Source: an uncultured Methylomirabilota bacterium
GTDB taxonomy: Bacteria; Methylomirabilota; Methylomirabilia; Methylomirabilales; 2-02-FULL-66-22
Direction of reading: 5' to 3'
Length of the DNA: 64,000 nt
Assembly (NCBI GenBank): GCA_963705305.1
Contig: OY970067.1
Coordinates: 3,872,001 to 3,936,000 of the forward strand
Shown: one piece after another, positions 1-64,000 of the stretch
Position numbering within the stretch: position 1 is the stretch's first letter
How the letters are laid out: every line of letters begins with the position of its first letter
The notes under the pieces: generated by a model
Told to the model about the DNA's origin: nothing
The model's input: only the letters and a program-made list of their open reading frames with translations
The model's database searches: none
Position numbers and translations under genes: made by a program

Positions 1-423
1 TATGCGACCCGGGCGCTGTAGGAACTGATCCTTCATTACGAGGAGGGGCCTATCCCGGTGGATGCCATTGCCGCTCGGCAGGGATTGCCTGTCCGCTATC
101 TGGAGCAGTTGCTGCTGGCCCTGAAGCGCGCCGGTTTCCTCGGCAGCAAGCGGGGGGTGAATGGCGGCTACTACTTGGCCAAGCCGCCGCGCGAAATCAC
201 GCTCGGCCAAATCCTGCGTGCAGTAGATGGTCCCGTCACTCCGATTTTCTGTGCGGCGGAGGGTCCCCGAGAGCAGTGTCCCCGCGAGGCAGACTGTGTC
301 CTGCGCGATGTGTGGGCGGAGGTGCGGGATGCGGTGTCGGCCATCGTGGACCGGACGACGCTGGCGGATATCGGCGAGCGGATCAAAGCCAAGCGGCAGG
401 ACCGGATCACGTATCAGATCTGA
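1..423 (+). CDS. Rrf2-family (IscR/CymR-like) transcriptional regulator, 5'-partial, with an in-frame TAG at 19-21
   Basis: Frame 1 reads YATRAL*ELILHYEEGPIPVDAIAARQGLPVRYLEQLLLALKRAGFLGSKRGVNGGYYLA (Rrf2 winged HTH). The C-terminal C-x8-C-x5-C is a possible Fe-S ligand set. Confidence 0.9.
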
Positions 424-614
424 GACTGCTCCAAGGGCGCACGCAGCATCCGGTACCAGCGGAGAGCCATGGGGGTGCGGCCGCGCAGGTGTGATGCCTG
501 CGTCCAAGAGGCGTCACCGGGATCTCCGGCGCGGAGACTGTTCCGATCGTTCGCCGCTCTTCCCGCAGAGGCCGATGTCGCGTCAAATTCGGAGAGGCCA
601 ACAGGAGGATGCCC

Positions 615-1724
615 ATGGGCGTCACGGTCTACATTCCCACTCCGTACCGCCAATTCACGAACAATCAGGGGCGGGTGGAGGTCGAGGGGAATGATGTCTT
701 GGCACTGATCCGGGAACTGGAGCGGCGCTACCCCGGGCTGCGCGAGCGGATCCTGGCGCCGGATGGCAGCCTGTTTCGCCACTTGAACGTGTACGTGAAC
801 GACCGCGCCGTGGAGGAGCTGCAAGGCGTGCAGACTCCGCTCCGGGACGGCGACCGGGTGGCGGTCATTCCCGCCATGGCGGGCGGCACGGACAAGGCCG
901 GGGGAGGACTGGCCTTCACCGAGGACCAGATCCGGCGCTACAGCCGCCACATCATCCTGCCCGATGTCGGCGGCAAGGGGCAGCGCCGCCTACTCAACAG
1001 CAAGGTGCTGCTGATCGGGGCCGGAGGGTTGGGTTCGCCGGCGGCGCTCTACCTGGCGGCGGCGGGAGTCGGGACGCTGGGGATCGTGGACTTCGACGCG
1101 GTGGACCTGAGCAACTTGCAGCGTCAGATCCTACACCACATGCACGATATCGGACGGCCCAAGGTGCAGTCGGCCGCGGAAAGCATCGCCGATCTCAATC
1201 CGGATGTGAAGGTCATCCCCTATGAGACGGCGTTGTCCTCCGAGAACGTCCGCCGGATTTTTGCCGACTACGATGTCATCGTGAACGGATCGGATAACTT
1301 CCCCACGCGATACCTGGCCAATGACGCCTGCGTGCTTCTGGGGAAGCCGATGGTGGATGGAAGCATTTTCAAGTTCGAGGGACAGGTCACCGTCTTCGTG
1401 CCGGGACAGGGCTGCTACCGCTGCCTCTACCCGGCCCCGCCGCCTCCCGGCGTGGTCCCGAGCTGTCAGGAGGCCGGGGTCCTGGGGGTGGTCTGCGGCG
1501 TAGTGGCCTCGATTCAAGGGGTGGAGACCATCAAGCTGCTCCTGGGGTTGGGCGACCCCCTGGTCGGACGCCTGCTGTTCTTCGACGCCCTGGCGATGGA
1601 GTTCCGGCAGGTCAAGTTTCGGAGGGACCCGAGCTGCCCCGTGTGCGGGGACAACCCGACGGTCACCGAGCTTATCGACTATCACGAGTTCTGCGGGATG
1701 CCGCCCACGGCGCGCGTGAGCTAG
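615..1724 (+). CDS. moeB: Fusion of a MoaD/ThiS-like ubiquitin-fold domain and a ThiF/MoeB (E1-like) adenylyltransferase
   Basis: N-terminal beta-grasp domain ends VAVIPAMAGG (GG at 882-887). It is followed by RYSRHIIL, GAGGLG, DLSNLQRQ, CYRC, SCQEAGVLG and CPVC. RBS AGGAGG at 603-608. No rhodanese domain. Confidence 0.92.
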   Translation: MGVTVYIPTPYRQFTNNQGRVEVEGNDVLALIRELERRYPGLRERILAPDGSLFRHLNVYVNDRAVEELQGVQTPLRDGDRVAVIPAMAGGTDKAGGGLAFTEDQIRRYSRHIILPDVGGKGQRRLLNSKVLLIGAGGLGSPAALYLAAAGVGTLGIVDFDAVDLSNLQRQILHHMHDIGRPKVQSAAESIADLNPDVKVIPYETALSSENVRRIFADYDVIVNGSDNFPTRYLANDACVLLGKPMVDGSIFKFEGQVTVFVPGQGCYRCLYPAPPPPGVVPSCQEAGVLGVVCGVVASIQGVETIKLLLGLGDPLVGRLLFFDALAMEFRQVKFRRDPSCPVCGDNPTVTELIDYHEFCGMPPTARVS

Positions 1725-1803
1725 GCGTGGGGTGCCGGGGCAGACTGGCGGTGAGCCGCGTCCCCGTGCGTCCGGGGGGGGCGAGGCCGGAAGCGGAGCC
1801 TTG

Positions 1804-2304
1804 ATGCGGGATGGCACTGCCGGCGGGACATTCCTGGATCTTCCGGAAACGCAGATGCGAGAGATCGTCCGCCAGGCAGAGGCGGGGTATCCGGAGGAAA
1901 TATGCGGGGTCGTCGTGGGACGGCCTGGCGCGCCCGAGACCTACCAGGTCCGCCAGATCCGGAATATTGCCAACGCCGACCCGCAACGGGATCCCAAGGG
2001 GGTGCCCCGGGACGCGCGCACGGCCTATCGCATGGATGACCTGGAGCTCCTACGCGTCCTGCGGGAGGCTGAGAGCCTGAGACACGAGGTGGTGGCCTTC
2101 TACCATTCCCACCCGGACCATGATGCCTGCTTCTCCGCCATGGACCGTGATCGGGCACTTCTCTCCGGCGAGCCGCTCTGGCCCGGAGCCAGTTATCTGA
2201 TCGTGTCGGTGCGCTCCGGCCGGGCCCGCGACGCGCGAGCGTACTTCTGGAACGGCGCGGCCCGGGGTTTTGTCGAGTGCCCGGCTGTGCTCCCTCCCTC
2301 CTGA
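1804..2304 (+). CDS. JAB/Mov34 (JAMM, M67) metallopeptidase, Mec/HcyD-like
   Basis: YPEEICG plus the HSHPDHDACFSAMD JAMM motif. Start codon uncertain. Confidence 0.9.
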   Translation: MRDGTAGGTFLDLPETQMREIVRQAEAGYPEEICGVVVGRPGAPETYQVRQIRNIANADPQRDPKGVPRDARTAYRMDDLELLRVLREAESLRHEVVAFYHSHPDHDACFSAMDRDRALLSGEPLWPGASYLIVSVRSGRARDARAYFWNGAARGFVECPAVLPPS

Positions 2305-2419
2305 ACCAGCTCGCCGCGAGCGCCTGGGGCGGGAAAAGAGGCTTTGCACCGCGATACTTTTGCGTTATGGTTTCCGCAGGATCGGCGAGGGGTGTTTCGT
2401 CGCGTCCGAGGAGGGGGAG

Positions 2420-2920
2420 GTGAAGACGCAGGAGGCGCTGAGTCTGCTCATTGCGCTCGAGGAGCGCGTCGCACGAATCTATTTCCAGTTCTTCCGGCGG
2501 TTTCGCGACGACCGGGCGGTGGCGTGTTGCTGGTGGGACATGGCCGGCGACGAGTACGGCCACGCGGGCATCCTCAAGATGGTGCGGGATCTGGTCTCGC
2601 CCCAGGCGGAATCTCGCGAGATAGGCGCTCGTCTCTGGTCGCTGGTCGAGGTGGTCGAGCGCTGCGAGCAACAGGCTGCCGACGCCGACACCTTGCCCCG
2701 GGCTCTGGAGCTGGCCGTCAAGCTTGAATCGTCGGAGCTGGACGTTCTGGGGCATCGGATCGTTCAGTCCATGCGTGCGCAGTTGCCGGAGGGGGCCGCG
2801 CGCCCCTTCATCGACGAGGATGGTCACTGCCGACGATTGGTGGAGGCGGCGGGAGAGCTGCAGGATGCCAGGCTGCGGCAACGCCTGGAGGCGCTGCTCT
2901 CCAGCGCCAGGGGCCGCTGA
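2420..2920 (+). CDS. Ferritin-like / rubrerythrin-type four-helix diiron protein
   Basis: E...ExxH occurs twice (ALEE...DEYGH; KLE...DEDGH). GTG start preceded by a G/A-rich RBS. Confidence 0.65.
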   Translation: MKTQEALSLLIALEERVARIYFQFFRRFRDDRAVACCWWDMAGDEYGHAGILKMVRDLVSPQAESREIGARLWSLVEVVERCEQQAADADTLPRALELAVKLESSELDVLGHRIVQSMRAQLPEGAARPFIDEDGHCRRLVEAAGELQDARLRQRLEALLSSARGR

Positions 2921-2932
2921 CCGGGGTGAAAC

Positions 2933-3175
2933 ATGGCGAAGCGACGCGTGCACTTGACCTTTCAGGGGCAACTGGCGGACGAGCCGGCGATCTGGAACAT
3001 GAGCCGGGAGTTCGATCTGGTGTTCAATATTCGCCAGGCGGATCTGGTGGACGGGTTCGGCTGGATCATGCTGGAGCTGGAGGGGGATTCCCAACGGCTG
3101 GCCGACGCAATGCGATGGCTGGAGGATCGTGGCGTTATCGTTGCCCCCATCGAGCAGGACATCGTGACAGGCTAG
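2933..3175 (+). CDS. Stand-alone NIL-domain protein
   Basis: RVHLTF...EPAIW...LVFNIRQA...GWIMLELEG...WL...GVIV matches the NIL (ACT-like) pattern. Confidence 0.85.
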   Translation: MAKRRVHLTFQGQLADEPAIWNMSREFDLVFNIRQADLVDGFGWIMLELEGDSQRLADAMRWLEDRGVIVAPIEQDIVTG

Positions 3176-3229
3176 ATCGCCCCCCGTGCCGCCTGAGAAA
3201 TATGCCTGGTTTGTGAGTCGGATTTTTGC

Positions 3230-3258
3230 TTGACATGTTTCTGTTGGGCTGGTTAAAT
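3230..3258 (+). promoter_or_regulatory. Sigma70-type promoter upstream of the SAM riboswitch
   Basis: TTGACA at 3230-3235, 17-nt spacer, TTAAAT. Confidence 0.6.
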
Positions 3259-3271
3259 CCGCCAGCATCGC

Positions 3272-3400
3272 TGACTCATCCAGAGTGGCAGAGGGACTGG
3301 CCCTGAGAAGCCACGGCAACCCCGGTTGAAACGTCGGACGAGGGGTGCCAACTCCAGCCTCTACCCTGGTGGTCGAACGGGGGAGGGGAGAGATGAGAAG
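3272..3400 (+). ncRNA. SAM-I (S-box) riboswitch
   Basis: CTCATCCAGAG-TGGCAGAGGGACTGGCCCTGAGAAGCCACGGCAACC...GGTGCCAACTCC...AGATGAG. P1 (CTCATC/GATGAG) and the canonical core are present. Confidence 0.95.
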
Positions 3401-3421
3401 GCGGCTGACGATCGGTTTCGT

Positions 3422-3460
3422 GAGCCCCTTCTCGGAGTGAGAGGGGGCTTTTTCTTTTGT
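3422..3460 (+). terminator. Intrinsic terminator (riboswitch expression platform)
   Basis: AGCCCCTTCTC-GGAGT-GAGAGGGGGCT followed by TTTTCTTTT. Confidence 0.85.
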
Positions 3461-3475
3461 CTGCGGAGGCGGACC

Positions 3476-3703
3476 GTGGCGACATTGCGCGTGAGGCTCA
3501 TCTTCCCGCCCGATCTTGTCCGCGAGCCGGTGATCTACAACGTGGCCAAAACCTACGGCCTCGTTCCAAACATTCGCCGGGCGCGGGTGACGGAATCGGC
3601 GGGAGAGACGACACTGGACTTCACGGGGACAGAGGACGATCTGAAGCGGGGGCTCGAGCATCTGACCGGGCTGGGAGTCCGCGTGAAGCCGGTCAAGGAG
3701 TAA
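3476..3703 (+). CDS. Second stand-alone NIL-domain protein
   Basis: LRVRLIFPPDLVREPVIYNVAKTYGLVPNIRRARV...LDFTG...GVRV. GGAGG RBS, GTG start. Confidence 0.85.
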   Translation: MATLRVRLIFPPDLVREPVIYNVAKTYGLVPNIRRARVTESAGETTLDFTGTEDDLKRGLEHLTGLGVRVKPVKE

Positions 3704-3730
3704 CGGGACACCCGGGAAGGTGGGGGTTCG

Positions 3731-5002
3731 ATGGGACACGTGAAAGGCCTGAAGTGTCGTGAGTGTGCGCGGCCGTATCCCGCCCAGCCACGGCACGTCT
3801 GCGAGTTCTGTTTCGGCCCGCTGGAGGTGGATTACGATTATCAGGCCATTCGCCAGCAGCTGACGAAGCAATCCATCCAGGAGGGGCCGCCCACCATGTG
3901 GCGCTACCGCGCGCTGCTGCCGATTGACGGCGAGCCGGCGGTGGGCCGCCATTGCGGTTTTACCCCGCTGGTGCGGGCGCGCAACCTCGGGAAGGCCCTG
4001 GGGCTCCTCAATCTGTACGTGAAGAACGACACGGTGAACCACCCCACGCTGTCCTTCAAGGACCGGGTCGTCGCCGTGGCGGTGAACAAGGCGATGGAGT
4101 TCGGGTTCCCTGTGGTCGCCTGCGCCTCCACCGGGAACTTGGCAAACTCGGTGGCGGCGCATGCGGCGGAGGGGGGACTGACCAGCTTCGTCTTCATCCC
4201 CTCCGACCTGGAGCAGGGGAAGGTGGTGGGAACCGCCATCTATGCTCCCAACGTCATCGCGGTGGATGGGACCTATGACGAGGTGAACCGCCTGTGCAGC
4301 GAAGTGGCGGACAAGTACGGCTGGGCCTTCGCCAACATCAACCTGCGGCCCTACTACGCCGAAGGCTCCAAGACCTTCGGCTACGAGATCGCCGAGCAGC
4401 TGGGCTGGCGGGCGCCGGATCACATCATCGTCCCGGCCGCCGGGGGATCGCTGATCACCAAGGTCTGGAAGGGCCTGCAGGAGTTCTGTTCGATGGGACT
4501 CATCCCGGAGGTGCCTACGCGGATGCACGTCGCGCAGGCGGCCGGCTGCGGCCCGATCGTGACCGCGGTCAAGGCGGGGAGCGAGGTGATCCGCCCGGTC
4601 AAGCAGCCGCGGACTATCGCAAAGTCGCTGGCCATCGGGAATCCGGCCGACGGCTACTACGCCTTTAAGGTCGTGAAGGGGAGCGGCGGATCAGGCGAGC
4701 ATGCCAGCGACGAGGAGATCATCGACGCGATGAAGCTGCTGGCATCCACCGAGGGCATCTTCGCCGAGACGGCGGGGGGCGTCACCGTGGCCGCGACCAG
4801 GAAATTGGTCCAGCAGGGGCTCATCGGGCGGCACGAGGTGACCGTGATCTCGCTGACGGGAAACGGGCTGAAGACCCAGGAGGCGGTCGCGGGCACTCTG
4901 CGCACCGCCGCGCACATCAAACCGACGTTGAAATCGTTCGACGAGGCGCTGAGCCAGGCCCCGCCAGCAGTCGAGGCGAGCCGGAGAGCCGACGCGGCCT
5001 GA
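3731..5002 (+). CDS. Threonine synthase-like fold-type II PLP enzyme, probable O-phosphohomoserine sulfhydrylase
   Basis: N-terminal CxxC...CxxC, PTLSFKDR PLP lysine, CASTGNLANS, EGSKT, TGNGLK. Lies under a SAM riboswitch next to a sulfur carrier. Confidence 0.88.
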   Translation: MGHVKGLKCRECARPYPAQPRHVCEFCFGPLEVDYDYQAIRQQLTKQSIQEGPPTMWRYRALLPIDGEPAVGRHCGFTPLVRARNLGKALGLLNLYVKNDTVNHPTLSFKDRVVAVAVNKAMEFGFPVVACASTGNLANSVAAHAAEGGLTSFVFIPSDLEQGKVVGTAIYAPNVIAVDGTYDEVNRLCSEVADKYGWAFANINLRPYYAEGSKTFGYEIAEQLGWRAPDHIIVPAAGGSLITKVWKGLQEFCSMGLIPEVPTRMHVAQAAGCGPIVTAVKAGSEVIRPVKQPRTIAKSLAIGNPADGYYAFKVVKGSGGSGEHASDEEIIDAMKLLASTEGIFAETAGGVTVAATRKLVQQGLIGRHEVTVISLTGNGLKTQEAVAGTLRTAAHIKPTLKSFDEALSQAPPAVEASRRADAA

Positions 5003-5031
5003 CATCATCGCATTCGAGGGGGGCAACGACG

Positions 5032-5310
5032 ATGAGCGTGCTCGTACGCATTCCCACACCGCTGCGCCCGCTCACCAAAGGGCAGGGCGAGCTCAATACG
5101 GATGCGGCAAGCGTGAAGGAATTGATCGACAGGCTGGAGCGAGACTACGCAGGGATCAGGACGCGCATCTGTGAAGACGACGGCAACGTCCGCCGCTTCA
5201 TCAACATCTATGTCAACGAAGAGGACATCCGGTTCCTGCAGGGGACCGAGACGGCTTTGAAGGCCGGGGACGAAGTATCCATCGTGCCGGCCATCGCCGG
5301 CGGGCGCTGA
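5032..5310 (+). CDS. MoaD/CysO-like ubiquitin-fold sulfur carrier with a blocked C-terminus (GG-R)
   Basis: VRIPTPLR...RRFINIYVNEEDIRFL...VSIVPAIAGGR*. Confidence 0.92.
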   Translation: MSVLVRIPTPLRPLTKGQGELNTDAASVKELIDRLERDYAGIRTRICEDDGNVRRFINIYVNEEDIRFLQGTETALKAGDEVSIVPAIAGGR

Positions 5311-5548
5311 TGCCGTACCGGCCGAGCATCCGCTGACGCGTCGGCAGGACCGGCTCCGAAAGCGAGACTTCCGGCCCCCTGGTGTCGCGTTGCGGTTTTT
5401 CCCACCACGGGCCAGCATTCGGGTCTTGCCGCGGGCTGCCGGAGATGGTGCCGCATGGCCGCCGGAGAGTCGTCCGTCTGGCAGGCCTGGCTCTCTCGGA
5501 TGAGCGGTCGCCTCCATACTGACAATCCAATCAATTCAGCGTCTTTGC

Positions 5549-5598
5549 TTGACAGTGTAGCTGGGTTTTGAAAACATCTGACATCAGATGTCAGATGT
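5549..5598 (+). promoter_or_regulatory. Promoter -35 and a perfect palindromic operator, probably for the adjacent GntR/FadR
   Basis: TTGACA at 5549-5554. ACATCTGACATC-A-GATGTCAGATGT at 5574-5598 (12-bp perfect inverted repeat). Confidence 0.75.
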
Positions 5599-5659
5599 AT
5601 CTCCGTGGATCCGCTCTATCGGCGAAAGAATCAATAGAATTGAATAGGTAGGGACGCCG

Positions 5660-6508
5660 ATGCCCTCAGGGGTGGTTCGGAATGCTCGGGATGTTTTTGG
5701 CTCCTTGAACGCCCCCGTGGGACAGAGCTCCGTCGTCTCTCAAGTGATCGAACGGATCAAGGACGCGCTGATCCGAAAAGATCTGAAGCCGGGCGACTAT
5801 CTCCCTTCGGAGGCAGACCTCAGCCGAAACCTCGGTGTCAGCAAGTCGACGATTCGCGAGGCCGTCAAGATGCTCCAGGCCCTGGGGGTGGTCGAGGTCC
5901 GCAGGGGACAGGGGACGCTCGTTCGGAAGCATCCCAAGGCCGACTACATCAGCCCCCTGGTCTTTCATCTCATCATGGAGAGCGGCTACCCGGACGACCT
6001 GGTCGAGCTGCGATTGATGTTTGAGCCCGCGTTCTCGGTCATGGCGATGCAGCGGGCCACGCCGCAGGATCTGGAGCGCATCCGGCAAGCGATGGAGCGT
6101 CTGGAATCCTCCGTCCAGGCGGCGAGCCACATCGCCGACGAGGACATTGCCTTCCACCTGGCGATTCTGCACGCCACGAAGAACCCGCTGGTCATCCGAA
6201 TCGGCGAGACCCTGTTTCAACTCTTCAAGCCCTCCATCAGCGTCTCCATGAAGAACATTCCGGAGCGCGCCATCCAGGATCATCGAAGGATCTTCGAGGC
6301 CTTCTGCTCGGGGGACGCCGTCCTGCTCCGCGAAGCGGTTCTGAACAGCTACGAAGGCTGGAAGGAGAGCCTGTATGGCAGGCCGGGGAGGCCGGAGCAC
6401 CGGTCCGGCGGCGAGCGTGAGGGCCGGAGTCCGTCGGAGGGCGCGGGGTCGGATCGGGTGGGTCTTGGGATGCAGCGCGCGGGGCGGACGGGGCGCATGC
6501 GCCGATGA
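5660..6508 (+). CDS. FadR/GntR family transcriptional regulator
   Basis: LKPGDYLPSEADLSRNLGVSKSTIREAVKML...RRGQGT HTH. FCD domain with DIAFH...I...N...H. Confidence 0.93.
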   Translation: MPSGVVRNARDVFGSLNAPVGQSSVVSQVIERIKDALIRKDLKPGDYLPSEADLSRNLGVSKSTIREAVKMLQALGVVEVRRGQGTLVRKHPKADYISPLVFHLIMESGYPDDLVELRLMFEPAFSVMAMQRATPQDLERIRQAMERLESSVQAASHIADEDIAFHLAILHATKNPLVIRIGETLFQLFKPSISVSMKNIPERAIQDHRRIFEAFCSGDAVLLREAVLNSYEGWKESLYGRPGRPEHRSGGEREGRSPSEGAGSDRVGLGMQRAGRTGRMRR

Positions 6509-6729
6509 CGGCCCTGCTGTGGGACGGAGGCCGGACCGTTCTGCCCATGCAGGGGTGGGATGTCGCGGGGGCGGGGCCCGGTCCCTCTCGATTCTTGCGC
6601 CTGACCGGGCGGCCTCGGACCTCCGAGACGGTTCGGGTGATCGGGACCGTGCGCGCCCGATCGAATTCGGCCGCGACGGCGCATTGCTGCGCCGGCGGAG
6701 AGTAACCATCACGCAGAGGAGGGACAAGC

Positions 6730-7236
6730 GTGACCTCGGCCTTGTGCTTTCTGAGCGATTGGACCGACCGGCTGACGCGTTGGCTGCTGGTGCCGATCGG
6801 CGTGCTGTTCGTGGCCGTGGTGTTCCTGGCGGTGCTCACGCGCTATGTCTTCCGGGCGCCCATCATCACCTCCATCGAGCTGGCCCGCATCGGGTTTGCC
6901 TGGTGTGCGTTTCTTGGGGCGGTGATGTGTTTGAAGCGGGAGAAGCACACCCAGTTCCTGTTCCTGCTGGACCGATTCCGCGGGAGAGCCAGGCACTGCC
7001 TCGACACCGGCATCGCAGCGCTGTCGCTGGGCTTCTTTGCCGTGGTGACCTTCAAGGGCGTGCAGATGGTCCAGGCGGTGCAGGATACGTACTTCCCCGC
7101 GCTGGGCTGGTCCCAGGTCTGGCTGTACCTTCCAGTCCCCGTCTGCTGCGCATGCATGTTCGTCCATACGACGGCCCAGTTGGCGCGGGACGTCCAGGCG
7201 CTGCTCCGGCCCGCTGAGCAGGGGGGCCGGTCATGA
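6730..7236 (+). CDS. dctQ: TRAP transporter small permease (DctQ)
   Basis: About 4 TM segments, V.TRYVF...ELAR...W..FLGA...H motif. Overlaps the dctM start. Confidence 0.88.
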   Translation: MTSALCFLSDWTDRLTRWLLVPIGVLFVAVVFLAVLTRYVFRAPIITSIELARIGFAWCAFLGAVMCLKREKHTQFLFLLDRFRGRARHCLDTGIAALSLGFFAVVTFKGVQMVQAVQDTYFPALGWSQVWLYLPVPVCCACMFVHTTAQLARDVQALLRPAEQGGRS

Positions 7237-8516
7237 TCGGGCCCATGCTCCTCGGCTTCGCCGTGCTGGCGGTCTGCGGCGTTCCCATCGCAGTGGCCAT
7301 GGGGATCGCCGTCCTTCTCACGATGGGATTCCTCACGCCCTTCCCCATCCTCGGCATGGTGCAGCGGATGGTCACCGGCATCGACTCGTTCGTGTTGATC
7401 TCCATCCCGCTCTTCCTGCTGACCGGCCGGCTGATGAATGTCGGGGGGATCACGAACGACCTGTTCGCCTTCGCCAGGAGCCTCGTCGGGCCGATCCGGG
7501 GAGGGATGGCCCACGCCAACGTCATCGCCAACATGATCCTGGCCGGCATGTCCGGTTCGGCCGTGGCCGACGCGGGCGGGATGGGTGTGGTGGTCATCAA
7601 GGCCATGAGCGATCAAGGGTACCGCCGCGACCTGGCGGGCGCCCTTACCGTCGCCGCCTCGACCATCGGCCCCATCATCCCCCCCAGCATTCCCATGGTT
7701 ATCTATGGTGCCATGGCCGATGTGTCGGTAGGAAGGCTGTTTCTGGGCGGCTGCGTGCCGGGTGTTCTTATGGGGCTGGGACTGATGGTGCTGATCTGGA
7801 TGCTCAGCCGGCGAGAGCGGATGCCCAAGGATAAGCGCTACAGCCTCAGGGAGGTCTGGGCGGCGTTTCGGGCGGCCTTTCTGTCCCTCCTCACGCCGGT
7901 GATCCTGATCGGGGGAATCCTCAGCGGGATCTTCACCCCGACGGAGGCGTCCGCCGTCGCCGCCGTGTACGCCTTTCTGCTCTGTTTTCTCGTGTACAAG
8001 AGCGTGAGTCTCCGGGACGTGCCTTCCATTATCGTGGATACGTTTGTTACGACGGCGGTCGTCACGTTCATCATTTCCGTGACCTCGGGCTTCTCGTATC
8101 TTCTCATCATCGGACGGATCGGCAGCCTGCTGGTGGATCAGACTCTGGCGTTCACACGGAACCCGTTCGTGGTCCTGTTCATCGTGAACGTCGTCCTGCT
8201 CATCCTCGGCTGCCTGATGGAGGCCGGAGTTCTGCTCATTCTCCTCACGCCCATCCTGGTTCCCATGATGGCTGCGCTGGGAGTCGACTTGGTGCACTTC
8301 GGCGTCGTCATGGTCCTCAACCTCATGATCGGCGTGGCGACGCCGCCGGTCGGCATGTGCCTCTTCGTCGTGAGCCAGGCGAACGACATCAAGCTCGAGC
8401 GGCTGATGCGAGAGGTCATCGTGTGGATCCTTCCGTTGATCGCGACACTGTTTCTGATCACCTACTTTCCCGGCCTGGTCATGACAGTTCCCAACTGGCT
8501 GATGCCGGGAAAATAG
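7233..8516 (+). CDS. dctM: TRAP transporter large permease (DctM)
   Basis: SGSAVAD, GPIIPPSIP, GIFTPTEA, HFGV, TPPVG motifs. Confidence 0.95.
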   Translation: MIGPMLLGFAVLAVCGVPIAVAMGIAVLLTMGFLTPFPILGMVQRMVTGIDSFVLISIPLFLLTGRLMNVGGITNDLFAFARSLVGPIRGGMAHANVIANMILAGMSGSAVADAGGMGVVVIKAMSDQGYRRDLAGALTVAASTIGPIIPPSIPMVIYGAMADVSVGRLFLGGCVPGVLMGLGLMVLIWMLSRRERMPKDKRYSLREVWAAFRAAFLSLLTPVILIGGILSGIFTPTEASAVAAVYAFLLCFLVYKSVSLRDVPSIIVDTFVTTAVVTFIISVTSGFSYLLIIGRIGSLLVDQTLAFTRNPFVVLFIVNVVLLILGCLMEAGVLLILLTPILVPMMAALGVDLVHFGVVMVLNLMIGVATPPVGMCLFVVSQANDIKLERLMREVIVWILPLIATLFLITYFPGLVMTVPNWLMPGK

Positions 8517-8598
8517 AGTAGAAAAGGGGGTGGTTCCAGGGCGGACAGGCTCAGGCGGGCGGATGTGGATTCCAGTCTGACAACAGGAGGATCTGCAG

Positions 8599-9582
8599 AT
8601 GAAGTGCGTCTATGCAGGATTCATCGCGTGTGTTGTGATCGTGAGCCTGGCGGTGCTGCCCTCGGTATCGGGGGCACAGACGTACACGGCGAAGATAGGA
8701 ATCGGGCATCCGCCTGGACAGTCGTTCGTCGTGGCCTCCGAGAAGTTCAAGGAGATGGTTGAGCAGCGGACCAACGGGCGCCTGAAGGTGCAGATCTACC
8801 CCAGCAGCCAGCTCGGCGGCGAGCGGGAGATGCAGGAGATGGTGGCGCTGGGAACCCTGGAGATGAGCGTGAGCGGCGTCGCGGTCGTGTACGAACCGCT
8901 CTTCGCCCTGCTGGAGGCGCCGTACCTGTTTCGCGACCGGGAGCAAATCAGAAAGGTGTACGCGAGCCCGGTGGTGGCGGACCTCTCGCAGGGATTGCTG
9001 GCCAAAGGGATCCGGGTTGTCGGCTTCTATGAGAACGGATTCCGGCAGATCACCAACAGCACGCGGCCCATCAATACCCCCGCCGACGCCAAGGGACTGA
9101 AGATCCGCACCCCCGAGAACCTGGCCCAGATCGAGACGTTCAAGGCGCTGGGAGCGATTCCGACCCCCATGGCCTACAACGAGTTGTACAATGCCATGGC
9201 CCAGGGGGTTGTGGACGGGCAGGAAAATCCGCTGCAGAACATCTGGACCGGCAAGATGTATGAGGTGCAGAAGTATCTGGCCATGACCGGCCACATCTAC
9301 AACAGCGCCTACGTCATCGCCAACAACAAGTTCTGGACCGGCCTCCCCGCCGATATTCGCAAGATCGCCGACGAGTCGCTGACGGAGGCCTGCAACTGGC
9401 AGATGGACTACGTCGCCAATCTGGACAAGAAGCTGCTGGAGGATCTCAAGGCCAAGGGCATGCAGGTGACCTCTCCCGACCGGGAGGCCTTCCGCAAGGC
9501 CACCGCCCCCGCGTACGATGCCTTCTACGCCAAGTTCGGGGATCGCGCCCGGAAGATCATCGACACCATTCGAGGCATGTGA
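8599..9582 (+). CDS. dctP: TRAP substrate-binding protein (DctP)
   Basis: Signal peptide. YPSSQLG, NGFRQ, KGLKIRTP, GVVDGQENP. Confidence 0.95.
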   Translation: MKCVYAGFIACVVIVSLAVLPSVSGAQTYTAKIGIGHPPGQSFVVASEKFKEMVEQRTNGRLKVQIYPSSQLGGEREMQEMVALGTLEMSVSGVAVVYEPLFALLEAPYLFRDREQIRKVYASPVVADLSQGLLAKGIRVVGFYENGFRQITNSTRPINTPADAKGLKIRTPENLAQIETFKALGAIPTPMAYNELYNAMAQGVVDGQENPLQNIWTGKMYEVQKYLAMTGHIYNSAYVIANNKFWTGLPADIRKIADESLTEACNWQMDYVANLDKKLLEDLKAKGMQVTSPDREAFRKATAPAYDAFYAKFGDRARKIIDTIRGM

Positions 9583-9633
9583 CCTGCATCAATCACGAAG
9601 AGTGCAGGATGGGTCATTGCTCATGTGATCCGG

Positions 9634-9664
9634 GGCCGGGGCCGATGCGGAATCGGCCCCGGCC
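9634..9664 (+). terminator. GC-rich hairpin after dctP
   Basis: GGCCGGGGCCGAT-GCGGA-ATCGGCCCCGGCC, no U-tract. Confidence 0.45.
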
Positions 9665-9686
9665 GATCTGAAAGGAAGGCGGCGGC

Positions 9687-10029
9687 ATGGCAGGGCGCGA
9701 CGTAGCGGTCGTGGTGCAAAAGGGGGATCATTCCCTCGGCTACTACGATTTTCACACCGGCGAGGAAATCGATCGCGTGCTGCCGACACGCGGACGGGGC
9801 TCCCATATGGTCAATCGGGAGAGCGCCGAATCAACCCAGCCGGCAGCAGGTGGTGCCTCTTCCGGCCAAGGCCATTTCGGTCGGATACTATGCGGCCAGC
9901 CAGACGGCCCTCCTCAGCACGCACGCTCACGAAGTGTGTCTGGTGGATGTGAAGGCGGGCCGGCTTATCCGGTCCATCCGAACGCGCAGCGATCCGGATC
10001 CCGTATCGGTGATCTCTCTGGAAGCCTGA
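9687..10029 (+). pseudogene. Internally deleted, frameshifted remnant of a YncE/YVTN-like beta-propeller gene
   Basis: The start VVVQKGDHSLGYYDFHTGEEI and a second-frame end ...EVCLVDVKAGRLIRSIRTRSDPDPVSVISLEA* resemble first and last blades. Only about 114 codons in total. Confidence 0.5.
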
Positions 10030-10086
10030 GGTCGGACGGCACGTGAGGGCGGGTTGCCCCGCGGCTGCCGGTGGAGGTGAAGTGCG

Positions 10087-10833
10087 ATGGATCTTACGTT
10101 GCGTGACACGTTCGTGAGTCGCTGGCGGCAGCGTTTTGGCTCGGCGGAGCTTCCCATGACCTTCCAGTACACCAACCAGGATCGCGGCCTGGAGGCGGTG
10201 AAGCCACCTGCCGGACACTGCTGTATCCTGGCCACGCTGGCCCGGGTCCGGGCGGGCGAATCGTTGCGGTTCGACGTGCAGGGCGTCGGCTGCGGCGGAG
10301 GACAGCGATACCTTGGATTCACCGAGGCGATCCGGCCGAAGTTCGAGTACTTCCTCTCCGTCGGCATTCCCGGCGAGCTCGAGGGGGAGCGCTACAAGAA
10401 ATCGCCGGAGCTGGTGCGGGAGGTCCTGAGGCACCAACCCGGGTTCAAGGCGCCGGCGCCGTTCATCGTCTTCAAGCGCTGGGATGTCCTGCAGGCGGCG
10501 GATGAGCCCGCCGTGGTCGTGTTCTTTGCCCGGCCGGATGTGCTCTCGGGGCTCTTCACGCTGGCCAATTTTGACGAGGCAGAGCTGAATGGTGTCGCCG
10601 CGCCCTTTGCCGCGGGCTGCGGCTCCATGGTGCAGTACCCGTTTCTGGAAGGGTTGGCGGAACGGCCGCGGGCGGTGCTGGGGATGTTCAACGTCTCGGC
10701 GCGCCCATTTGTGCCTGCCGACACGCTGAGCTTTGCGGTCCCCATGCGCAAGTTTCGCCGCATGGTGGAGAATATGGAGGAGAGCTTCCTGATCACGCCC
10801 TCGTGGGAGAAGGTCCACAGGCGGATCGGGTGA
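10087..10833 (+). CDS. DUF169 family protein
   Basis: HC...GCGGG.RYLG...GE.YKKSPE...FF..PD.LSGLF.LANF...GCGS pattern. GGAGG RBS. Confidence 0.75.
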   Translation: MDLTLRDTFVSRWRQRFGSAELPMTFQYTNQDRGLEAVKPPAGHCCILATLARVRAGESLRFDVQGVGCGGGQRYLGFTEAIRPKFEYFLSVGIPGELEGERYKKSPELVREVLRHQPGFKAPAPFIVFKRWDVLQAADEPAVVVFFARPDVLSGLFTLANFDEAELNGVAAPFAAGCGSMVQYPFLEGLAERPRAVLGMFNVSARPFVPADTLSFAVPMRKFRRMVENMEESFLITPSWEKVHRRIG

Positions 10834-10855
10834 GACTGGGGGAGAGGACAGCCCA

Positions 10856-11917
10856 ATGAGCAGACAGCTGTTTCTGGACCTGGCCCGTTCCGGACTCCGC
10901 ATGCCCATCGCCACGGACCTGGTTCTTCACGAGCACCCGGATCCGGACGGCATTCTCCTCGACGGCCAGGCGCTGGGCCGGGTGGTCGAGGAGACGGCTC
11001 GACGCTACCAGACACCGCTGGCCTTCGGCCACATGGACCTGAGCCGAGAGAAGGCCGCTCTCCTCAGCTGTCTCGGCGTCCCGCCGGAGCGCATTCCCAC
11101 CTACCATTTCGAGGAATGCCCGACGCCGGACATGATCGCTCACCTGGCCGAGCGCCTGGCGGGGCGGCTGCACCCCCAGCTCCAGGCGCAGGTGGATGCC
11201 GTGCGCCACATCGCGACCCGGACGAACCTGGTCCCGATCGGCATGGCCATCGGCCCCTTCTCGCTGATGACCAAGCTGCTGGCAGATCCGATCACGCCCA
11301 TCTACCTGGCGGGTTCGGGTGTGACGGGAGAGGACGACCCCGACGTGCAGATGGTCGAGCGGCTGCTCGAGCTGTCCACCCGGGTCGTCCTGCGGACGGT
11401 CACAGCCCAGGTGGAGGCCGGGGCGAGAGCCGTATTCATGGCGGAGCCGGCGGCCAACGTGGTCTACCTCTCACCCAAACAGATGGCGGCGGGCTCCGAC
11501 ATATTCGAACGGTGCGTGATGGCATGGGATCGTCGGGTCAAGGCCGAGCTGGACCGGCTGGGGGCGGAGCTCGTCTTCCACTGCTGCGGGGAGCTGACCG
11601 AGCACATGCTGCGGGCCTTCACCACGCTGCACCCGGCCCTGCTCAGCCTGGGCAGCTCGCGGCGGCTCTGGGAAGACGCGGCCCTGGTTCCCAAGGACAT
11701 CGTGCTGTACGGCAACCTGCCGACCAAACACTTCTACTCCGACGCACAGGTCAGCCTGGAGGAGGTCCAGCAGCGGACCTGTGAACTGATCCACCGCATG
11801 CGCGAGGTCGGGCATCCCCTGATCCTGGGCAGCGAATGCGACGTCCTGAGCGTTCCGGGCTCCGAGCGGAGGATCAAGGAGAAGGTGGACGCGTTCGTCC
11901 GGTGCCGATGCGACTAG
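10856..11917 (+). CDS. Uroporphyrinogen decarboxylase / MtaA-CmuA methyltransferase superfamily protein
   Basis: GPFSL, AEP.A, FHCCG, LYGNLP, ILGSECDV (H-x-C...C Zn-type ligands). Confidence 0.8.
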   Translation: MSRQLFLDLARSGLRMPIATDLVLHEHPDPDGILLDGQALGRVVEETARRYQTPLAFGHMDLSREKAALLSCLGVPPERIPTYHFEECPTPDMIAHLAERLAGRLHPQLQAQVDAVRHIATRTNLVPIGMAIGPFSLMTKLLADPITPIYLAGSGVTGEDDPDVQMVERLLELSTRVVLRTVTAQVEAGARAVFMAEPAANVVYLSPKQMAAGSDIFERCVMAWDRRVKAELDRLGAELVFHCCGELTEHMLRAFTTLHPALLSLGSSRRLWEDAALVPKDIVLYGNLPTKHFYSDAQVSLEEVQQRTCELIHRMREVGHPLILGSECDVLSVPGSERRIKEKVDAFVRCRCD

Positions 11918-11981
11918 GATCGAAGTCCGCCGGGCGTGGACCCAGGGCCGACATGCCCATTGTCCGACAAGGAGGAGACGA

Positions 11982-13619
11982 ATGAAGGTCGCTGCCGCCA
12001 TTGCCGATATCCTGAAGCGAGAAGGGGTGGAGCGTCTCATCGGCTACCCCGTCAATCCGGTCATCGAGGCCGCCGCGCAGGCCGACATCCGGACCCTCAT
12101 CGTCCGCCAGGAGCGGGTGGGACTGCACATGGCCGATGCCATCAGCCGCCTCAGTTCGGGGCGGCAGATCGGCGTCTTCGCCCTCCAGCACGGCCCGGGG
12201 GCGGAGAATTCGTTCGGCGGGGTCGCCCAGGCGTTCGGGGAGTCGGTGCCGATCGTCGTCCTGGCGGCCGGCTACCCGCGGCGGCTGAACAACTTCCCCC
12301 CCTATTTCAACGCTTACTTGAACTATCAGCATGTCACCAAGTCGATCGAGCAGGTCACCTGCGCCGACGCAGTGCCGGACATTCTCCGGCGCGCCTTCAT
12401 GCAGGCCCGGAACGGCCGGCCGCGGCCCGCGCTGGTGGAGATTCCCACCGATGTGTTTCCCGAGGAGGTGCCGGAGCCGTTGGCCTACCGCCCCGCGTTC
12501 ACCGCCCGCTGCGCCCCGGACCCGCGGGACGTGACGGCCGCAGCACGGGTCCTGGTCGAGGCGCAGCGTCCCGTCATCTATGCGGGGCAGGGGGTTCACT
12601 ACGCGCGCGCCTGGGAGTCCCTGCGCGCCCTGGCGGAGCTGCTGGAGGCCCCGGTAGTGACGAGCCTGGAGGGCAAGAGCGCCTTCCCCGAGGAGCACCC
12701 CCTGTCCCTCGGCTCGGGGGGCCGCTCCGTCCCGAAGACCGTCCATCACTTTTTGCAGACCGCGGATCTCATCTTTGGGATCGGCTGCAGCTTCGTCACC
12801 AGCAACTTCGCCGTGCCCATCCCGCGCGGCAAGACCATCGTGCACGCCACGCTGGATCCGGGCGATTTGGGGCGGTGTGTGCCGGTGGACCACGGGCTGG
12901 TCGGCGATGCCGGGCTGACCCTGGAAGCGCTGCGGGTCGAGATCGAGGAGCGGCTGGGGAGCGCGCCACGCGGGCGCGCCGGCCAGCTGGCGCAAGAGAT
13001 CGCGGCGGTGCGGGCCGAGTGGCTGGCCCAGTGGCTGCCCAAGCGATCCTCGGATGCGGTGCCCCTGTCGCCGTACCGGGTCCTGCGCGATCTCGCCCAG
13101 ACGGTGGATCGAGCCAACACCATCATCACGCACGATGCGGGAAGCCCCCGCGACCAGCTCTCTCCGTTTTGGAACACGGTGGAACCGCAGACCTACATCG
13201 GCTGGGGAAAGACCACCCAGCTGGGGTACGGCTTGGGGTTGATGATGGGGGCCAAGCTGGCGCGCCCCGAAAAGCTGTGCATCAATGTCTGGGGCGACGC
13301 AGCCATCGGGTTCACCGGGATGGATTTCGAGACCGCAGTGCGGGAGCGGATTCCCATCCTGTCGGTGCTTCTGAACAACTCCTCCATGGCCATGGAGATC
13401 CCGGTCATGAAGGTCGCCACCGAGAAGTACCGGAGCACCGACATCTCGGGTCACTATGCCGATATGGCGCGGGCGTTCGGAGGCTACGGAGAGCGTGTCA
13501 CCCAGCCGGGGGAGATCGTCCCCGCCATCCGGCGCGCCATCCGCCAGACCCAAGAGGGCGTGCCGGCGCTGCTGGAGTTCATCACCGCGCGCGAGATCGA
13601 GTACTCGCTGTATCGGTAG
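11982..13619 (+). CDS. Thiamine diphosphate-dependent enzyme (acetolactate synthase-like, catabolic)
   Basis: RQER...MADA, GPGAEN and the GDAA...LLNN ThDP motif. Divergent from the genuine ilvB at 45 kb. Confidence 0.9.
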   Translation: MKVAAAIADILKREGVERLIGYPVNPVIEAAAQADIRTLIVRQERVGLHMADAISRLSSGRQIGVFALQHGPGAENSFGGVAQAFGESVPIVVLAAGYPRRLNNFPPYFNAYLNYQHVTKSIEQVTCADAVPDILRRAFMQARNGRPRPALVEIPTDVFPEEVPEPLAYRPAFTARCAPDPRDVTAAARVLVEAQRPVIYAGQGVHYARAWESLRALAELLEAPVVTSLEGKSAFPEEHPLSLGSGGRSVPKTVHHFLQTADLIFGIGCSFVTSNFAVPIPRGKTIVHATLDPGDLGRCVPVDHGLVGDAGLTLEALRVEIEERLGSAPRGRAGQLAQEIAAVRAEWLAQWLPKRSSDAVPLSPYRVLRDLAQTVDRANTIITHDAGSPRDQLSPFWNTVEPQTYIGWGKTTQLGYGLGLMMGAKLARPEKLCINVWGDAAIGFTGMDFETAVRERIPILSVLLNNSSMAMEIPVMKVATEKYRSTDISGHYADMARAFGGYGERVTQPGEIVPAIRRAIRQTQEGVPALLEFITAREIEYSLYR

Positions 13620-13978
13620 CCGGCCGCCGCACGGACCGCAGGCGGGCGAGCGGCCCGTTAGGAAACCTCACGGGACAGATCCGGTCCGCATTCGCGTCGG
13701 CCCCGACCGCACGCGCTTGCTCTCGTGTTTTCCCGCCTTGAATAAGTCTCCTGTGTGGGCCATATTTAGTCCGACGATTTCGGGGCGAGCGGGGGCCGCG
13801 CGACGCGGGTGTGGCGGCGCGTCACGCTGGAGGCCGATCCGGTTTCGGGGGGCCGTGCAGGGTGTCGACCGGGGTCGCCCGGGTTGGCGGCGAGAAGGAA
13901 GGAGGTGAGAGGCAGGCACCGGAAGTGGAGCGTTGCAGAGCGTGATCCGTGGATGGCCAGCCTACAGGAGGGAATGCC

Positions 13979-15181
13979 ATGGCAGAGAAAGAGGAGCCGC
14001 GGGGCACGGGAGAGTCGTCGGACGTTGACCGCCGAACCTTCCTGAAGTACAGCGCGGCGGTGGGGAGTGCGGCCATGCTGAGCGGGGTCGCGTTCGAGAC
14101 GGCGAGTGCGATGGACACGGAGCGGAGCACTGCCGGAGGCGTTCGCGTGTTGGGCTGCAATCCCATGACCTCGACCGACGGATACTGGGACAACTCCAGG
14201 CCCCCGGCGATCCGGGTCAAGTCGGGGGATGTCGTTCAGGTGGAGACCGGAACCCACCTGATGGGAAAGATGGTGCCCGGAGCGGACATCAACGACTGGA
14301 TGAAGTGGTATCAGGAGGTCATCGATCGGACCCCCGAGACCTACACCTATCCCGACCCAACGACGGGGTCCAAGAAGATCAAGAAGGGGGGCGGGCATCA
14401 CCATTTGACCGGTCCGATCTATATCGACGGGGCCGAGCCCGGCGATATCCTGCAGATCGAAATTCTCGACATCGTTCCGAATGCCTACGGCTTCAACCTC
14501 TACCCTGAGACGTTATTCATGAAGCTGGGTCTCCTGCCCGAAGAATACCCGCATGGCGTGGTCAGATGGTATTATGCCGACCTCGAGAAGAAGAAGTTCG
14601 AATTCCTCCCGGGAATCGAGATCCCGATTCGCCCCTTCCCCGGGACCATCGGTGTGGAATTGCCGGACGCGGGCATGTGGAGCAACGTCCCGCCCGGGAG
14701 GCACGGCGGGAACCTCGACAACAAGGACCTGGTTGCCGGAACCGTGCTGTACCTCCCCGTGTGGGTGAAAGGGGCCAACCTCAAGACGGGTGATTCCCAT
14801 CTGGCGCAGGGTCACGGCGAGGTGGACCTGAACGGATTGGAGGGGGCCTTCCGGAACATCACGCTCCGCGTGACGGCGCGGAAGGATCTGAAGGAGCTCG
14901 TGGATTGGCCCATGGCGTCCACTCCGACCCACTGGATGACCATGGGGATCCATACCGACCTGCTGGAATCCTCCAAGATGGCAGTCCGGAAGGCGATCAC
15001 TTTCCTGAACAAATACTACGGGCTGTCCAAAGGGGAGGCCTACGCGTTCTGCAGCATGGCTGTGGATCTGCATGTCACCCAGCTGGTGGATTACACGCTG
15101 GGAATCCACGCCATGATTCCCAAGACGGTTTTCGTGGGGAAGCAGTATGCGGAAAAGAACGAGCTGCTCTTGAAGGCCTGA
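13979..15181 (+). CDS. Acetamidase/formamidase (FmdA/AmdA) family protein with a twin-arginine signal
   Basis: DRRTFLK Tat motif. HLTGPIYIDGAEPGD, PFPG, HGGNLD, GDSHLAQGHGE. Confidence 0.9.
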   Translation: MAEKEEPRGTGESSDVDRRTFLKYSAAVGSAAMLSGVAFETASAMDTERSTAGGVRVLGCNPMTSTDGYWDNSRPPAIRVKSGDVVQVETGTHLMGKMVPGADINDWMKWYQEVIDRTPETYTYPDPTTGSKKIKKGGGHHHLTGPIYIDGAEPGDILQIEILDIVPNAYGFNLYPETLFMKLGLLPEEYPHGVVRWYYADLEKKKFEFLPGIEIPIRPFPGTIGVELPDAGMWSNVPPGRHGGNLDNKDLVAGTVLYLPVWVKGANLKTGDSHLAQGHGEVDLNGLEGAFRNITLRVTARKDLKELVDWPMASTPTHWMTMGIHTDLLESSKMAVRKAITFLNKYYGLSKGEAYAFCSMAVDLHVTQLVDYTLGIHAMIPKTVFVGKQYAEKNELLLKA

Positions 15182-15305
15182 GGCCCGCCGGCCGGTCCGC
15201 CCGGGGTGCGTGCCCGGGCGGACCGGCCGAGACCGCCCGGCGACCGCACACGTCCACCGGTGTGGGGCCCACCGACCGCCCGCGAGCTTCTCCCTGTCGC
15301 TGCCT

Positions 15306-17976
15306 CTACTCCGGCACGGGACCCAGCGTCACCTGGACAAAATCGCCAGGCCGGATCCATTTGGCAAAGGCCTTCTGGACGTTCCTGCGCGGAAATCTCC
15401 AGATAGCGGCGGGCCGCGCGCGCCGGCTCATCCAGCGGAAGGTCCCGCTGAGACAACCTGAGCAGTTCGCCCGCGATGCTGTCCATGCTGGATTGCGAGA
15501 GGGGAATCTGGCGAAGGAGCAGCGTCTTGGCCTGCTGCAGCTCGGCCGGTGTGACCGGCGCGCCCTGCATCTGCTGGAGGTCCTTTTCGAGGATGGCTCG
15601 GGCCTTGGAGACGTTGGGGGGATCGCAGCCGTACACGACAGCGAAGATCGATCGCGTCTTGCCGACGTCCAGCACGGCATCCACATAGTAGACGAGACCG
15701 CGCTCCTCGCGCAGGTCCCGGAAAAGCCGGGTGGCGTAGAAGGCTCCCGCCAGGACGTGCCGGCCGACCTGCAGCGCGTAGTAGTCGGGGTCGGATCGCA
15801 CGAGGCCGAGCGTCTCGGCCAGCGTCACCTCGTCCTGCACCCGGCTGGTATCCGGCACCGCGGTGGTGGCCGGAGTGTTCAGGGGGACGGGCGGCAAATC
15901 GGTTTGGGGCTTCGGTCCTACGGCCTTCCACCCGCCGAAGTATTTTTCAACGATCGAGCGGGCTTCCTCCGGAGAGACGCGGCCGATGACGACAATGGTG
16001 GTCATGTCGGGGCGGAACGTCGCGCGATAGTACGCCGCGACATCCTCCAAGGTCAGCGATTTTACGCTGCCCGGAGTCGCCTGGCGAAGGGCGGGGTCGT
16101 GTGGCGGGTAGAGCCCGGCCCGGACCGCCCGGTGGGCCAGATGGGACGGGGAGCGCAGCCGGCCCACCAGCGCACTCGCAATCTCCTCCTGTGTGATCTT
16201 GAATGCGGCGGGCGGGAGCGCCGGGGAGAGCAGGTTCTCGGCGAGCAGGCGGACCCCCTGGTCAAAGTGCTGCGACAGGACCTGCAGAGAAAAGCTCGAG
16301 CCCGCGGAGAGGTTCGCCGCGATCCCGTCCACGGCTTCCTGGAAGGCCAGCCGATCCAGGGTGGTCGTCCCGTAGGAGAAGAGGCTGTCCAGGAGCTCGG
16401 CCACGCCATCCTGGCCCGGGGGTTGCTGGAGGTCGGGGTTGGTCTTGACGCTGCCAAGGAGGGTGATGGTGGGGCTGATGGTCTCCGGCTGGACGATCAG
16501 CCGCAGACCGTTGGGAAGAACCATCGCGGACGGATGGGCCATCGAAACCGGGGCAACCGGGGGCTCCAACGCCTTCTGCGCCCAGTCGGGGACCGGGACG
16601 GGCTTGGTCTCCTTGGGGGTGAACGACTCCGGCCCGCGCCCGAACCCGCCAGAGGCAACCGGCTGTCCCGAGGGGTGCGGCGTGAGGATGCCGACGATCG
16701 CGGTGTCGTTCACCAGGTATTCCCTGGCCACGCGATTCACGTCGGCGACGGTGACCTGCTTGATGGCGTCGATGTCGGCGTCGGGAGAGGGACGGCCTTC
16801 GACGGCCAGCGCCTGGGACCAGGCGGACGCCAGGCCCGAGATCGAGTTTTTCTCGAACTCCGCGTCGGCGATCTCGTGCTGCTTGGCGGCTTCCACCAGA
16901 TCCGACGGGACACCGTCCTTGGCGTAGGCGGCGATGATGTCCTTCAGGACTCCGACCAGCGCCTGCCCGTCGGTGCCGGGAGGGAAGGCGGCGGTCGCAA
17001 ACCCCATGGCGGCCTTCGGCAGGGGGCTCGCGTCGAACCCTGCGGAGAGGGCCTTGCCCTCCGTCACGAGGGCGTACAGTTTGGCGCGCTGGCTGTCCAG
17101 GATATCCGCCAGGACCTCGCCGGCGGCGAAATCGGGGCTGTCAAACCCCGGCAGGCGATACGCCACTGTGACCGTGCCGTAGGGCCGGTCCGTCTCCATG
17201 GCGATCGTCGCCGGCGTCAGCGGCTGCAAGTGGATCTCTGGTCGCGGAGGGAGGGGCAGGGAGGGAATGGGCTCGAACAGCTGCCTGACGATTTCCAGCG
17301 TGCGAGCGGGGTCGATATCGCCCACGATCACCAAGATGGCGTTGTTCGGTGCGTACCAGGTGTCGTGAAACTTTTGGAGCATGGCGCCGGTGGTCCGGGC
17401 GAAGGACTCGCGCGTTCCGAGCGCGTCGTGGGCATAGACGGTGCCGGCGTACATGACCTGGAGCAGCTTGGTGTAGAAGAGATACTCGGGGTTCGAAAGG
17501 TCCTGGGCGACTTCCTGGTCGATCGCCCCCCGCTCCTGCTGCCACAACGTCTCCGAGTCGAGGACGCCGCGCATCCGGACGGCCTCGATGTGGAGCGCGA
17601 TCTCGAGATCGTCGGCCGGGACTGAGAAGACATATTGCGTGACCGTCTGCTGGGTATCGGCGTTGAAGTCTCCGCCCATGGCGGCGGTGATCGTGGCCAG
17701 CTGCGCCGCGGAGAGGCCCGGGCTGCCCCGGAACATCATGTGCTCCTGGGCGTGCGCTGTGCCGGGAAAGCCCGGAGGGGCTTCGTTCGACCCCACCAGG
17801 TAGTTGAGCTCCGTCGTCACGACGGGTGCCAGGGCATTGTGCACGATAACCACCCGCAGGCCGTTCTTCAGCGTGGCCTGCAGAACGCCCTCGGCCGCCC
17901 CGGCAGCCGTAGAGCCGGCCAGCACGGTCAGCATCGCGATGAGCGCCGCCAGGATCGGCAGCCGTTTTGGTGTCAT
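15306..17976 (-). CDS. Secreted M16 (pitrilysin/insulinase) zinc peptidase, double-domain, with a +1 frameshift at 15378-15384
   Basis: Signal peptide, LKNGL, HAQEHMMFRGS (HxxEH), second LPNGL repeat. The C-terminus continues in another frame as DVQKAFAKWIRPGDFVQVTLGP. Confidence 0.9.
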
Positions 17977-18347
17977 GGTGTTCCTCCTTGGAGTGCGCTG
18001 CCAAACGCGTCGGTCGATTGTCGGATGCTACCATGCTATCGAATCCTCCGAAAGCAATGTGACCGACCGAGCCGGGCCTGACCGGGACGGGGCGCGGCGG
18101 GAAGGGAAGCCAAGGCGATGCCCGGGGGGGTGCCGATCTCGCGACGAGCGCTCGCCGCCGGAGCGGGAGATCGGCGCACGTTGCCGGGAAATCGCTTGAC
18201 AGGCCTGCTGGGCGTCGATACGATTTTTTCAGATGGAAGCGCCCGTTCTGGCGTGATCCGCGGACCGCGCCAACGTTGAAACGCTCATCGAGAGTCCGGG
18301 AGCGAGGGGTTTGACGGCCGTCCAGGCCCCGACGCCGGAGACGCAGT

Positions 18348-19200
18348 ATGGAGATCAAGACGCTGGGGGTCATTGGCGCCGGGACGATGGGCCATGGCAT
18401 CGCACAGGTGGCCGCGCAGAGCGGATTGCGGGTGATCGTGCGCGACGTTCGATGACCGGATCCTCCAGCAGGCGCGCTCGCGGATCGAAAAGGGGCTGGA
18501 TCGGCTGGTCGAGTCGGGGAAGATCGCCGGGAGCCAGAAGGCGGACATTCTGAAAATGCTGATCTTTACGACAAATCCGGCCGAGTTCAAGAGCTGCGAC
18601 GTGGTTGTCGAGGCCGTCTTCGAGGATTTTGCGGCCAAACGGGCGTCTTCCTGGAGCTGGATAGGACGTGTCGGCCGGCGGCCGTGCTCGCCAGTGACAC
18701 CTCCTCCATCTCGATCACCCGGATCGGCGCGGCGACCAGGCGGCCCGACAAGGTGATCGGATTGCATTTCATGAACCCGGTAACCGTCCTGCCGCTGGTG
18801 GAAGTGATTCGGGGCATGGAAACGAGCGCGGACACGGCCGCCGTCGCCCATGAGCTGGCCAAGCGGATGGGCAAGACGACGGTCGAGGCCAAGGATTCCC
18901 CGGGATTTCTCGCCAACCGGATCCTCATGCCCATGATCAACGAGGCGATTTTTGCCTTGATGGAGGGGGTGGGGACCGTGGATGCCATCGACAATGTCAT
19001 GCATCTGGGCATGAAACACCCCATGGGTCCGCTGGCACTGGCTGATCTCATCGGCCTGGACGTTCTGTCTCGCGGTCCTGCGCGTCCTCCATCAGGAGTT
19101 GGGTGATCCGAAGTACCGGCCGGCGCCGCTGCTGGTGAAGATGGTGGACGCGGGCCACCTCGGCCGGAAGACGGGTCGCGGATTCTACAAGCACTCATAG
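18348..19200 (+). CDS. hbd: 3-hydroxybutyryl-CoA (3-hydroxyacyl-CoA) dehydrogenase, broken by three single-base indels (probably sequencing errors)
   Basis: [35 protein letters not shown]...[44 protein letters not shown]. Indels near 18447, 18642 and 19062. Confidence 0.88.
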
Positions 19201-19371
19201 CCGGCGGGCCTGGCGCCGGGCATCCCGTCTCAGCCCTCCCCCTGTCGTGATGCTCCGGACACGGCACTCTCCGGGGCAGTTTTCGGTTGACAGGGAGCGG
19301 ATTCGCGGGCGATCCTCAGGAGACTTGAAACCGGTTTCAACCATTGCGGGACGAGGAGCGAAGGCGCGCGC

Positions 19372-20172
19372 ATGCATATCATCGTCTGCATCAAGCAGAT
19401 CATCGACCCCGAGATCCCCAGCGAGCAGTTCCGCCTGGATCCGGCCGCCAAGCGCCAGGTGCGGGGCGGGCTCTCTTTGGTCATCAGCGCCTACGACCAG
19501 AATGCGCTGGAGGTCGCACTGCAACTGAAAGAGAAGAGCGGCGGGATCGTCACCGCCCTGACCCTGGGGGAGGCGGAGGCCCAGGGGGCCGTGAAGAGCG
19601 CCATGGGCATGGGGGCGGACGCGGGGGTGCTGGTGCAGGATCCGGCGCTGGCGGGGAGCGACCCCTTCGGGGTTGCCCACATCCTGGCCCGGGCCATTCA
19701 CACGGTGGGGATGCCGGATCTGATCTTGACCGGCTGCGTCTCCGGGGACCTCGGGCACAAAGTGGTCGGGCCGCTGCTGGCGGAGGAGCTGGAGCTGCCC
19801 TGTCTCGCGTTCGTGAGCCGGATCGATGCCCGCGACGGCCGCGTGGTCGCCCGCCGCATCGTCGAGGAGGGCTACGAGCTGGTCGAGGCCCCGCTGCCGC
19901 TGGTGGCCACCATCTTGAGCGACGACAGCAACGTTCCGCGCTATTCGAAATTGAAAGACATCATGGCGGCGGCGCGGAAGTCGGTACGCGTCCTGAAGGC
20001 CGCCGACCTGGCGCTCGATGGCGCGCGGGTGGGGGCGGCGGCGGCGCGCAGCATCGTCCGCGAGGTGACCATCCCGACACGGGAATCGCGCTGTGAGCTG
20101 ATCGAGGGGGAGACCCCCGAGGAGCAGGGCGCACGGCTGGCCCTGCGGCTGCACGAGCGACAGGTGATCTGA
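19372..20172 (+). CDS. etfB: Electron transfer flavoprotein beta subunit
   Basis: IIVCIKQIID, D.NALE.AL.LKE, AMGMGAD, PRY. Confidence 0.93.
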   Translation: MHIIVCIKQIIDPEIPSEQFRLDPAAKRQVRGGLSLVISAYDQNALEVALQLKEKSGGIVTALTLGEAEAQGAVKSAMGMGADAGVLVQDPALAGSDPFGVAHILARAIHTVGMPDLILTGCVSGDLGHKVVGPLLAEELELPCLAFVSRIDARDGRVVARRIVEEGYELVEAPLPLVATILSDDSNVPRYSKLKDIMAAARKSVRVLKAADLALDGARVGAAAARSIVREVTIPTRESRCELIEGETPEEQGARLALRLHERQVI

Positions 20173-20227
20173 CAGCGAGCCGGGCCAGGGCCGGGCGCAG
20201 CACGGGGATGACCCTAAAGGACTCCCA

Positions 20228-20426
20228 GGAGAATGCTGAAGGACTCGTTTTCGCTCAGGCTGCTCAAAAAGGCCCAGATGCAAGGCGCTACCCCGGGTAC
20301 CCGCCCATAGGGTGGGTGCAGGCGCGAGGCGTACTTCGCGCGTACGTCGCAGCCCCGCAGGAGCGCGGGGGGTACCCGTCCCCAAGACGGGTCCCCGCAG
20401 ATGGGCCGTTTTCAGCAGCCCGTTAG
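20228..20426. mobile_element. Small non-autonomous inverted-repeat element (MITE-like) between etfB and etfA
   Basis: Imperfect terminal inverted repeats GGCTGCTCAAAAAGGCCCAGATGC (20258-20281) and GCAGATGGGCCGTTTTCAGCAGCC (20397-20420), with internal hairpins and no transposase. Confidence 0.65.
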
Positions 20427-20437
20427 GAGAGACGGGC

Positions 20438-21421
20438 ATGGCGGATGTGCTGGTGATCGCCGATGGGCGGGAGCCGGAGCCCTCGCGGAACACGCTCGAG
20501 GTGCTGGCTGCCGCTCGGGCGCTGGCGGACGAGGACCGCAGCCGGGTGAGGGTGGTACTTCTGGGCGACGAGGCGGGCGCCGTGTCGTCCGAGTTGATCG
20601 CCCATGGCGCCGATCAGGTGATCCGTGTGGAGCACCCCCTGCTGGAGAGCCGTCAGGCGGATGCCGTTGTGGCGGCTGTCCAGCAGGTTGTCGCGCAGGT
20701 GCCGGCGGCGATCATCCTGCTGCCGGATGACTCCCGCGGCCGCGAGGTGGCTCCACGCCTGGCCCACCGGCTCGGGGGGGTGGTGGTGACCGAGGTCATC
20801 GGGCTGCAGGGCGCTGGAGAGACGCTTCGAGCTCGCCGCCAGCTGTACGGCGGGCGGTGCGTGGCCGAGATTGAGGGGAGGCGGCTGCCAGTCGTGGCCA
20901 CCCTGAAGCTTCGCAGTCGCGAGCCCGCGACAGAGCAGTCGGGCCGGACGGGCGAGGAGATTCGGATGGCAGTGGCCCTGGATGCCGGGAGTGTGCGGAC
21001 GCGTCTGCTGGAGCGGGTGACCGAGGAGACCCGCGGCGTCAAGCTGGAGAACGCCCGGGTGGTGGTGAGCGGCGGCCGCGGCCTGAAGGGCCCCCAGCCC
21101 TTCGAGCAGTTGGGGGAGCTGGCCCAACTGCTCAAGGGAGCGGTGGGGGCGTCGCGCGCGGCCACCGACGCCGGCTGGGTCCCGCTGTCCCGGCAGGTCG
21201 GCCAGACCGGGAAGTGCGTGAGTCCCGATCTCTACATCGCGGTGGGGATTTCGGGAGCCATCCAGCATCTGGCGGGCATGAGCGGCTCCAAGACGATTGT
21301 CGCCATCAATAGCGACCCGGATGCGCCGATCTTCAAGATGGCGCACCTGGGGGTGGTGGGCGATTTCAAGGCAGTGCTGCCTCCCTTCATCGCCAAGGTC
21401 AAAGAGGTGATCGAGCGGTAG
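20438..21421 (+). CDS. etfA: Electron transfer flavoprotein alpha subunit
   Basis: [50 protein letters not shown]. Confidence 0.95.
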
Positions 21422-21509
21422 GTGCGGGGGTCCGGATGCGCCTGATCAGACGAGCGGGCGGTCAGATGCGGCCGACATGCCATCTGGGCTCCGCTCCGGA
21501 GGAGGGCGC

Positions 21510-23492
<1,983 letters not shown>

Positions 23493-23860
23493 CCGTCCGG
23501 CGGGCCCCGGGCTTCCCCTGCGGGGGCGAAGCCGCTGGATAACCCATCCGGAGGCGCCAGAGTTTTTTCTTGACGGCTCCGAATAATCTGTGGCAGAAAT
23601 CTACCTAGCTACTCTGTCTCACCACATTCAGACCTTACGGTGTCCAGCAGTATCGGCGTCGGAGTTCGGCGCATCCCCGGGCGGGTGTTTGGCACCGGGG
23701 CGCGTCGGCCACTCCTTCTGCCTTCACACCGACGAGCCAGCACGAGCTGTATCGGGAATAGCCTCGGGGATGAGAGCGAGAGTTCTCTGTCGGGATGGTC
23801 GCGGACGCCGGCGTCCGCGCCGCCGTTTCTGCTCACCCATCAACACAGGAGGGATCGAAC

Positions 23861-24865
23861 ATGACGGGGAAGCTGACGCGGTTCATGCTGGTGTTGGCGC
23901 TGGGCGTGGCCCTTGCCGCGATCGCCGGGCCGCCGGCACTGGCGCAGACGATCACGCTACACGGGGCGAGCCAGTTCGACGACACCCACTCCTACAACCA
24001 GACCATGCTCAAGTTCGCCGAGCAGGTCCAGAAGTACTACGGGAAGCCGGTCAACTTCGTCCTCCATCGCAACCGGGAGCTGGGCCTGGAGAAGGACTAC
24101 TTTGCCTACATGAGCCAGGGCCTCTCCGTGGACTATGCGGTGGTGGCCCCCTCGCACATGTCCACCTTCTCCAAGCAGGCGACCCTGATGGACATGCCCT
24201 TCCTGTTCCGGAGCGTGGAACAGTGGGAGAAGGTCCTCTCCACCGGTGACGCGCTCAAGCCCATCGCCGACGATGTGTTGAAGAAGGCCAACGTCATGCT
24301 GATCGGCTACGCGGGCGGCGGCGTGCGCAACATCGTCTCCAAGAAGCCGGTCCGCAACATGGCAGAGCTGAAGGGTCTGCCCATCCGCGTGATGGGCGCC
24401 CCCATCCAGATCCAGATGTTCCAGGCCCTGGGGGCGGCTCCCACCGTCGTCGCCTACGACGAGGTGTACAACGCCATCCAGACCGGCGTCATCCAGGCGG
24501 GCGAGAACGAGGCCGCCGGCTGGTCGCAGATGAAGTGGGACGAGGTGGCGGAGAACGTCGACCTGACCCAGCACGCCATCACCGTCCGGCCTCTCTGCTT
24601 CAGCGGCAAGACGTTCCGCAAGCTGCCCGCAGATCTTCAGGCCGCCATCCTGAAGGCCGGGAAGGACGGGGCCGCCTGGGGCCGGAAGTGGGAGCGCGAG
24701 GCGGATGGGAAGATCCTGAAGCAGTACGAGGCGGAAGGCAAGATCAAGATCTGGAAGTTTGCGGACCGGGCCAAGCTCCTGGAGCTGGCCGCTCCGGTGC
24801 GGGTGTCGTTCGCCAAAGAGATCGGGGCGGAGAATGTCCTGGCGGCCATCGACGCGGTGAAGTAG
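23861..24865 (+). CDS. dctP: TRAP substrate-binding protein (DctP)
   Basis: Signal peptide. DMPFLF, LKGLPIRV, EVYNAIQTGVI...EN. Confidence 0.92.
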   Translation: MTGKLTRFMLVLALGVALAAIAGPPALAQTITLHGASQFDDTHSYNQTMLKFAEQVQKYYGKPVNFVLHRNRELGLEKDYFAYMSQGLSVDYAVVAPSHMSTFSKQATLMDMPFLFRSVEQWEKVLSTGDALKPIADDVLKKANVMLIGYAGGGVRNIVSKKPVRNMAELKGLPIRVMGAPIQIQMFQALGAAPTVVAYDEVYNAIQTGVIQAGENEAAGWSQMKWDEVAENVDLTQHAITVRPLCFSGKTFRKLPADLQAAILKAGKDGAAWGRKWEREADGKILKQYEAEGKIKIWKFADRAKLLELAAPVRVSFAKEIGAENVLAAIDAVK

Positions 24866-24883
24866 CGACGCTCGATCTGCGTG

Positions 24884-24930
24884 AAGAGATCGGGTCCCCG
24901 GGCCGGCTGTGCCCGGGGACCCGATCTTTT
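24884..24930 (+). terminator. Long hairpin between dctP and dctQ (terminator/attenuator or mRNA stabiliser)
   Basis: AAGAGATCGGGTCCCCGGGC-CGGCTGT-GCCCGGGGACCCGATCTTTT. Confidence 0.7.
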
Positions 24931-24949
24931 CCATAGAAAAGGACCGGCC

Positions 24950-25456
24950 ATGCGGATGAACATCGGGAAGACCATCCTAGCGGGATACCATCGGGTGCTG
25001 CAGGCGCTGATGACATTCCTCATGGGCGTCATGATCATTCCCGTCACCCTGCAGATCTTCTCCCGGTACACCGGCCTCATCCCCCGGTATATCTGGACCG
25101 AGGAGGCCGCCCGCTTCTGCTTCATGTGGGTCATCATGACCGGCGCGATGATCGGGGTGCGCGATGGGACCCACTTCAACGTCGATGTGATCCCCCTGCC
25201 CTCCTCTCCCAGGGGACGGGCGATCTCGGAGTTGGTGGTGGATTTCTTCCTGCTCATCATGGCCGTTGCGTTCACATGGTACGGATACGGGTATGCGGTC
25301 TTCGGCTACAACCAGATCTCGGAGCTGACCGGCATCAACCTCGCCTGGATCTACTCGATGTATTTCGTCACTGGATTGACGTGGCTGGCTTTTCTGGGTG
25401 AGCGGGTTCTGGACGCCGTGAATACCTTGCGGGGAGGCCAGCATGACGCCAGGTGA
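24950..25456 (+). CDS. dctQ: TRAP small permease (DctQ)
   Basis: QIFSRY...WTEEAARF.F.W...GA..G.R...HF.VD. Confidence 0.92.
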   Translation: MRMNIGKTILAGYHRVLQALMTFLMGVMIIPVTLQIFSRYTGLIPRYIWTEEAARFCFMWVIMTGAMIGVRDGTHFNVDVIPLPSSPRGRAISELVVDFFLLIMAVAFTWYGYGYAVFGYNQISELTGINLAWIYSMYFVTGLTWLAFLGERVLDAVNTLRGGQHDAR

Positions 25457-26744
25457 GGTTTCGCTGATCCTATTCGGCGTGTTCATTCCCCTGATCACTT
25501 TGCGCGTCCCCGTCGCCTTCGCCCTGGGCTTGGCGTGCGTCCCCATCTTTTTCCTCGACAGCCACCTGACCCCCATCCTGCTCATCGGCGAGATGACCAA
25601 GGCCTACAACTCCTTCGTGCTGCTGGCGGTGCCGTTCTTCATCCTGGCCGCCAACCTCATGAACTCGGCGGGCATTACGCAGCGGCTGATCGATCTGTCG
25701 CGGACCATGGTGGGCCATTTCAAGGGCGGCCTGGGCCATATCAACGTCGTCGTCAGCATGATCTTCGCGGGCATCTCCGGATCGTCGACGGCCGATGCGG
25801 CCGGCATCGGGTCCGTGCTGATCCCGGCCATGAAGAAGCAGGGGTACGACAGCAGCTTCACGGTGGCCATCACCTCCTGTTCTTCGGTCATGGGCGTCAT
25901 CATCCCCCCCAGCATTATGATGGTCGTCTGGGGCGGCATCATGAACGTCTCTATCGGGGGCCTGTTCCTGGCGGGATTTCTGCCGGGGATGATGATCGGC
26001 GGCTCCCAGATGATCGCCGTCCGCATCTATGCGGGCATTCGCGGATATCCGGTCTACACGCGCAGCAGCTTCCGGGAATTTCTCCAAACCTTGGGCGGGG
26101 CCTTCTTCGCCCTCATGTCGCCGGCCATCGTCGTCGGGGGGGTGGTGTTCGGCTTCGTGACGCCAACCGAGGCCTCGGTCCTGGCGGTCCTCTACACCTT
26201 CGTCATCGGCCTGCTGGTCTACCGCTCCTTCACGATTCCGCAGGTTCCGACGGTCCTGTATGAGACGGCGCGGCTGGCGTCCCTGTCCCTGTTCTGCATC
26301 GGGACGGCCTCGGCGTTCGGATGGATCCTGGCCTTCTACCAGATCCCCATCGGGGTCGTGAAGGTGCTGGCGCCGTATTGCACGGGCGTGACGGCCATGG
26401 GGCTCATCGAGGCGGCGATCTTTCTCTTCATCGGCTGCTTCATCGACGCGATCCCGGCCATGATCATCCTGGGCCCGCTGCTCGAGCCCCTGGCGCGGCA
26501 TGTCCACATGCACCCCGTCCACTTCGCCATCATCGGCGTCGTGTCGCTGGCCTTCGGCCTGGTCACCCCTCCCTACGGATTATGCCTTTTGATCGCCTGC
26601 GCCATCGGCGAGATCAACGTGTCCGACGCGATCCGGGATGTCTGCATCATCCTCGTCCCCATGCTGTTGATGCTGTTTCTGGTCATCCTCTTCCCGGACG
26701 TGATCCTGTATCTCCCGAGGCTCATCATGCCCAAGTTCATGTGA
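25443..26744 (+). CDS. dctM: TRAP large permease (DctM)
   Basis: LLAVPFF, GISGSSTAD, IIPPSI, TPTEA, TPPYG. Confidence 0.95.
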   Translation: MTPGEVSLILFGVFIPLITLRVPVAFALGLACVPIFFLDSHLTPILLIGEMTKAYNSFVLLAVPFFILAANLMNSAGITQRLIDLSRTMVGHFKGGLGHINVVVSMIFAGISGSSTADAAGIGSVLIPAMKKQGYDSSFTVAITSCSSVMGVIIPPSIMMVVWGGIMNVSIGGLFLAGFLPGMMIGGSQMIAVRIYAGIRGYPVYTRSSFREFLQTLGGAFFALMSPAIVVGGVVFGFVTPTEASVLAVLYTFVIGLLVYRSFTIPQVPTVLYETARLASLSLFCIGTASAFGWILAFYQIPIGVVKVLAPYCTGVTAMGLIEAAIFLFIGCFIDAIPAMIILGPLLEPLARHVHMHPVHFAIIGVVSLAFGLVTPPYGLCLLIACAIGEINVSDAIRDVCIILVPMLLMLFLVILFPDVILYLPRLIMPKFM

Positions 26745-26868
26745 GGAAGAGGGCAGAACAAGTGTCGGCCGGGCCGGCGCCAGCTGCGGGTGGCGCCGGC
26801 CCTCCTGTCTCAGGAGCGGTGGCCCGCCTGTGAACCCGCGGTGCCCGCGGGACTGAGGTGCATACCCT

Positions 26869-28069
26869 ATGGACCTCGAAAGGGTCATTCCCACACACGA
26901 GTTGGACATGCGGCTGTCGCGCCTGCAGGCGCGGCTGGCCGCGGCGGGTGACGCCGAGGCCGTCTTCATCTTCCAGCCGGCCGATCTGTTCTACTGGAGC
27001 GGGACGGTTCAGGACGCCTGGCTGGTGATCCCGCGGGAGGGGCCGGCGCTGCTCCTGGTCCGGCGCAGCCTGGAGCGGGCGCAGGCCGAGTCCGGGCTCT
27101 CCCGCATCCTTCCCCTGGGCGGCCTGCGCGGCGTGCCGGGGCTCCTGGCGTCCCAGGGCCTGGGGAGCCTCCGCCGCGTCGGCCTGGAGTTCGAACGTCC
27201 TGCCGGTCGAACGATACGCCGGCCTGGCTCGCCTTTTCCCGCTGATGCAGTTTGTGGACGTCTCCCGGATGCTGCGGGAGATCCGGATGATCAAATCCGC
27301 CTATGAGATCGGCCTGATCCGGCAGGCGGCGATTATCCAGGATCATATGGCGCGGCGCCTGCGGGAGGTGGTGCGGCCGGGGATGACCGAACTGGAATTG
27401 GCCGCGGAGGTGGAGGCGGAGGCGCGCCGCCACGGCCATCAAGGATTCGTGCGGGTCCGGCGATTCGGCCAGGAATTCTACTACGGCCACCTCCTCTGCG
27501 GTCCGAGCGGGGAGATCCCTTCCTGGCTGGATGCCGCCACAGGGGGGACGGGGCTTTCGCCCGCGTTCGGGACGGGGCCCGGATGGCGACAGATCCAGCC
27601 CCACGAGCCGATCCTCCTGGATTACGCCGGCGTGTACTGCGGCTACCATTCCGACCAGACCCGGTTGTTCGCTTTGGGGGCGCTGCCGGAGGCGCTGACT
27701 CGGGCATACGAGGCCTGCCTGGCCATTCGCGAGGAGATCCTGGCCGTCCTGTGTCCGGGGACCACAACCGGTCACGTCTTCCGTCGCGCCCAGGCCCTGG
27801 CCGACCGGCTCGGGTATGCGGACCGGTTCATGGGATTGGGCGCCGACCGGGTGCACTTCGTCGGCCATGGGGTGGGGATCGAGCTGGACGAGCTTCCGGT
27901 GCTGGCCGCGGGAGGGGAGGCCACCCTGGAGGGCGGAATGACCGTCGCCGTGGAGCCGAAGATCGTGTGCCCCGGGCTGGGAGTGGTCGGAGTAGAAGAT
28001 ACCTTCCTGATCACGGACGGGGAGCCGGAGTGCCTGACGGTGACGGGTCGCGAGATGGCGGTCCTGTAA
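26869..28069 (+). CDS. Xaa-Pro peptidase family (M24) protein with a +1 frameshift at 27193-27199
   Basis: Creatinase_N-like start, R.IKS.YEI, D...Y.SD.TR, HGVG.ELDE.P, EP, ED. Removing one A joins ORFs 26869 and 27245. Confidence 0.88.
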
Positions 28070-28147
28070 TCGGTTGACTTCACCCGGGAAATCACGTAGG
28101 GTAAAACTTTAAGTAACTCCACGAACCCAAAGGGCTAGGGGGAATGT

Positions 28148-29206
28148 ATGGCCGAGGTGGTGACGCGGAGGGTGCCGGGGAAGGACGAGCGCAAGGAGCG
28201 GGAGAAGGCGCTGGATCTGGCGGTGTCCCAGATCGAGAAACAGTACGGGAAGGGTGCCATCATGCGCCTGGGGGCCTCGGGCGCGCTTTTGCCGGTGGCG
28301 ACGATCCCCACCGGCTCGCTGGAGCTGGATTTCGCCCTGGGGGTCGGCGGGGTGCCGCGCGGGCGCGTCCTCGAGATCTTCGGTCCGGAATCGAGCGGGA
28401 AAACGACCCTGGCGCTGCACATTATCGCCGAGGCACAGAAGCTGGGCGGGGCCGCCGCCTTCGTGGACGCGGAGCACGCCCTGGATGCCCCCTACGCTCA
28501 GAGGCTTGGGGTCAACATCGACGAACTGCTGATCTCGCAGCCGGACACCGGCGAGCAGGCCCTGGAGATCACCGAGGTCCTGGTGCGGAGCGGGGCCGTG
28601 GACGTGATCGTCATCGACTCGGTGGCGGCCCTGGTGCCCCGGGCGGAGATTGACGGCGAGATGGGGGATTCGCTGCCGGGTCTCCAGGCCCGTCTGATGT
28701 CCCAGGCGCTGCGAAAGCTGACGGCCGCAATCAGCAAGTCCCGCACCTGCGTCGTCTTCATCAACCAGATCCGGGAGAAGATCGGCGTCATGTTCGGAAA
28801 CCCGGAGACGACCACGGGCGGGCGGGCGCTGAAGTTCTACACCTCGGTCCGGCTGGACATCCGGCGGATCTCGGCGCTGAAGGACGGCGAGGAGGTCATC
28901 GGCAGCCGGGTGAAGGTCAAGGTGGTCAAGAACAAGGTGGCCCCCCCGTTCCGCGAGGCGGAGTTCGACATCATCTACGGCGAGGGGATCTCGCGGCTGG
29001 GGAGCGTGCTGGACATGGGGGTCACCCACAAGGTCGTGGACAAGACCGGCGCCTGGTACACCTACGGCGGGGAGCGGATCGGCCAGGGGCGCGAGAATGC
29101 CAAGCGGTTCCTGCAGGAGAACCCCGCCATGGCCAGCGAGATCGAGGGCAAGATCCGATCGGCCCTGGGCATGGTGGCGACCTCCTCGGCGGAGACGGAG
29201 GCATAA
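28148..29206 (+). CDS. recA: Recombinase RecA
   Basis: [40 protein letters not shown]. Confidence 0.99.
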
Positions 29207-29210
29207 GACG

Positions 29211-30357
29211 ATGGAACTGGCAGATCTTTTGAAGGTCGCGGTGGAGCGGAAGGCGTCCGACCTCCATATCAAGGTAGGAACGCCCCCCGTCCTGCGCATC
29301 GACCACCGGCTGTTCGCGCTGACCGAGATGCCGCGGCTGACCCAAGATACGGTGGTGGCCATGGCGGCCACGGTGATGAATGCGCGGCAGCGCGAACGGT
29401 TCAAGGAGCACAACGAGGCGGATCTGGCCCACAGCGTCCCCGGGCTGGGCCGCTTCCGCATCAACATCTTCCAGCAGCGGGGTATGGTGGGGATGGTCCT
29501 CCGGCTCATCCCCCTCAAGGTCCAGACCATCAGCGAGTTGAACCTGCCGCCGGTTTTGGAGAAAATCGCCATGGAGCCGCGGGGCCTGGTGCTGGTGACC
29601 GGCACGACGGGCTCGGGCAAATCCTCGACCCTGGCGGCGCTGATCGATTACATCAACACCAATCGGACCGGCCACATCATCACCATCGAGGATCCCATCG
29701 AGTTCCTGCACCGCGACAAGCGCTGCCTGGTCAGCCAGCGCGAAGTGGGCATGGATACCATGTCGTTCAGCGAGGCGCTGCGCAGCGCCCTCCGCCAGGA
29801 TCCCGACATCATCCTGGTCGGAGAGATGCGGGACTTCGAGACGATCTCCACCGCCATCCTGGCCGCCGAGACGGGCCACCTGGTGATGAGTACCCTGCAC
29901 ACGCTGGATGCCACCGAGACGATCAACCGCATCATTTCGGTGTTCGCCCCGTACCAGCAGAAGCAGATCCGCCTGCAGCTGGCGTCGGTGATCAAGGGGG
30001 TGATTCTCGCAGCGGCTGATCCCTCGCGCCGACGGGAAAGGGCGGGTGCCCGCGGTGGAGGTCTGCGTCGCCACCGCCACCGTGCGGGACTGCATCTCGG
30101 ACCCCGACAAGACGCGCAAGCTCCAGGACGTCATCGCGGGCGGGGTCAGCCAGTACGGCATGCAGACCTTCGACCAGTCCCTAATGACACTGTACACCCG
30201 CGGCCTCATCACATACGAGGAGGCGCTGCACTGGTGCAGCAACCCCGACGATTTCGCGCTGCGGGTCCGCGGCGTGGAGTCCACCTCGGACGAGACGTGG
30301 CGAGGCGAGGATGCCGGCGTGCCGGCGAAGGGCATGCCGGACATGACAAAGTTTTGA
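29211..30357 (+). CDS. pilT: Type IV pilus retraction ATPase (PilT/PilU family) with a +1 frameshift at about 30004
   Basis: ASDLH, GTTGSGKSST, TIEDPIE, ALRQDPD, GEMRD, TGHLV.STLHT. Continues (VISQRLIPR)...GMQTFDQSL in the 30046 frame. Confidence 0.92.
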
Positions 30358-30887
30358 TTCCTGCCTGCGGCGGACAGCCCGACGGCCGGGAGAAGGCGCC
30401 GCCGGAGCGGGCCCCGGCCTGGGACGAGGCCGTTCGCTGGCTGGCCCTCCGGGCCCGCAGCACCTCCGAGGTCGGCTGGAGGCTGCGTCGGCTGGGCTAC
30501 CGGCCGGACGAGATCGCCGGGGTGATCGGGCGCCTGACGGCGTCCCGCTACCTGGACGATGCCGAGTTCGCGCGCTCCTGGGTCCGCAGCCGGGCCGAGC
30601 GGGCCGGCTACGGCCCGTCGCGCCTAAGGCGGGAACTTCGCGACAAAGGGATCGACGAGGCCGAGATCGCCGGGGCGTTGGCCGAGCTCACGGCAGAGCG
30701 GGATGTGCGTGACTTGGCGGCGGAGGCCGCCCGCCGCCGGCTGCCGGCATTGCGGGGGTTGGCCTCCGCGGTGGCCCGGCGCCGCATGGCGGGATATCTT
30801 TCGCGGCGAGGATTCGGGGCGGAGGTCATCCTGGAGCTGTGTCGCCGCCTATTCCCGGCCGACGCCGACGACCCGGACCCGCAATGA
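30354..30887 (+). CDS. recX: Regulatory protein RecX
   Basis: A.RWLA.RARS..E...L, YLDDAEFA, GPSRLRREL..KGI, YLSRRGF. TTG start overlapping the pilT stop (start uncertain). Confidence 0.88.
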   Translation: MIPACGGQPDGREKAPPERAPAWDEAVRWLALRARSTSEVGWRLRRLGYRPDEIAGVIGRLTASRYLDDAEFARSWVRSRAERAGYGPSRLRRELRDKGIDEAEIAGALAELTAERDVRDLAAEAARRRLPALRGLASAVARRRMAGYLSRRGFGAEVILELCRRLFPADADDPDPQ

Positions 30888-30944
30888 TGGAGTGGGTGCT
30901 GCCGCCGCGACTCTGATTGCACGCGCAGAACACCAGACAGGAGG

Positions 30945-33632
30945 ATGACGCTGAAGACGAAGACGGGCAGTCAGATTCGACAGGCGTTCCTGGAATTTTT
31001 CGGACGCCACGATCACGCGCTGGTCCCGAGTTCCTCCCTGGTTCCCAAGGCCGATCCGACGCTGCTGTTCACCAACGCCGGCATGGTCCAGTTCAAGGAC
31101 GTTTTCACGGGGGCGGAGCAGCGGCCGTATCGGCGGGCCGTGACGGCGCAGAAGTGCGTGCGGGCTGGCGGGAAGCACAACGACCTCGAGAACGTGGGAC
31201 GGACGGCGCGCCACCACACCTTTTTCGAGATGCTGGGCAACTTCTCCTTTGGAGACTACTTCAAATCCGAGGCCATCGCCTATGCCTGGGAGTTCCTGAC
31301 GGTCGACTTGGCCCTGCCGGCGGACCGTCTCTGGGTGACCATCCACGAGGGGGATGCCGCCATGGGCATCGGCCCCGACGAAGAGGCGCGCAGCCTCTGG
31401 CGGCGATATGTGGCCGGGGAGCGGATCGTGCCCTGCTCCACCAAAGACAATTTTTGGGCCATGGGAGACACAGGCCCCTGCGGACCCTGCTCGGAGATCG
31501 TGTACGATCAGGGCCCGGGGCTGGGCTGCGGCCGGCCCACCTGTGCCGTCGGCTGCGAGTGCGATCGCTACCTGGAGCTCTGGAACCTGGTCTTCATGCA
31601 GTTCGAGCGGGGGGCGGACGGGACGCTCCGGCCGCTGCCAAGACCCAGCATCGATACGGGGGCCGGGCTCGAGCGCCTGGCGGCCGTTCTGCAGGGGGCC
31701 TCCAGCAATTTCGAGACGGATCTCCTGCGGCCCATCATTGCGTTCGTGGAAGAGTTGACGGACAAGCGCTACGGCACCGACGGGTCGATGGATGTCTCCA
31801 TGCGGGTGATCGCCGACCACGCGCGCGCCACCACGTTCCTGGTGGGAGACGGTGTGCTGCCCAGCAATGAGGGCCGGGGGTACGTCCTGCGGCGGATCCT
31901 CCGGCGCGGGCTGCGTCACGGGCGCCTGCTGGGGCTGGAAGAGCCGTTCATGGCCAAGGTGACCGGGCGCGTGGTGGCGCTCATGCAGGACGCCTACCCC
32001 GACCTGGCCGATGCCCGGGAGCACGTGGAGCGGGTGACCCTGTCCGAGGAGGAGCGGTTCGGCCACACCCTCCGGGTGGGATTGCGCCTGGTGGACGGGA
32101 TGCTGGCCGACCAGAAGGCCAAGGGCTCGCATGAGGTCCCGGGCGGGGAGGTGTTCCGCCTGTACGACACCTACGGGTTCCCCGTGGACCTGCTGCGGGA
32201 TATCGCGGGGGATCATGGGCTGACGCTGGACGAGGCCGGGTTCGAGCAGGCGATGGCGGATCAGCGCGCGCGCGCTCGGGAGTCCTGGGTGGGCTCGGGC
32301 GAGGCGGAAATCCCGGCCAGCCTGAAAGAGCTCACGCAGCGCGTCCGGGTGGAGCCCCGCTGGTATCAGGAGACCCAGAGCCGGGCAACGGTCCTGTCCA
32401 TCCTGGCGGGGAAGACGCACCATCCGGCGGAGGGCTTGGAAGAAGGGCAGCACGGCCAGGTGCTGCTGGACCGGACTCCGTTTTATCCCGAGGCCGGAGG
32501 CCAGGTAGGGGATATCGGGACCCTGACCGCGGACGGGACCCTGGTTGAAGTCCTGGACACGCAGCGACCGGCTCCGACCCTGGTCCTCCACGAAGTCCGG
32601 GTGAAGCGGGGACGGCTGCGGGTCGGGCAGACCGTGGAGGCCGTGGTGGATGCCGTCCGCCGGCGGATCGTTTCCAAGAACCACACGGCCACGCACCTGC
32701 TCCACGCGGCGCTCCAACAGATCCTCGGGGACCATGTCAAGCAGGCGGGGTCGCTGGTGGCGCCCGATCGCCTGCGATTCGACTTCACCCACTTCAGCCC
32801 GCTGACCCCGCAGGAGGTGGACCGGATCGAAGAGCTGGTGAACCAGCAGGTCTGGGCCAATCGCCCGCTCGAGATCGAGGTCATGGACCTGGATGCGGCC
32901 ATCGCTCGAGGCGCCATGGCCCTCTTTGGAGAAAAGTACGGCGAGCGGGTCCGGGTGGTGGCCGTTCCGGGGTTCAGCCAGGAGCTGTGCGGGGGGATTC
33001 ATGTGGGGGCCACGGGAGAGATCGGTCTCTTCAAAGTGGTGGGACAGGGGGGCGTGGCGGCCGGCGTCCGCCGGATCGAGGCCGTCACGGGCCCGGGGGC
33101 CTTCCAGTTCGTCAAGCGGGAAGAGCAGATCCTGAACGATGCGGCGGCCCGCCTGAAGGCCCGGCCGCTGGAGCTGGGCGAGAAGGTGGAGCACCTGAGC
33201 GAGACGACGCGCGAGCTGGAGCGGGAGGTCCAACGGCTGCAGGGGCGCCTGGCCGCCGGCACGCTGGAGGATCTGCTGCGGGGTGTCCGGGATGTGGACG
33301 GGATCCGGGTGGTAGGGGGTCCGGTGGACGGGCTGGATGCCAAGGGGATGCGGGAGCTCGGCGACCGGCTGCGGGATCGCGTGCAGAGCGGGGTGGTGGT
33401 TCTGGCCAGCCGGGCCGAGGGCCGGGTGGTGTGGGTGACGATGGTGACCAAGGATCTGGTCCCGCGGCTGCATGCGGGCACCCTGGCGCGCGAGCTGGCC
33501 AAGATTACCGGAGGTGGCGGGGGCGGCCGCGCCGAGGTGGCCGAGGCGGGCGGCAAGGATCCGGGGCGCATTCCGGAGGCGCTGGAGAAGCTTCCCGGCC
33601 TGGTCCGCGCCCAGCTTCGGGCGGCGGACTAG
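30945..33632 (+). CDS. alaS: Alanine--tRNA ligase
   Basis: LLFTNAGMVQFK, HHTFFEMLGNFSFGDYFK, IDTGAGLER, HTATHLLH, ELCGG.H, GGGGG. Confidence 0.99.
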   Translation: MTLKTKTGSQIRQAFLEFFGRHDHALVPSSSLVPKADPTLLFTNAGMVQFKDVFTGAEQRPYRRAVTAQKCVRAGGKHNDLENVGRTARHHTFFEMLGNFSFGDYFKSEAIAYAWEFLTVDLALPADRLWVTIHEGDAAMGIGPDEEARSLWRRYVAGERIVPCSTKDNFWAMGDTGPCGPCSEIVYDQGPGLGCGRPTCAVGCECDRYLELWNLVFMQFERGADGTLRPLPRPSIDTGAGLERLAAVLQGASSNFETDLLRPIIAFVEELTDKRYGTDGSMDVSMRVIADHARATTFLVGDGVLPSNEGRGYVLRRILRRGLRHGRLLGLEEPFMAKVTGRVVALMQDAYPDLADAREHVERVTLSEEERFGHTLRVGLRLVDGMLADQKAKGSHEVPGGEVFRLYDTYGFPVDLLRDIAGDHGLTLDEAGFEQAMADQRARARESWVGSGEAEIPASLKELTQRVRVEPRWYQETQSRATVLSILAGKTHHPAEGLEEGQHGQVLLDRTPFYPEAGGQVGDIGTLTADGTLVEVLDTQRPAPTLVLHEVRVKRGRLRVGQTVEAVVDAVRRRIVSKNHTATHLLHAALQQILGDHVKQAGSLVAPDRLRFDFTHFSPLTPQEVDRIEELVNQQVWANRPLEIEVMDLDAAIARGAMALFGEKYGERVRVVAVPGFSQELCGGIHVGATGEIGLFKVVGQGGVAAGVRRIEAVTGPGAFQFVKREEQILNDAAARLKARPLELGEKVEHLSETTRELEREVQRLQGRLAAGTLEDLLRGVRDVDGIRVVGGPVDGLDAKGMRELGDRLRDRVQSGVVVLASRAEGRVVWVTMVTKDLVPRLHAGTLARELAKITGGGGGGRAEVAEAGGKDPGRIPEALEKLPGLVRAQLRAAD

Positions 33633-33694
33633 CTTGCGTTGGCGAGGGGCCGCTTCTCGTTTTTGTTGAAGGTAACGGCCCTTAAGTGGTATAA

Positions 33695-34357
33695 ATGAAG
33701 GATTGGACGCACTCAGCCAGATTCCGGGTGCCCGTCGAGCGGGATGGACTGCGATTTATCCTCCCGGCATTGGCCCTCAGCGGGCTGCTGTTCGGCCTGC
33801 GCTTTCCGGGCACGGCGACGGTTGTCCTGCTCCTGGCCGCCTTCGTGGTCTATTTCTTCCGCGATCCGGAGCGGGCGATCCCGCAAGGCGAGCGGCTGAT
33901 CCTGTCCCCCGCCGACGGGAAGATCCTGGCGGTCAAACCGTTTCCGGACTGGAAGGGGCCCTTCGGCGAGTCGCTGATCCGCATCAGCATCTTCATGTCG
34001 GTGCTGGATGTGCATGTGAACCGGGCTCCCTTGACGGCGGTGGTGAACGCCGTTACCCACGCGCCGGGCCGGTTTCGGGCCGCGTGGGGGGAAGGCGCGT
34101 CGGCGGATAACGAGCAGACGCTGACCCATTTCGCCTCGCCGGACGGGGATGTTTGGGTCAAGCAGATTGCCGGGCTGATCGCCCGGCGGATTGTCTGCCG
34201 GCTCCGACCCGGAGACAAGGTCGTCGCGGGGGAGCGGATCGGCCTGATACGGTTCGGGTCGCGGGTGGACGTCATCCTGCCCGCCACCGCAGAGTTGAAA
34301 GTGCGCCGGGGGCAGACGGTCAAGGGCGGAAGCACCGTGCTGGGGGTGATCGCATGA
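33695..34357 (+). CDS. psd: Phosphatidylserine decarboxylase proenzyme
   Basis: FFRDPER, SPADG, IFMS..DVHVNRAP, FGSRVD autocleavage motif. Confidence 0.95.
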   Translation: MKDWTHSARFRVPVERDGLRFILPALALSGLLFGLRFPGTATVVLLLAAFVVYFFRDPERAIPQGERLILSPADGKILAVKPFPDWKGPFGESLIRISIFMSVLDVHVNRAPLTAVVNAVTHAPGRFRAAWGEGASADNEQTLTHFASPDGDVWVKQIAGLIARRIVCRLRPGDKVVAGERIGLIRFGSRVDVILPATAELKVRRGQTVKGGSTVLGVIA

Positions 34358-35154
34358 GGGGCAGCCGGGGGACCATGCGGCGGCGGATGCGGCGGGGAGT
34401 CTATCTCCTTCCCAGCATCTTGACGCTGGGGAACCTGTTCTGCGGCTTCTACGCGCTGGTGGCCGTCTACAATGACGAGTACCTGGCGGCGGCCATCGCC
34501 ATCCTGCTGGCGCTGGTCTTCGACTATTTGGATGGGGGAGTGGCCCGTATGACCGGCGCCACCAGCGATCTGGGCATCGAGCTGGACTCGCTGGCGGACG
34601 TGGTATCCTTCGGGGTGGCCCCCGGCATGCTGGCGTACGTCTTCGCCCTGAAGCCCTTCGGCTGGATGGGCGGACTGGCGGCGTTTGCCTTCGCAGCCTG
34701 CGGGGCCTTCCGCCTGGCGCGTTTCAACGTGCAGACCCGCAGCCTGGACAAGCGGTACTTCGTCGGCCTCCCCATTCCCGCTGCGGCGGGGGTGGTGGCG
34801 GCCTTCGTGCTGTTCATGAAGGAGTCCTCGGCGGTTGTCGTCTTTGGACGGGAGCTGCTCCCGCCGCAAGCGACGGCCGCCGGAGTCTTGCTGGCGATGT
34901 ACGGCCTGGGATTCCTCATGGTGAGCCGGATTCGCTTCCGCAGCATGAAGGGATTGGAGCTGCGCCGGCGCCGGCCCTTCACGGTCCTGACCAGCCTGCT
35001 ACTGGTCCTGTTGATCGTGGCTTCGAATCCCAGTCTTTTCCTGTTCGTCTTCTTCTTGGGGTATGCGCTGTCGGGGATTGTCCGCACGCTGCCGGCATGG
35101 CAGCGGCGTCACCCCGTAGAAACGGCCGAACATCCCGCGCCGGACACCCACTAG
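34354..35154 (+). CDS. pssA: CDP-diacylglycerol--serine O-phosphatidyltransferase
   Basis: D.LDG.VAR...S..G.ELDSLAD.VSFGVAP, RLARFN, FVGLP.P. Confidence 0.95.
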   Translation: MRGSRGTMRRRMRRGVYLLPSILTLGNLFCGFYALVAVYNDEYLAAAIAILLALVFDYLDGGVARMTGATSDLGIELDSLADVVSFGVAPGMLAYVFALKPFGWMGGLAAFAFAACGAFRLARFNVQTRSLDKRYFVGLPIPAAAGVVAAFVLFMKESSAVVVFGRELLPPQATAAGVLLAMYGLGFLMVSRIRFRSMKGLELRRRRPFTVLTSLLLVLLIVASNPSLFLFVFFLGYALSGIVRTLPAWQRRHPVETAEHPAPDTH

Positions 35155-35184
35155 GACAGTCCGAGCGGTTGAGGGGGCAACGTC

Positions 35185-36729
35185 ATGGCTGATCGGATTA
35201 TCATCTTCGACACCACGCTCCGGGACGGCGAGCAGTCGCCCGGGTGCAGCATGAATACCAAGGAAAAGATCGAGATGGCCAGACAGCTGGCGCGCCTCGG
35301 GGTCGATGTCCTGGAGGCAGGATTCCCTATCGCGTCGGACGACGATTTTGAGGCGGTCAAGGCCGTCGCCCAGCAGCTCAAGGACGGCCCCATCATTGCC
35401 GGCCTGGCTCGGGCCAAGGATCTGGATATCGATCGGGCCTGGGAGGCGCTGAAGCACGCCGAGCGGCCGCGCATCCACACGTTCATCGCCACGTCCGAGA
35501 TCCACATCAAGTACAAGCTGAAGTCCACCCCGGCCGAAGTGCTGGAGGCCACTGTGGCGGCGGTCAAGCGCGCCAAAAACTACACGGATGACGTGGAATT
35601 TTCGCCCGAGGACGCCCACCGGACCGACCAGGAGTTTCTGTGTCGCGTCGTGGAGGCGGCCATCCAGGCGGGAGCGACCACCATCAACATTCCGGACACG
35701 GTGGGCTATGGCCTCCCCTGGGAGTTCGGCGATCGCATCCGCAACCTGATGAATCGGGTGCCTGGCATCGATCGGGTGGTGATGAGCGTCCACTGCCACA
35801 ACGACCTGGGGCTGGGCGTGGCCAATTCGCTGGAGGCCGTCCGGGCGGGGGCCCGGCAGGTCGAGTGCACCATCAACGGGATCGGTGAGCGGGCCGGCAA
35901 CGCCTCGCTGGAAGAGATCGTGATGGCCATCCGGACCCGCAAGGATTTTCTGCATTTCGACACCAACATCCGCGCCGAGGAGATCTACCGCACCTCCAAG
36001 CTGCTGCAGTCCATCACCGGGGTGAGCGTCCAGCCCAACAAGGCCATCGTGGGGGCGAACGCCTTCGCCCACGAGGCCGGCATCCACCAGCACGGGGTGC
36101 TGCAGACCCCCATGACCTACGAGATCATGACGCCGGAATCGGTCGGGGTCCCCAGAAGCCGTCTGATCCTGGGGAAGCACTCTGGGCGCCACGCCTTCAA
36201 GAAGCGCCTGGAGGAGCTGGGGGTCGGGCTGGAGGAAGCGGAGCTGAACGCAGCCTTCGTCCGTTTCAAGGCGCTGTGTGACCGCAAGAAAGAGATCTTC
36301 GATGAGGACCTCCTGGCCCTGGTAGAGGACGAGCGTCTGGCCAACAGCCAGACCTACACGCTCGATCACCTGCAGTTCACGAGCGGGATGAACCTGGTTC
36401 CCACGGCCACGGTGAGACTCCGGATGCAGGACGAGATCTACCAGGAGTCGGGCTGGGGAGATGGCCCGGTCGACGCGGCCTACAAGGCCATCGACGCCAT
36501 TACCAAGATCCCGGGGACGCTGCTCGAGTATCAGCTGCGGGCCATCACCGGCGGGAAGGATGCGCTGGGCGAGGTGACGGTGACGGTGGAGATGGATGGT
36601 CAGCGGGTGGTGGGTCGGGGAAACTCCACCGATGTGATCGAGGCCAGCGTGCGCGCGTACCTGAATGCGATCAACAAGGTCGTGTCCCGCCCGGCGGGCG
36701 CGCCCAAGACGATCACCGAGACAATCTGA
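35185..36729 (+). CDS. leuA: 2-isopropylmalate synthase
   Basis: [38 protein letters not shown] regulatory domain. Confidence 0.97.
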
Positions 36730-36752
36730 TCCGAGCCGGCATCACAGGGACG

Positions 36753-36784
36753 CCGAGGGGGAGACCTGGCGGTCTCCCCCTCGG
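36753..36784 (+). repeat. Perfect 14-bp inverted repeat between leuA and asd
   Basis: CCGAGGGGGAGACC-TGGC-GGTCTCCCCCTCGG, no U-tract. Confidence 0.7.
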
Positions 36785-36845
36785 TATGTCGGGGGCCGTT
36801 CCGGTGGAGCGGGTTCCCCGGCGGGTGCAAAGGAGAGGCATAATC

Positions 36846-37868
36846 ATGCGGAAGGACGGGTACGCGGTGGCGGTGGCAGGGGCGACAGGGGCGGTGGGTG
36901 AGGTGATGCTGCGCGTCCTGGAGGAGCGCAAGTTCCCGGTGGCGCGGATCAAGCCGTTGGCCTCCGAGCGCTCGGTGGGGAAGGAACTGCGCTTCAACGG
37001 GGACACGGTTGCGGTCGAGCAGCTGACCGCGGAGGCGTTCCGGGGTGTGGATATCGCCCTGTTCTCGGCCGGTGCCAGCCGCAGCAAGGAGTTTGCCCCG
37101 GCGGCATGGAACGCCGGCGCCGTGGTGGTGGATAACAGCTCGGCCTTCCGGATGGACCCCGATGTGCCGCTGGTCGTTCCAGAGATCAACGCCCACGCCA
37201 TCGGGCAATACATCCGGCGGGGGATCATCGCCAATCCAAACTGTACGACCATTGTGACCCTGATGGCGCTGGCACCCCTGCACCGGTACAGCCGCATCAA
37301 GCGCGTAGTGGCTTCGAGCTACCAGGCAGTCTCGGGAGCGGGCGCCAAGGCGCTGGAAGAGCTGAAGCTCCAGGTGAAGGCCTGGGCCGCGGGGCAGCCG
37401 CTGAAAGTCGAGGTCTTCCCCTACCAGATCGCCTTCAACGTCCTCCCCCACATCGACGCATTCCTGGAGAACGGCTACACCAAGGAGGAGATGAAGCTGG
37501 TCAACGAGACCCGCAAGATCCTGGAGGACGATCGGATCCTGGTCTCGCCGACCACGGTCCGCGTGCCGGTCTTCACGGCGCATTCGGTCTCGGTGCACGT
37601 GGAAACCGAGGTGAAGATCACGGTCGAGAAGGCCCGCGCCCTGTTTGCCGGCTTCCCGGGCCTGAAGCTGCAGGATGATCCAGCTGATCGGCAGTACCCC
37701 ATGCCGCTCTTTGCGGCGGGCCAGGATGACTGTTTCGTGGGCCGGATCCGCGAGGACCTGGCCGTCTCCAATGGGTTGAACTTTTGGGTGGTGGGCGACC
37801 AGCTGCGCAAGGGTGCCGCGCTGAATGCGGTCCAGATCGCGGAACGGTTGATCGAGCAGTATCTCTGA
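36846..37868 (+). CDS. asd: Aspartate-semialdehyde dehydrogenase
   Basis: GATGAVG, DNSSAFRM, NPNCTT, YQAVSGAG, DQLRKGAALNAVQIAE. Confidence 0.97.
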   Translation: MRKDGYAVAVAGATGAVGEVMLRVLEERKFPVARIKPLASERSVGKELRFNGDTVAVEQLTAEAFRGVDIALFSAGASRSKEFAPAAWNAGAVVVDNSSAFRMDPDVPLVVPEINAHAIGQYIRRGIIANPNCTTIVTLMALAPLHRYSRIKRVVASSYQAVSGAGAKALEELKLQVKAWAAGQPLKVEVFPYQIAFNVLPHIDAFLENGYTKEEMKLVNETRKILEDDRILVSPTTVRVPVFTAHSVSVHVETEVKITVEKARALFAGFPGLKLQDDPADRQYPMPLFAAGQDDCFVGRIREDLAVSNGLNFWVVGDQLRKGAALNAVQIAERLIEQYL

Positions 37869-37909
37869 GGTGCCGTCGGCTGCCTTCCCGGGCAGGATGC
37901 CGTCTTCTC

Positions 37910-38644
37910 ATGCGCCGACTCAAGCTGGTCCTGGAATACGACGGGACGGCGTATCACGGGTGGCAGGTGCAGCCCGGCCTGCCGACCATCCAGGGGATGC
38001 TGCAGGATGTCCTCGGCCGGCTGGCCGGTGTGTTCGTGCCGGTGACGGGGGCGGGCCGCACGGATGCGGGGGTGCACGCGCAGGCGCAGGTGGCCAGTTG
38101 CTCACTGGACGTCGCGTTGGACGGTCCGACGATCGGGCGTGCCCTCAATGCCGGCTTGCCCCGCGACATCGTGGTCCGGGAGGTGGAGGAGGCCGCAGCC
38201 GATTTCGATGCCCGCCGCTCGGCCCGCGCCAAGACCTATCGGTACACGCTGCTCCAACGCGCCTATCCTTCGGCCCTTCTCGGGCGGTACAGTCTGTACG
38301 TGCCATACCCTCTCGATATGGCGGCTATGTCCGAGGCCGCAGCCTGTGTGGTGGGCACCCACGATTTTTCGGCCTTCCGGGCGGGGACTTGCCGGGCGGC
38401 CTCGCCCGTCCGGACGATCCATGCCGCCCAGTGGAGACGCGAGGTGGACTGTTGGCATTTCGAGATCAGCGGCAACGCGTTTCTGCAACATATGGTCCGC
38501 ATCATCGTGGGAACGCTCTTGGAGGTGGGACGGGGGAAGCGGCCGCCATCCTGGGTGGCGGAGGTCCTCGCCGACCGCGACCGTCGCCGGGCGGGGAAGA
38601 CGGTTCAGCCGCACGGCTTGTGCCTGGTGGAGGTGCAGTACTGA
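37910..38644 (+). CDS. truA: tRNA pseudouridine(38-40) synthase
   Basis: YDGT.Y.GWQ, GAGRTDAGVHA, GTHDFSAF, FLQHMVR. Confidence 0.96.
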   Translation: MRRLKLVLEYDGTAYHGWQVQPGLPTIQGMLQDVLGRLAGVFVPVTGAGRTDAGVHAQAQVASCSLDVALDGPTIGRALNAGLPRDIVVREVEEAAADFDARRSARAKTYRYTLLQRAYPSALLGRYSLYVPYPLDMAAMSEAAACVVGTHDFSAFRAGTCRAASPVRTIHAAQWRREVDCWHFEISGNAFLQHMVRIIVGTLLEVGRGKRPPSWVAEVLADRDRRRAGKTVQPHGLCLVEVQY

Positions 38645-38713
38645 CCCGGCTCGCAGCTGGGCTGCGGACCGGCACGGGCGGCCTCGGCCGCATCCGAGAG
38701 GGAGGCGCACGCG

Positions 38714-39592
38714 ATGTCCGGTATCCTCATTGTCGACGACGAGCCAGCGAATCTTGACCTCTTGGAGTGCATTCTGCAGTCGGCCGGTCACGTGGTCCGA
38801 ACCGCCTCCGGAGGGATTCCCGCCCTCCAGATGGCCAGGGAGATGGTGCCGGACCTGGTCCTGTTGGATGTCATGATGCCGGGAATGAGCGGTTTTGAAG
38901 TCTGCGCAAGACTGCGAAATGACTTGCTGACCGCGCGGGCGCCCATCGTCTTCGTCACGGCCATGGGGGAGTTCGGCCAGCAGGAGCAGGCAGCAGCCTG
39001 CGGGGCCGACGATTTTCTATTCAAGCCGGTTCAGGCGGCGGAAGTCCTGTCCAAGGTGGAGGCCAGCCTGGCGCTGAGGGCTCTTCGCGGGGAGATGAAT
39101 CAGCTCCTCGGCAGGCTCCACGCGCTGGAGTTGGAGCGGCACGCGCATCGCTGCCGAGCCTTAGCGCGTGTGGGAGCGGATCGAGGGCCGGCGCGGCCCG
39201 CGGACGGCGCCACCGAGTCCGCGGTGGTGCTGCTGGCTGCCGAAGGGGCGGAGCGCGACTTCTATGCCGCGCTCCTGCGGACGCGCGGGATCCGGGTGGT
39301 GGAGGCGTCGGGCGGCGCCGAGGGGTTGGCCTTGGCGAGCCAAGGCACGGCGATGGTCATCATGGATCTCTGGCCGGAGCCGCAGGCCGCTCTGGCCGCC
39401 CTCCTCCAGCTCCGGCGGCAGTCGCGGGAGCTTCCCGTCGTAGTCTTGGTTCCCTCGCCCGACGCGCCGGAGGCGATTGCGGCACTGGAAGCGGGGGCCG
39501 ACGATTGTTTCGCAAAGGGCTTGCACCACGATCGGTTGCTGGTCGCGGTCCGTCGGGCGCTCCGGCGTCCCGTCCCGCCCCGTCCCAACTAG
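38714..39592 (+). CDS. Response regulator with two receiver domains (second degenerate) and no output domain
   Basis: VDDE...[10 protein letters not shown]...TA...GADDFLFKP, a helical linker, then a second REC (IMDL...AGADDCFAK). Confidence 0.8.
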
Positions 39593-39681
39593 CCAACGCA
39601 GCCCGATCCCATCGACGCCCCGGCCTTGCCAAGGCGGGATGCGCGTGCTACATAAGGTCGAATTGCAACCGGAGGGTATCC

Positions 39682-42303
39682 ATGCCACGGGGGTATGACT
39701 TCGCCAGCATCGAATCGAAATGGCAAGGCGTCTGGGAAAGAGACCGCGCCTTCGCCGTGCCTGAGGATCCGGAGCGGCCGAAATACTACTGCCTGGAGAT
39801 GTACCCCTATCCTTCGGGCAAGATCCATATGGGCCATGTGCGCAATTACTCCATCGGGGACGTGGTGGCCCGCTATCTGTCGATGCGAGGCTACAATGTG
39901 CTCCATCCAATGGGATGGGATGCGTTCGGGTTCCCGGCGGAGAATGCCGCCTTCGAGCACGGCGTGCACCCGGCCCGCTGGACCTTGGACAACATCGCCT
40001 ACATGAAATCCCAGCTCCGACGCATGGGCTTCTCCTATGACTGGGAGCGTGAGGTCACGTGCTGTCTTCCGGAGTACTATCGCTGGAACCAGTGGTTCTT
40101 CCTGAAGCTCCTGGAGCGCGGGCTGGCCTACCGGCGGCGCGCTCCGGTGAACTGGTGCGAACGTTGCCAGTCGGTGCTGAGCAACGAGCAGGCGGAAGGC
40201 GGCGTCTGCTGGCGGCACACCGACACCCCGGTGGTGCAGCGGGAGCTGGAGCAGTGGTTCCTGAAGATCACCGCCTACGTGGAAGAGCTGCTGGCGGATC
40301 TCGAGGCGTTGACGGGCTGGCCCGAGCGCGTCCGGGTCATGCAGCGGAACTGGATCGGCAAGAGCGTCGGGGCGGAGGTGGATTTCGGCCTGGAGCGGGG
40401 CGGGGCCATTCGCGTGTTTACCACCCGCCCGGATACGCTGTACGGCGCCACCTTCATGGTGCTCGCCCCCGAGCATCCCCTGGCCTCCCAGCTGGCAGCC
40501 GGCACGCCCGAAGAGGCGGCGGTGGCCGCTTTCGTGCAGCGCATGCGGCGCGCCGACAAGGCGGTGCGGCTGGATGTGACCACCGAGAAGGAGGGGGTAT
40601 TCACCGGGGCGTACGCGGTCAATCCCATGACGCGCGAGCGCATCCCCATCTGGCTGGCGAACTTCGTGCTCCTGGAGTATGGCACCGGAGCCATCATGGC
40701 GGTGCCAGCCCATGACCAGCGGGACTTCGACTTCGCCACCAAGTACCACCTGCCCATTCGGATCGTCGTGCAGCCGCCGGAAGGGACCGCCCCCCAGGGG
40801 CGGTTGGAGGCGGCCTTCGAGGGCGAGGGCGCCCTGGTGGCCTCGGGCCGTTTCAGCGGCCTGCCCAGCGCGGAGGGCAAGGCAGCCATCTGCGATTTCC
40901 TGGAGGCGCAGGGCCTCGGCACGCGGGCGGTCAACTACCGGATCCGCGACTGGCTGATCTCCCGGCAGCGCTACTGGGGGACCCCCATCCCCGTCATCTA
41001 CTGCGAGGCCTGCGGCGTCGTGCCCGTGCCGGAGCGCGACTTGCCGGTGATCCTGCCCCCGGACGTGGCCATCACCATGGCCGGCGGCTCGCCCCTCGAG
41101 CGGGTGGAAGGCTTCGTGCGCACCACCTGCCCGACCTGCGGCCGGCCGGCGCGGCGCGAGACGGACACCATGGACACGTTCGTCGACTCCGCGTGGTACT
41201 TCCTTCGATTCACCAGTCCGCACGAGGCGTCGCGCCCCATCGATGCCGACAAGGCACGCTACTGGATGCCGGTGGATCAGTACATCGGCGGCATCGAGCA
41301 CGCGGTGCTCCATCTCCTGTACGCGCGATTTTTCACCAAGGTCTGCCGCGATCTCGGGCTCATCGGCGTGGGCGAGCCGTTCGCCAACCTGTTGACGCAG
41401 GGGATGGTCTGCAAGGAGACCTACCGCTGCCCCGAGCACGGATACCGCCTGCCGGGGGAGGTGGACGCGGAGGGGCGTTGCCGGGCTTGCCGGCGCCCGG
41501 TGGAGGTCGGTCGGACGGAAAAGATGTCCAAGTCCAAGCGGAACGTCGTGGATCCCGACGACCTCCTGGAGCAGTACGGAGCGGACACCATCCGGCTGTT
41601 CTCCCTGTTCGCCGCCCCGCCGGAAAAAGATCTGGAATGGTCGGACGAAGGGGTCCAGGGATCATTCCGCTTTCTCAACCGGGTCTGGCGACTGGTCGAG
41701 GAGTGGGCCCCCGCCGTTCGTATGAGCCCGGGCGTCGTCTGGACGACGGACAGCCGCAGCCAGCCGGTGCGGGGCCTGCGGCGGATCACCCACCAGACCA
41801 TCGCCCGGGTCACACGCGACCTGGAGGACGCATTCCACTTCAACACCGCACTGGCGGCGCTGATGGAGCTCCAGAACGCCTTGGTCCGCTTTCAGGAGCA
41901 GTTCCCGTCGCCGTCCGGCGATCCTGGAACCGTCCCGCCGGGATCGGGAGACCGGCTGCTGGCCTTTGCCGAGGGGCTCACGACCCTCGTCGTGCTGCTG
42001 GCCCCCTTCGCGCCGCACCTGGCGGAGGAGCTGTGGGAGATGCTGGGGCACCGCCAGAGCGTCTTCCGGCAGTCATGGCCCCGGGCGGATCAGGATCTGG
42101 CGCAAGACGAGAGCGTGGAGGTGGTGCTGCAGGTCAATGGCAAGGTCCGCTCCCGGCTCCAGGTCCCGCAGGGGGCGGGTGAGGATGGGCTGCGGACCCT
42201 GGCCCTGCAAGATGCGCGGGTGGTGCAATGGATCGAGGGGAAAAGCGTACGCAAGGTGATCGTGGTGCCGGACAAGCTGGTCAACATCGTCGTCGGATCA
42301 TGA
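39682..42303 (+). CDS. leuS: Leucine--tRNA ligase
   Basis: [39 protein letters not shown]. Confidence 0.99.
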
Positions 42304-42845
42304 GGTCGAGCGTGATCGGCGGCCCGCGCCTGTCGCGTCGCTCGGCGCTGCGCGTCCTCGGTCTCCTGGGCTGCGGCGGCTGGCTGGCGGGCTGCGGCTA
42401 CCGGCTGCAGGGAGCGGGCGGGTCTCCCGCCATTCGCCTCCTGCACGTGGGCGCGTTTTCCAATGGGACCTTCAAGGCGGGCCTCGACGGGGCCGCGGGG
42501 GCCGCGGTGCTGCGCGCGCTCCGGTTGGATGGGCGCGTCCGTCTGGTGGAGGAGCCGGCCGCCGAGGCGGTTCTGACGGGTCGGGTGACGGCCTATGAGA
42601 ACGATGCTATCACCTTCGACCCATCGGATATCGGGCGACGGTTTCGGGTCCGCGTCACCATGCTGGTGACCGTCACCGACCGGCGCAGCCCTGCGGAGGG
42701 GTTCAAGGAGCAGATTTCGGCGGAGGCGTTCTATACGACCGGCGCGGATGTGGTGCAGACGCGGGCGGCCGAAGACGACGCCGCGGCCCGGGCAGTGCAG
42801 GAGTTGGCGACGCGCGTTCTGGCTCGGCTGACGGAGGACTTCTGA
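42300..42845 (+). CDS. lptE: LptE-family LPS-assembly lipoprotein
   Basis: Lipobox LAGC-GY. Lies directly after leuS, the conserved context. Confidence 0.75.
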
Positions 42846-42956
42846 CGGGCGGGATGATCCTGCGGCCACGCCAGTGGCCGCGGAGCGAGAGGCGGTCCGC
42901 CGGCCTGGGGGGCGATGCCCGGGCCTCCGATCGGCCCGGCATCGCCGGGGATCGAC

Positions 42957-43235
42957 TTACGAGGACGCGGACGTGGTCAGCTGATTCAGCCGCCGCATCA
43001 GGCGCGACTTGTGCCGGGCGGCGGCATTTTTGTGGAGAATACGCTTGCTCACGGCGCGATCCAGGATGGGCGTGGCCTCTCCCAGCGCCTGCGCTGCCGC
43101 TTCCGCCTGCGCTCCCTCCAGGGCGGTGCGGACGCGCTTGAGACTGGAGCGCAGCTTACCCTTGGAGGCACGATTGCGCTCCGTACGCCGGGCGGTGCGT
43201 CGCAGGTCCTTGATCGACGATTTGATGATCGGCAT
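42957..43235 (-). CDS. rpsT: 30S ribosomal protein S20
   Basis: MPIIKSSIK.LR...RN...LHKNAAARHKSRL. Confidence 0.95.
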   Translation of the reverse strand: MPIIKSSIKDLRRTARRTERNRASKGKLRSSLKRVRTALEGAQAEAAAQALGEATPILDRAVSKRILHKNAAARHKSRLMRRLNQLTTSASS

Positions 43236-43384
43236 GCAGTCTGCTCCTTTCTCGAAAACTCGCGCTCCGGCCCATCTGCGGGCGGGGCGGAAACCCTCTT
43301 CTTGTAGAGGAGTGGATGGGGGATGTCAAGGAAATTCTTGGACCTTCCGGTCGAAAGCGGCCTCTCAAGCCTGACGGGAAACGT

Positions 43385-44989
43385 GTGAGCGCGCAGGGCG
43401 GCTCCGTGCGCCAGATCGCCTCGGCCGCCGGCGTCGTCAGCCTGGCGACGCTGGCCAGCCGGGTCCTCGGCTTTGTCCGCGATATGGCGCTGGCCTGGCT
43501 ATTCGGCGCGGGCATGATGGCCGACGCCTTCTTCGTGGCATTCCGGATTCCCAGCACCCTGCGGGAGCTCTTGGGTGAGGGTGCCCTCTCCGCGGCGTTC
43601 ATTCCGACCTTCACCCGGACTTCCACCCGGGAGGGGCGAGACGCCGCATGGGGGCTGGCGTCGGCCGTCATGGGAACCCTCATGGTCGTCCTGGCGGCCG
43701 TCACGACCCTGGGGATCCTCCTGGCTCCGATCATCGTCCATGTGCTGGCGCCGGGCTTTGCGGCCGATCCCGCCAAGGTCCTCCTCACGATCCGGCTCTT
43801 GCGGATCATGTTCCCCTACATTTTCCTGGTCGGGCTTGCCGCGCTGTTTATGGCCATTTTGAACTCGCTCGGCCATTTCCTCACCCCGGCCCTCTCCCCC
43901 ATCATGCTCAACCTGGCCATCATCCTGGCCGTCCTGCTGGTGGCCCCCCGGGTGAGCCATCCCATCGTCCCCGTGGCGGTGGCGGTGGTGGTGGGCGGCG
44001 CCGGGCAGCTCTTGGTGCAGCTGCCCGCGGCGCTGGCGCGGGGCTGGCGGCCTCGATTCCAGGTGGCGCCGAGGGATCCGGGGGTCCGACATATCGGCCG
44101 GCTCATGCTGCCCGGGGTGCTGGGGCTGGCGGTCACCCAGGTCAACGTCTTCGTGGGGACGCTGCTGGCCTCGTTGCTCCCCCAGGGAAGCGTGGCGGTG
44201 CTGACCTATGCCTTCCGGCTGGTCCAGTTTCCCATCGGGGTGGTGGGTGTGGCCATCGCCACGGGCGCCCTGCCGGTCATGGCCGCGGCCATGGCGCGTG
44301 ACGCCCCCGAGGAGATGCGGCGCGCCCTGCAGGACAGCCTGCGACTGGCCCTCTTCCTGGCCCTTCCCGCCATCGTGGGGCTGATTGTGTTCGGGGCCCC
44401 CATCCTGCATGTCCTGTTCGAGCGGGGCGCCTTCACGCGTCCGGTGACTCTGTTGACGGCCAAGGTCCTGACAGCATATGCCGTGGGGCTGGGATTTTAC
44501 GTGGCCAACCGGATCCTGGTTCCCGCCTTCTACGCCATGCACGATACGTGGTCTCCCGTGCTCCTGGGAATAACGGCGGTCGGGATCAACATCGGCGGCA
44601 GCCTCCTGCTCATGGGGCCGCTGGGTCCGGCCGGTCTGGCCCTGGCGACGGCGATTGCCTCGGCGGGAAATTTCACGCTGCTCCTGACGCGGCTACAGCG
44701 GCGCATCGGCTCCCTGGATCTGCGGGCGCTGGCGCATGCGGGGATCAGGGTGGCAGCGGTCTGCCTGGCCATGGCGACGTGGGGGCTCTTGACGCAGCAT
44801 TGGTGGGGGGTGATGGAGGTCCCGACCATACGCATCAAGCTCCTGCGCCTGTTTGGCGAAATGGTCGGGGCCGTCGCCGTTTTTGTGCTGGGAGCCTGGG
44901 TCGCGGGGTGCGAGGAGCTGCGCTGGGCGGTCGCCCTCCTCCGTGGACGCCGCAATCGGCGACGGCTCGCTCCGGGCAAGACGGGATGA
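43385..44989 (+). CDS. murJ: Lipid II flippase MurJ (MviN)
   Basis: SRVLGFVRD, DAFFVAFRIP..LR.L.GEGALSAAFIP, LFERGAF. Start uncertain. Confidence 0.95.
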   Translation: MSAQGGSVRQIASAAGVVSLATLASRVLGFVRDMALAWLFGAGMMADAFFVAFRIPSTLRELLGEGALSAAFIPTFTRTSTREGRDAAWGLASAVMGTLMVVLAAVTTLGILLAPIIVHVLAPGFAADPAKVLLTIRLLRIMFPYIFLVGLAALFMAILNSLGHFLTPALSPIMLNLAIILAVLLVAPRVSHPIVPVAVAVVVGGAGQLLVQLPAALARGWRPRFQVAPRDPGVRHIGRLMLPGVLGLAVTQVNVFVGTLLASLLPQGSVAVLTYAFRLVQFPIGVVGVAIATGALPVMAAAMARDAPEEMRRALQDSLRLALFLALPAIVGLIVFGAPILHVLFERGAFTRPVTLLTAKVLTAYAVGLGFYVANRILVPAFYAMHDTWSPVLLGITAVGINIGGSLLLMGPLGPAGLALATAIASAGNFTLLLTRLQRRIGSLDLRALAHAGIRVAAVCLAMATWGLLTQHWWGVMEVPTIRIKLLRLFGEMVGAVAVFVLGAWVAGCEELRWAVALLRGRRNRRRLAPGKTG

Positions 44990-45236
44990 AAACCGGCGCG
45001 CTCCTGTATTGCGTGATGGGAGGCGTCGGCGAGGAGCGGGAAGAGGATTCGGCCGTTAACCCTTTGCGAGTAAAGCCTGAACCCTCATTTTGCGGTTGAC
45101 GCTCTAGGCCTTAAATGTTACAAAATCAAGCTCACGACCCGACCCCTAGGTCCGCGAGTGGACGGCCGGGCGGGCGCCGGACAGCAACAGGGGCCTCCGG
45201 GAGGGACCCTCCCGCAGGCGTGAGGGGGGATTGGTT

Positions 45237-46970
45237 ATGCGACTGACGGGCTCCGAGATTTTTTTGAAGTGTCTCCAGGCGGAAGGTGTGCAGACCATCT
45301 TCGGCCATCCCGGCGGTGTCCTGCTGCACGCCTACGACGTCCTGAGCGAATATCCCCTACGACACATCCTCTGCCGCCACGAGCAGGTGGCTATCCACGC
45401 CGTCGAGGGATTCTACAAGGCCAGCGGCCAGACAGGAACGGCCTTGGTGACCTCCGGACCTGGGGCCACCAACACCATCACCGGGCTCACCGACGCCCTC
45501 ATGGACTCCATGGCCATCGTGGTGTTCACGGGCCAGGTGCCCACCGCGGTCATGGGCTGTGATGCCTTCCAAGAGGCGGACGTGGTGGGGACCACCCGCA
45601 CGTGCACCAAGCACAACTTCCTGGCCGCCAGGACGGAAGAGCTGCCCCGCGTCATCAAGGAGGCGTACTACATTGCCCGCAGTGGTCGGCCGGGCCCCGT
45701 CCTGGTGGATCTGCCCAAGGACATCATCATGGGCAGGGCGGAGTTCAAGGAATACCCGCGGGAGGTCGCCATCCGCGGCTACAACCCGTCGGTGAACGGG
45801 CACATGGGGCAGATCAAGAAGGCGGTCGAGCTCATCGCGGCGGCCAAACGGCCGGTGATCTATGGCGGCGGCGGGATCATCCACGCCGACGCCTCGGTCG
45901 AGTTCACCGCGCTGGTGAACCTCACCCGGATCCCGACCACGCTCACCCTGATGGGCCTGGGGGCCCTGGATACCTCGCATCCCCTCTGGTTGGGGATGCT
46001 GGGGATGCACGGGACCTACACCGCCAACATGGCCATGGCCCACGCCGATCTCATGATCGCCATCGGCGCCCGCTTCGACGATCGGGTCACCGGCAAGCTG
46101 TCGGAGTTCGCCAAGAACTGCCAGATCATTCACATCGACATCGACCCCACCTCCATCCGGAAGAACGTGCATGTGGACGTGCCCATCGTGGGGGACGTGA
46201 GGCGGGTGCTGACCCAGTTGAACGCCGCCGTGCAAAATGTGGAGCGCGATTGGGCGAAGGATCTGGCAGAGTGGTGCGGCCAGATCGCCGAGTGGCAGCA
46301 GGAGCATCCCCTGACCTATCAGCAGACGCCGGACGGGAAGATCAAGCCGCAATTTGCTATCGAGGAGATTTACAAGGCGACCGAAGGGCTGGATCCCATC
46401 GTCACCACGGGGGTCGGCCAGCACCAGATGTGGGCGGCCCAGTACTACCGGAGCCACGGCCCGCGGCGCTGGATCACATCGGGGGGGCTGGGGACCATGG
46501 GGTTCGGCTTTCCCGCGGCCATGGGGGCGCAAGCGGCGTTCCCCAACCGGCTGGTAATCGACATCGACGGGGACGGCAGCTTCCAGATGACGATGCAGGA
46601 TCTGATCACCTGCGTCCAGTACGACCTGCCGGTGAAGGTCTTTCTGATCAACAACCAGTACCTGGGAATGGTCCGCCAGTGGCAGCACCTCTTCTACGGG
46701 AAGAATTACTCGCAGGTGGACCTGGCGGTCCAGCCCGACTTTGTGAAGCTGGCTGAAGCGTGCGGGGCCGTGGGGCTTCGGACGCAGCGCCCGTCGGACG
46801 TTCGGCCCATGATCGAAAAGGCCATCAGCACCCCGGGGCCCGTGGTGGTGGATGTCCAGTGTGAGCGGGAAGAGAACTGCTTCCCCATCATCCCAGCGGG
46901 CGGGGCCATCAGGGACATCATCGAGGCGGGCCAGCCGGTTCCCGAGAAATTCTTCCAGGGCTGGCGCTGA
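45237..46970 (+). CDS. ilvB: Acetolactate synthase large subunit (biosynthetic)
   Basis: RHEQ, TSGPGATN, GMLGMHG, VGQHQMW, GGLGTMGFG, GDGSFQM...NN..LGMVRQWQ. Confidence 0.97.
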   Translation: MRLTGSEIFLKCLQAEGVQTIFGHPGGVLLHAYDVLSEYPLRHILCRHEQVAIHAVEGFYKASGQTGTALVTSGPGATNTITGLTDALMDSMAIVVFTGQVPTAVMGCDAFQEADVVGTTRTCTKHNFLAARTEELPRVIKEAYYIARSGRPGPVLVDLPKDIIMGRAEFKEYPREVAIRGYNPSVNGHMGQIKKAVELIAAAKRPVIYGGGGIIHADASVEFTALVNLTRIPTTLTLMGLGALDTSHPLWLGMLGMHGTYTANMAMAHADLMIAIGARFDDRVTGKLSEFAKNCQIIHIDIDPTSIRKNVHVDVPIVGDVRRVLTQLNAAVQNVERDWAKDLAEWCGQIAEWQQEHPLTYQQTPDGKIKPQFAIEEIYKATEGLDPIVTTGVGQHQMWAAQYYRSHGPRRWITSGGLGTMGFGFPAAMGAQAAFPNRLVIDIDGDGSFQMTMQDLITCVQYDLPVKVFLINNQYLGMVRQWQHLFYGKNYSQVDLAVQPDFVKLAEACGAVGLRTQRPSDVRPMIEKAISTPGPVVVDVQCEREENCFPIIPAGGAIRDIIEAGQPVPEKFFQGWR

Positions 46971-46981
46971 GGGAGGGGGGC

Positions 46982-47545
46982 ATGACCGACTCAAAGCACT
47001 ACCGAAAGCACACCCTCTCCATTTTGGTGGAGAACCGCCAGGGGGTCCTGGCCAAGATTGCCTCCATGATCGCTGCCAAAGGCTACAATATCGACAGCCT
47101 GTCCGTGGCGGAGACGCTGGATCCATCGGTGTCGAGGATGACGATCTCTCTCCACGGCGATGAGTGGGTGATCGAGCAGGCGGTGAAGCAGTTCCACCGG
47201 CTGATCGATGTGATCAAGGTGGTGGACTTGACCGACGAGGAGCACGTCAGCCGCGAGATGGTGTTCATCCGGGTCAGTGCCGAGCCGCAGAATCGGGCGG
47301 AGATCCTGCGCATTTCCGAGATCTTCCGCGGTCGGATCGTGGATGTCACCCCCTCCACCTATACGCTGGAGATCACCGGGGAGACCCGCAAGGTGGGTGC
47401 CGTTCTCGAGCTCCTGCAGCCGTTCGGGGTCCAGGAGATCGTCCGCAGCGGCACCCTGGCCATCGCGCGGGGAAGCAAGACCCTGTCCCGGCGGGAAGAG
47501 GGACGGCTGCGGGTGGCCAGTCGCACGCAGGCACTTACAGAATGA
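46982..47545 (+). CDS. ilvN: Acetolactate synthase small subunit
   Basis: LSILVEN..GVL..I...[23 protein letters not shown]. Confidence 0.96.
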
Positions 47546-47558
47546 AACGAGGAGATCC

Positions 47559-48557
47559 ATGGCCAAACTCTACTACGACAAAGACGCAGATCTGGGATTG
47601 CTCAAGGGAAAGACGATTGGGATCATCGGCTACGGCAGCCAGGGCCACGCCCATGCCCTGAACCATCGGGACAGCGGGCTGGAGGTCATGGTGGGACTGT
47701 ACAAGGGCAGCAAGTCCTGGGAGAAGGCCAAGAGCGAGGGCCTACGGGTGGGGACCGTGGCCGAGACCGCCGAGGCGTCCCACCTCATCATGGTCCTGCT
47801 CCCCGACCAGACGCACAAGCAGGTCTACGAAGAATCCATCGCTAAGGCGCTGCGGCCGGGGAAGACGCTGATGTTCGCCCACGGGTTCAACATCCACTTC
47901 AACCAGATCGTTCCCCCCCCGGACGTGGATGTTTCGATGATCGCCCCCAAGGCCCCGGGCCACATGATGCGACAGGTCTACACGGAAGGATCGGGTGTGC
48001 CCGCCCTCCTGGCGGTGCATCAGAATCCTTCGGGGAGGGCCAAGGAGATGGCTCTGGCCTATGCCAAGGGGGTGGGGGCCACGCGAGCGGGAGTGCTGGA
48101 GACGACGTTCAAGGAGGAGACGGAGACCGACCTGTTCGGTGAGCAGACGGTTCTCTGCGGCGGTGTGTCGGCCCTGGTCCAGGCGGGATTCGAGACACTG
48201 GTGGAGGCGGGCTACCAGCCGGAGTCGGCCTACTTCGAGTGCCTGCACGAGCTGAAGCTCATCGTCGACCTGATGTACCAGGGCGGGCTGGCCTACATGC
48301 GCTACTCGGTCAGCGACACCGCCGAGTACGGCGACTACTCGCGCGGGCCGCGGGTGATCGGCGAAGCCGTGAAGGCGGAGATGCGCAGGATCCTGGCGGA
48401 GATCCAGGACGGACGCTTCGCCCGGGAATGGATTTTGGAGAACCATGCCGGTCGGCCGAGCTTCTATGCCATGCGCCAAAAGAACGCGGTGCACCCCGTG
48501 GAGATCGTGGGGAAGGAGCTCCGCGGCATGATGAGCTGGCTGAAGGCCCGCCAGTAA
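47559..48557 (+). CDS. ilvC: Ketol-acid reductoisomerase
   Basis: [35 protein letters not shown]. Confidence 0.98.
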
Positions 48558-48573
48558 GAGGACCGACCGCACC

Positions 48574-48972
48574 GTGCAACGCGCAGCAACGGCCAAGCGG
48601 GATCGCGAGCCATGGAATCAGGGGCCCCCGGGGAAGATTCATCTCGGGGCCCTGCTGCTGATCTTGATCCTGGCTGGGGCGGTCTTCCTGGGGATCAAGT
48701 TCGTCCCTCCCTACTGGACCTATTTCAGCATGCAGGACATCGTGGGGGACGCGGCCATGAGCGCCGCTCAGCCGGGGCGGGAGACCCGCGCAGGCGCCGA
48801 CCTGATGCAGGCCGCCCAAGCGCTGGGGCTGATGATCACCGAGGACGATATCGACATCTCGAAGGACGAGTCCGGGGTGGTCGTCCGGGTCGAGTGGGAC
48901 GCTTTGGTCGATCTCCTGGGGTATGATTACACCCTCCACTTCCGGATCGAGAAACGTGCCTCCACTCCCTGA
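48574..48972 (+). CDS. Small membrane-anchored protein (DUF4845-like, pilin-like N-terminus)
   Basis: G-hydrophobic helix then K.VPPY..Y. Start uncertain. Confidence 0.5.
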   Translation: MQRAATAKRDREPWNQGPPGKIHLGALLLILILAGAVFLGIKFVPPYWTYFSMQDIVGDAAMSAAQPGRETRAGADLMQAAQALGLMITEDDIDISKDESGVVVRVEWDALVDLLGYDYTLHFRIEKRASTP

Positions 48973-48979
48973 CCCCGGC

Positions 48980-49996
48980 GTGGAACGACAGCCGGCCCCG
49001 CCGCGCACCCCCCTGGCGATCATCGCTGGCCCGACGGGCGCGGGGAAATCCGCCCTGGCGCTCCGCCTGGCCGACCGCCTGCCGGCGGAGATCATTGCAG
49101 CCGATTCCATGCAGGTGCGTCGTGGATTCGACGTGGGCACGGGGAAGCCGTCCCTGCTCGAGCGCCGGGCCGTTCCGCATCACCTGGTGGACGTGTGCGG
49201 TCCCGCCGACGAGTTTTCCGCCGGGGAGTTTGCTGCGCGCGCCCATGCGGCGGCGGCGGCGATTCGAAGTCGCGAGCGGGTGCCGATCCTGGTGGGGGGA
49301 ACCGGACTGTACCTGCGAGCCTTCCTGAAGGGCCGGCTGGGCGGGACGGGGGCGGACCCCGCCATTCGATCCCGGCTGCGGCGTCAGGCCGAGACGGAGG
49401 GGTGCCGGGCGCTGCATGACCGGCTTGGTCGCCTGGACCCGGCGACGGCCGACCGGATTCATCCCGGCGACCTGCTTCGGACCGTCCGGGCGCTGGAGCT
49501 GTGGGAGCGCACCGGGCAGCCGCCCTCGACCATGCGGCCGGATCTCTGGGAGCCGCCGCGGATCCCCGTCTCGCTGTTTCTGGTGCTGGATCGCGAGCGG
49601 ACAGAGCTCTACCGCCTCATCGACCAGCGCGCCCGCCGGATGTGGGAGGGGGGGCTCCTGGAGGAGGTCGGCGCGCTCCTGGCCGCCGGCTATCCCCGCT
49701 CGCTGCGGGCTCTCCAGGCCCTGGGGTACCGGCAGGCCCTGGCGCACCTGGAGGGACGGCTGACCTCGGAGGAGGCTCTCCACTGCATGCAGCGGGCGAC
49801 GCGCAATTACGCCAAGCGGCAGCTGACCTGGTTTCGCCGGGAGACGGCGGCCGAGTGGCGCCTGGTGCGAGGATGGGATTGGGTGGAGCCGCTGGCCGAG
49901 GAGCTCGCCGGTCGTCTCTCGCCGTCGCCGGCCGGCCGCCTCGACCCCCTGGCGGCCTCAATGGCGGTCCACACCGAGGGGGATCCCCGAACGTGA
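48980..49996 (+). CDS. miaA: tRNA dimethylallyltransferase
   Basis: GPTGAGKS, DSMQV, GTGKP, GGTGLY, NYAKRQLTWFR. Confidence 0.96.
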   Translation: MERQPAPPRTPLAIIAGPTGAGKSALALRLADRLPAEIIAADSMQVRRGFDVGTGKPSLLERRAVPHHLVDVCGPADEFSAGEFAARAHAAAAAIRSRERVPILVGGTGLYLRAFLKGRLGGTGADPAIRSRLRRQAETEGCRALHDRLGRLDPATADRIHPGDLLRTVRALELWERTGQPPSTMRPDLWEPPRIPVSLFLVLDRERTELYRLIDQRARRMWEGGLLEEVGALLAAGYPRSLRALQALGYRQALAHLEGRLTSEEALHCMQRATRNYAKRQLTWFRRETAAEWRLVRGWDWVEPLAEELAGRLSPSPAGRLDPLAASMAVHTEGDPRT

Positions 49997-51411
49997 CTCC
50001 GACGGTCCCGGCGGCGCGGGCTGTGCGCGCATGGCGCCTCCATCCACCCGACGGACTGACGGGCCGAGTGCGCGTCCCGGGGGACAAGTCCATCTCCCAT
50101 CGGAGCCTGTTGCTGGGAGCCCTGGCGCAAGGAATTACCGAAGTTCGAGGCTTCTTGCGCAGCCAGGACTGTCTGGCCACCCTGGATGCGCTCCGCCTCC
50201 TGGGCGTGGAGATCGCCGAGGAGTCCGACGAGAGTCTGCGTGTCGTCGGAAACGGGCCGGAAGGCCTCCGGGAGGCGGGGAATGTCCTGGATGCCGGCAA
50301 CTCGGGGACCAGCCTCCGGCTGTTGGCCGGAGTCCTGGCGGGTCGGCCGTTCTGCAGCGTGCTGACGGGGGATGCCTCGCTACGCAGGCGCCCCATGCGA
50401 CGCATCGTGGAACCTCTGACCGCCATGGGGGCCACCATCCTGGGGCGGGACGGGGGCAACTACCCGCCGCTGGCCATCCGCGGCGGGGCGCTGTCCGGCA
50501 TCGCCTGGGACTCGCCGGTCGCCAGCGCCCAGGTGAAGTCGGCGGTGCTGCTGGCGGGCCTCCAGGCGCGCGGAGAGACGCGATTCAGCGAGCCCTACAT
50601 CTCGCGCGACCACACGGAGCGGATGCTGGCCGCATTCGGGTATTCTCCCCATCGGCGGGGCAGCACCGTCTGGCTGTCGGGGCCGGCAGCGCTCAGGGCG
50701 GCGTCGCTCACGGTCCCCGGCGATCTTTCCTCGGCGGCGTTTTTCCTGGTGGCGGCCGCGGCATGGCCGGGCAGCCAGCTCACGCTTCCCGGGGTCGGGG
50801 TGAATCCAACCCGGACCGGGATCCTGGAGGCCCTGCGCCGCATGGGCGCGACGGTGCGCCAGACGGAGCCTCGGCTGGAAGCGGGAGAGCCGGTGGCAGA
50901 CCTGACCGTCTTGGGGGCGCGGTTGCATGGCATCGAGATCGATGAGGCCATGATCCCCCGACTGATCGACGAGATCCCCATCCTGGCGGTGGCGGCCGCG
51001 CTGGCCGAGGGGGAGACCGTCATCCGGGGTGCCGGAGAGCTTCGAGTCAAGGAAGTGGACCGGCTGGCGGCGCTGGTGGGTGAGCTTACCGCGCTGGGGG
51101 TCGCCATCCGTCCGGCGGGAGACGGCCTCTGCATTGCCGGAGGGCGACGGTTGCGCGGCGCCGTCGTCTCCAGCCGCGGCGATCACCGGATGGCGATGAG
51201 TTTGGCCATCGCCGGGCTTTTTGCGGACGGAGAGACCAGCGTGTGCGACGTTGACTGCGTGGACACGTCGTTCCCGAGGTTTGCCGCGCGGTTGGCCGAC
51301 GTGGCGTCGGGCTGCGGCCTCTGCGAGGTCACCGGCACGGAGGCGGAGGGCGCTCCCTCGCCCGGGCGATGGACGGAGGCTGACGAGACGCCGCAGGGGG
51401 GGCGGCCATGA
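49993..51411 (+). CDS. aroA: EPSP synthase
   Basis: [43 protein letters not shown]. Confidence 0.97.
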
Positions 51412-52104
51412 GCCGGTCGCGCGATCGACTCGTCATCGCCATCGACGGCCCGGTCGGCGCCGGCAAAAGCACGGCCGCCCGCCGTCTGGCCAAGGCCCTG
51501 GGCTGCCTCTATATCGACAGCGGGGCGATGTACCGGGCAGTCGGCTGGAAGGCGCTTCGGGCCGGTATCGAACTGCATGACGACGCGGCGCTGAATCGAC
51601 TGGTGGCTACAACGGATGTGCAGGTGGTCCAGGGGGACCCGGGACCGCGCGTGCTGGTGGATGGGATCGAACGTCTCGGGTGAGCTGCGAACGCCCGTCA
51701 TGGACGAGGCCGCGTCGGTGGTCTCCACGTGCGCGGGGGTGCGGGAGCGGCTGGTGGCACTACAGCGGGGCATGGCCGAGGCAGGTGGTGTGGTGATGGA
51801 CGGACGAGACATCGGCACGGTCGTCTTTCCGAATGCCGACCTCAAATTCTTCCTGGATGCCGACGTGACGGTGCGGGCCGAGCGCCGCCGGCAGGATCTG
51901 GTGCGGGCCGGAAAACCGGCTGAGCTTGCGGCGGTCCGGGACGAGGTGGTTCGCCGGGACGCGCGCGATCGCGGGCGCGCAGTATCCCCGCTGCAGCCGG
52001 CCCCCGAGGCGGTCCGGATCGACACGACAGCGCTGGACGCGGACGCGGTGCAGCAGGCGCTCTTGTCCGCAGTGGCGAGATTTCTGGGGCGGGATAACTC
52101 GTGA
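51408..52104 (+). CDS. cmk: Cytidylate kinase with a +1 frameshift at 51669-51675
   Basis: IAIDGP.GAGKST, DSGAMYR, then [18 protein letters not shown] in the second frame. Confidence 0.93.
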
Positions 52105-52203
52105 ATTTTTGAGGAGATACGGAATTTTTCTCTTGCCATCTTCCGCTCGCTCCGTGTATGATGCAGCCTCCTTGCTGGCCCCAGGCACAGGGGGGGGCGG
52201 GGG

Positions 52204-52833
52204 ATGATGTACACCCTGGGTTACCATCTGTGCCGGTGGATCGCCCGGACGTTTTTCGACCTCCGGGTGGAGGGCAGCGAGTGCGTGCCCTCGTCGGGAG
52301 CGGTCATCCTCGCACCCAACCACGTCAGCTACGTGGATCCGATTGTGGTCGGGGTGTCTGTGTCGCGACGCGTCCACTTCATGGCCAAAAAGGAGCTGTT
52401 CCGGAACCCTCTCGCAGCGTGGGTTCTCCGCGGTGTGCAAGCCTACCCGGTCGTTCGGGAGCGCGTGGAGCCGTCCACGCTGAAGCACACGCTCTCGCTG
52501 CTGTCGGCCGGACAGGTTGTCCTGATCTTCCCGGAGGGCACGCGAGGAGACGGGCGGACGCTGGGACCCTCGAAGGTCGGGATCGCCGTCGTGGCGGCGC
52601 GCTCTGGAGCCCCGGTCGTCCCGGTCTTCCATTGGGGGACCGAGACAGTTCTCCCGCGGGAGGGAGGCGGCATCCGCCGGGCGCCGCTTCGCGTCCGGAT
52701 GGGGCCGCCGATCACATTTCCGGGGGGCGACGTCGGCAACCGGGACGCCCTGGAGGCGTTTGGGCGGAAGCTCATGGAAAGGGTGTCCGCCCTGCGTCCT
52801 GCCGGGGAGGGGTTGACAGAAGAGTCCAACTAG
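52204..52833 (+). CDS. plsC: 1-acyl-sn-glycerol-3-phosphate acyltransferase
   Basis: NHVSYVD, FMAKKELF, FPEGTR. Confidence 0.9.
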   Translation: MMYTLGYHLCRWIARTFFDLRVEGSECVPSSGAVILAPNHVSYVDPIVVGVSVSRRVHFMAKKELFRNPLAAWVLRGVQAYPVVRERVEPSTLKHTLSLLSAGQVVLIFPEGTRGDGRTLGPSKVGIAVVAARSGAPVVPVFHWGTETVLPREGGGIRRAPLRVRMGPPITFPGGDVGNRDALEAFGRKLMERVSALRPAGEGLTEESN

Positions 52834-52932
52834 GCGGCGTGGCCGCCTTATCGTCATCCGCCGACGCACCACGAGCTGGGGTGCGTGTTGCGGAGCCAAT
52901 TCATGGCCGCGAGCAGGAGGGAGTCAGGTCGC

Positions 52933-54645
52933 ATGCTAGAAGAGTTGGTCCATTCGGATGTGACTGAGGACGGGGATCCCGAGGGGCTGGAAGGCTCGGG
53001 ACCTTCCGCAGAGATGCGGGAGATTTACGAGGAGAGCTTCCACGATATCGTCGAGGGCGATATTGTGAAAGGCACCATCCTGGAGATCAAAGACGATGTC
53101 GCGCTGGTCGACATCGGCTACAAATCAGAAGGACTCATCCCTCTCCGGGAATTCCGTACCCCCTCCGGTGAGATCGTCGCCAAGGTGGGGGATGTTGTCG
53201 ATGTGTACCTGGAGCAGAAGGAAGATACGGAAGGGCTCATCGTCCTTTCGCGGGAGAAGGCCGAGAAGATCAAGATCTGGGAGGAGCTCTCCAAGGTTTA
53301 CGAGAAGGGCGAGCCCATCAGCGGAACCATTCTGGGTCGCACCAAGGGCGGCCTCATCGTGGATATCGGTGTGCGGGCCTTCCTGCCGGGGTCGCAGGTG
53401 GATCTCCGCCCGGTGCGCGACCTGGACAAGCTGATCGGGAAGGCCTTCCCGATGAAGATCATCAAGCTGAACCAGAAGCGGGGCAATATCGTCCTGTCGC
53501 GTCGCGAGCTGCTGGAGGAGGAGCGCAAGCACCTCAAGGAGCAGACGCTGGCCGAGCTGGCGGAAGGTAAACGGATCAAAGGCAAAGTGAAGAATATCAC
53601 CGAGTACGGCGCCTTCGTCGACCTGGGCGGGCTGGACGGACTGCTGCACATCACCGATATGTCCTGGGGGCGCATCGGCCATCCCTCCGAGCTGTTCCAG
53701 GTCGGGGATGAGATCGAAGTGGTCGTCCTGAAGTTCGACCGGACCAACGAGCGGGTTTCCTTGGGGTACAAGCAGCGGCTGCCCGATCCGTGGGAGGCGG
53801 TGGAGCAGCGCTATGCAGTGGGGACCAAGCTCACGGGTAAGGTTGTGAGCCTGACGGACTACGGCGCGTTCGTGGAGCTGGAGGAAGGCGTCGAGGGGCT
53901 GGTGCACATCTCGGAGATGTCCTGGACCCAGCGCGTCAAGCACCCGTCCAAGGTCGTGGCCATCGGAGATACGGTGGAGGTGGTCGTCTTGGACGTTGAC
54001 CGCAACAACAAGCGCATCTCCCTGGGCATGCGGCAGGCGGAGCCGAATCCCTGGAACTTCATCGAAGAACGGTATCCCGTGGGCACGCGGGTCGAGGGGC
54101 GCGTCCGAAACCTGGCGGATTTCGGCGCCTTCGTGGAGCTCGAGGAGGGAATCGACGGCCTGATCCACATCTCGGACATGTCCTGGACCAAGCGCATCCG
54201 CCATCCCTCGGAGATTCTCAAGAAAGGGGAGAAGGTAGAGGCCATCGTCCTGCACGTGGACAAGGTCAATCACCGGATCTCCCTGGGGCTCAAGCAGATC
54301 CAGCAGGATCCCTGGCAGTCCAGCGTGCCCGAGAAGTATCGGGTGGGAATGGACGTGCAGGGTAAGGTGATCCGCCTCACCGACTTCGGCGCGTTCGTGG
54401 AACTCGAGGATGGCGTGGAAGGACTGCTCCACGTGTCGGAGCTATCTCACGAGCGAGTGAACAAGCCCGAGGACGTGGTGCAGGTGGGCCAAGAGCTCAG
54501 CTTGAAGGTCATCAAGCTCGATCCGGAGGAGCGCAAGATCGGCCTCAGCCTGCGGGCCTATCTGGAGGAGCAGCACGAAGAGGTCGGGGATGACGACGGG
54601 GGGCGGGGTCGCGGACGACGCCGGCGAGATGAGGCGGAGCAGTGA
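52933..54645 (+). CDS. rpsA: 30S ribosomal protein S1
   Basis: Six S1 repeats (YGAFVDLGG.DGLLH etc.), DIGYKSEG, AFLPGSQVD. Confidence 0.98.
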   Translation: MLEELVHSDVTEDGDPEGLEGSGPSAEMREIYEESFHDIVEGDIVKGTILEIKDDVALVDIGYKSEGLIPLREFRTPSGEIVAKVGDVVDVYLEQKEDTEGLIVLSREKAEKIKIWEELSKVYEKGEPISGTILGRTKGGLIVDIGVRAFLPGSQVDLRPVRDLDKLIGKAFPMKIIKLNQKRGNIVLSRRELLEEERKHLKEQTLAELAEGKRIKGKVKNITEYGAFVDLGGLDGLLHITDMSWGRIGHPSELFQVGDEIEVVVLKFDRTNERVSLGYKQRLPDPWEAVEQRYAVGTKLTGKVVSLTDYGAFVELEEGVEGLVHISEMSWTQRVKHPSKVVAIGDTVEVVVLDVDRNNKRISLGMRQAEPNPWNFIEERYPVGTRVEGRVRNLADFGAFVELEEGIDGLIHISDMSWTKRIRHPSEILKKGEKVEAIVLHVDKVNHRISLGLKQIQQDPWQSSVPEKYRVGMDVQGKVIRLTDFGAFVELEDGVEGLLHVSELSHERVNKPEDVVQVGQELSLKVIKLDPEERKIGLSLRAYLEEQHEEVGDDDGGRGRGRRRRDEAEQ

Positions 54646-54786
54646 GTCGGAGATCGTCCCCCTAACCGGTCGGCTGCTTCGATCATCCCGTCACCGCCGA
54701 TGCGGGCGAACCCCGGGCAGATGTCGGGCGGCTGGCGGTAGACAGATGCGGAGCGGCGGGGTGCGGTGGCACAGGAGGTGGTTTCC

Positions 54787-55068
54787 ATGACCAAGGCCGA
54801 TCTTGTGGAAAAAGTCGCTGCACAGGTCAACTTGACCAAGAAGGACACGGAAGTCGTCATTGATAGCATTTTCAACAGCATCTCTCAGGCGCTGGCCGCA
54901 AAGGCCGATGCCAAGGTTGAGCTCCGCGGTTTCGGCAGCTTTCGAGTTCGTCGACGCCGAGCCAGGCAGGGGCGGAATCCGCAGACGGGAAAGCCGGTCC
55001 AGGTCCCGGCGAAGCGGGTCCCGTATTTCAAGCCAGGCAAGGAGCTGAAGGCTCTCGTCGATTCGTAG
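54787..55068 (+). CDS. ihfB: Integration host factor beta / HU-family DNA-binding protein
   Basis: MTKADL, VELRGFGSF, GRNPQTG, PYFKPGKELK. Follows rpsA. Confidence 0.85.
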   Translation: MTKADLVEKVAAQVNLTKKDTEVVIDSIFNSISQALAAKADAKVELRGFGSFRVRRRRARQGRNPQTGKPVQVPAKRVPYFKPGKELKALVDS

Positions 55069-55140
55069 CCACGCATTCCCAGGGCATCCAGCAGGGCGCG
55101 AGGTGCCCTGCTTTTTCATTCCGCACGACGCACGAGGTGC

Positions 55141-57049
55141 GTGGGTCGGTACGCAACCATGCGGAGGATCTTGGAACGCCCGGCGGACCTGAACCCGCGC
55201 TTCGTCGAGGGTACGGCCCAGGAGTTGGAAGAGCTGTTCGGGTCCCCCCTCCCGGAGCTGCCCGGGGGCCAAGTCGGTACCGGAGAGACCCAGGCCCCGC
55301 TGGTGGATCTCTACCCGGGGCTGCGGAGCAGCCTCCGGGAAGCCGTGGATTTCATCTATGGGCGTCTGGTGGCCAAGGCGACCCCCAAGGAGATGGCCGA
55401 GTTCGACCGGGAAGGCGGCGAAACCCCGTTCGCCCGGGCCGAGCAGGTCTTGGAAACGCTGCTGACGACCATCCTTGAGCAGGAGCGTCGCTTGGGGCTG
55501 CTCAATCTGTTCTGGCTGGCCCACTCCAAGGACGCCGCCGACCTCTTCCACGAGCACTTCTCGAATCCCGGCACCAAGATCAACATCAAGTATCAGATGT
55601 TCCCCTTGATCCGGGGGATCTACCGCAACGCTTACAGCCGGGTGGTGGCCCGCATGCGCGGCCGGCAAGGAAACATGCTGCGCCGGAATCTCGGCGCGGA
55701 CTTCAACGGCAGCCTCATCGATTCCATCATCGATGATCTCTTCCCCCTGACAGAGGTCAGCCTGAGCCGGCTGAATCTTTCCGAGGCGCTGACCGAGAGC
55801 AACAAGCGGTTCCGCCTGACGTTCCGAGAGTATCGCGAGATCTACGCCGTGTGCCGGGAGCGCTTGCGGGAGGGCATCCAGCGGCGCGAAGCGCGGCTCC
55901 TGGATTTGCTCCGGCGCCATCTTCCCTCGATCCGGCCGGAAGCCTGCGATGACGAGCGATCGGCAACGCGGGTCCTCTTCAACAGCGCGGTGCTGCGCTG
56001 GCTGCTCAACGATGTCGCCGGCGTCGGATCCAAGCTGGCAGACAACAAGGTGCTGAGCTCCAGCCTGGGACCCCGGCGGGACTGGAGCGACCTGTTGCAG
56101 GACTACTACGATCTCGTCCGGGCGATCAAGCGGAGCGAGATCGTCGATCTGCTGCGCCAGAGGGTTACGCTGGTGGGGCCGCAGCACGATGAGCTGGAAA
56201 TGCGGGCCAGATACGATGAGGGCCGCCTGTTCCGTTTCCATCCCGATTCCGACGTGATGAAGCTGGCGCGGAAGGTGACGGTCATCTTCGCGGACCTGCG
56301 CGGGTTCACCCGAACCTCCGAGGGCGGGGTCTCCGAGCAGGAGCTGACCCAGCGCCTTTATGCGGTCTTCGACCCGCTGGCGGCGATCGTGGAGCAGCAT
56401 CACGGTCGCATCGACAAGTTCACCGGCGACGGTGTCATGATCACCTTCGGCCTAGAGGGGGTCGGCCGGGATGATGAGCTGAACGCCCTGCGGACAGCGC
56501 TGGCCATCCGGCAGATGACCGGAGAGCTGCGGGCGACGGGGCGAACGCAGTTCGAGATGGGGATCAGCGTGCACACCGGGCGGGCGCAGATCGCCCACTT
56601 TGTTCTGGACGACCGGAACATGGACCGGACGGTCATCGGCCGGAACGTGAACATCGCCGGGCGCCTCTCCGGCTCGGGCAAGACTCAAGCGGGGGCATTC
56701 GAAGGGGAGGATGTGGTGGAGGCTGCGTCATCGACACGGGCGTCTAAAGGGGCGACCCTCGACGTTCTGGGTGGACGAGGACGGCACCCTGTACAATACC
56801 GGCATCGTCGTCAGCCAGGACACCGTCGAGGCGGTGCTCCAGCGAGTGGAGGCTGAGCCGCTGGCGGGCGAAGCGGGCCGCGGGCATCGCTTTCCGGACG
56901 CCGTGCTGGGAAAAAACCTGTTGCTAGAGTATGTGGGCGATGCTAAATTCAAGGGGATAGGCCGCTCGATTGCCATCTACCGGCTGGACCTGGAGGACGC
57001 CAGGCCATCCTCGCCGTCGCCGGCGCCCGTGAGTCGGACGTCCCGATGA
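55141..57049 (+). CDS. Class III adenylate/guanylate cyclase with a large unassigned N-terminal region, +1 frameshift at 56761-56767
   Basis: FADLRGFT, DKFTGDG, TVIG..VNIAGRL. The C-terminus (SQDTVE...KFKGIGRSIAIYRL) is in the 56711 frame. Confidence 0.85.
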
Positions 57050-57537
57050 CTTCCACGCTTTGGGCTCCCTGGCGTATGGCCTACATCACCGGCGCGCGCC
57101 GCCGTGGCTGCTTGCTGTGCGAGATTTTGCGCGAGGAGAACGATCGGACAAATCTGGTGCTCCACCGAGGACCTTTGACGTACGTGGTCATGAACCTCTA
57201 CCCATACAACAATGGCCACCTCATGATCGTGCCATCCCGGCACTGCGCGGACGTGTCCGATTTTTCCCCCCAGGAATCCCTGGAGATCATGCAGGTGACT
57301 CAGGCCTGCACCCGGATACTCCGGCGGGCCCTCGGCGCAGAGGGCTTCAACGTGGGATTCAACCTGGGGAAGGCGGCCGGCGCGGGGATCGCCGACCATG
57401 TTCACTTGCACGTCGTCCCCCGCTGGGCCGGGGACACAAATTTCATGCCGGTCCTGGCGGAAACAAAGGTGATGCCGGAGTACTTGGAGTCGACGTACGA
57501 CAAGCTGGTTCCCCTCTTCCAGGAGCAGGGGAGGTAA
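57046..57537 (+). CDS. HIT-family hydrolase (Ap4A phosphorylase / Fhit-like)
   Basis: LWAPWRM.YI, C..C, NLYPYNNGH, AGAGI..HVHLHVVPRW.GD. Confidence 0.93.
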   Translation: MTSTLWAPWRMAYITGARRRGCLLCEILREENDRTNLVLHRGPLTYVVMNLYPYNNGHLMIVPSRHCADVSDFSPQESLEIMQVTQACTRILRRALGAEGFNVGFNLGKAAGAGIADHVHLHVVPRWAGDTNFMPVLAETKVMPEYLESTYDKLVPLFQEQGR

Positions 57538-57547
57538 GGAGGGCCCC

Positions 57548-58033
57548 ATGCTCATCAAGATGACCGTCCGCGGCATCGCGCTGGACCCCATCACGAATAT
57601 GCCCATCATCATTCTCAAGGACGTGGACGAGCGAAAGGCCCTTCCCATCTGGGTCGGCATTTTTGAAGCCAACGCCATCGCGCTCGAGCTGGAAAAGGTG
57701 TCGACCCCCCGCCCCATGACCCACGACCTGCTCAAGAGCATTCTGGACGGGCTGGGCGTCAGCGTACGCCAGGTGGTGGTCAACGACCTCAAAGACAACA
57801 CCTTCTTCGCGGTGATCGAATTGAGTCACAACGGGACCGCGGTCAATATCGACGCGCGGCCCAGCGATGCCATCGCGCTTGCCCTGCGGGTCAACGCTCC
57901 CATCTTTGTCACGGAGAGCGTGGTGTCGCAGGCCAAGAGCGTCGAGATCGCCGAGGAGAAGGAAGAAACCGACAAGTGGAAGGAGTGGCTGGAAAACCTC
58001 AAGCCCGAGGACTTCGGAAAGTACCGCATGTAG
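57548..58033 (+). CDS. Bifunctional nuclease family protein (DUF151)
   Basis: LPIWVG.FEA.AI, RPMTHDL, DARPSDAIALA. Confidence 0.93.
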   Translation: MLIKMTVRGIALDPITNMPIIILKDVDERKALPIWVGIFEANAIALELEKVSTPRPMTHDLLKSILDGLGVSVRQVVVNDLKDNTFFAVIELSHNGTAVNIDARPSDAIALALRVNAPIFVTESVVSQAKSVEIAEEKEETDKWKEWLENLKPEDFGKYRM

Positions 58034-58150
58034 CGTTCGCGCCGCGACGCGTCGTCCGGCCATCCTTGCGGATGGCCGGACGTTCTTTTTTGGTCCCGCG
58101 GCAGGGCGACGACGCCGTCCGAACGGGCGGCAGTTGGACGCGGGCGGGCG

Positions 58151-59128
58151 CTACCGACCGATCACCTCGGGGTTCACCAGGTGGGGAGGACGCTGCCCGC
58201 CGAGGCCTGCGATGCAATTCTGCACCGCCACCATGACCATCCGCGCTCTGGTCTCGACCGAGGCGCTGGCGATGTGCGGGGCCAAGACGACGTTTTTTGC
58301 CCCCAGCAGCGCCCGGTCGATCTTCGGCTCTCTTTCATAAACGTCCAAGCCCGCCCCGGCAATCTTTCCCTCTTTGAGCGCCTGCACCAGCGCCTTCTCG
58401 TCCACCACGGGGCCGCGGGCGGCGTTGATGAGGATGGCCGTCCGCTTCATCAGTGCAAATTCCGCGTGGGACATGTAGCGGGTTGTCTCGGGGAAGAGCG
58501 GGATGTGCAGGGAGACGAAATCGGACTCCCGCAGCAGCGTGCGCTTGTCCACGTACATCACACCGTAATCCCGTTCGGTGCTTTCGTCGATCCGCTGGAC
58601 ATCGGTGTAGATCACTCGCATGTCGAAACCCTTGGCGCGGCGAGCCACTCCCCTTCCGATTCGGCCGAACCCCACGATCCCCAGGGTCTTGTGGTGCACG
58701 TCGCACCCCAGGAAGTGCATGAGACTCCAGCCGGCCCACTTTCCCGAGCGGAGAAACTTATCCGCCTCGACGACCCGGCGAGCCGTCGCCAAAAGCAGGG
58801 TCCAGGTGAAATCGGCGGTGGTGTCGTCCAGCACTCCCGGGGTGTTGGTGACCATCACCCCGCGGCGTGTACACGCCTTGACATCGATGTTGTTGTACCC
58901 GACCGCCACGTTGCTGAGGATCTTCAATTCCGGACACTGCACCAGCAGGCGCTCGTCGATATTGTCGGTCACGACGATGAGGGCGCCCGCCTTGCCTTGC
59001 AGCTTCTTTACCATCTGGGGATGGCTGAGGGCGGCGTCCCGTTGGTTGGATTCCACTTCAAAATGTTTTCCCAATAAGGCCAGTGCCTCTTCAAACACCT
59101 TCCGCGTGACCAAAACCTTCGGTCGCAC
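58151..59128 (-). CDS. D-2-hydroxyacid dehydrogenase (glyoxylate reductase / D-glycerate dehydrogenase)
   Basis: AVGYNNID, TNTPGVL, GFGRIG, NAARG, GLDVYEREP, PHIASA. AAGGAGG RBS before the GTG. Confidence 0.93.
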   Translation of the reverse strand: MRPKVLVTRKVFEEALALLGKHFEVESNQRDAALSHPQMVKKLQGKAGALIVVTDNIDERLLVQCPELKILSNVAVGYNNIDVKACTRRGVMVTNTPGVLDDTTADFTWTLLLATARRVVEADKFLRSGKWAGWSLMHFLGCDVHHKTLGIVGFGRIGRGVARRAKGFDMRVIYTDVQRIDESTERDYGVMYVDKRTLLRESDFVSLHIPLFPETTRYMSHAEFALMKRTAILINAARGPVVDEKALVQALKEGKIAGAGLDVYEREPKIDRALLGAKNVVLAPHIASASVETRARMVMVAVQNCIAGLGGQRPPHLVNPEVIGR

Positions 59129-59445
59129 TGGAACCTCCTTTCGAGCGCACATCTACCGTAATATAGCTCAGAATGGGTGTGAATTTATGTATGCGCCAAT
59201 ACCCTGTCAAGCACTTTCTGGAAGGAAGGCCCATTGCAATGGCAGCTCCTGGCAGTGTCCAGGGAGGTGTGCAAGGGCGTAACGCCTTGTCACGGTTGAA
59301 CCACCCGATCCCGGTAAGCCTTCTGCAGACCTGAGGTTGGCTTGACACCCCCCGCCCCGGATGATACAAAATGCCAGTCTTTCTCCGAAGATACCTGGTG
59401 GCGGGGATCCACCGGACGCGGGGGCGGTGAAGTGGGGACAAAAGA

Positions 59446-61020
59446 ATGACCCACCGGATGCGCGCAATCGATGGCGGTCAGGGAGAGGGCGGCGGCCAGA
59501 TCTTTCGTACTGCCCTGGCTCTGGCGTCGATCCAGGGTGTACCGGTTGAGATCAGGAATATCCGGACCCAGCGACCCGTTCCCGGCCTCCAGGCCCAGCA
59601 CCTGGCGGCGCTTCGGGTGCTGCAAGACATCAGCAGGGCGCAGGTGACAGGCGCCGAAATAGGATCTCAACGCGTGACGTTCATCCCCGGGACTCTCCAG
59701 CCGGGCGAGTACCGGATCGATGTGGGAACGGCGGGCGCAGTCGGCCTGGTCTTGCAGGCGATCGTCCTGCCGCTGTCCCTGGCGGCCGGCCCGTCGAGGG
59801 TCCGGCTCACGGGTGGCACCCATGTTCCCTGGAGTCCGTCGGCGGACTACCTGCGGGATGTCCTTCTGCCGGCCCTGCGCACGATGGGGATCCGGTCGGA
59901 GATGCAGATTCGGCGGTGGGGCTTTTATCCCAAAGGGGGAGGCGAGGTGACGGTCGAGATCGAGGGGGGTGCCCAGCTGCGACCGCTGACGGCGGTCCGT
60001 CGAAGCCAGGCGCTGCGTGTCCGGGGCGTCTCCGCGGTGGCGAATCTGCCCCGGGAAATCGCCGTGCAGGAGGCCGAAGATGCGCAGCGGCAGCTGGAGC
60101 GGGAAGGGTGGACGGCGGATATCCAGGTGAGCGAAGTGCGGGCAGCGGACGAGGGGAGCTTTTTGACGCTGGTGGCGGACGGTGGGGGACTTCCTGCAGG
60201 CTTTTCGGCGCTCGGGGGGCGCGGCCGATCCCCCGGCGAGCTGGCCAGCGCAGCCGTCAGGGCATTCCTGGAGTTCGCCAAGAGCGAGGCGAGCTGCGAA
60301 CCCTACCTGGCGGACCAGTTGGTCCTGGCGATGAGCTTGGCTCGCGGGACATCCCGGATAACGACGTTGCGGATCACCCCGCATCTCCTCACCACCATCC
60401 AGCAGGTTCAGCATGTGCTGGGGTGCCCCGTGGAGGTCAGAGGCGACGAGGGGAGCCCGGGAACGGTGACGATCGAGGGGGTCGGCGGCGCCGCCGCTGC
60501 CGGCGCCGCGCGCGCAAGCCGCCCGGTGGCGCAGCGGCCCCAGCCGCCAGCAGGAGCCGGCGGGGGATCCTCCGTCCGCAAAGCCGCGGCGGCGGATGTT
60601 CCCGGCATGCAGCGGCTGCTGGCCCACTTTGCCGCACGCGGCGAGGTGCTGCCACGGACGCTGAATGAACTGTACCAGCGCCTGCGGGATTTTTTCGTGT
60701 GCGATCTCAACGGGGAGATCATCGGCATCTGCGCGCTGTCGATTTACTGGGAAGATTTGGCCGAGGTCCGCTCTCTGGCCGTTCAGGGGGCGCATGCCGG
60801 AAAGGGCTTGGGCAGCATGCTGGTGGAGGCCTGCGTGGCCGAAGCGGCGGCGTTGGGCATTCGCCGCGTCTTTGCGCTGACCTACCGGCCGGGGTTTTTC
60901 GAGAAGCTGCATTTCCATGTCATCGACAAGCAGGAGCTGCCGCAGAAGATCTGGCAGGATTGCTTGAAATGCGCCAAGTTTACCTGCTGCGACGAGGTCG
61001 CCCTCATTCGGGAAACGTAG
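59446..61020 (+). CDS. rtcA: RNA 3'-terminal phosphate cyclase fused to a C-terminal ArgA-like GNAT acetyltransferase
   Basis: IDG..GEGGGQI.R, GGTHV.WSP, GFYPKGGG, YLADQL, PHLLT. Ala/Pro/Gly linker, then LPR...ELY...RDF...WEDLAEVRSLAV...G.G...FALT...FFEK...KIW.DC..C. Confidence 0.9.
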   Translation: MTHRMRAIDGGQGEGGGQIFRTALALASIQGVPVEIRNIRTQRPVPGLQAQHLAALRVLQDISRAQVTGAEIGSQRVTFIPGTLQPGEYRIDVGTAGAVGLVLQAIVLPLSLAAGPSRVRLTGGTHVPWSPSADYLRDVLLPALRTMGIRSEMQIRRWGFYPKGGGEVTVEIEGGAQLRPLTAVRRSQALRVRGVSAVANLPREIAVQEAEDAQRQLEREGWTADIQVSEVRAADEGSFLTLVADGGGLPAGFSALGGRGRSPGELASAAVRAFLEFAKSEASCEPYLADQLVLAMSLARGTSRITTLRITPHLLTTIQQVQHVLGCPVEVRGDEGSPGTVTIEGVGGAAAAGAARASRPVAQRPQPPAGAGGGSSVRKAAAADVPGMQRLLAHFAARGEVLPRTLNELYQRLRDFFVCDLNGEIIGICALSIYWEDLAEVRSLAVQGAHAGKGLGSMLVEACVAEAAALGIRRVFALTYRPGFFEKLHFHVIDKQELPQKIWQDCLKCAKFTCCDEVALIRET

Positions 61021-61068
61021 CGATCCAGGGGGTGGACGTTCCGGTGGGTCCGGCCCATCGGAGAGCCG

Positions 61069-61362
61069 ATGATGAGCAAGCGGTGCGAGAAGTGCGGGCG
61101 AGAGATGCCTGACGGCAGTCTGGCCTACGAGGTCAGGATCCAGGTGCTGGCCGATTTCGACGGCCATCTCTCCGAGGCGGAGGCGACCCGGGAGGAGACC
61201 GATGCCCGGTTGCGTGAGGTGCTGGCCCAGGCGGCGGAGCACGATCCGGTGGCCCTGATGCGGGAGGTCTACCATGCGGAGCAGCACCTCCTCTGCCCGG
61301 GCTGCCGGGATCGCTACCTGGCCAATCCGCTGAACCTGCCGCACCCCGACGAGCGGGCATGA
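61069..61362 (+). CDS. Small protein with CxxC...CxxC (putative Zn-binding)
   Basis: CEKC near the N-terminus, LCPGCR near the C-terminus. Confidence 0.65.
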   Translation: MMSKRCEKCGREMPDGSLAYEVRIQVLADFDGHLSEAEATREETDARLREVLAQAAEHDPVALMREVYHAEQHLLCPGCRDRYLANPLNLPHPDERA

Positions 61363-61608
61363 AAGGCCGCATGCCGTGCGCCGCTTGGCCCCCCTCGCCG
61401 CTGGAACTGGCGGCCGATGCCCGCTGCGGCGTGGGCAAGTCGGCTCACGATCGGGACGGGGGTCCGGCCGGCCGTCGGTCCGTGTCGGGGGTCTCGCCGC
61501 AGAGAGATTATCGATGGAGGCGGGCGGAGGGGGTCCGGATCTTCGTGGTGACGGGTGAGACGGACAGGCAGGCCTCCCCGGCGGCGGAGGGGCACGAGGA
61601 GACACCGC

Positions 61609-62145
61609 ATGGCTGACGCGGAACAAGAACTGGTGGATCGCCTCAAGGGGGCCGCAGCCTCGCCGGCCAGCGAGCGTCGGGGGAAGATCCTGGAGGTGTT
61701 TGTAGGGGCGGTGCGCGAGGCGCTCCACCTCAAGCCCGATGAAGTGGCCGTCCTCCTGCTCAGCGCGGATCGCACGATGCTGCATTTCATCTATCCGCCC
61801 GCCTTGGCCGAGCGGGGAAGAAACGCGTTCCCGCTTATTGTTCCCAGCGTCGCGGGGCAGGTCGTGCGCACCGGCAGGGGCCTGCTGACGAACGAGATGC
61901 GGGACACGCCCCGGCTGGCCTTCTACGAGCGTGTCCGCAGCACCGAGTCCGATCCCCTCGAGATCCGAAAGCTTCTGGCGGTCCCCCTGCGCAACGCAGA
62001 GGGGAAAGCGGTCGGGGTCGTCGAGGCCAGTCGTCGCGGCGCCACCCACGCCGCCAGCGGTCCGAATTTCCTTCCAGAGGATCAGCTCCTCCTGGAGCGT
62101 CTGGTCGGCACGGCATCCCCGCACCTGATCGAAGCGCTCGCATGA
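61609..62145 (+). CDS. Stand-alone GAF-domain protein
   Basis: SVAGQV.RTG, LLAVPL...VGVVE, F..EDQ.LL. GAGGAG RBS. Confidence 0.8.
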   Translation: MADAEQELVDRLKGAAASPASERRGKILEVFVGAVREALHLKPDEVAVLLLSADRTMLHFIYPPALAERGRNAFPLIVPSVAGQVVRTGRGLLTNEMRDTPRLAFYERVRSTESDPLEIRKLLAVPLRNAEGKAVGVVEASRRGATHAASGPNFLPEDQLLLERLVGTASPHLIEALA

Positions 62146-62408
62146 GCGGCAGCCTTCCCGTCCGGATGCGTGTGTGGAACGTCATGGGACGCTGATGCCT
62201 GTCGGGAGAGTCGGGACGCTCAAACCAGCCGGCGGGCTGGCCCTCCTCCGGCGCAAGGGGCATCGGCACAGGTGGAGTGCTGGATTTCAAGCCGCCCTGC
62301 GGGATAGCTGAAGGATGGAAGCGAAGCGGCGGGCCGGCACGGTGTCGCGCCGCCTCGGGCGCCCCGAAACCGAAGCGCACCTTTTCACGGAGTGCGGAGG
62401 GATGGCGT

Positions 62409-62855
62409 ATGCGACCGCTTGCGATGGGATTCGGCGTCCTGCTCTTCTATCTGGCCGTGCCCGGTGTGATCGGGGCGGCCGAACTCTCCCCCGGGCGATA
62501 TCAGATGTTTACGGTGCCCGGGCAACAAACATGGCTGTTCCTGCTGGATACGGCCACGGGCTGCACCTGGCAGTTGGGCCAGAATCCGGAGACCAAACGA
62601 CTCACCTTTGTTGAGACCGACGTGGAAAACCTCCATTGGACTTGGGGAGGAGGCGCCCAAGGGCGGATCGCCGAGCGGATCGATGCCTCGAATCTCCCGG
62701 AGGATCAGAAGCGCACGCTGAAGCGGGAACTGCAGCAGACGGCCTGCGGATGGTCCCCGGTGGTTCAGACGCCGGCCCCATCGGCGGCGTCTCCCCAAGG
62801 GCCGGGAGGCGGGACACCGGCGCCGGCGGTGGGGCTGGCACCCAAGACCCCCTAG
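62409..62855 (+). CDS. Hypothetical exported protein
   Basis: Signal peptide, GRYQM...LLDTATG.TW motif, Pro-rich tail. GGAGG RBS. Confidence 0.6.
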   Translation: MRPLAMGFGVLLFYLAVPGVIGAAELSPGRYQMFTVPGQQTWLFLLDTATGCTWQLGQNPETKRLTFVETDVENLHWTWGGGAQGRIAERIDASNLPEDQKRTLKRELQQTACGWSPVVQTPAPSAASPQGPGGGTPAPAVGLAPKTP

Positions 62856-63140
62856 CGGCCGATTTCGAGGGGGGGGGAATCGTCGGGAGAGCGGCGAGAA
62901 TCCGGGGGGACCGATCCCGGCGGGAGGCGATGCTTTTGCCTTGACAAAGGTTCGGAGCATGCTCAGCATTCGCCCATTATCTGCGGAGGAGGGGTGCGAT
63001 GCGGACGCGTGTCTCTCTCGCGACGATGGGAGCCCGAAGCGCGCGCGAGAGGCGGTCCGCCGGTGCGAAGGACACTATGGGCTCCGGCGGTGATCTCGGA
63101 GGATCGGGCAGGGTGTCGGCAGACTGATTGGAGAAGTGCT

Positions 63141-63833
63141 ATGACCCAGGGGTCGCTGGATCAGGCGATCCGCATGCTGCAGGGCGTTCCGTTCTTCGCG
63201 GGACTTTCCAACCAGGAGATGGAGCCTTTGGCCTCCGCGTGCCGGCTGCGCTCCTATCGCCGGAGCGAGGTGATCTTCCACCGGGATGATCCCGCGGATA
63301 CCATGCACATCGTGCAGGGGGGGCAGGTCCGGATCGTCCTTCATTCCACGAAGGGGGACGAGATCGTCCTGGCGCTATTCCATCCCCGGGATTTCTTCGG
63401 CGAATTGTCCCTGCTGGATGGTCTGCCCCGGTCCGCCACCGCCGTTGCCATGGAGCCGACCGTGACCTTGACGCTGGGCCGGGCCGAGTTTCTTCACATC
63501 TTGGCCACCAGCCCTCGGATGACCCGGGAGGTGATCGATGCTCTGGCCGCCCGCCTGCGCCACACCAATATCCTGCTGGGCGATTCGATCTTCCTGGGGG
63601 TCGGGGCAAGGCTGGCCAAACGGCTGCTCGAACTGGCGGAGGCGCAGAAAGGGGCGCGCGATCAGGACGCGGTGCGGGTGACCCAGGCGGAGCTGGCCAC
63701 CCTGGTCGGCGCCAGCCGGGAGACGGTGAACAAGGAGCTGCGCGCACTGGAGGCGCGCGGCGCGGTCCGTCTGTCGCGAGGGAGAGTTCACATTCTGCAC
63801 CGGGAGAGCCTGCGACCTCCGGGCAACTGGTGA
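63141..63833 (+). CDS. Crp/Fnr family transcriptional regulator
   Basis: FFGELSLLDGLPRSATA cNMP-binding motif; TQAELATLVGASRETVNK HTH. Confidence 0.95.
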   Translation: MTQGSLDQAIRMLQGVPFFAGLSNQEMEPLASACRLRSYRRSEVIFHRDDPADTMHIVQGGQVRIVLHSTKGDEIVLALFHPRDFFGELSLLDGLPRSATAVAMEPTVTLTLGRAEFLHILATSPRMTREVIDALAARLRHTNILLGDSIFLGVGARLAKRLLELAEAQKGARDQDAVRVTQAELATLVGASRETVNKELRALEARGAVRLSRGRVHILHRESLRPPGNW

Positions 63834-63859
63834 GGGGTCGCACCGGGGCCCGGCGCGCC

Positions 63860-63953
63860 TTGACACCGCGCGAGTCGGTATGCTACAAGCTCTTCGGGAG
63901 GACGGCCGCAATGTGGAGAGGCCAGGTTGAGCATTCAATCTGGCCTTTTGTTT
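63860..63953 (+). promoter_or_regulatory. Promoter followed by a short leader ending in an intrinsic terminator
   Basis: TTGACA at 63860-63865. Hairpin AGGCCAGGTTGA-GCAT-TCAATCTGGCCT plus TTTGTTT at 63919-63953, before an ATG at 63973. Confidence 0.55.
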
Positions 63954-64000
63954 CTCCAGTGTCCGGGCGACGGATGAGCGAGGTGGGCGAAGTGGGGGGT

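Follow-up and report, generated by a model that had tools for sequence, protein, structure and literature searches.

A SAM-I riboswitch-linked gene cluster in a Methylomirabilota bacterium as a probable MetM/MetO-type pathway to homocysteine, with NIL-domain and rubrerythrin-like additions

Why would a gene resembling threonine synthase stand behind a SAM-I riboswitch, in the company of ubiquitin-like (Ubl) sulfur carriers, an E1-type adenylating enzyme and a JAMM protease? The question is raised by the first 5,310 nucleotides of the window, a 64,000-nucleotide stretch of contig OY970067.1 from an uncultured Methylomirabilota bacterium. ORF calls, Pfam and NCBIfam searches and the RF00162 model recovered all of the genes, the riboswitch and the terminator that a preliminary description had claimed, in the order it gave and all on the forward strand:

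1..423, +, Rrf2-family regulator gene (PF02082, E 6.6e-33; ORF 58-423)
609..1724, +, Ubl-E1 fusion (ThiS + ThiF)
1732..2304, +, JAMM/Mec-like metalloprotease (Prok-JAB PF14464, E 2.5e-20)
2420..2920, +, rubrerythrin-like protein (ferritin fold, diiron type), 166 aa
2933..3175, +, NIL1, free-standing NIL-domain protein (PF09383, E 2.5e-17)
3230..3258, +, promoter-like TTGACA-17 nt-TTAAAT, read from the sequence
3273..3399, +, SAM-I riboswitch aptamer (RF00162)
3422..3460, +, intrinsic terminator (expression platform), hairpin and T-run
3476..3703, +, NIL2, free-standing NIL-domain protein (PF09383, E 3.1e-12)
3731..5002, +, MetM-type homocysteine synthase, ThrC-like (PALP, E 2.2e-67)
5032..5310, +, MetO-type sulfur-carrier Ubl (ThiS, E 2.9e-17)

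The upstream frame places the start of the Rrf2 gene 23 nt upstream of the window edge; its codon at 19-21 is an in-frame TAG, in place of the CAG of relatives in three sister genomes, and its product retains three cysteines spaced C-x8-C-x5-C. The JAMM gene probably starts at ATG 1804. For NIL2, the ORF 3326-3703 first proposed was over-long, as sequence and alignment instead point to a GTG start at 3476 behind GGAGG, and NIL2 is the first gene of the riboswitch unit. The aptamer, at 74.1 bits (E 1.7e-15), exceeds the RF00162 gathering score of 44.4, and the genome has no other match to this model; the 12-bp terminator hairpin (3422-3450, -26.2 kcal/mol, z -3.4) is followed by a T-run. The promoter-like element was unlisted by the promoter scan because the scan accepts only -10 hexamers with A as their second base. 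Riboswitch and intrinsic terminator together show, at the level of the sequence, a unit, NIL2-metM-metO, whose transcription SAM switches off, while the E1-JAMM-ferritin-like half and NIL1 lie outside it.

The PLP enzyme combines an N-terminal four-cysteine zinc ribbon (C9, C12, C24, C27) with the PLP motif S-F-K110-D-R. Over 412 aa it shares 51% identity with its homologue in a riboswitch-metM-metO locus of Streptomyces filamentosus, a comparison whose tie to the characterised Streptomyces albulus enzyme passes through secondary descriptions and other Streptomyces species; the adjacent carrier, ending in AGGR (GG-R), is 52% identical over 91 aa to the Ubl of the S. filamentosus locus. In S. 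albulus, a MetM/MetO/Mec/MoeZ thiocarboxylate route leads from O-phosphohomoserine to homocysteine (10.1101/2024.10.14.618325, Appendix 4; PMC12172450). These two sources trace its first publication to 2024 (Hasebe et al., Appl Environ Microbiol 90:e01247-24). The preliminary description did not recognise the cluster's architecture as a described system, but its core is the MetM/MetO route as these sources describe it: here too a ThrC-like enzyme and then a ThiS/MoaD-like carrier stand behind a SAM-I riboswitch, and the carrier requires a JAMM protease and an E1. Unlike in S. albulus, E1 and JAMM are encoded inside the cluster, the E1 is rhodanese-less with a Ubl at its N-terminus, and the gene set extends to two NIL proteins and a rubrerythrin-like one. 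The core proved to be widely conserved when the survey that had been suggested was carried out, with a Ubl at most 2.5 kb downstream of MetM in 75/80 diverse MetM loci and, in an Actinomycetota-rich set, an adjoining Ubl in 74/80 loci and a SAM-I element immediately 5' of MetM in 76/80.

By analogy with the Streptomyces route, it is very probable that the cluster constitutes a self-contained MetM/MetO-type pathway to homocysteine. The steps are proposed by homology to the published system, the cluster itself being known from its sequence. JAMM would trim the GG-R terminus of MetO, exposing Gly-Gly, and would probably also free the Ubl fused to the E1; the carrier C-terminus would be adenylated by the E1 and the adenylate converted to a thiocarboxylate through a sulfur donor encoded outside the cluster. 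MetM, a PLP enzyme of threonine-synthase fold, would then eliminate phosphate from O-phosphohomoserine and add MetO-COSH at the gamma carbon, and homocysteine, freed with or without JAMM, would pass to MetH for conversion to methionine. That O-phosphohomoserine and a Ubl thiocarboxylate are joined by gamma-replacement, and that JAMM matures the carrier, had already been proposed from the sequence; the match to the published route lends this support, as do the outcomes of the suggested checks on a second thrC, on metX, on the phylogeny and on conservation.

The carrier module is in keeping with such steps. The Ubl part of the Ubl-E1 fusion is a ThiS/MoaD-like domain (aa 1-93; ThiS match at aa 7-93, E 9e-15) whose last residues are AMAGG. 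It is followed by an adenylating domain of ThiF/MoeB type (aa ~103-364; ThiF match at aa 111-345, E 1.3e-84) that contains GxGxxG, the loop cysteine and two CxxC pairs. GG is retained at the junction in 16/16 aligned fused proteins, and 32 homologues have the fused PF02597+PF00899 architecture. The JAMM motif, HSHPDHDACFSAMD, was read from the ORF translation. Pfam and NCBIfam searches found no rhodanese domain in the fusion, and domain searches of the cluster ORFs confirmed the earlier statement that the cluster holds neither a rhodanese nor a desulfurase; the rest of the genome has six matches to the rhodanese domain. Homology searches of the genome found thrB (262 bits) and metH, as well as two Cys/Met-family PLP enzymes that could offer another homocysteine route; MetX, whose absence the preliminary description had proposed to check, was not found, nor were MetA and HcyBio.

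Comparison of 21 genomes of the genus, 12 of them with MetM, suggests that routes are exchanged. An adjacent metY-metX pair exceeded the cut-off in all five MetM-less genomes that had any route, and in G004, G005, G013 and G014, each MetM-less, the strongest SAM-I riboswitch lies just upstream of metY, whereas in the MetM-positive G020 it lies upstream of NIL2-metM. Exceptions are G002 and G011, with both MetM and metY-metX, and G006, with MetM and MetX; neither route was seen in four genomes of 70-93% completeness. The Ubl-E1 fusion tracks MetM presence within the genus: the clearly fused proteins are in MetM-positive genomes (9/9), and the unfused E1s in MetM-less ones (5/5).

This comparison also provides an argument for a different reading, in which the E1-JAMM-ferritin-like(-Ubl) half forms a carrier system of its own, a mere neighbour of the riboswitch operon. 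Its main job would then not be MetM; it might supply MetY with sulfur as in Wolinella, serve to make cysteine or modify proteins. Five MetM-less sisters retain Rrf2-E1-JAMM-ferritin-like-Ubl with the same downstream synteny, three of them with metY-metX, so that the module need not serve MetM alone, and this half is beyond riboswitch control. Against a separate system, the GG-R of MetO needs a protease, yet a paralogue search with the cluster JAMM as query found no second JAMM in the genome; the fusion follows MetM as described; and an E1 adjoins metM-metO-NIL in 26/80 loci from other phyla. In the actinobacteria-rich set, 79/80 loci have no E1 within about 5 kb. We regard a separate main function as unlikely, and a separate module and one that feeds MetM are not exclusive.

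The product of the PLP enzyme could also be another sulfur compound, either cysteine from O-phosphoserine in the manner of CysM or a cysteate-type product. Mycobacteria make cysteine in a carrier-dependent way and cysteate synthase belongs to the same fold family, although its model TIGR03844 gives only 56.8 bits, far under the cut-off of 324.9. The orthology to the Streptomyces metM locus protein, the shift of the riboswitch to homocysteine enzymes (metY-metX) in sister genomes and the failure of the MetX, MetA and HcyBio searches to reveal an alternative homoserine-activating route make this highly improbable. Two further readings draw on a cyanobacterial homologue. According to PMC12172450 it acted in vitro as a threonine synthase/deaminase and did not raise methionine, which also counts against the homocysteine reading, and with O-phosphohomoserine and Na2S it gave an unidentified product near methionine. 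Direct sulfhydrylation of O-phosphohomoserine with free sulfide, the nearby Ubl serving another purpose, is very unlikely given the Ubl adjacency in both locus sets and many phyla, and MetO-COSH is required by the published system as described in 10.1101/2024.10.14.618325. That the enzyme is a plain second threonine synthase in a coincidental neighbourhood is scarcely credible: TIGR00260 matches at 278 bits, over its cut-off, and yet the genome has a separate canonical ThrC, a paralogue whose presence the preliminary description had thought worth checking and which is much closer to solved ThrCs (431-506 bits, against 180-214 for MetM). The phylogeny it had also called for, here a quick tree, split 81 MetM-like rows from 4 ThrC paralogues (SH-aLRT 96, branch length 1.93); the riboswitch, moreover, senses SAM, and the carrier linkage is conserved across locus sets.

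The ferritin-like ORF had no Pfam match at E<=0.01, and is a diverged rubrerythrin-like protein: E14, Y21, E45, H48 and E103 are invariant in its family alignment, 29/32 members match PF02915 at E<=1, and the AF2 model (pLDDT 90.3) has 1vjx as its closest VIA structure match (Z 13.8). The protein is confined to the source genus, where it is an accessory of the E1-JAMM-Ubl module; our best guess for its putative role is that it protects the carrier chemistry or gives it metal or redox support.

In Wolinella succinogenes, HcyS/HcyF/HcyD and MetY use a Ubl thiocarboxylate as homocysteine sulfur donor, with an E1 and a JAMM; the acceptor there is O-acetylhomoserine and the enzyme of MetY type, whereas the present cluster has a ThrC-like enzyme and O-phosphohomoserine is predicted. 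By analogy, the MetM-less sisters with carrier module and metY-metX may have a Wolinella-type arrangement. The CysO/CysM/Mec/MoeZ system of Mycobacterium tuberculosis shares with the cluster a Ubl, JAMM and E1 that bring sulfur to a PLP enzyme, and differs in its product, cysteine, its cysteine-synthase-fold enzyme and its rhodanese-fused E1. It corresponds to operon type 4d (PMC1779556 Table 1), and row 1 of the same table (Iyer, Burroughs & Aravind 2006) lists thiamine operons in which a ThiS-ThiF fusion is accompanied by a second, free-standing ThiS. These likewise pair an N-terminal Ubl on the E1 with a free Ubl in one cluster, but belong to another pathway, while here the GG junction is kept and a JAMM is encoded next door; JAB proteins were predicted to free fused Ubls (PMC1779556). 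Among the extras that had been put forward as unfamiliar, a Ubl-ThiF fusion beside a solo ThiS is an old observation, whereas the NILs, the rhodanese-less Ubl-E1 and the diiron-type protein stand: the literature searched yielded no description of free NIL partners of MetM/MetO, of a Ubl-fused, rhodanese-less E1 in MetM loci, of the genus-confined rubrerythrin-like protein in a MetM/MetO cluster, or of the E1-JAMM-ferritin-like-Ubl module persisting without MetM.

The NIL (C2) domain is part of the methionine importer MetN, in which the N295A mutation abolishes L-Met binding (PMC6233128); among solved structures, the NIL profile has relatives in MetN C2 domains alone, and the near-invariant Asn of the free NILs aligns with E. 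coli MetN N295. A NIL-ferredoxin subunit occurs in the methanogen L-aspartate-semialdehyde sulfurtransferase (PMC12068725), so that two homocysteine routes each carry a NIL domain, although here it is a free protein of 75-80 aa or a carrier fusion, with no transporter or ferredoxin. Searches begun from NIL homologues found MetM within 4 kb in 74/80 loci, the remaining six being cut contigs still with a Ubl or ThrC-like fragment, and in 5/240 loci MetO-NIL forms one open frame, the NIL following the carrier's GG. NIL was not found in four of five MetM-less sister genomes. It adjoins MetM in only 2/80 loci of the actinobacteria-rich set and is absent from the cyanobacterial loci among the 80 diverse ones, and is therefore dispensable for catalysis. 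Free NILs are a recurrent third component of MetM/MetO loci, and we infer that the two encoded here most likely bind methionine and act as partners that regulate the MetM/MetO step.

The cluster lies in a single-contig genome of 5.65 Mb (66% G+C, 98.9% complete) that its nearest relatives place in the Methylomirabilota/Rokubacteria group, and open reading frames together with Pfam, NCBIfam and Rfam searches recovered every part of the gene and riboswitch layout given in the preliminary description, all on the + strand.

Features of the cluster (window coordinates, strand, assignment)
58-423, +, Rrf2 regulator ORF (PF02082, E 6.6e-33)
609-1724, +, Ubl-E1 fusion of 371 aa (ThiS at aa 7-93, ThiF at aa 111-345)
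1732-2304, +, Prok-JAB protease, JAMM (PF14464, E 2.5e-20)
2420-2920, +, ferritin-like protein of 166 aa (nothing in Pfam/NCBIfam at E≤0.01)
2933-3175, +, NIL1, free NIL-domain protein (PF09383)
3230-3258, +, promoter-like TTGACA-17-TTAAAT (found by reading the sequence; absent from the promoter-scan listing)
3273-3399, +, SAM-I aptamer (RF00162, 74.1 bits against a gathering cut-off of 44.4)
3422-3450, +, terminator hairpin followed by a T-run (-26.2 kcal/mol, z -3.4)
3476-3703, +, NIL2 (PF09383; GTG start preceded by GGAGG)
3731-5002, +, ThrC-like PLP enzyme, MetM (PALP, E 2.2e-67)
5032-5310, +, ThiS/SAMP-like Ubl carrier, MetO (PF02597, E 2.9e-17; C-terminus AGGR)

The aptamer is full-length (positions 1-108 of the RF00162 model), carries the terminator 3' as its expression platform, and is the single RF00162 match in the genome. 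A Met-rich leader peptide 3' of the riboswitch was considered and rejected, there being no ATG in 3400-3475 and the nearby ATG at 3393 opening a frame of 15 codons that has one Met. The Rrf2 gene starts 23 nt upstream of the window and contains an in-frame TAG at window positions 19-21, a codon that is CAG (Gln) in three sister genomes; this is either a knock-out of the regulator or a base-calling/sequencing error. The 10 kb 5' of the cluster hold purine genes and AMMECR1 on the opposite strand, unrelated to the cluster, and 3' of metO (window 5660-9582) a GntR/FCD regulator is followed by a TRAP transporter, its parts assigned by ORF reading as DctQ-like (6730-7236), DctM-like (7233-8516) and solute-binding protein (8599-9582). 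The same TRAP synteny is found 3' of the carrier gene in the MetM-less sister genome G005, with a MazF-like toxin gene intervening.

The preliminary description had set the PLP enzyme apart from bona fide threonine synthases and called for a second thrC to be sought. The genome holds four ThrC-like genes, among them a canonical thrC at 4800342-4801640, separate from metM. This canonical ThrC scores 431-506 bits against the solved threonine synthases 2zsj, 6cgq, 1uim and 2d1f, whereas MetM reaches 180-214 bits against the same entries, the alignment of solved ThrCs to MetM beginning only at residue 51-62. The N-terminal four-Cys zinc ribbon of MetM (C9, C12, C24, C27) is kept in 54/54 aligned homologues, in which the Schiff-base lysine motif S108-F-K110-D111-R112 is likewise invariant. 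A quick IQ-TREE search over 81 MetM-like rows and four ThrC paralogues split MetM and its 80 homologues from the paralogues (SH-aLRT 96, branch length 1.93), with the window enzyme nesting among Methylomirabilota sequences. By these comparisons MetM, a probable thiocarboxylate-dependent homocysteine synthase, is a paralogue distinct from the housekeeping threonine synthase. A third ThrC-like protein of ~620 aa is encoded 18 kb past the window end (G000:C1:3954313-3956172, equivalent to L006:8314-10173), unlinked to the cluster; it combines an N-terminal zinc ribbon with a C-terminal match to the C-terminal region of 2-isopropylmalate synthase (LeuA), and almost all of the 40 relatives encode it, with 36-41% identity to MetM.

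The chemistry proposed earlier, in which a ThrC-like enzyme would join O-phosphohomoserine with a Ubl thiocarboxylate to give homocysteine, agrees with the published MetM/MetO route. Aligned with the proteins of the Streptomyces filamentosus locus, MetM shows 51% identity over 412 aa and MetO 52% over 91 aa, the tie to the characterised S. albulus enzyme being an indirect one. The core system has been described in the literature. Appendix 4 of the GapMind preprint (10.1101/2024.10.14.618325) gives the route steps with reference to Hasebe et al. (2024) as the carrier MetO, a Mec hydrolase maturing MetO and a MoeZ ligase; PMC12172450 describes a SAM riboswitch upstream of S. albulus metM and metM homologues distributed among cyanobacteria. 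It is the cluster architecture that is new: the E1 is clustered, fused to a Ubl and rhodanese-less, a JAMM and a rubrerythrin-like protein accompany it, NIL is encoded twice, and MetM is exchanged for MetY within the genus. As to the remainder of the pathway, thrB is present (262 bits, over the cut-off), and the expected absence of metX was borne out, with MetX, MetA and HcyBio (PF01837) all giving no match at E≤1e-5 in this genome. Two Cys/Met-family PLP enzymes are encoded, neither attaining any equivalog cut-off. The metH gene appears as two adjacent pieces with a few-base overlap (G000:C1:4441317-4444734), a split gene or a frameshift.

Conservation of the neighbourhood, which the preliminary description had proposed to survey, holds for the MetM-carrier pair across two sets of loci. 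The diverse set comprises the top-ranked 80 out of 583 confirmed relatives of MetM on genome contigs (Methylomirabilota, Nitrospirota, Nitrospinota, 'Deltaproteobacteria'/Thermodesulfobacteriota, Zetaproteobacteria, Chloroflexota, Cyanobacteriota, Aquificota, Elusimicrobiota); a second, Actinomycetota-rich set of 80 loci, many from Streptomyces, came from scanning contigs with the back-translated invariant MetM motif, and all 80 carry a full-length MetM homologue. A Ubl lies within 2.5 kb downstream of MetM in 75/80 diverse loci (68/72 with at least 700 nt downstream), the five exceptions being L033, L045, L071 (which has 350 nt downstream only), L087 and L090, and directly downstream in 74 of the 80 Actinomycetota-rich loci; in the window, metO starts 29 nt past the end of metM. 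The other components are more sparsely distributed in the diverse set: NIL is near MetM in 39/80 (32/58 with at least 3 kb downstream), E1 in 26/80 (23/58), JAMM in 8/80 (8/58) and Rrf2 genes in 9/80, from several phyla, while the ferritin-like protein and the Ubl-E1 fusion were found near MetM in none of the 80. A SAM-I element stands upstream of MetM in 22/80 diverse loci (21/76 with at least 500 nt upstream) and at none of the cyanobacterial ones, in agreement with PMC12172450; it lies just upstream on the same strand in 76/80 Actinomycetota-rich loci, as counted with a covariance model (R1) that we built from seven Rfam-confirmed elements. Among 145 carriers beside MetM, six run on without a stop, and the 139 that end in a stop codon terminate in GG (83), GG-C (23), GG-R as in the window (10), GG-K (5) or other residues (18); given these extensions past GG, a trimming protease would often be needed.

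Both free NIL proteins exceed the PF09383 cut-off of 24 bits, scoring 63.0 and 46.6. Approached from the NIL side, using the top-ranked 80 out of 560 relatives confirmed in a search seeded with the NIL homologue alignment, the association is close: MetM (at least 300 bits) lies within 4 kb in 74/80 loci and a Ubl in 68/80, and in the other six the contigs are cut less than 760 nt from NIL with a Ubl or ThrC-like fragment still visible, although part of these loci also belong to the diverse set and most come from Rokubacteria and Dehalococcoidia, so that they are not independent. In 5/240 loci (L019, L021, L023, L024, L091) one uninterrupted frame encodes both MetO and NIL, with the junction ...IIPAIAGG-x3-K/R-R/K-R/K-V/I..., the NIL domain following directly after GG; the hosts are Thermodesulfobacteriota/'Deltaproteobacteria' MAGs.

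Several roles can be weighed for these proteins. A persulfide carrier is rejected because no Cys is conserved in 44 NIL sequences, and a second type of Ubl is likewise rejected, as the C-termini vary (EG in 14, E in 10, and others) and have no conserved GG. Against a catalytic role speaks the scarcity of NIL elsewhere, as it adjoins MetM in only 2/80 Actinomycetota-rich loci and is missing from the cyanobacterial loci. A complex prediction for MetM and NIL2 scored 0.00, which is evidence neither way. The solved relatives retrieved by the NIL profile are C2 domains of MetN only, the nearly invariant NIL Asn32 aligns to N295, the methionine-binding Asn of E. coli MetN, and the NIL domain of methanogen L-ASST is a methionine-binding regulatory domain according to PMC12068725; from this kinship and parallel, together with the lack of a conserved Cys, we infer that NIL probably senses methionine as a partner in the MetM/MetO step. 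The term 'NIL domain' occurs, within the text available from the sulfur-carrier literature searched, which did not extend to Hasebe et al. (2024), only in PMC5764234 and PMC12068725 (the latter concerning L-ASST), and 'NIL' has no occurrence in the GapMind preprint.

In the genus of the host, MetM, MetY/MetX and E1 were tallied as part of a comparison of 41 genomes, 21 of them (G000, the window's own, included) from the genus; the unpublished genome G028 is counted among the 41, and none of the conclusions depends on it. MetM orthologues of at least 630 bits occur in 12/21 (G000, G001, G002, G003, G006, G007, G011, G012, G015, G016, G019, G020), and MetY exceeds its cut-off in 7/21 (G002, G004, G005, G010, G011, G013, G014), adjoined in six of the seven by MetX (at least 475 bits), the two genes being on separate contigs in G010. 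Five genomes thus have MetY-MetX only (G004, G005, G010, G013, G014), two have both routes (G002, G011), G006 has MetM and MetX with MetY below threshold, and four have neither (G008, G009, G017, G018; 70-93% complete). As the genomes are kin, the swap is given without statistics. Both NIL genes are missing from five MetM-less clusters of the genus, and the NIL profile finds nothing in four of five MetM-less sister genomes; the fifth, G004, has one copy, and its MetM-less score may be affected by assembly breaks. This lone NIL gene is located near a contig end (G004:C3:1672-1905). The strongest SAM-I riboswitch is immediately upstream of metY in G004, G005, G013 and G014, and upstream of NIL2-metM in the MetM-positive G020, so that the riboswitch tracks whichever enzyme forms homocysteine. 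This placement is the best evidence in our analysis for isofunctionality of MetM and MetY/MetX.

The E1 carries an adenylating domain of the MoeB/ThiF/UbaA type (PF00899, E 1.3e-84) with a GxGxxG motif at G137-G142, the zinc CxxC pairs C269/C272 and C343/C346 and the loop C286, all of them nearly invariant in the alignment. Its match to the MoeZ model spans only positions 15-275 of 392 and, at 394.6 bits, falls short of the cut-off of 647. MoeZ has a C-terminal rhodanese domain that carries the persulfide; PF00581, the model for this domain, has no match in the 371-aa protein. We found 32 proteins of 325-381 aa with the same PF02597+PF00899 arrangement, whose names point to NC10/Methylomirabilales; GG is present at the junction in 16/16 aligned fused proteins, and most E1 orthologues across the order align from query residue 3-5. 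Judged from these alignments, the fusion is real and conserved. The neighbouring JAMM has the metal-site motifs EEICG and HSHPDHDACFSAMD, forming the E...HxHx7Sx2D pattern. Fusions of Ubl to ThiF beside a second, solo ThiS, with JAB proposed to free the fused Ubls, were described by Iyer et al. (2006, PMC1779556), a paper in which threonine synthase, methionine and rubrerythrin have no occurrence.

Fusion follows MetM within the genus: 9/9 E1s with a clear fusion come from genomes that have MetM (G001 and G011 being ambiguous), and 5/5 unfused E1s are in MetM-less ones (G005, G009, G013, G014, G018). The unfused clusters read Rrf2-E1-JAMM-ferritin-like-Ubl, then MazF and TRAP DctQ/DctM as downstream synteny, and from this shared synteny NIL1-riboswitch-NIL2-metM represents an indel between the ferritin-like and carrier genes. 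The carrier module that persists without MetM either also serves another acceptor or is a relic. For the former, a MetY-type enzyme would be the obvious candidate; in Wolinella, a carrier module reportedly serves a MetY-type acceptor.

The ferritin-like protein belongs to a small family: a search of 1.84 billion representatives gave 84 matches at E≤0.001 and two at E≤1e-30, and its close homologues bear NC10/Methylomirabilales names or the JGI label 'rubrerythrin'. No variation is seen at E14, Y21, E45, H48 or E103 and almost none at E106, giving the patterns E45xxH48 and E103xxE106; the helix-4 His is mostly kept, and the Glu of its ExxH is not conserved. Against PF02915 the window protein scores 13.4 bits (cut-off 22.8), and 29/32 relatives match at E≤1 (best E 1.1e-9). 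Its AlphaFold model (pLDDT 90.3) gave no Foldseek match to the PDB at E≤0.001 (only E of at least 0.06). The best VIA-align match was the TM1526 ferritin-like diiron protein (1vjx; Z 13.8, rmsd 2.8 Å, 141 residues), a Z that helical bundles easily give, and the top 50 matches all belong to the ferritin superfamily. Orthologues at 65-83% identity adjoin JAMM in 11/11 genus loci examined, and 19/20 other genus genomes have a match. Paralogues of ~42-45% identity at L111, L112 and L115 (G005, G020, G022) lie beside ZnuA/ABC-3/ABC ATPase metal uptake genes in two cases and FeoB in one, and none of those examined is beside Ubl, E1 or JAMM; this context suggests metal handling, without giving a mechanism.

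A joint reading can be proposed, although we consider it rather unlikely as a whole: free NIL proteins would be methionine-sensing subunits acting on the MetM carrier step, and the Ubl-E1, JAMM and rubrerythrin-like protein would constitute a portable carrier-loading module, with a so-far undescribed sulfur/redox input, feeding MetM or MetY. If true, methionine sensing by NIL would provide fast protein-level feedback atop the SAM riboswitch. Biochemistry has concrete targets in NIL, probably a methionine sensor, in the donor that supplies sulfur to the rhodanese-less E1, and in the role of the diiron-type protein next to a thiocarboxylate system. The genus presents a natural experiment in which MetM+NIL alternates with MetY+MetX under the same riboswitch class while the carrier-activating module stays constant. 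MetM-type enzymes carry the threonine synthase label in databases, and recognising MetM closes a methionine-biosynthesis gap in uncultured Methylomirabilota/Rokubacteria, Nitrospirota, Nitrospinota, Chloroflexota and Zetaproteobacteria.
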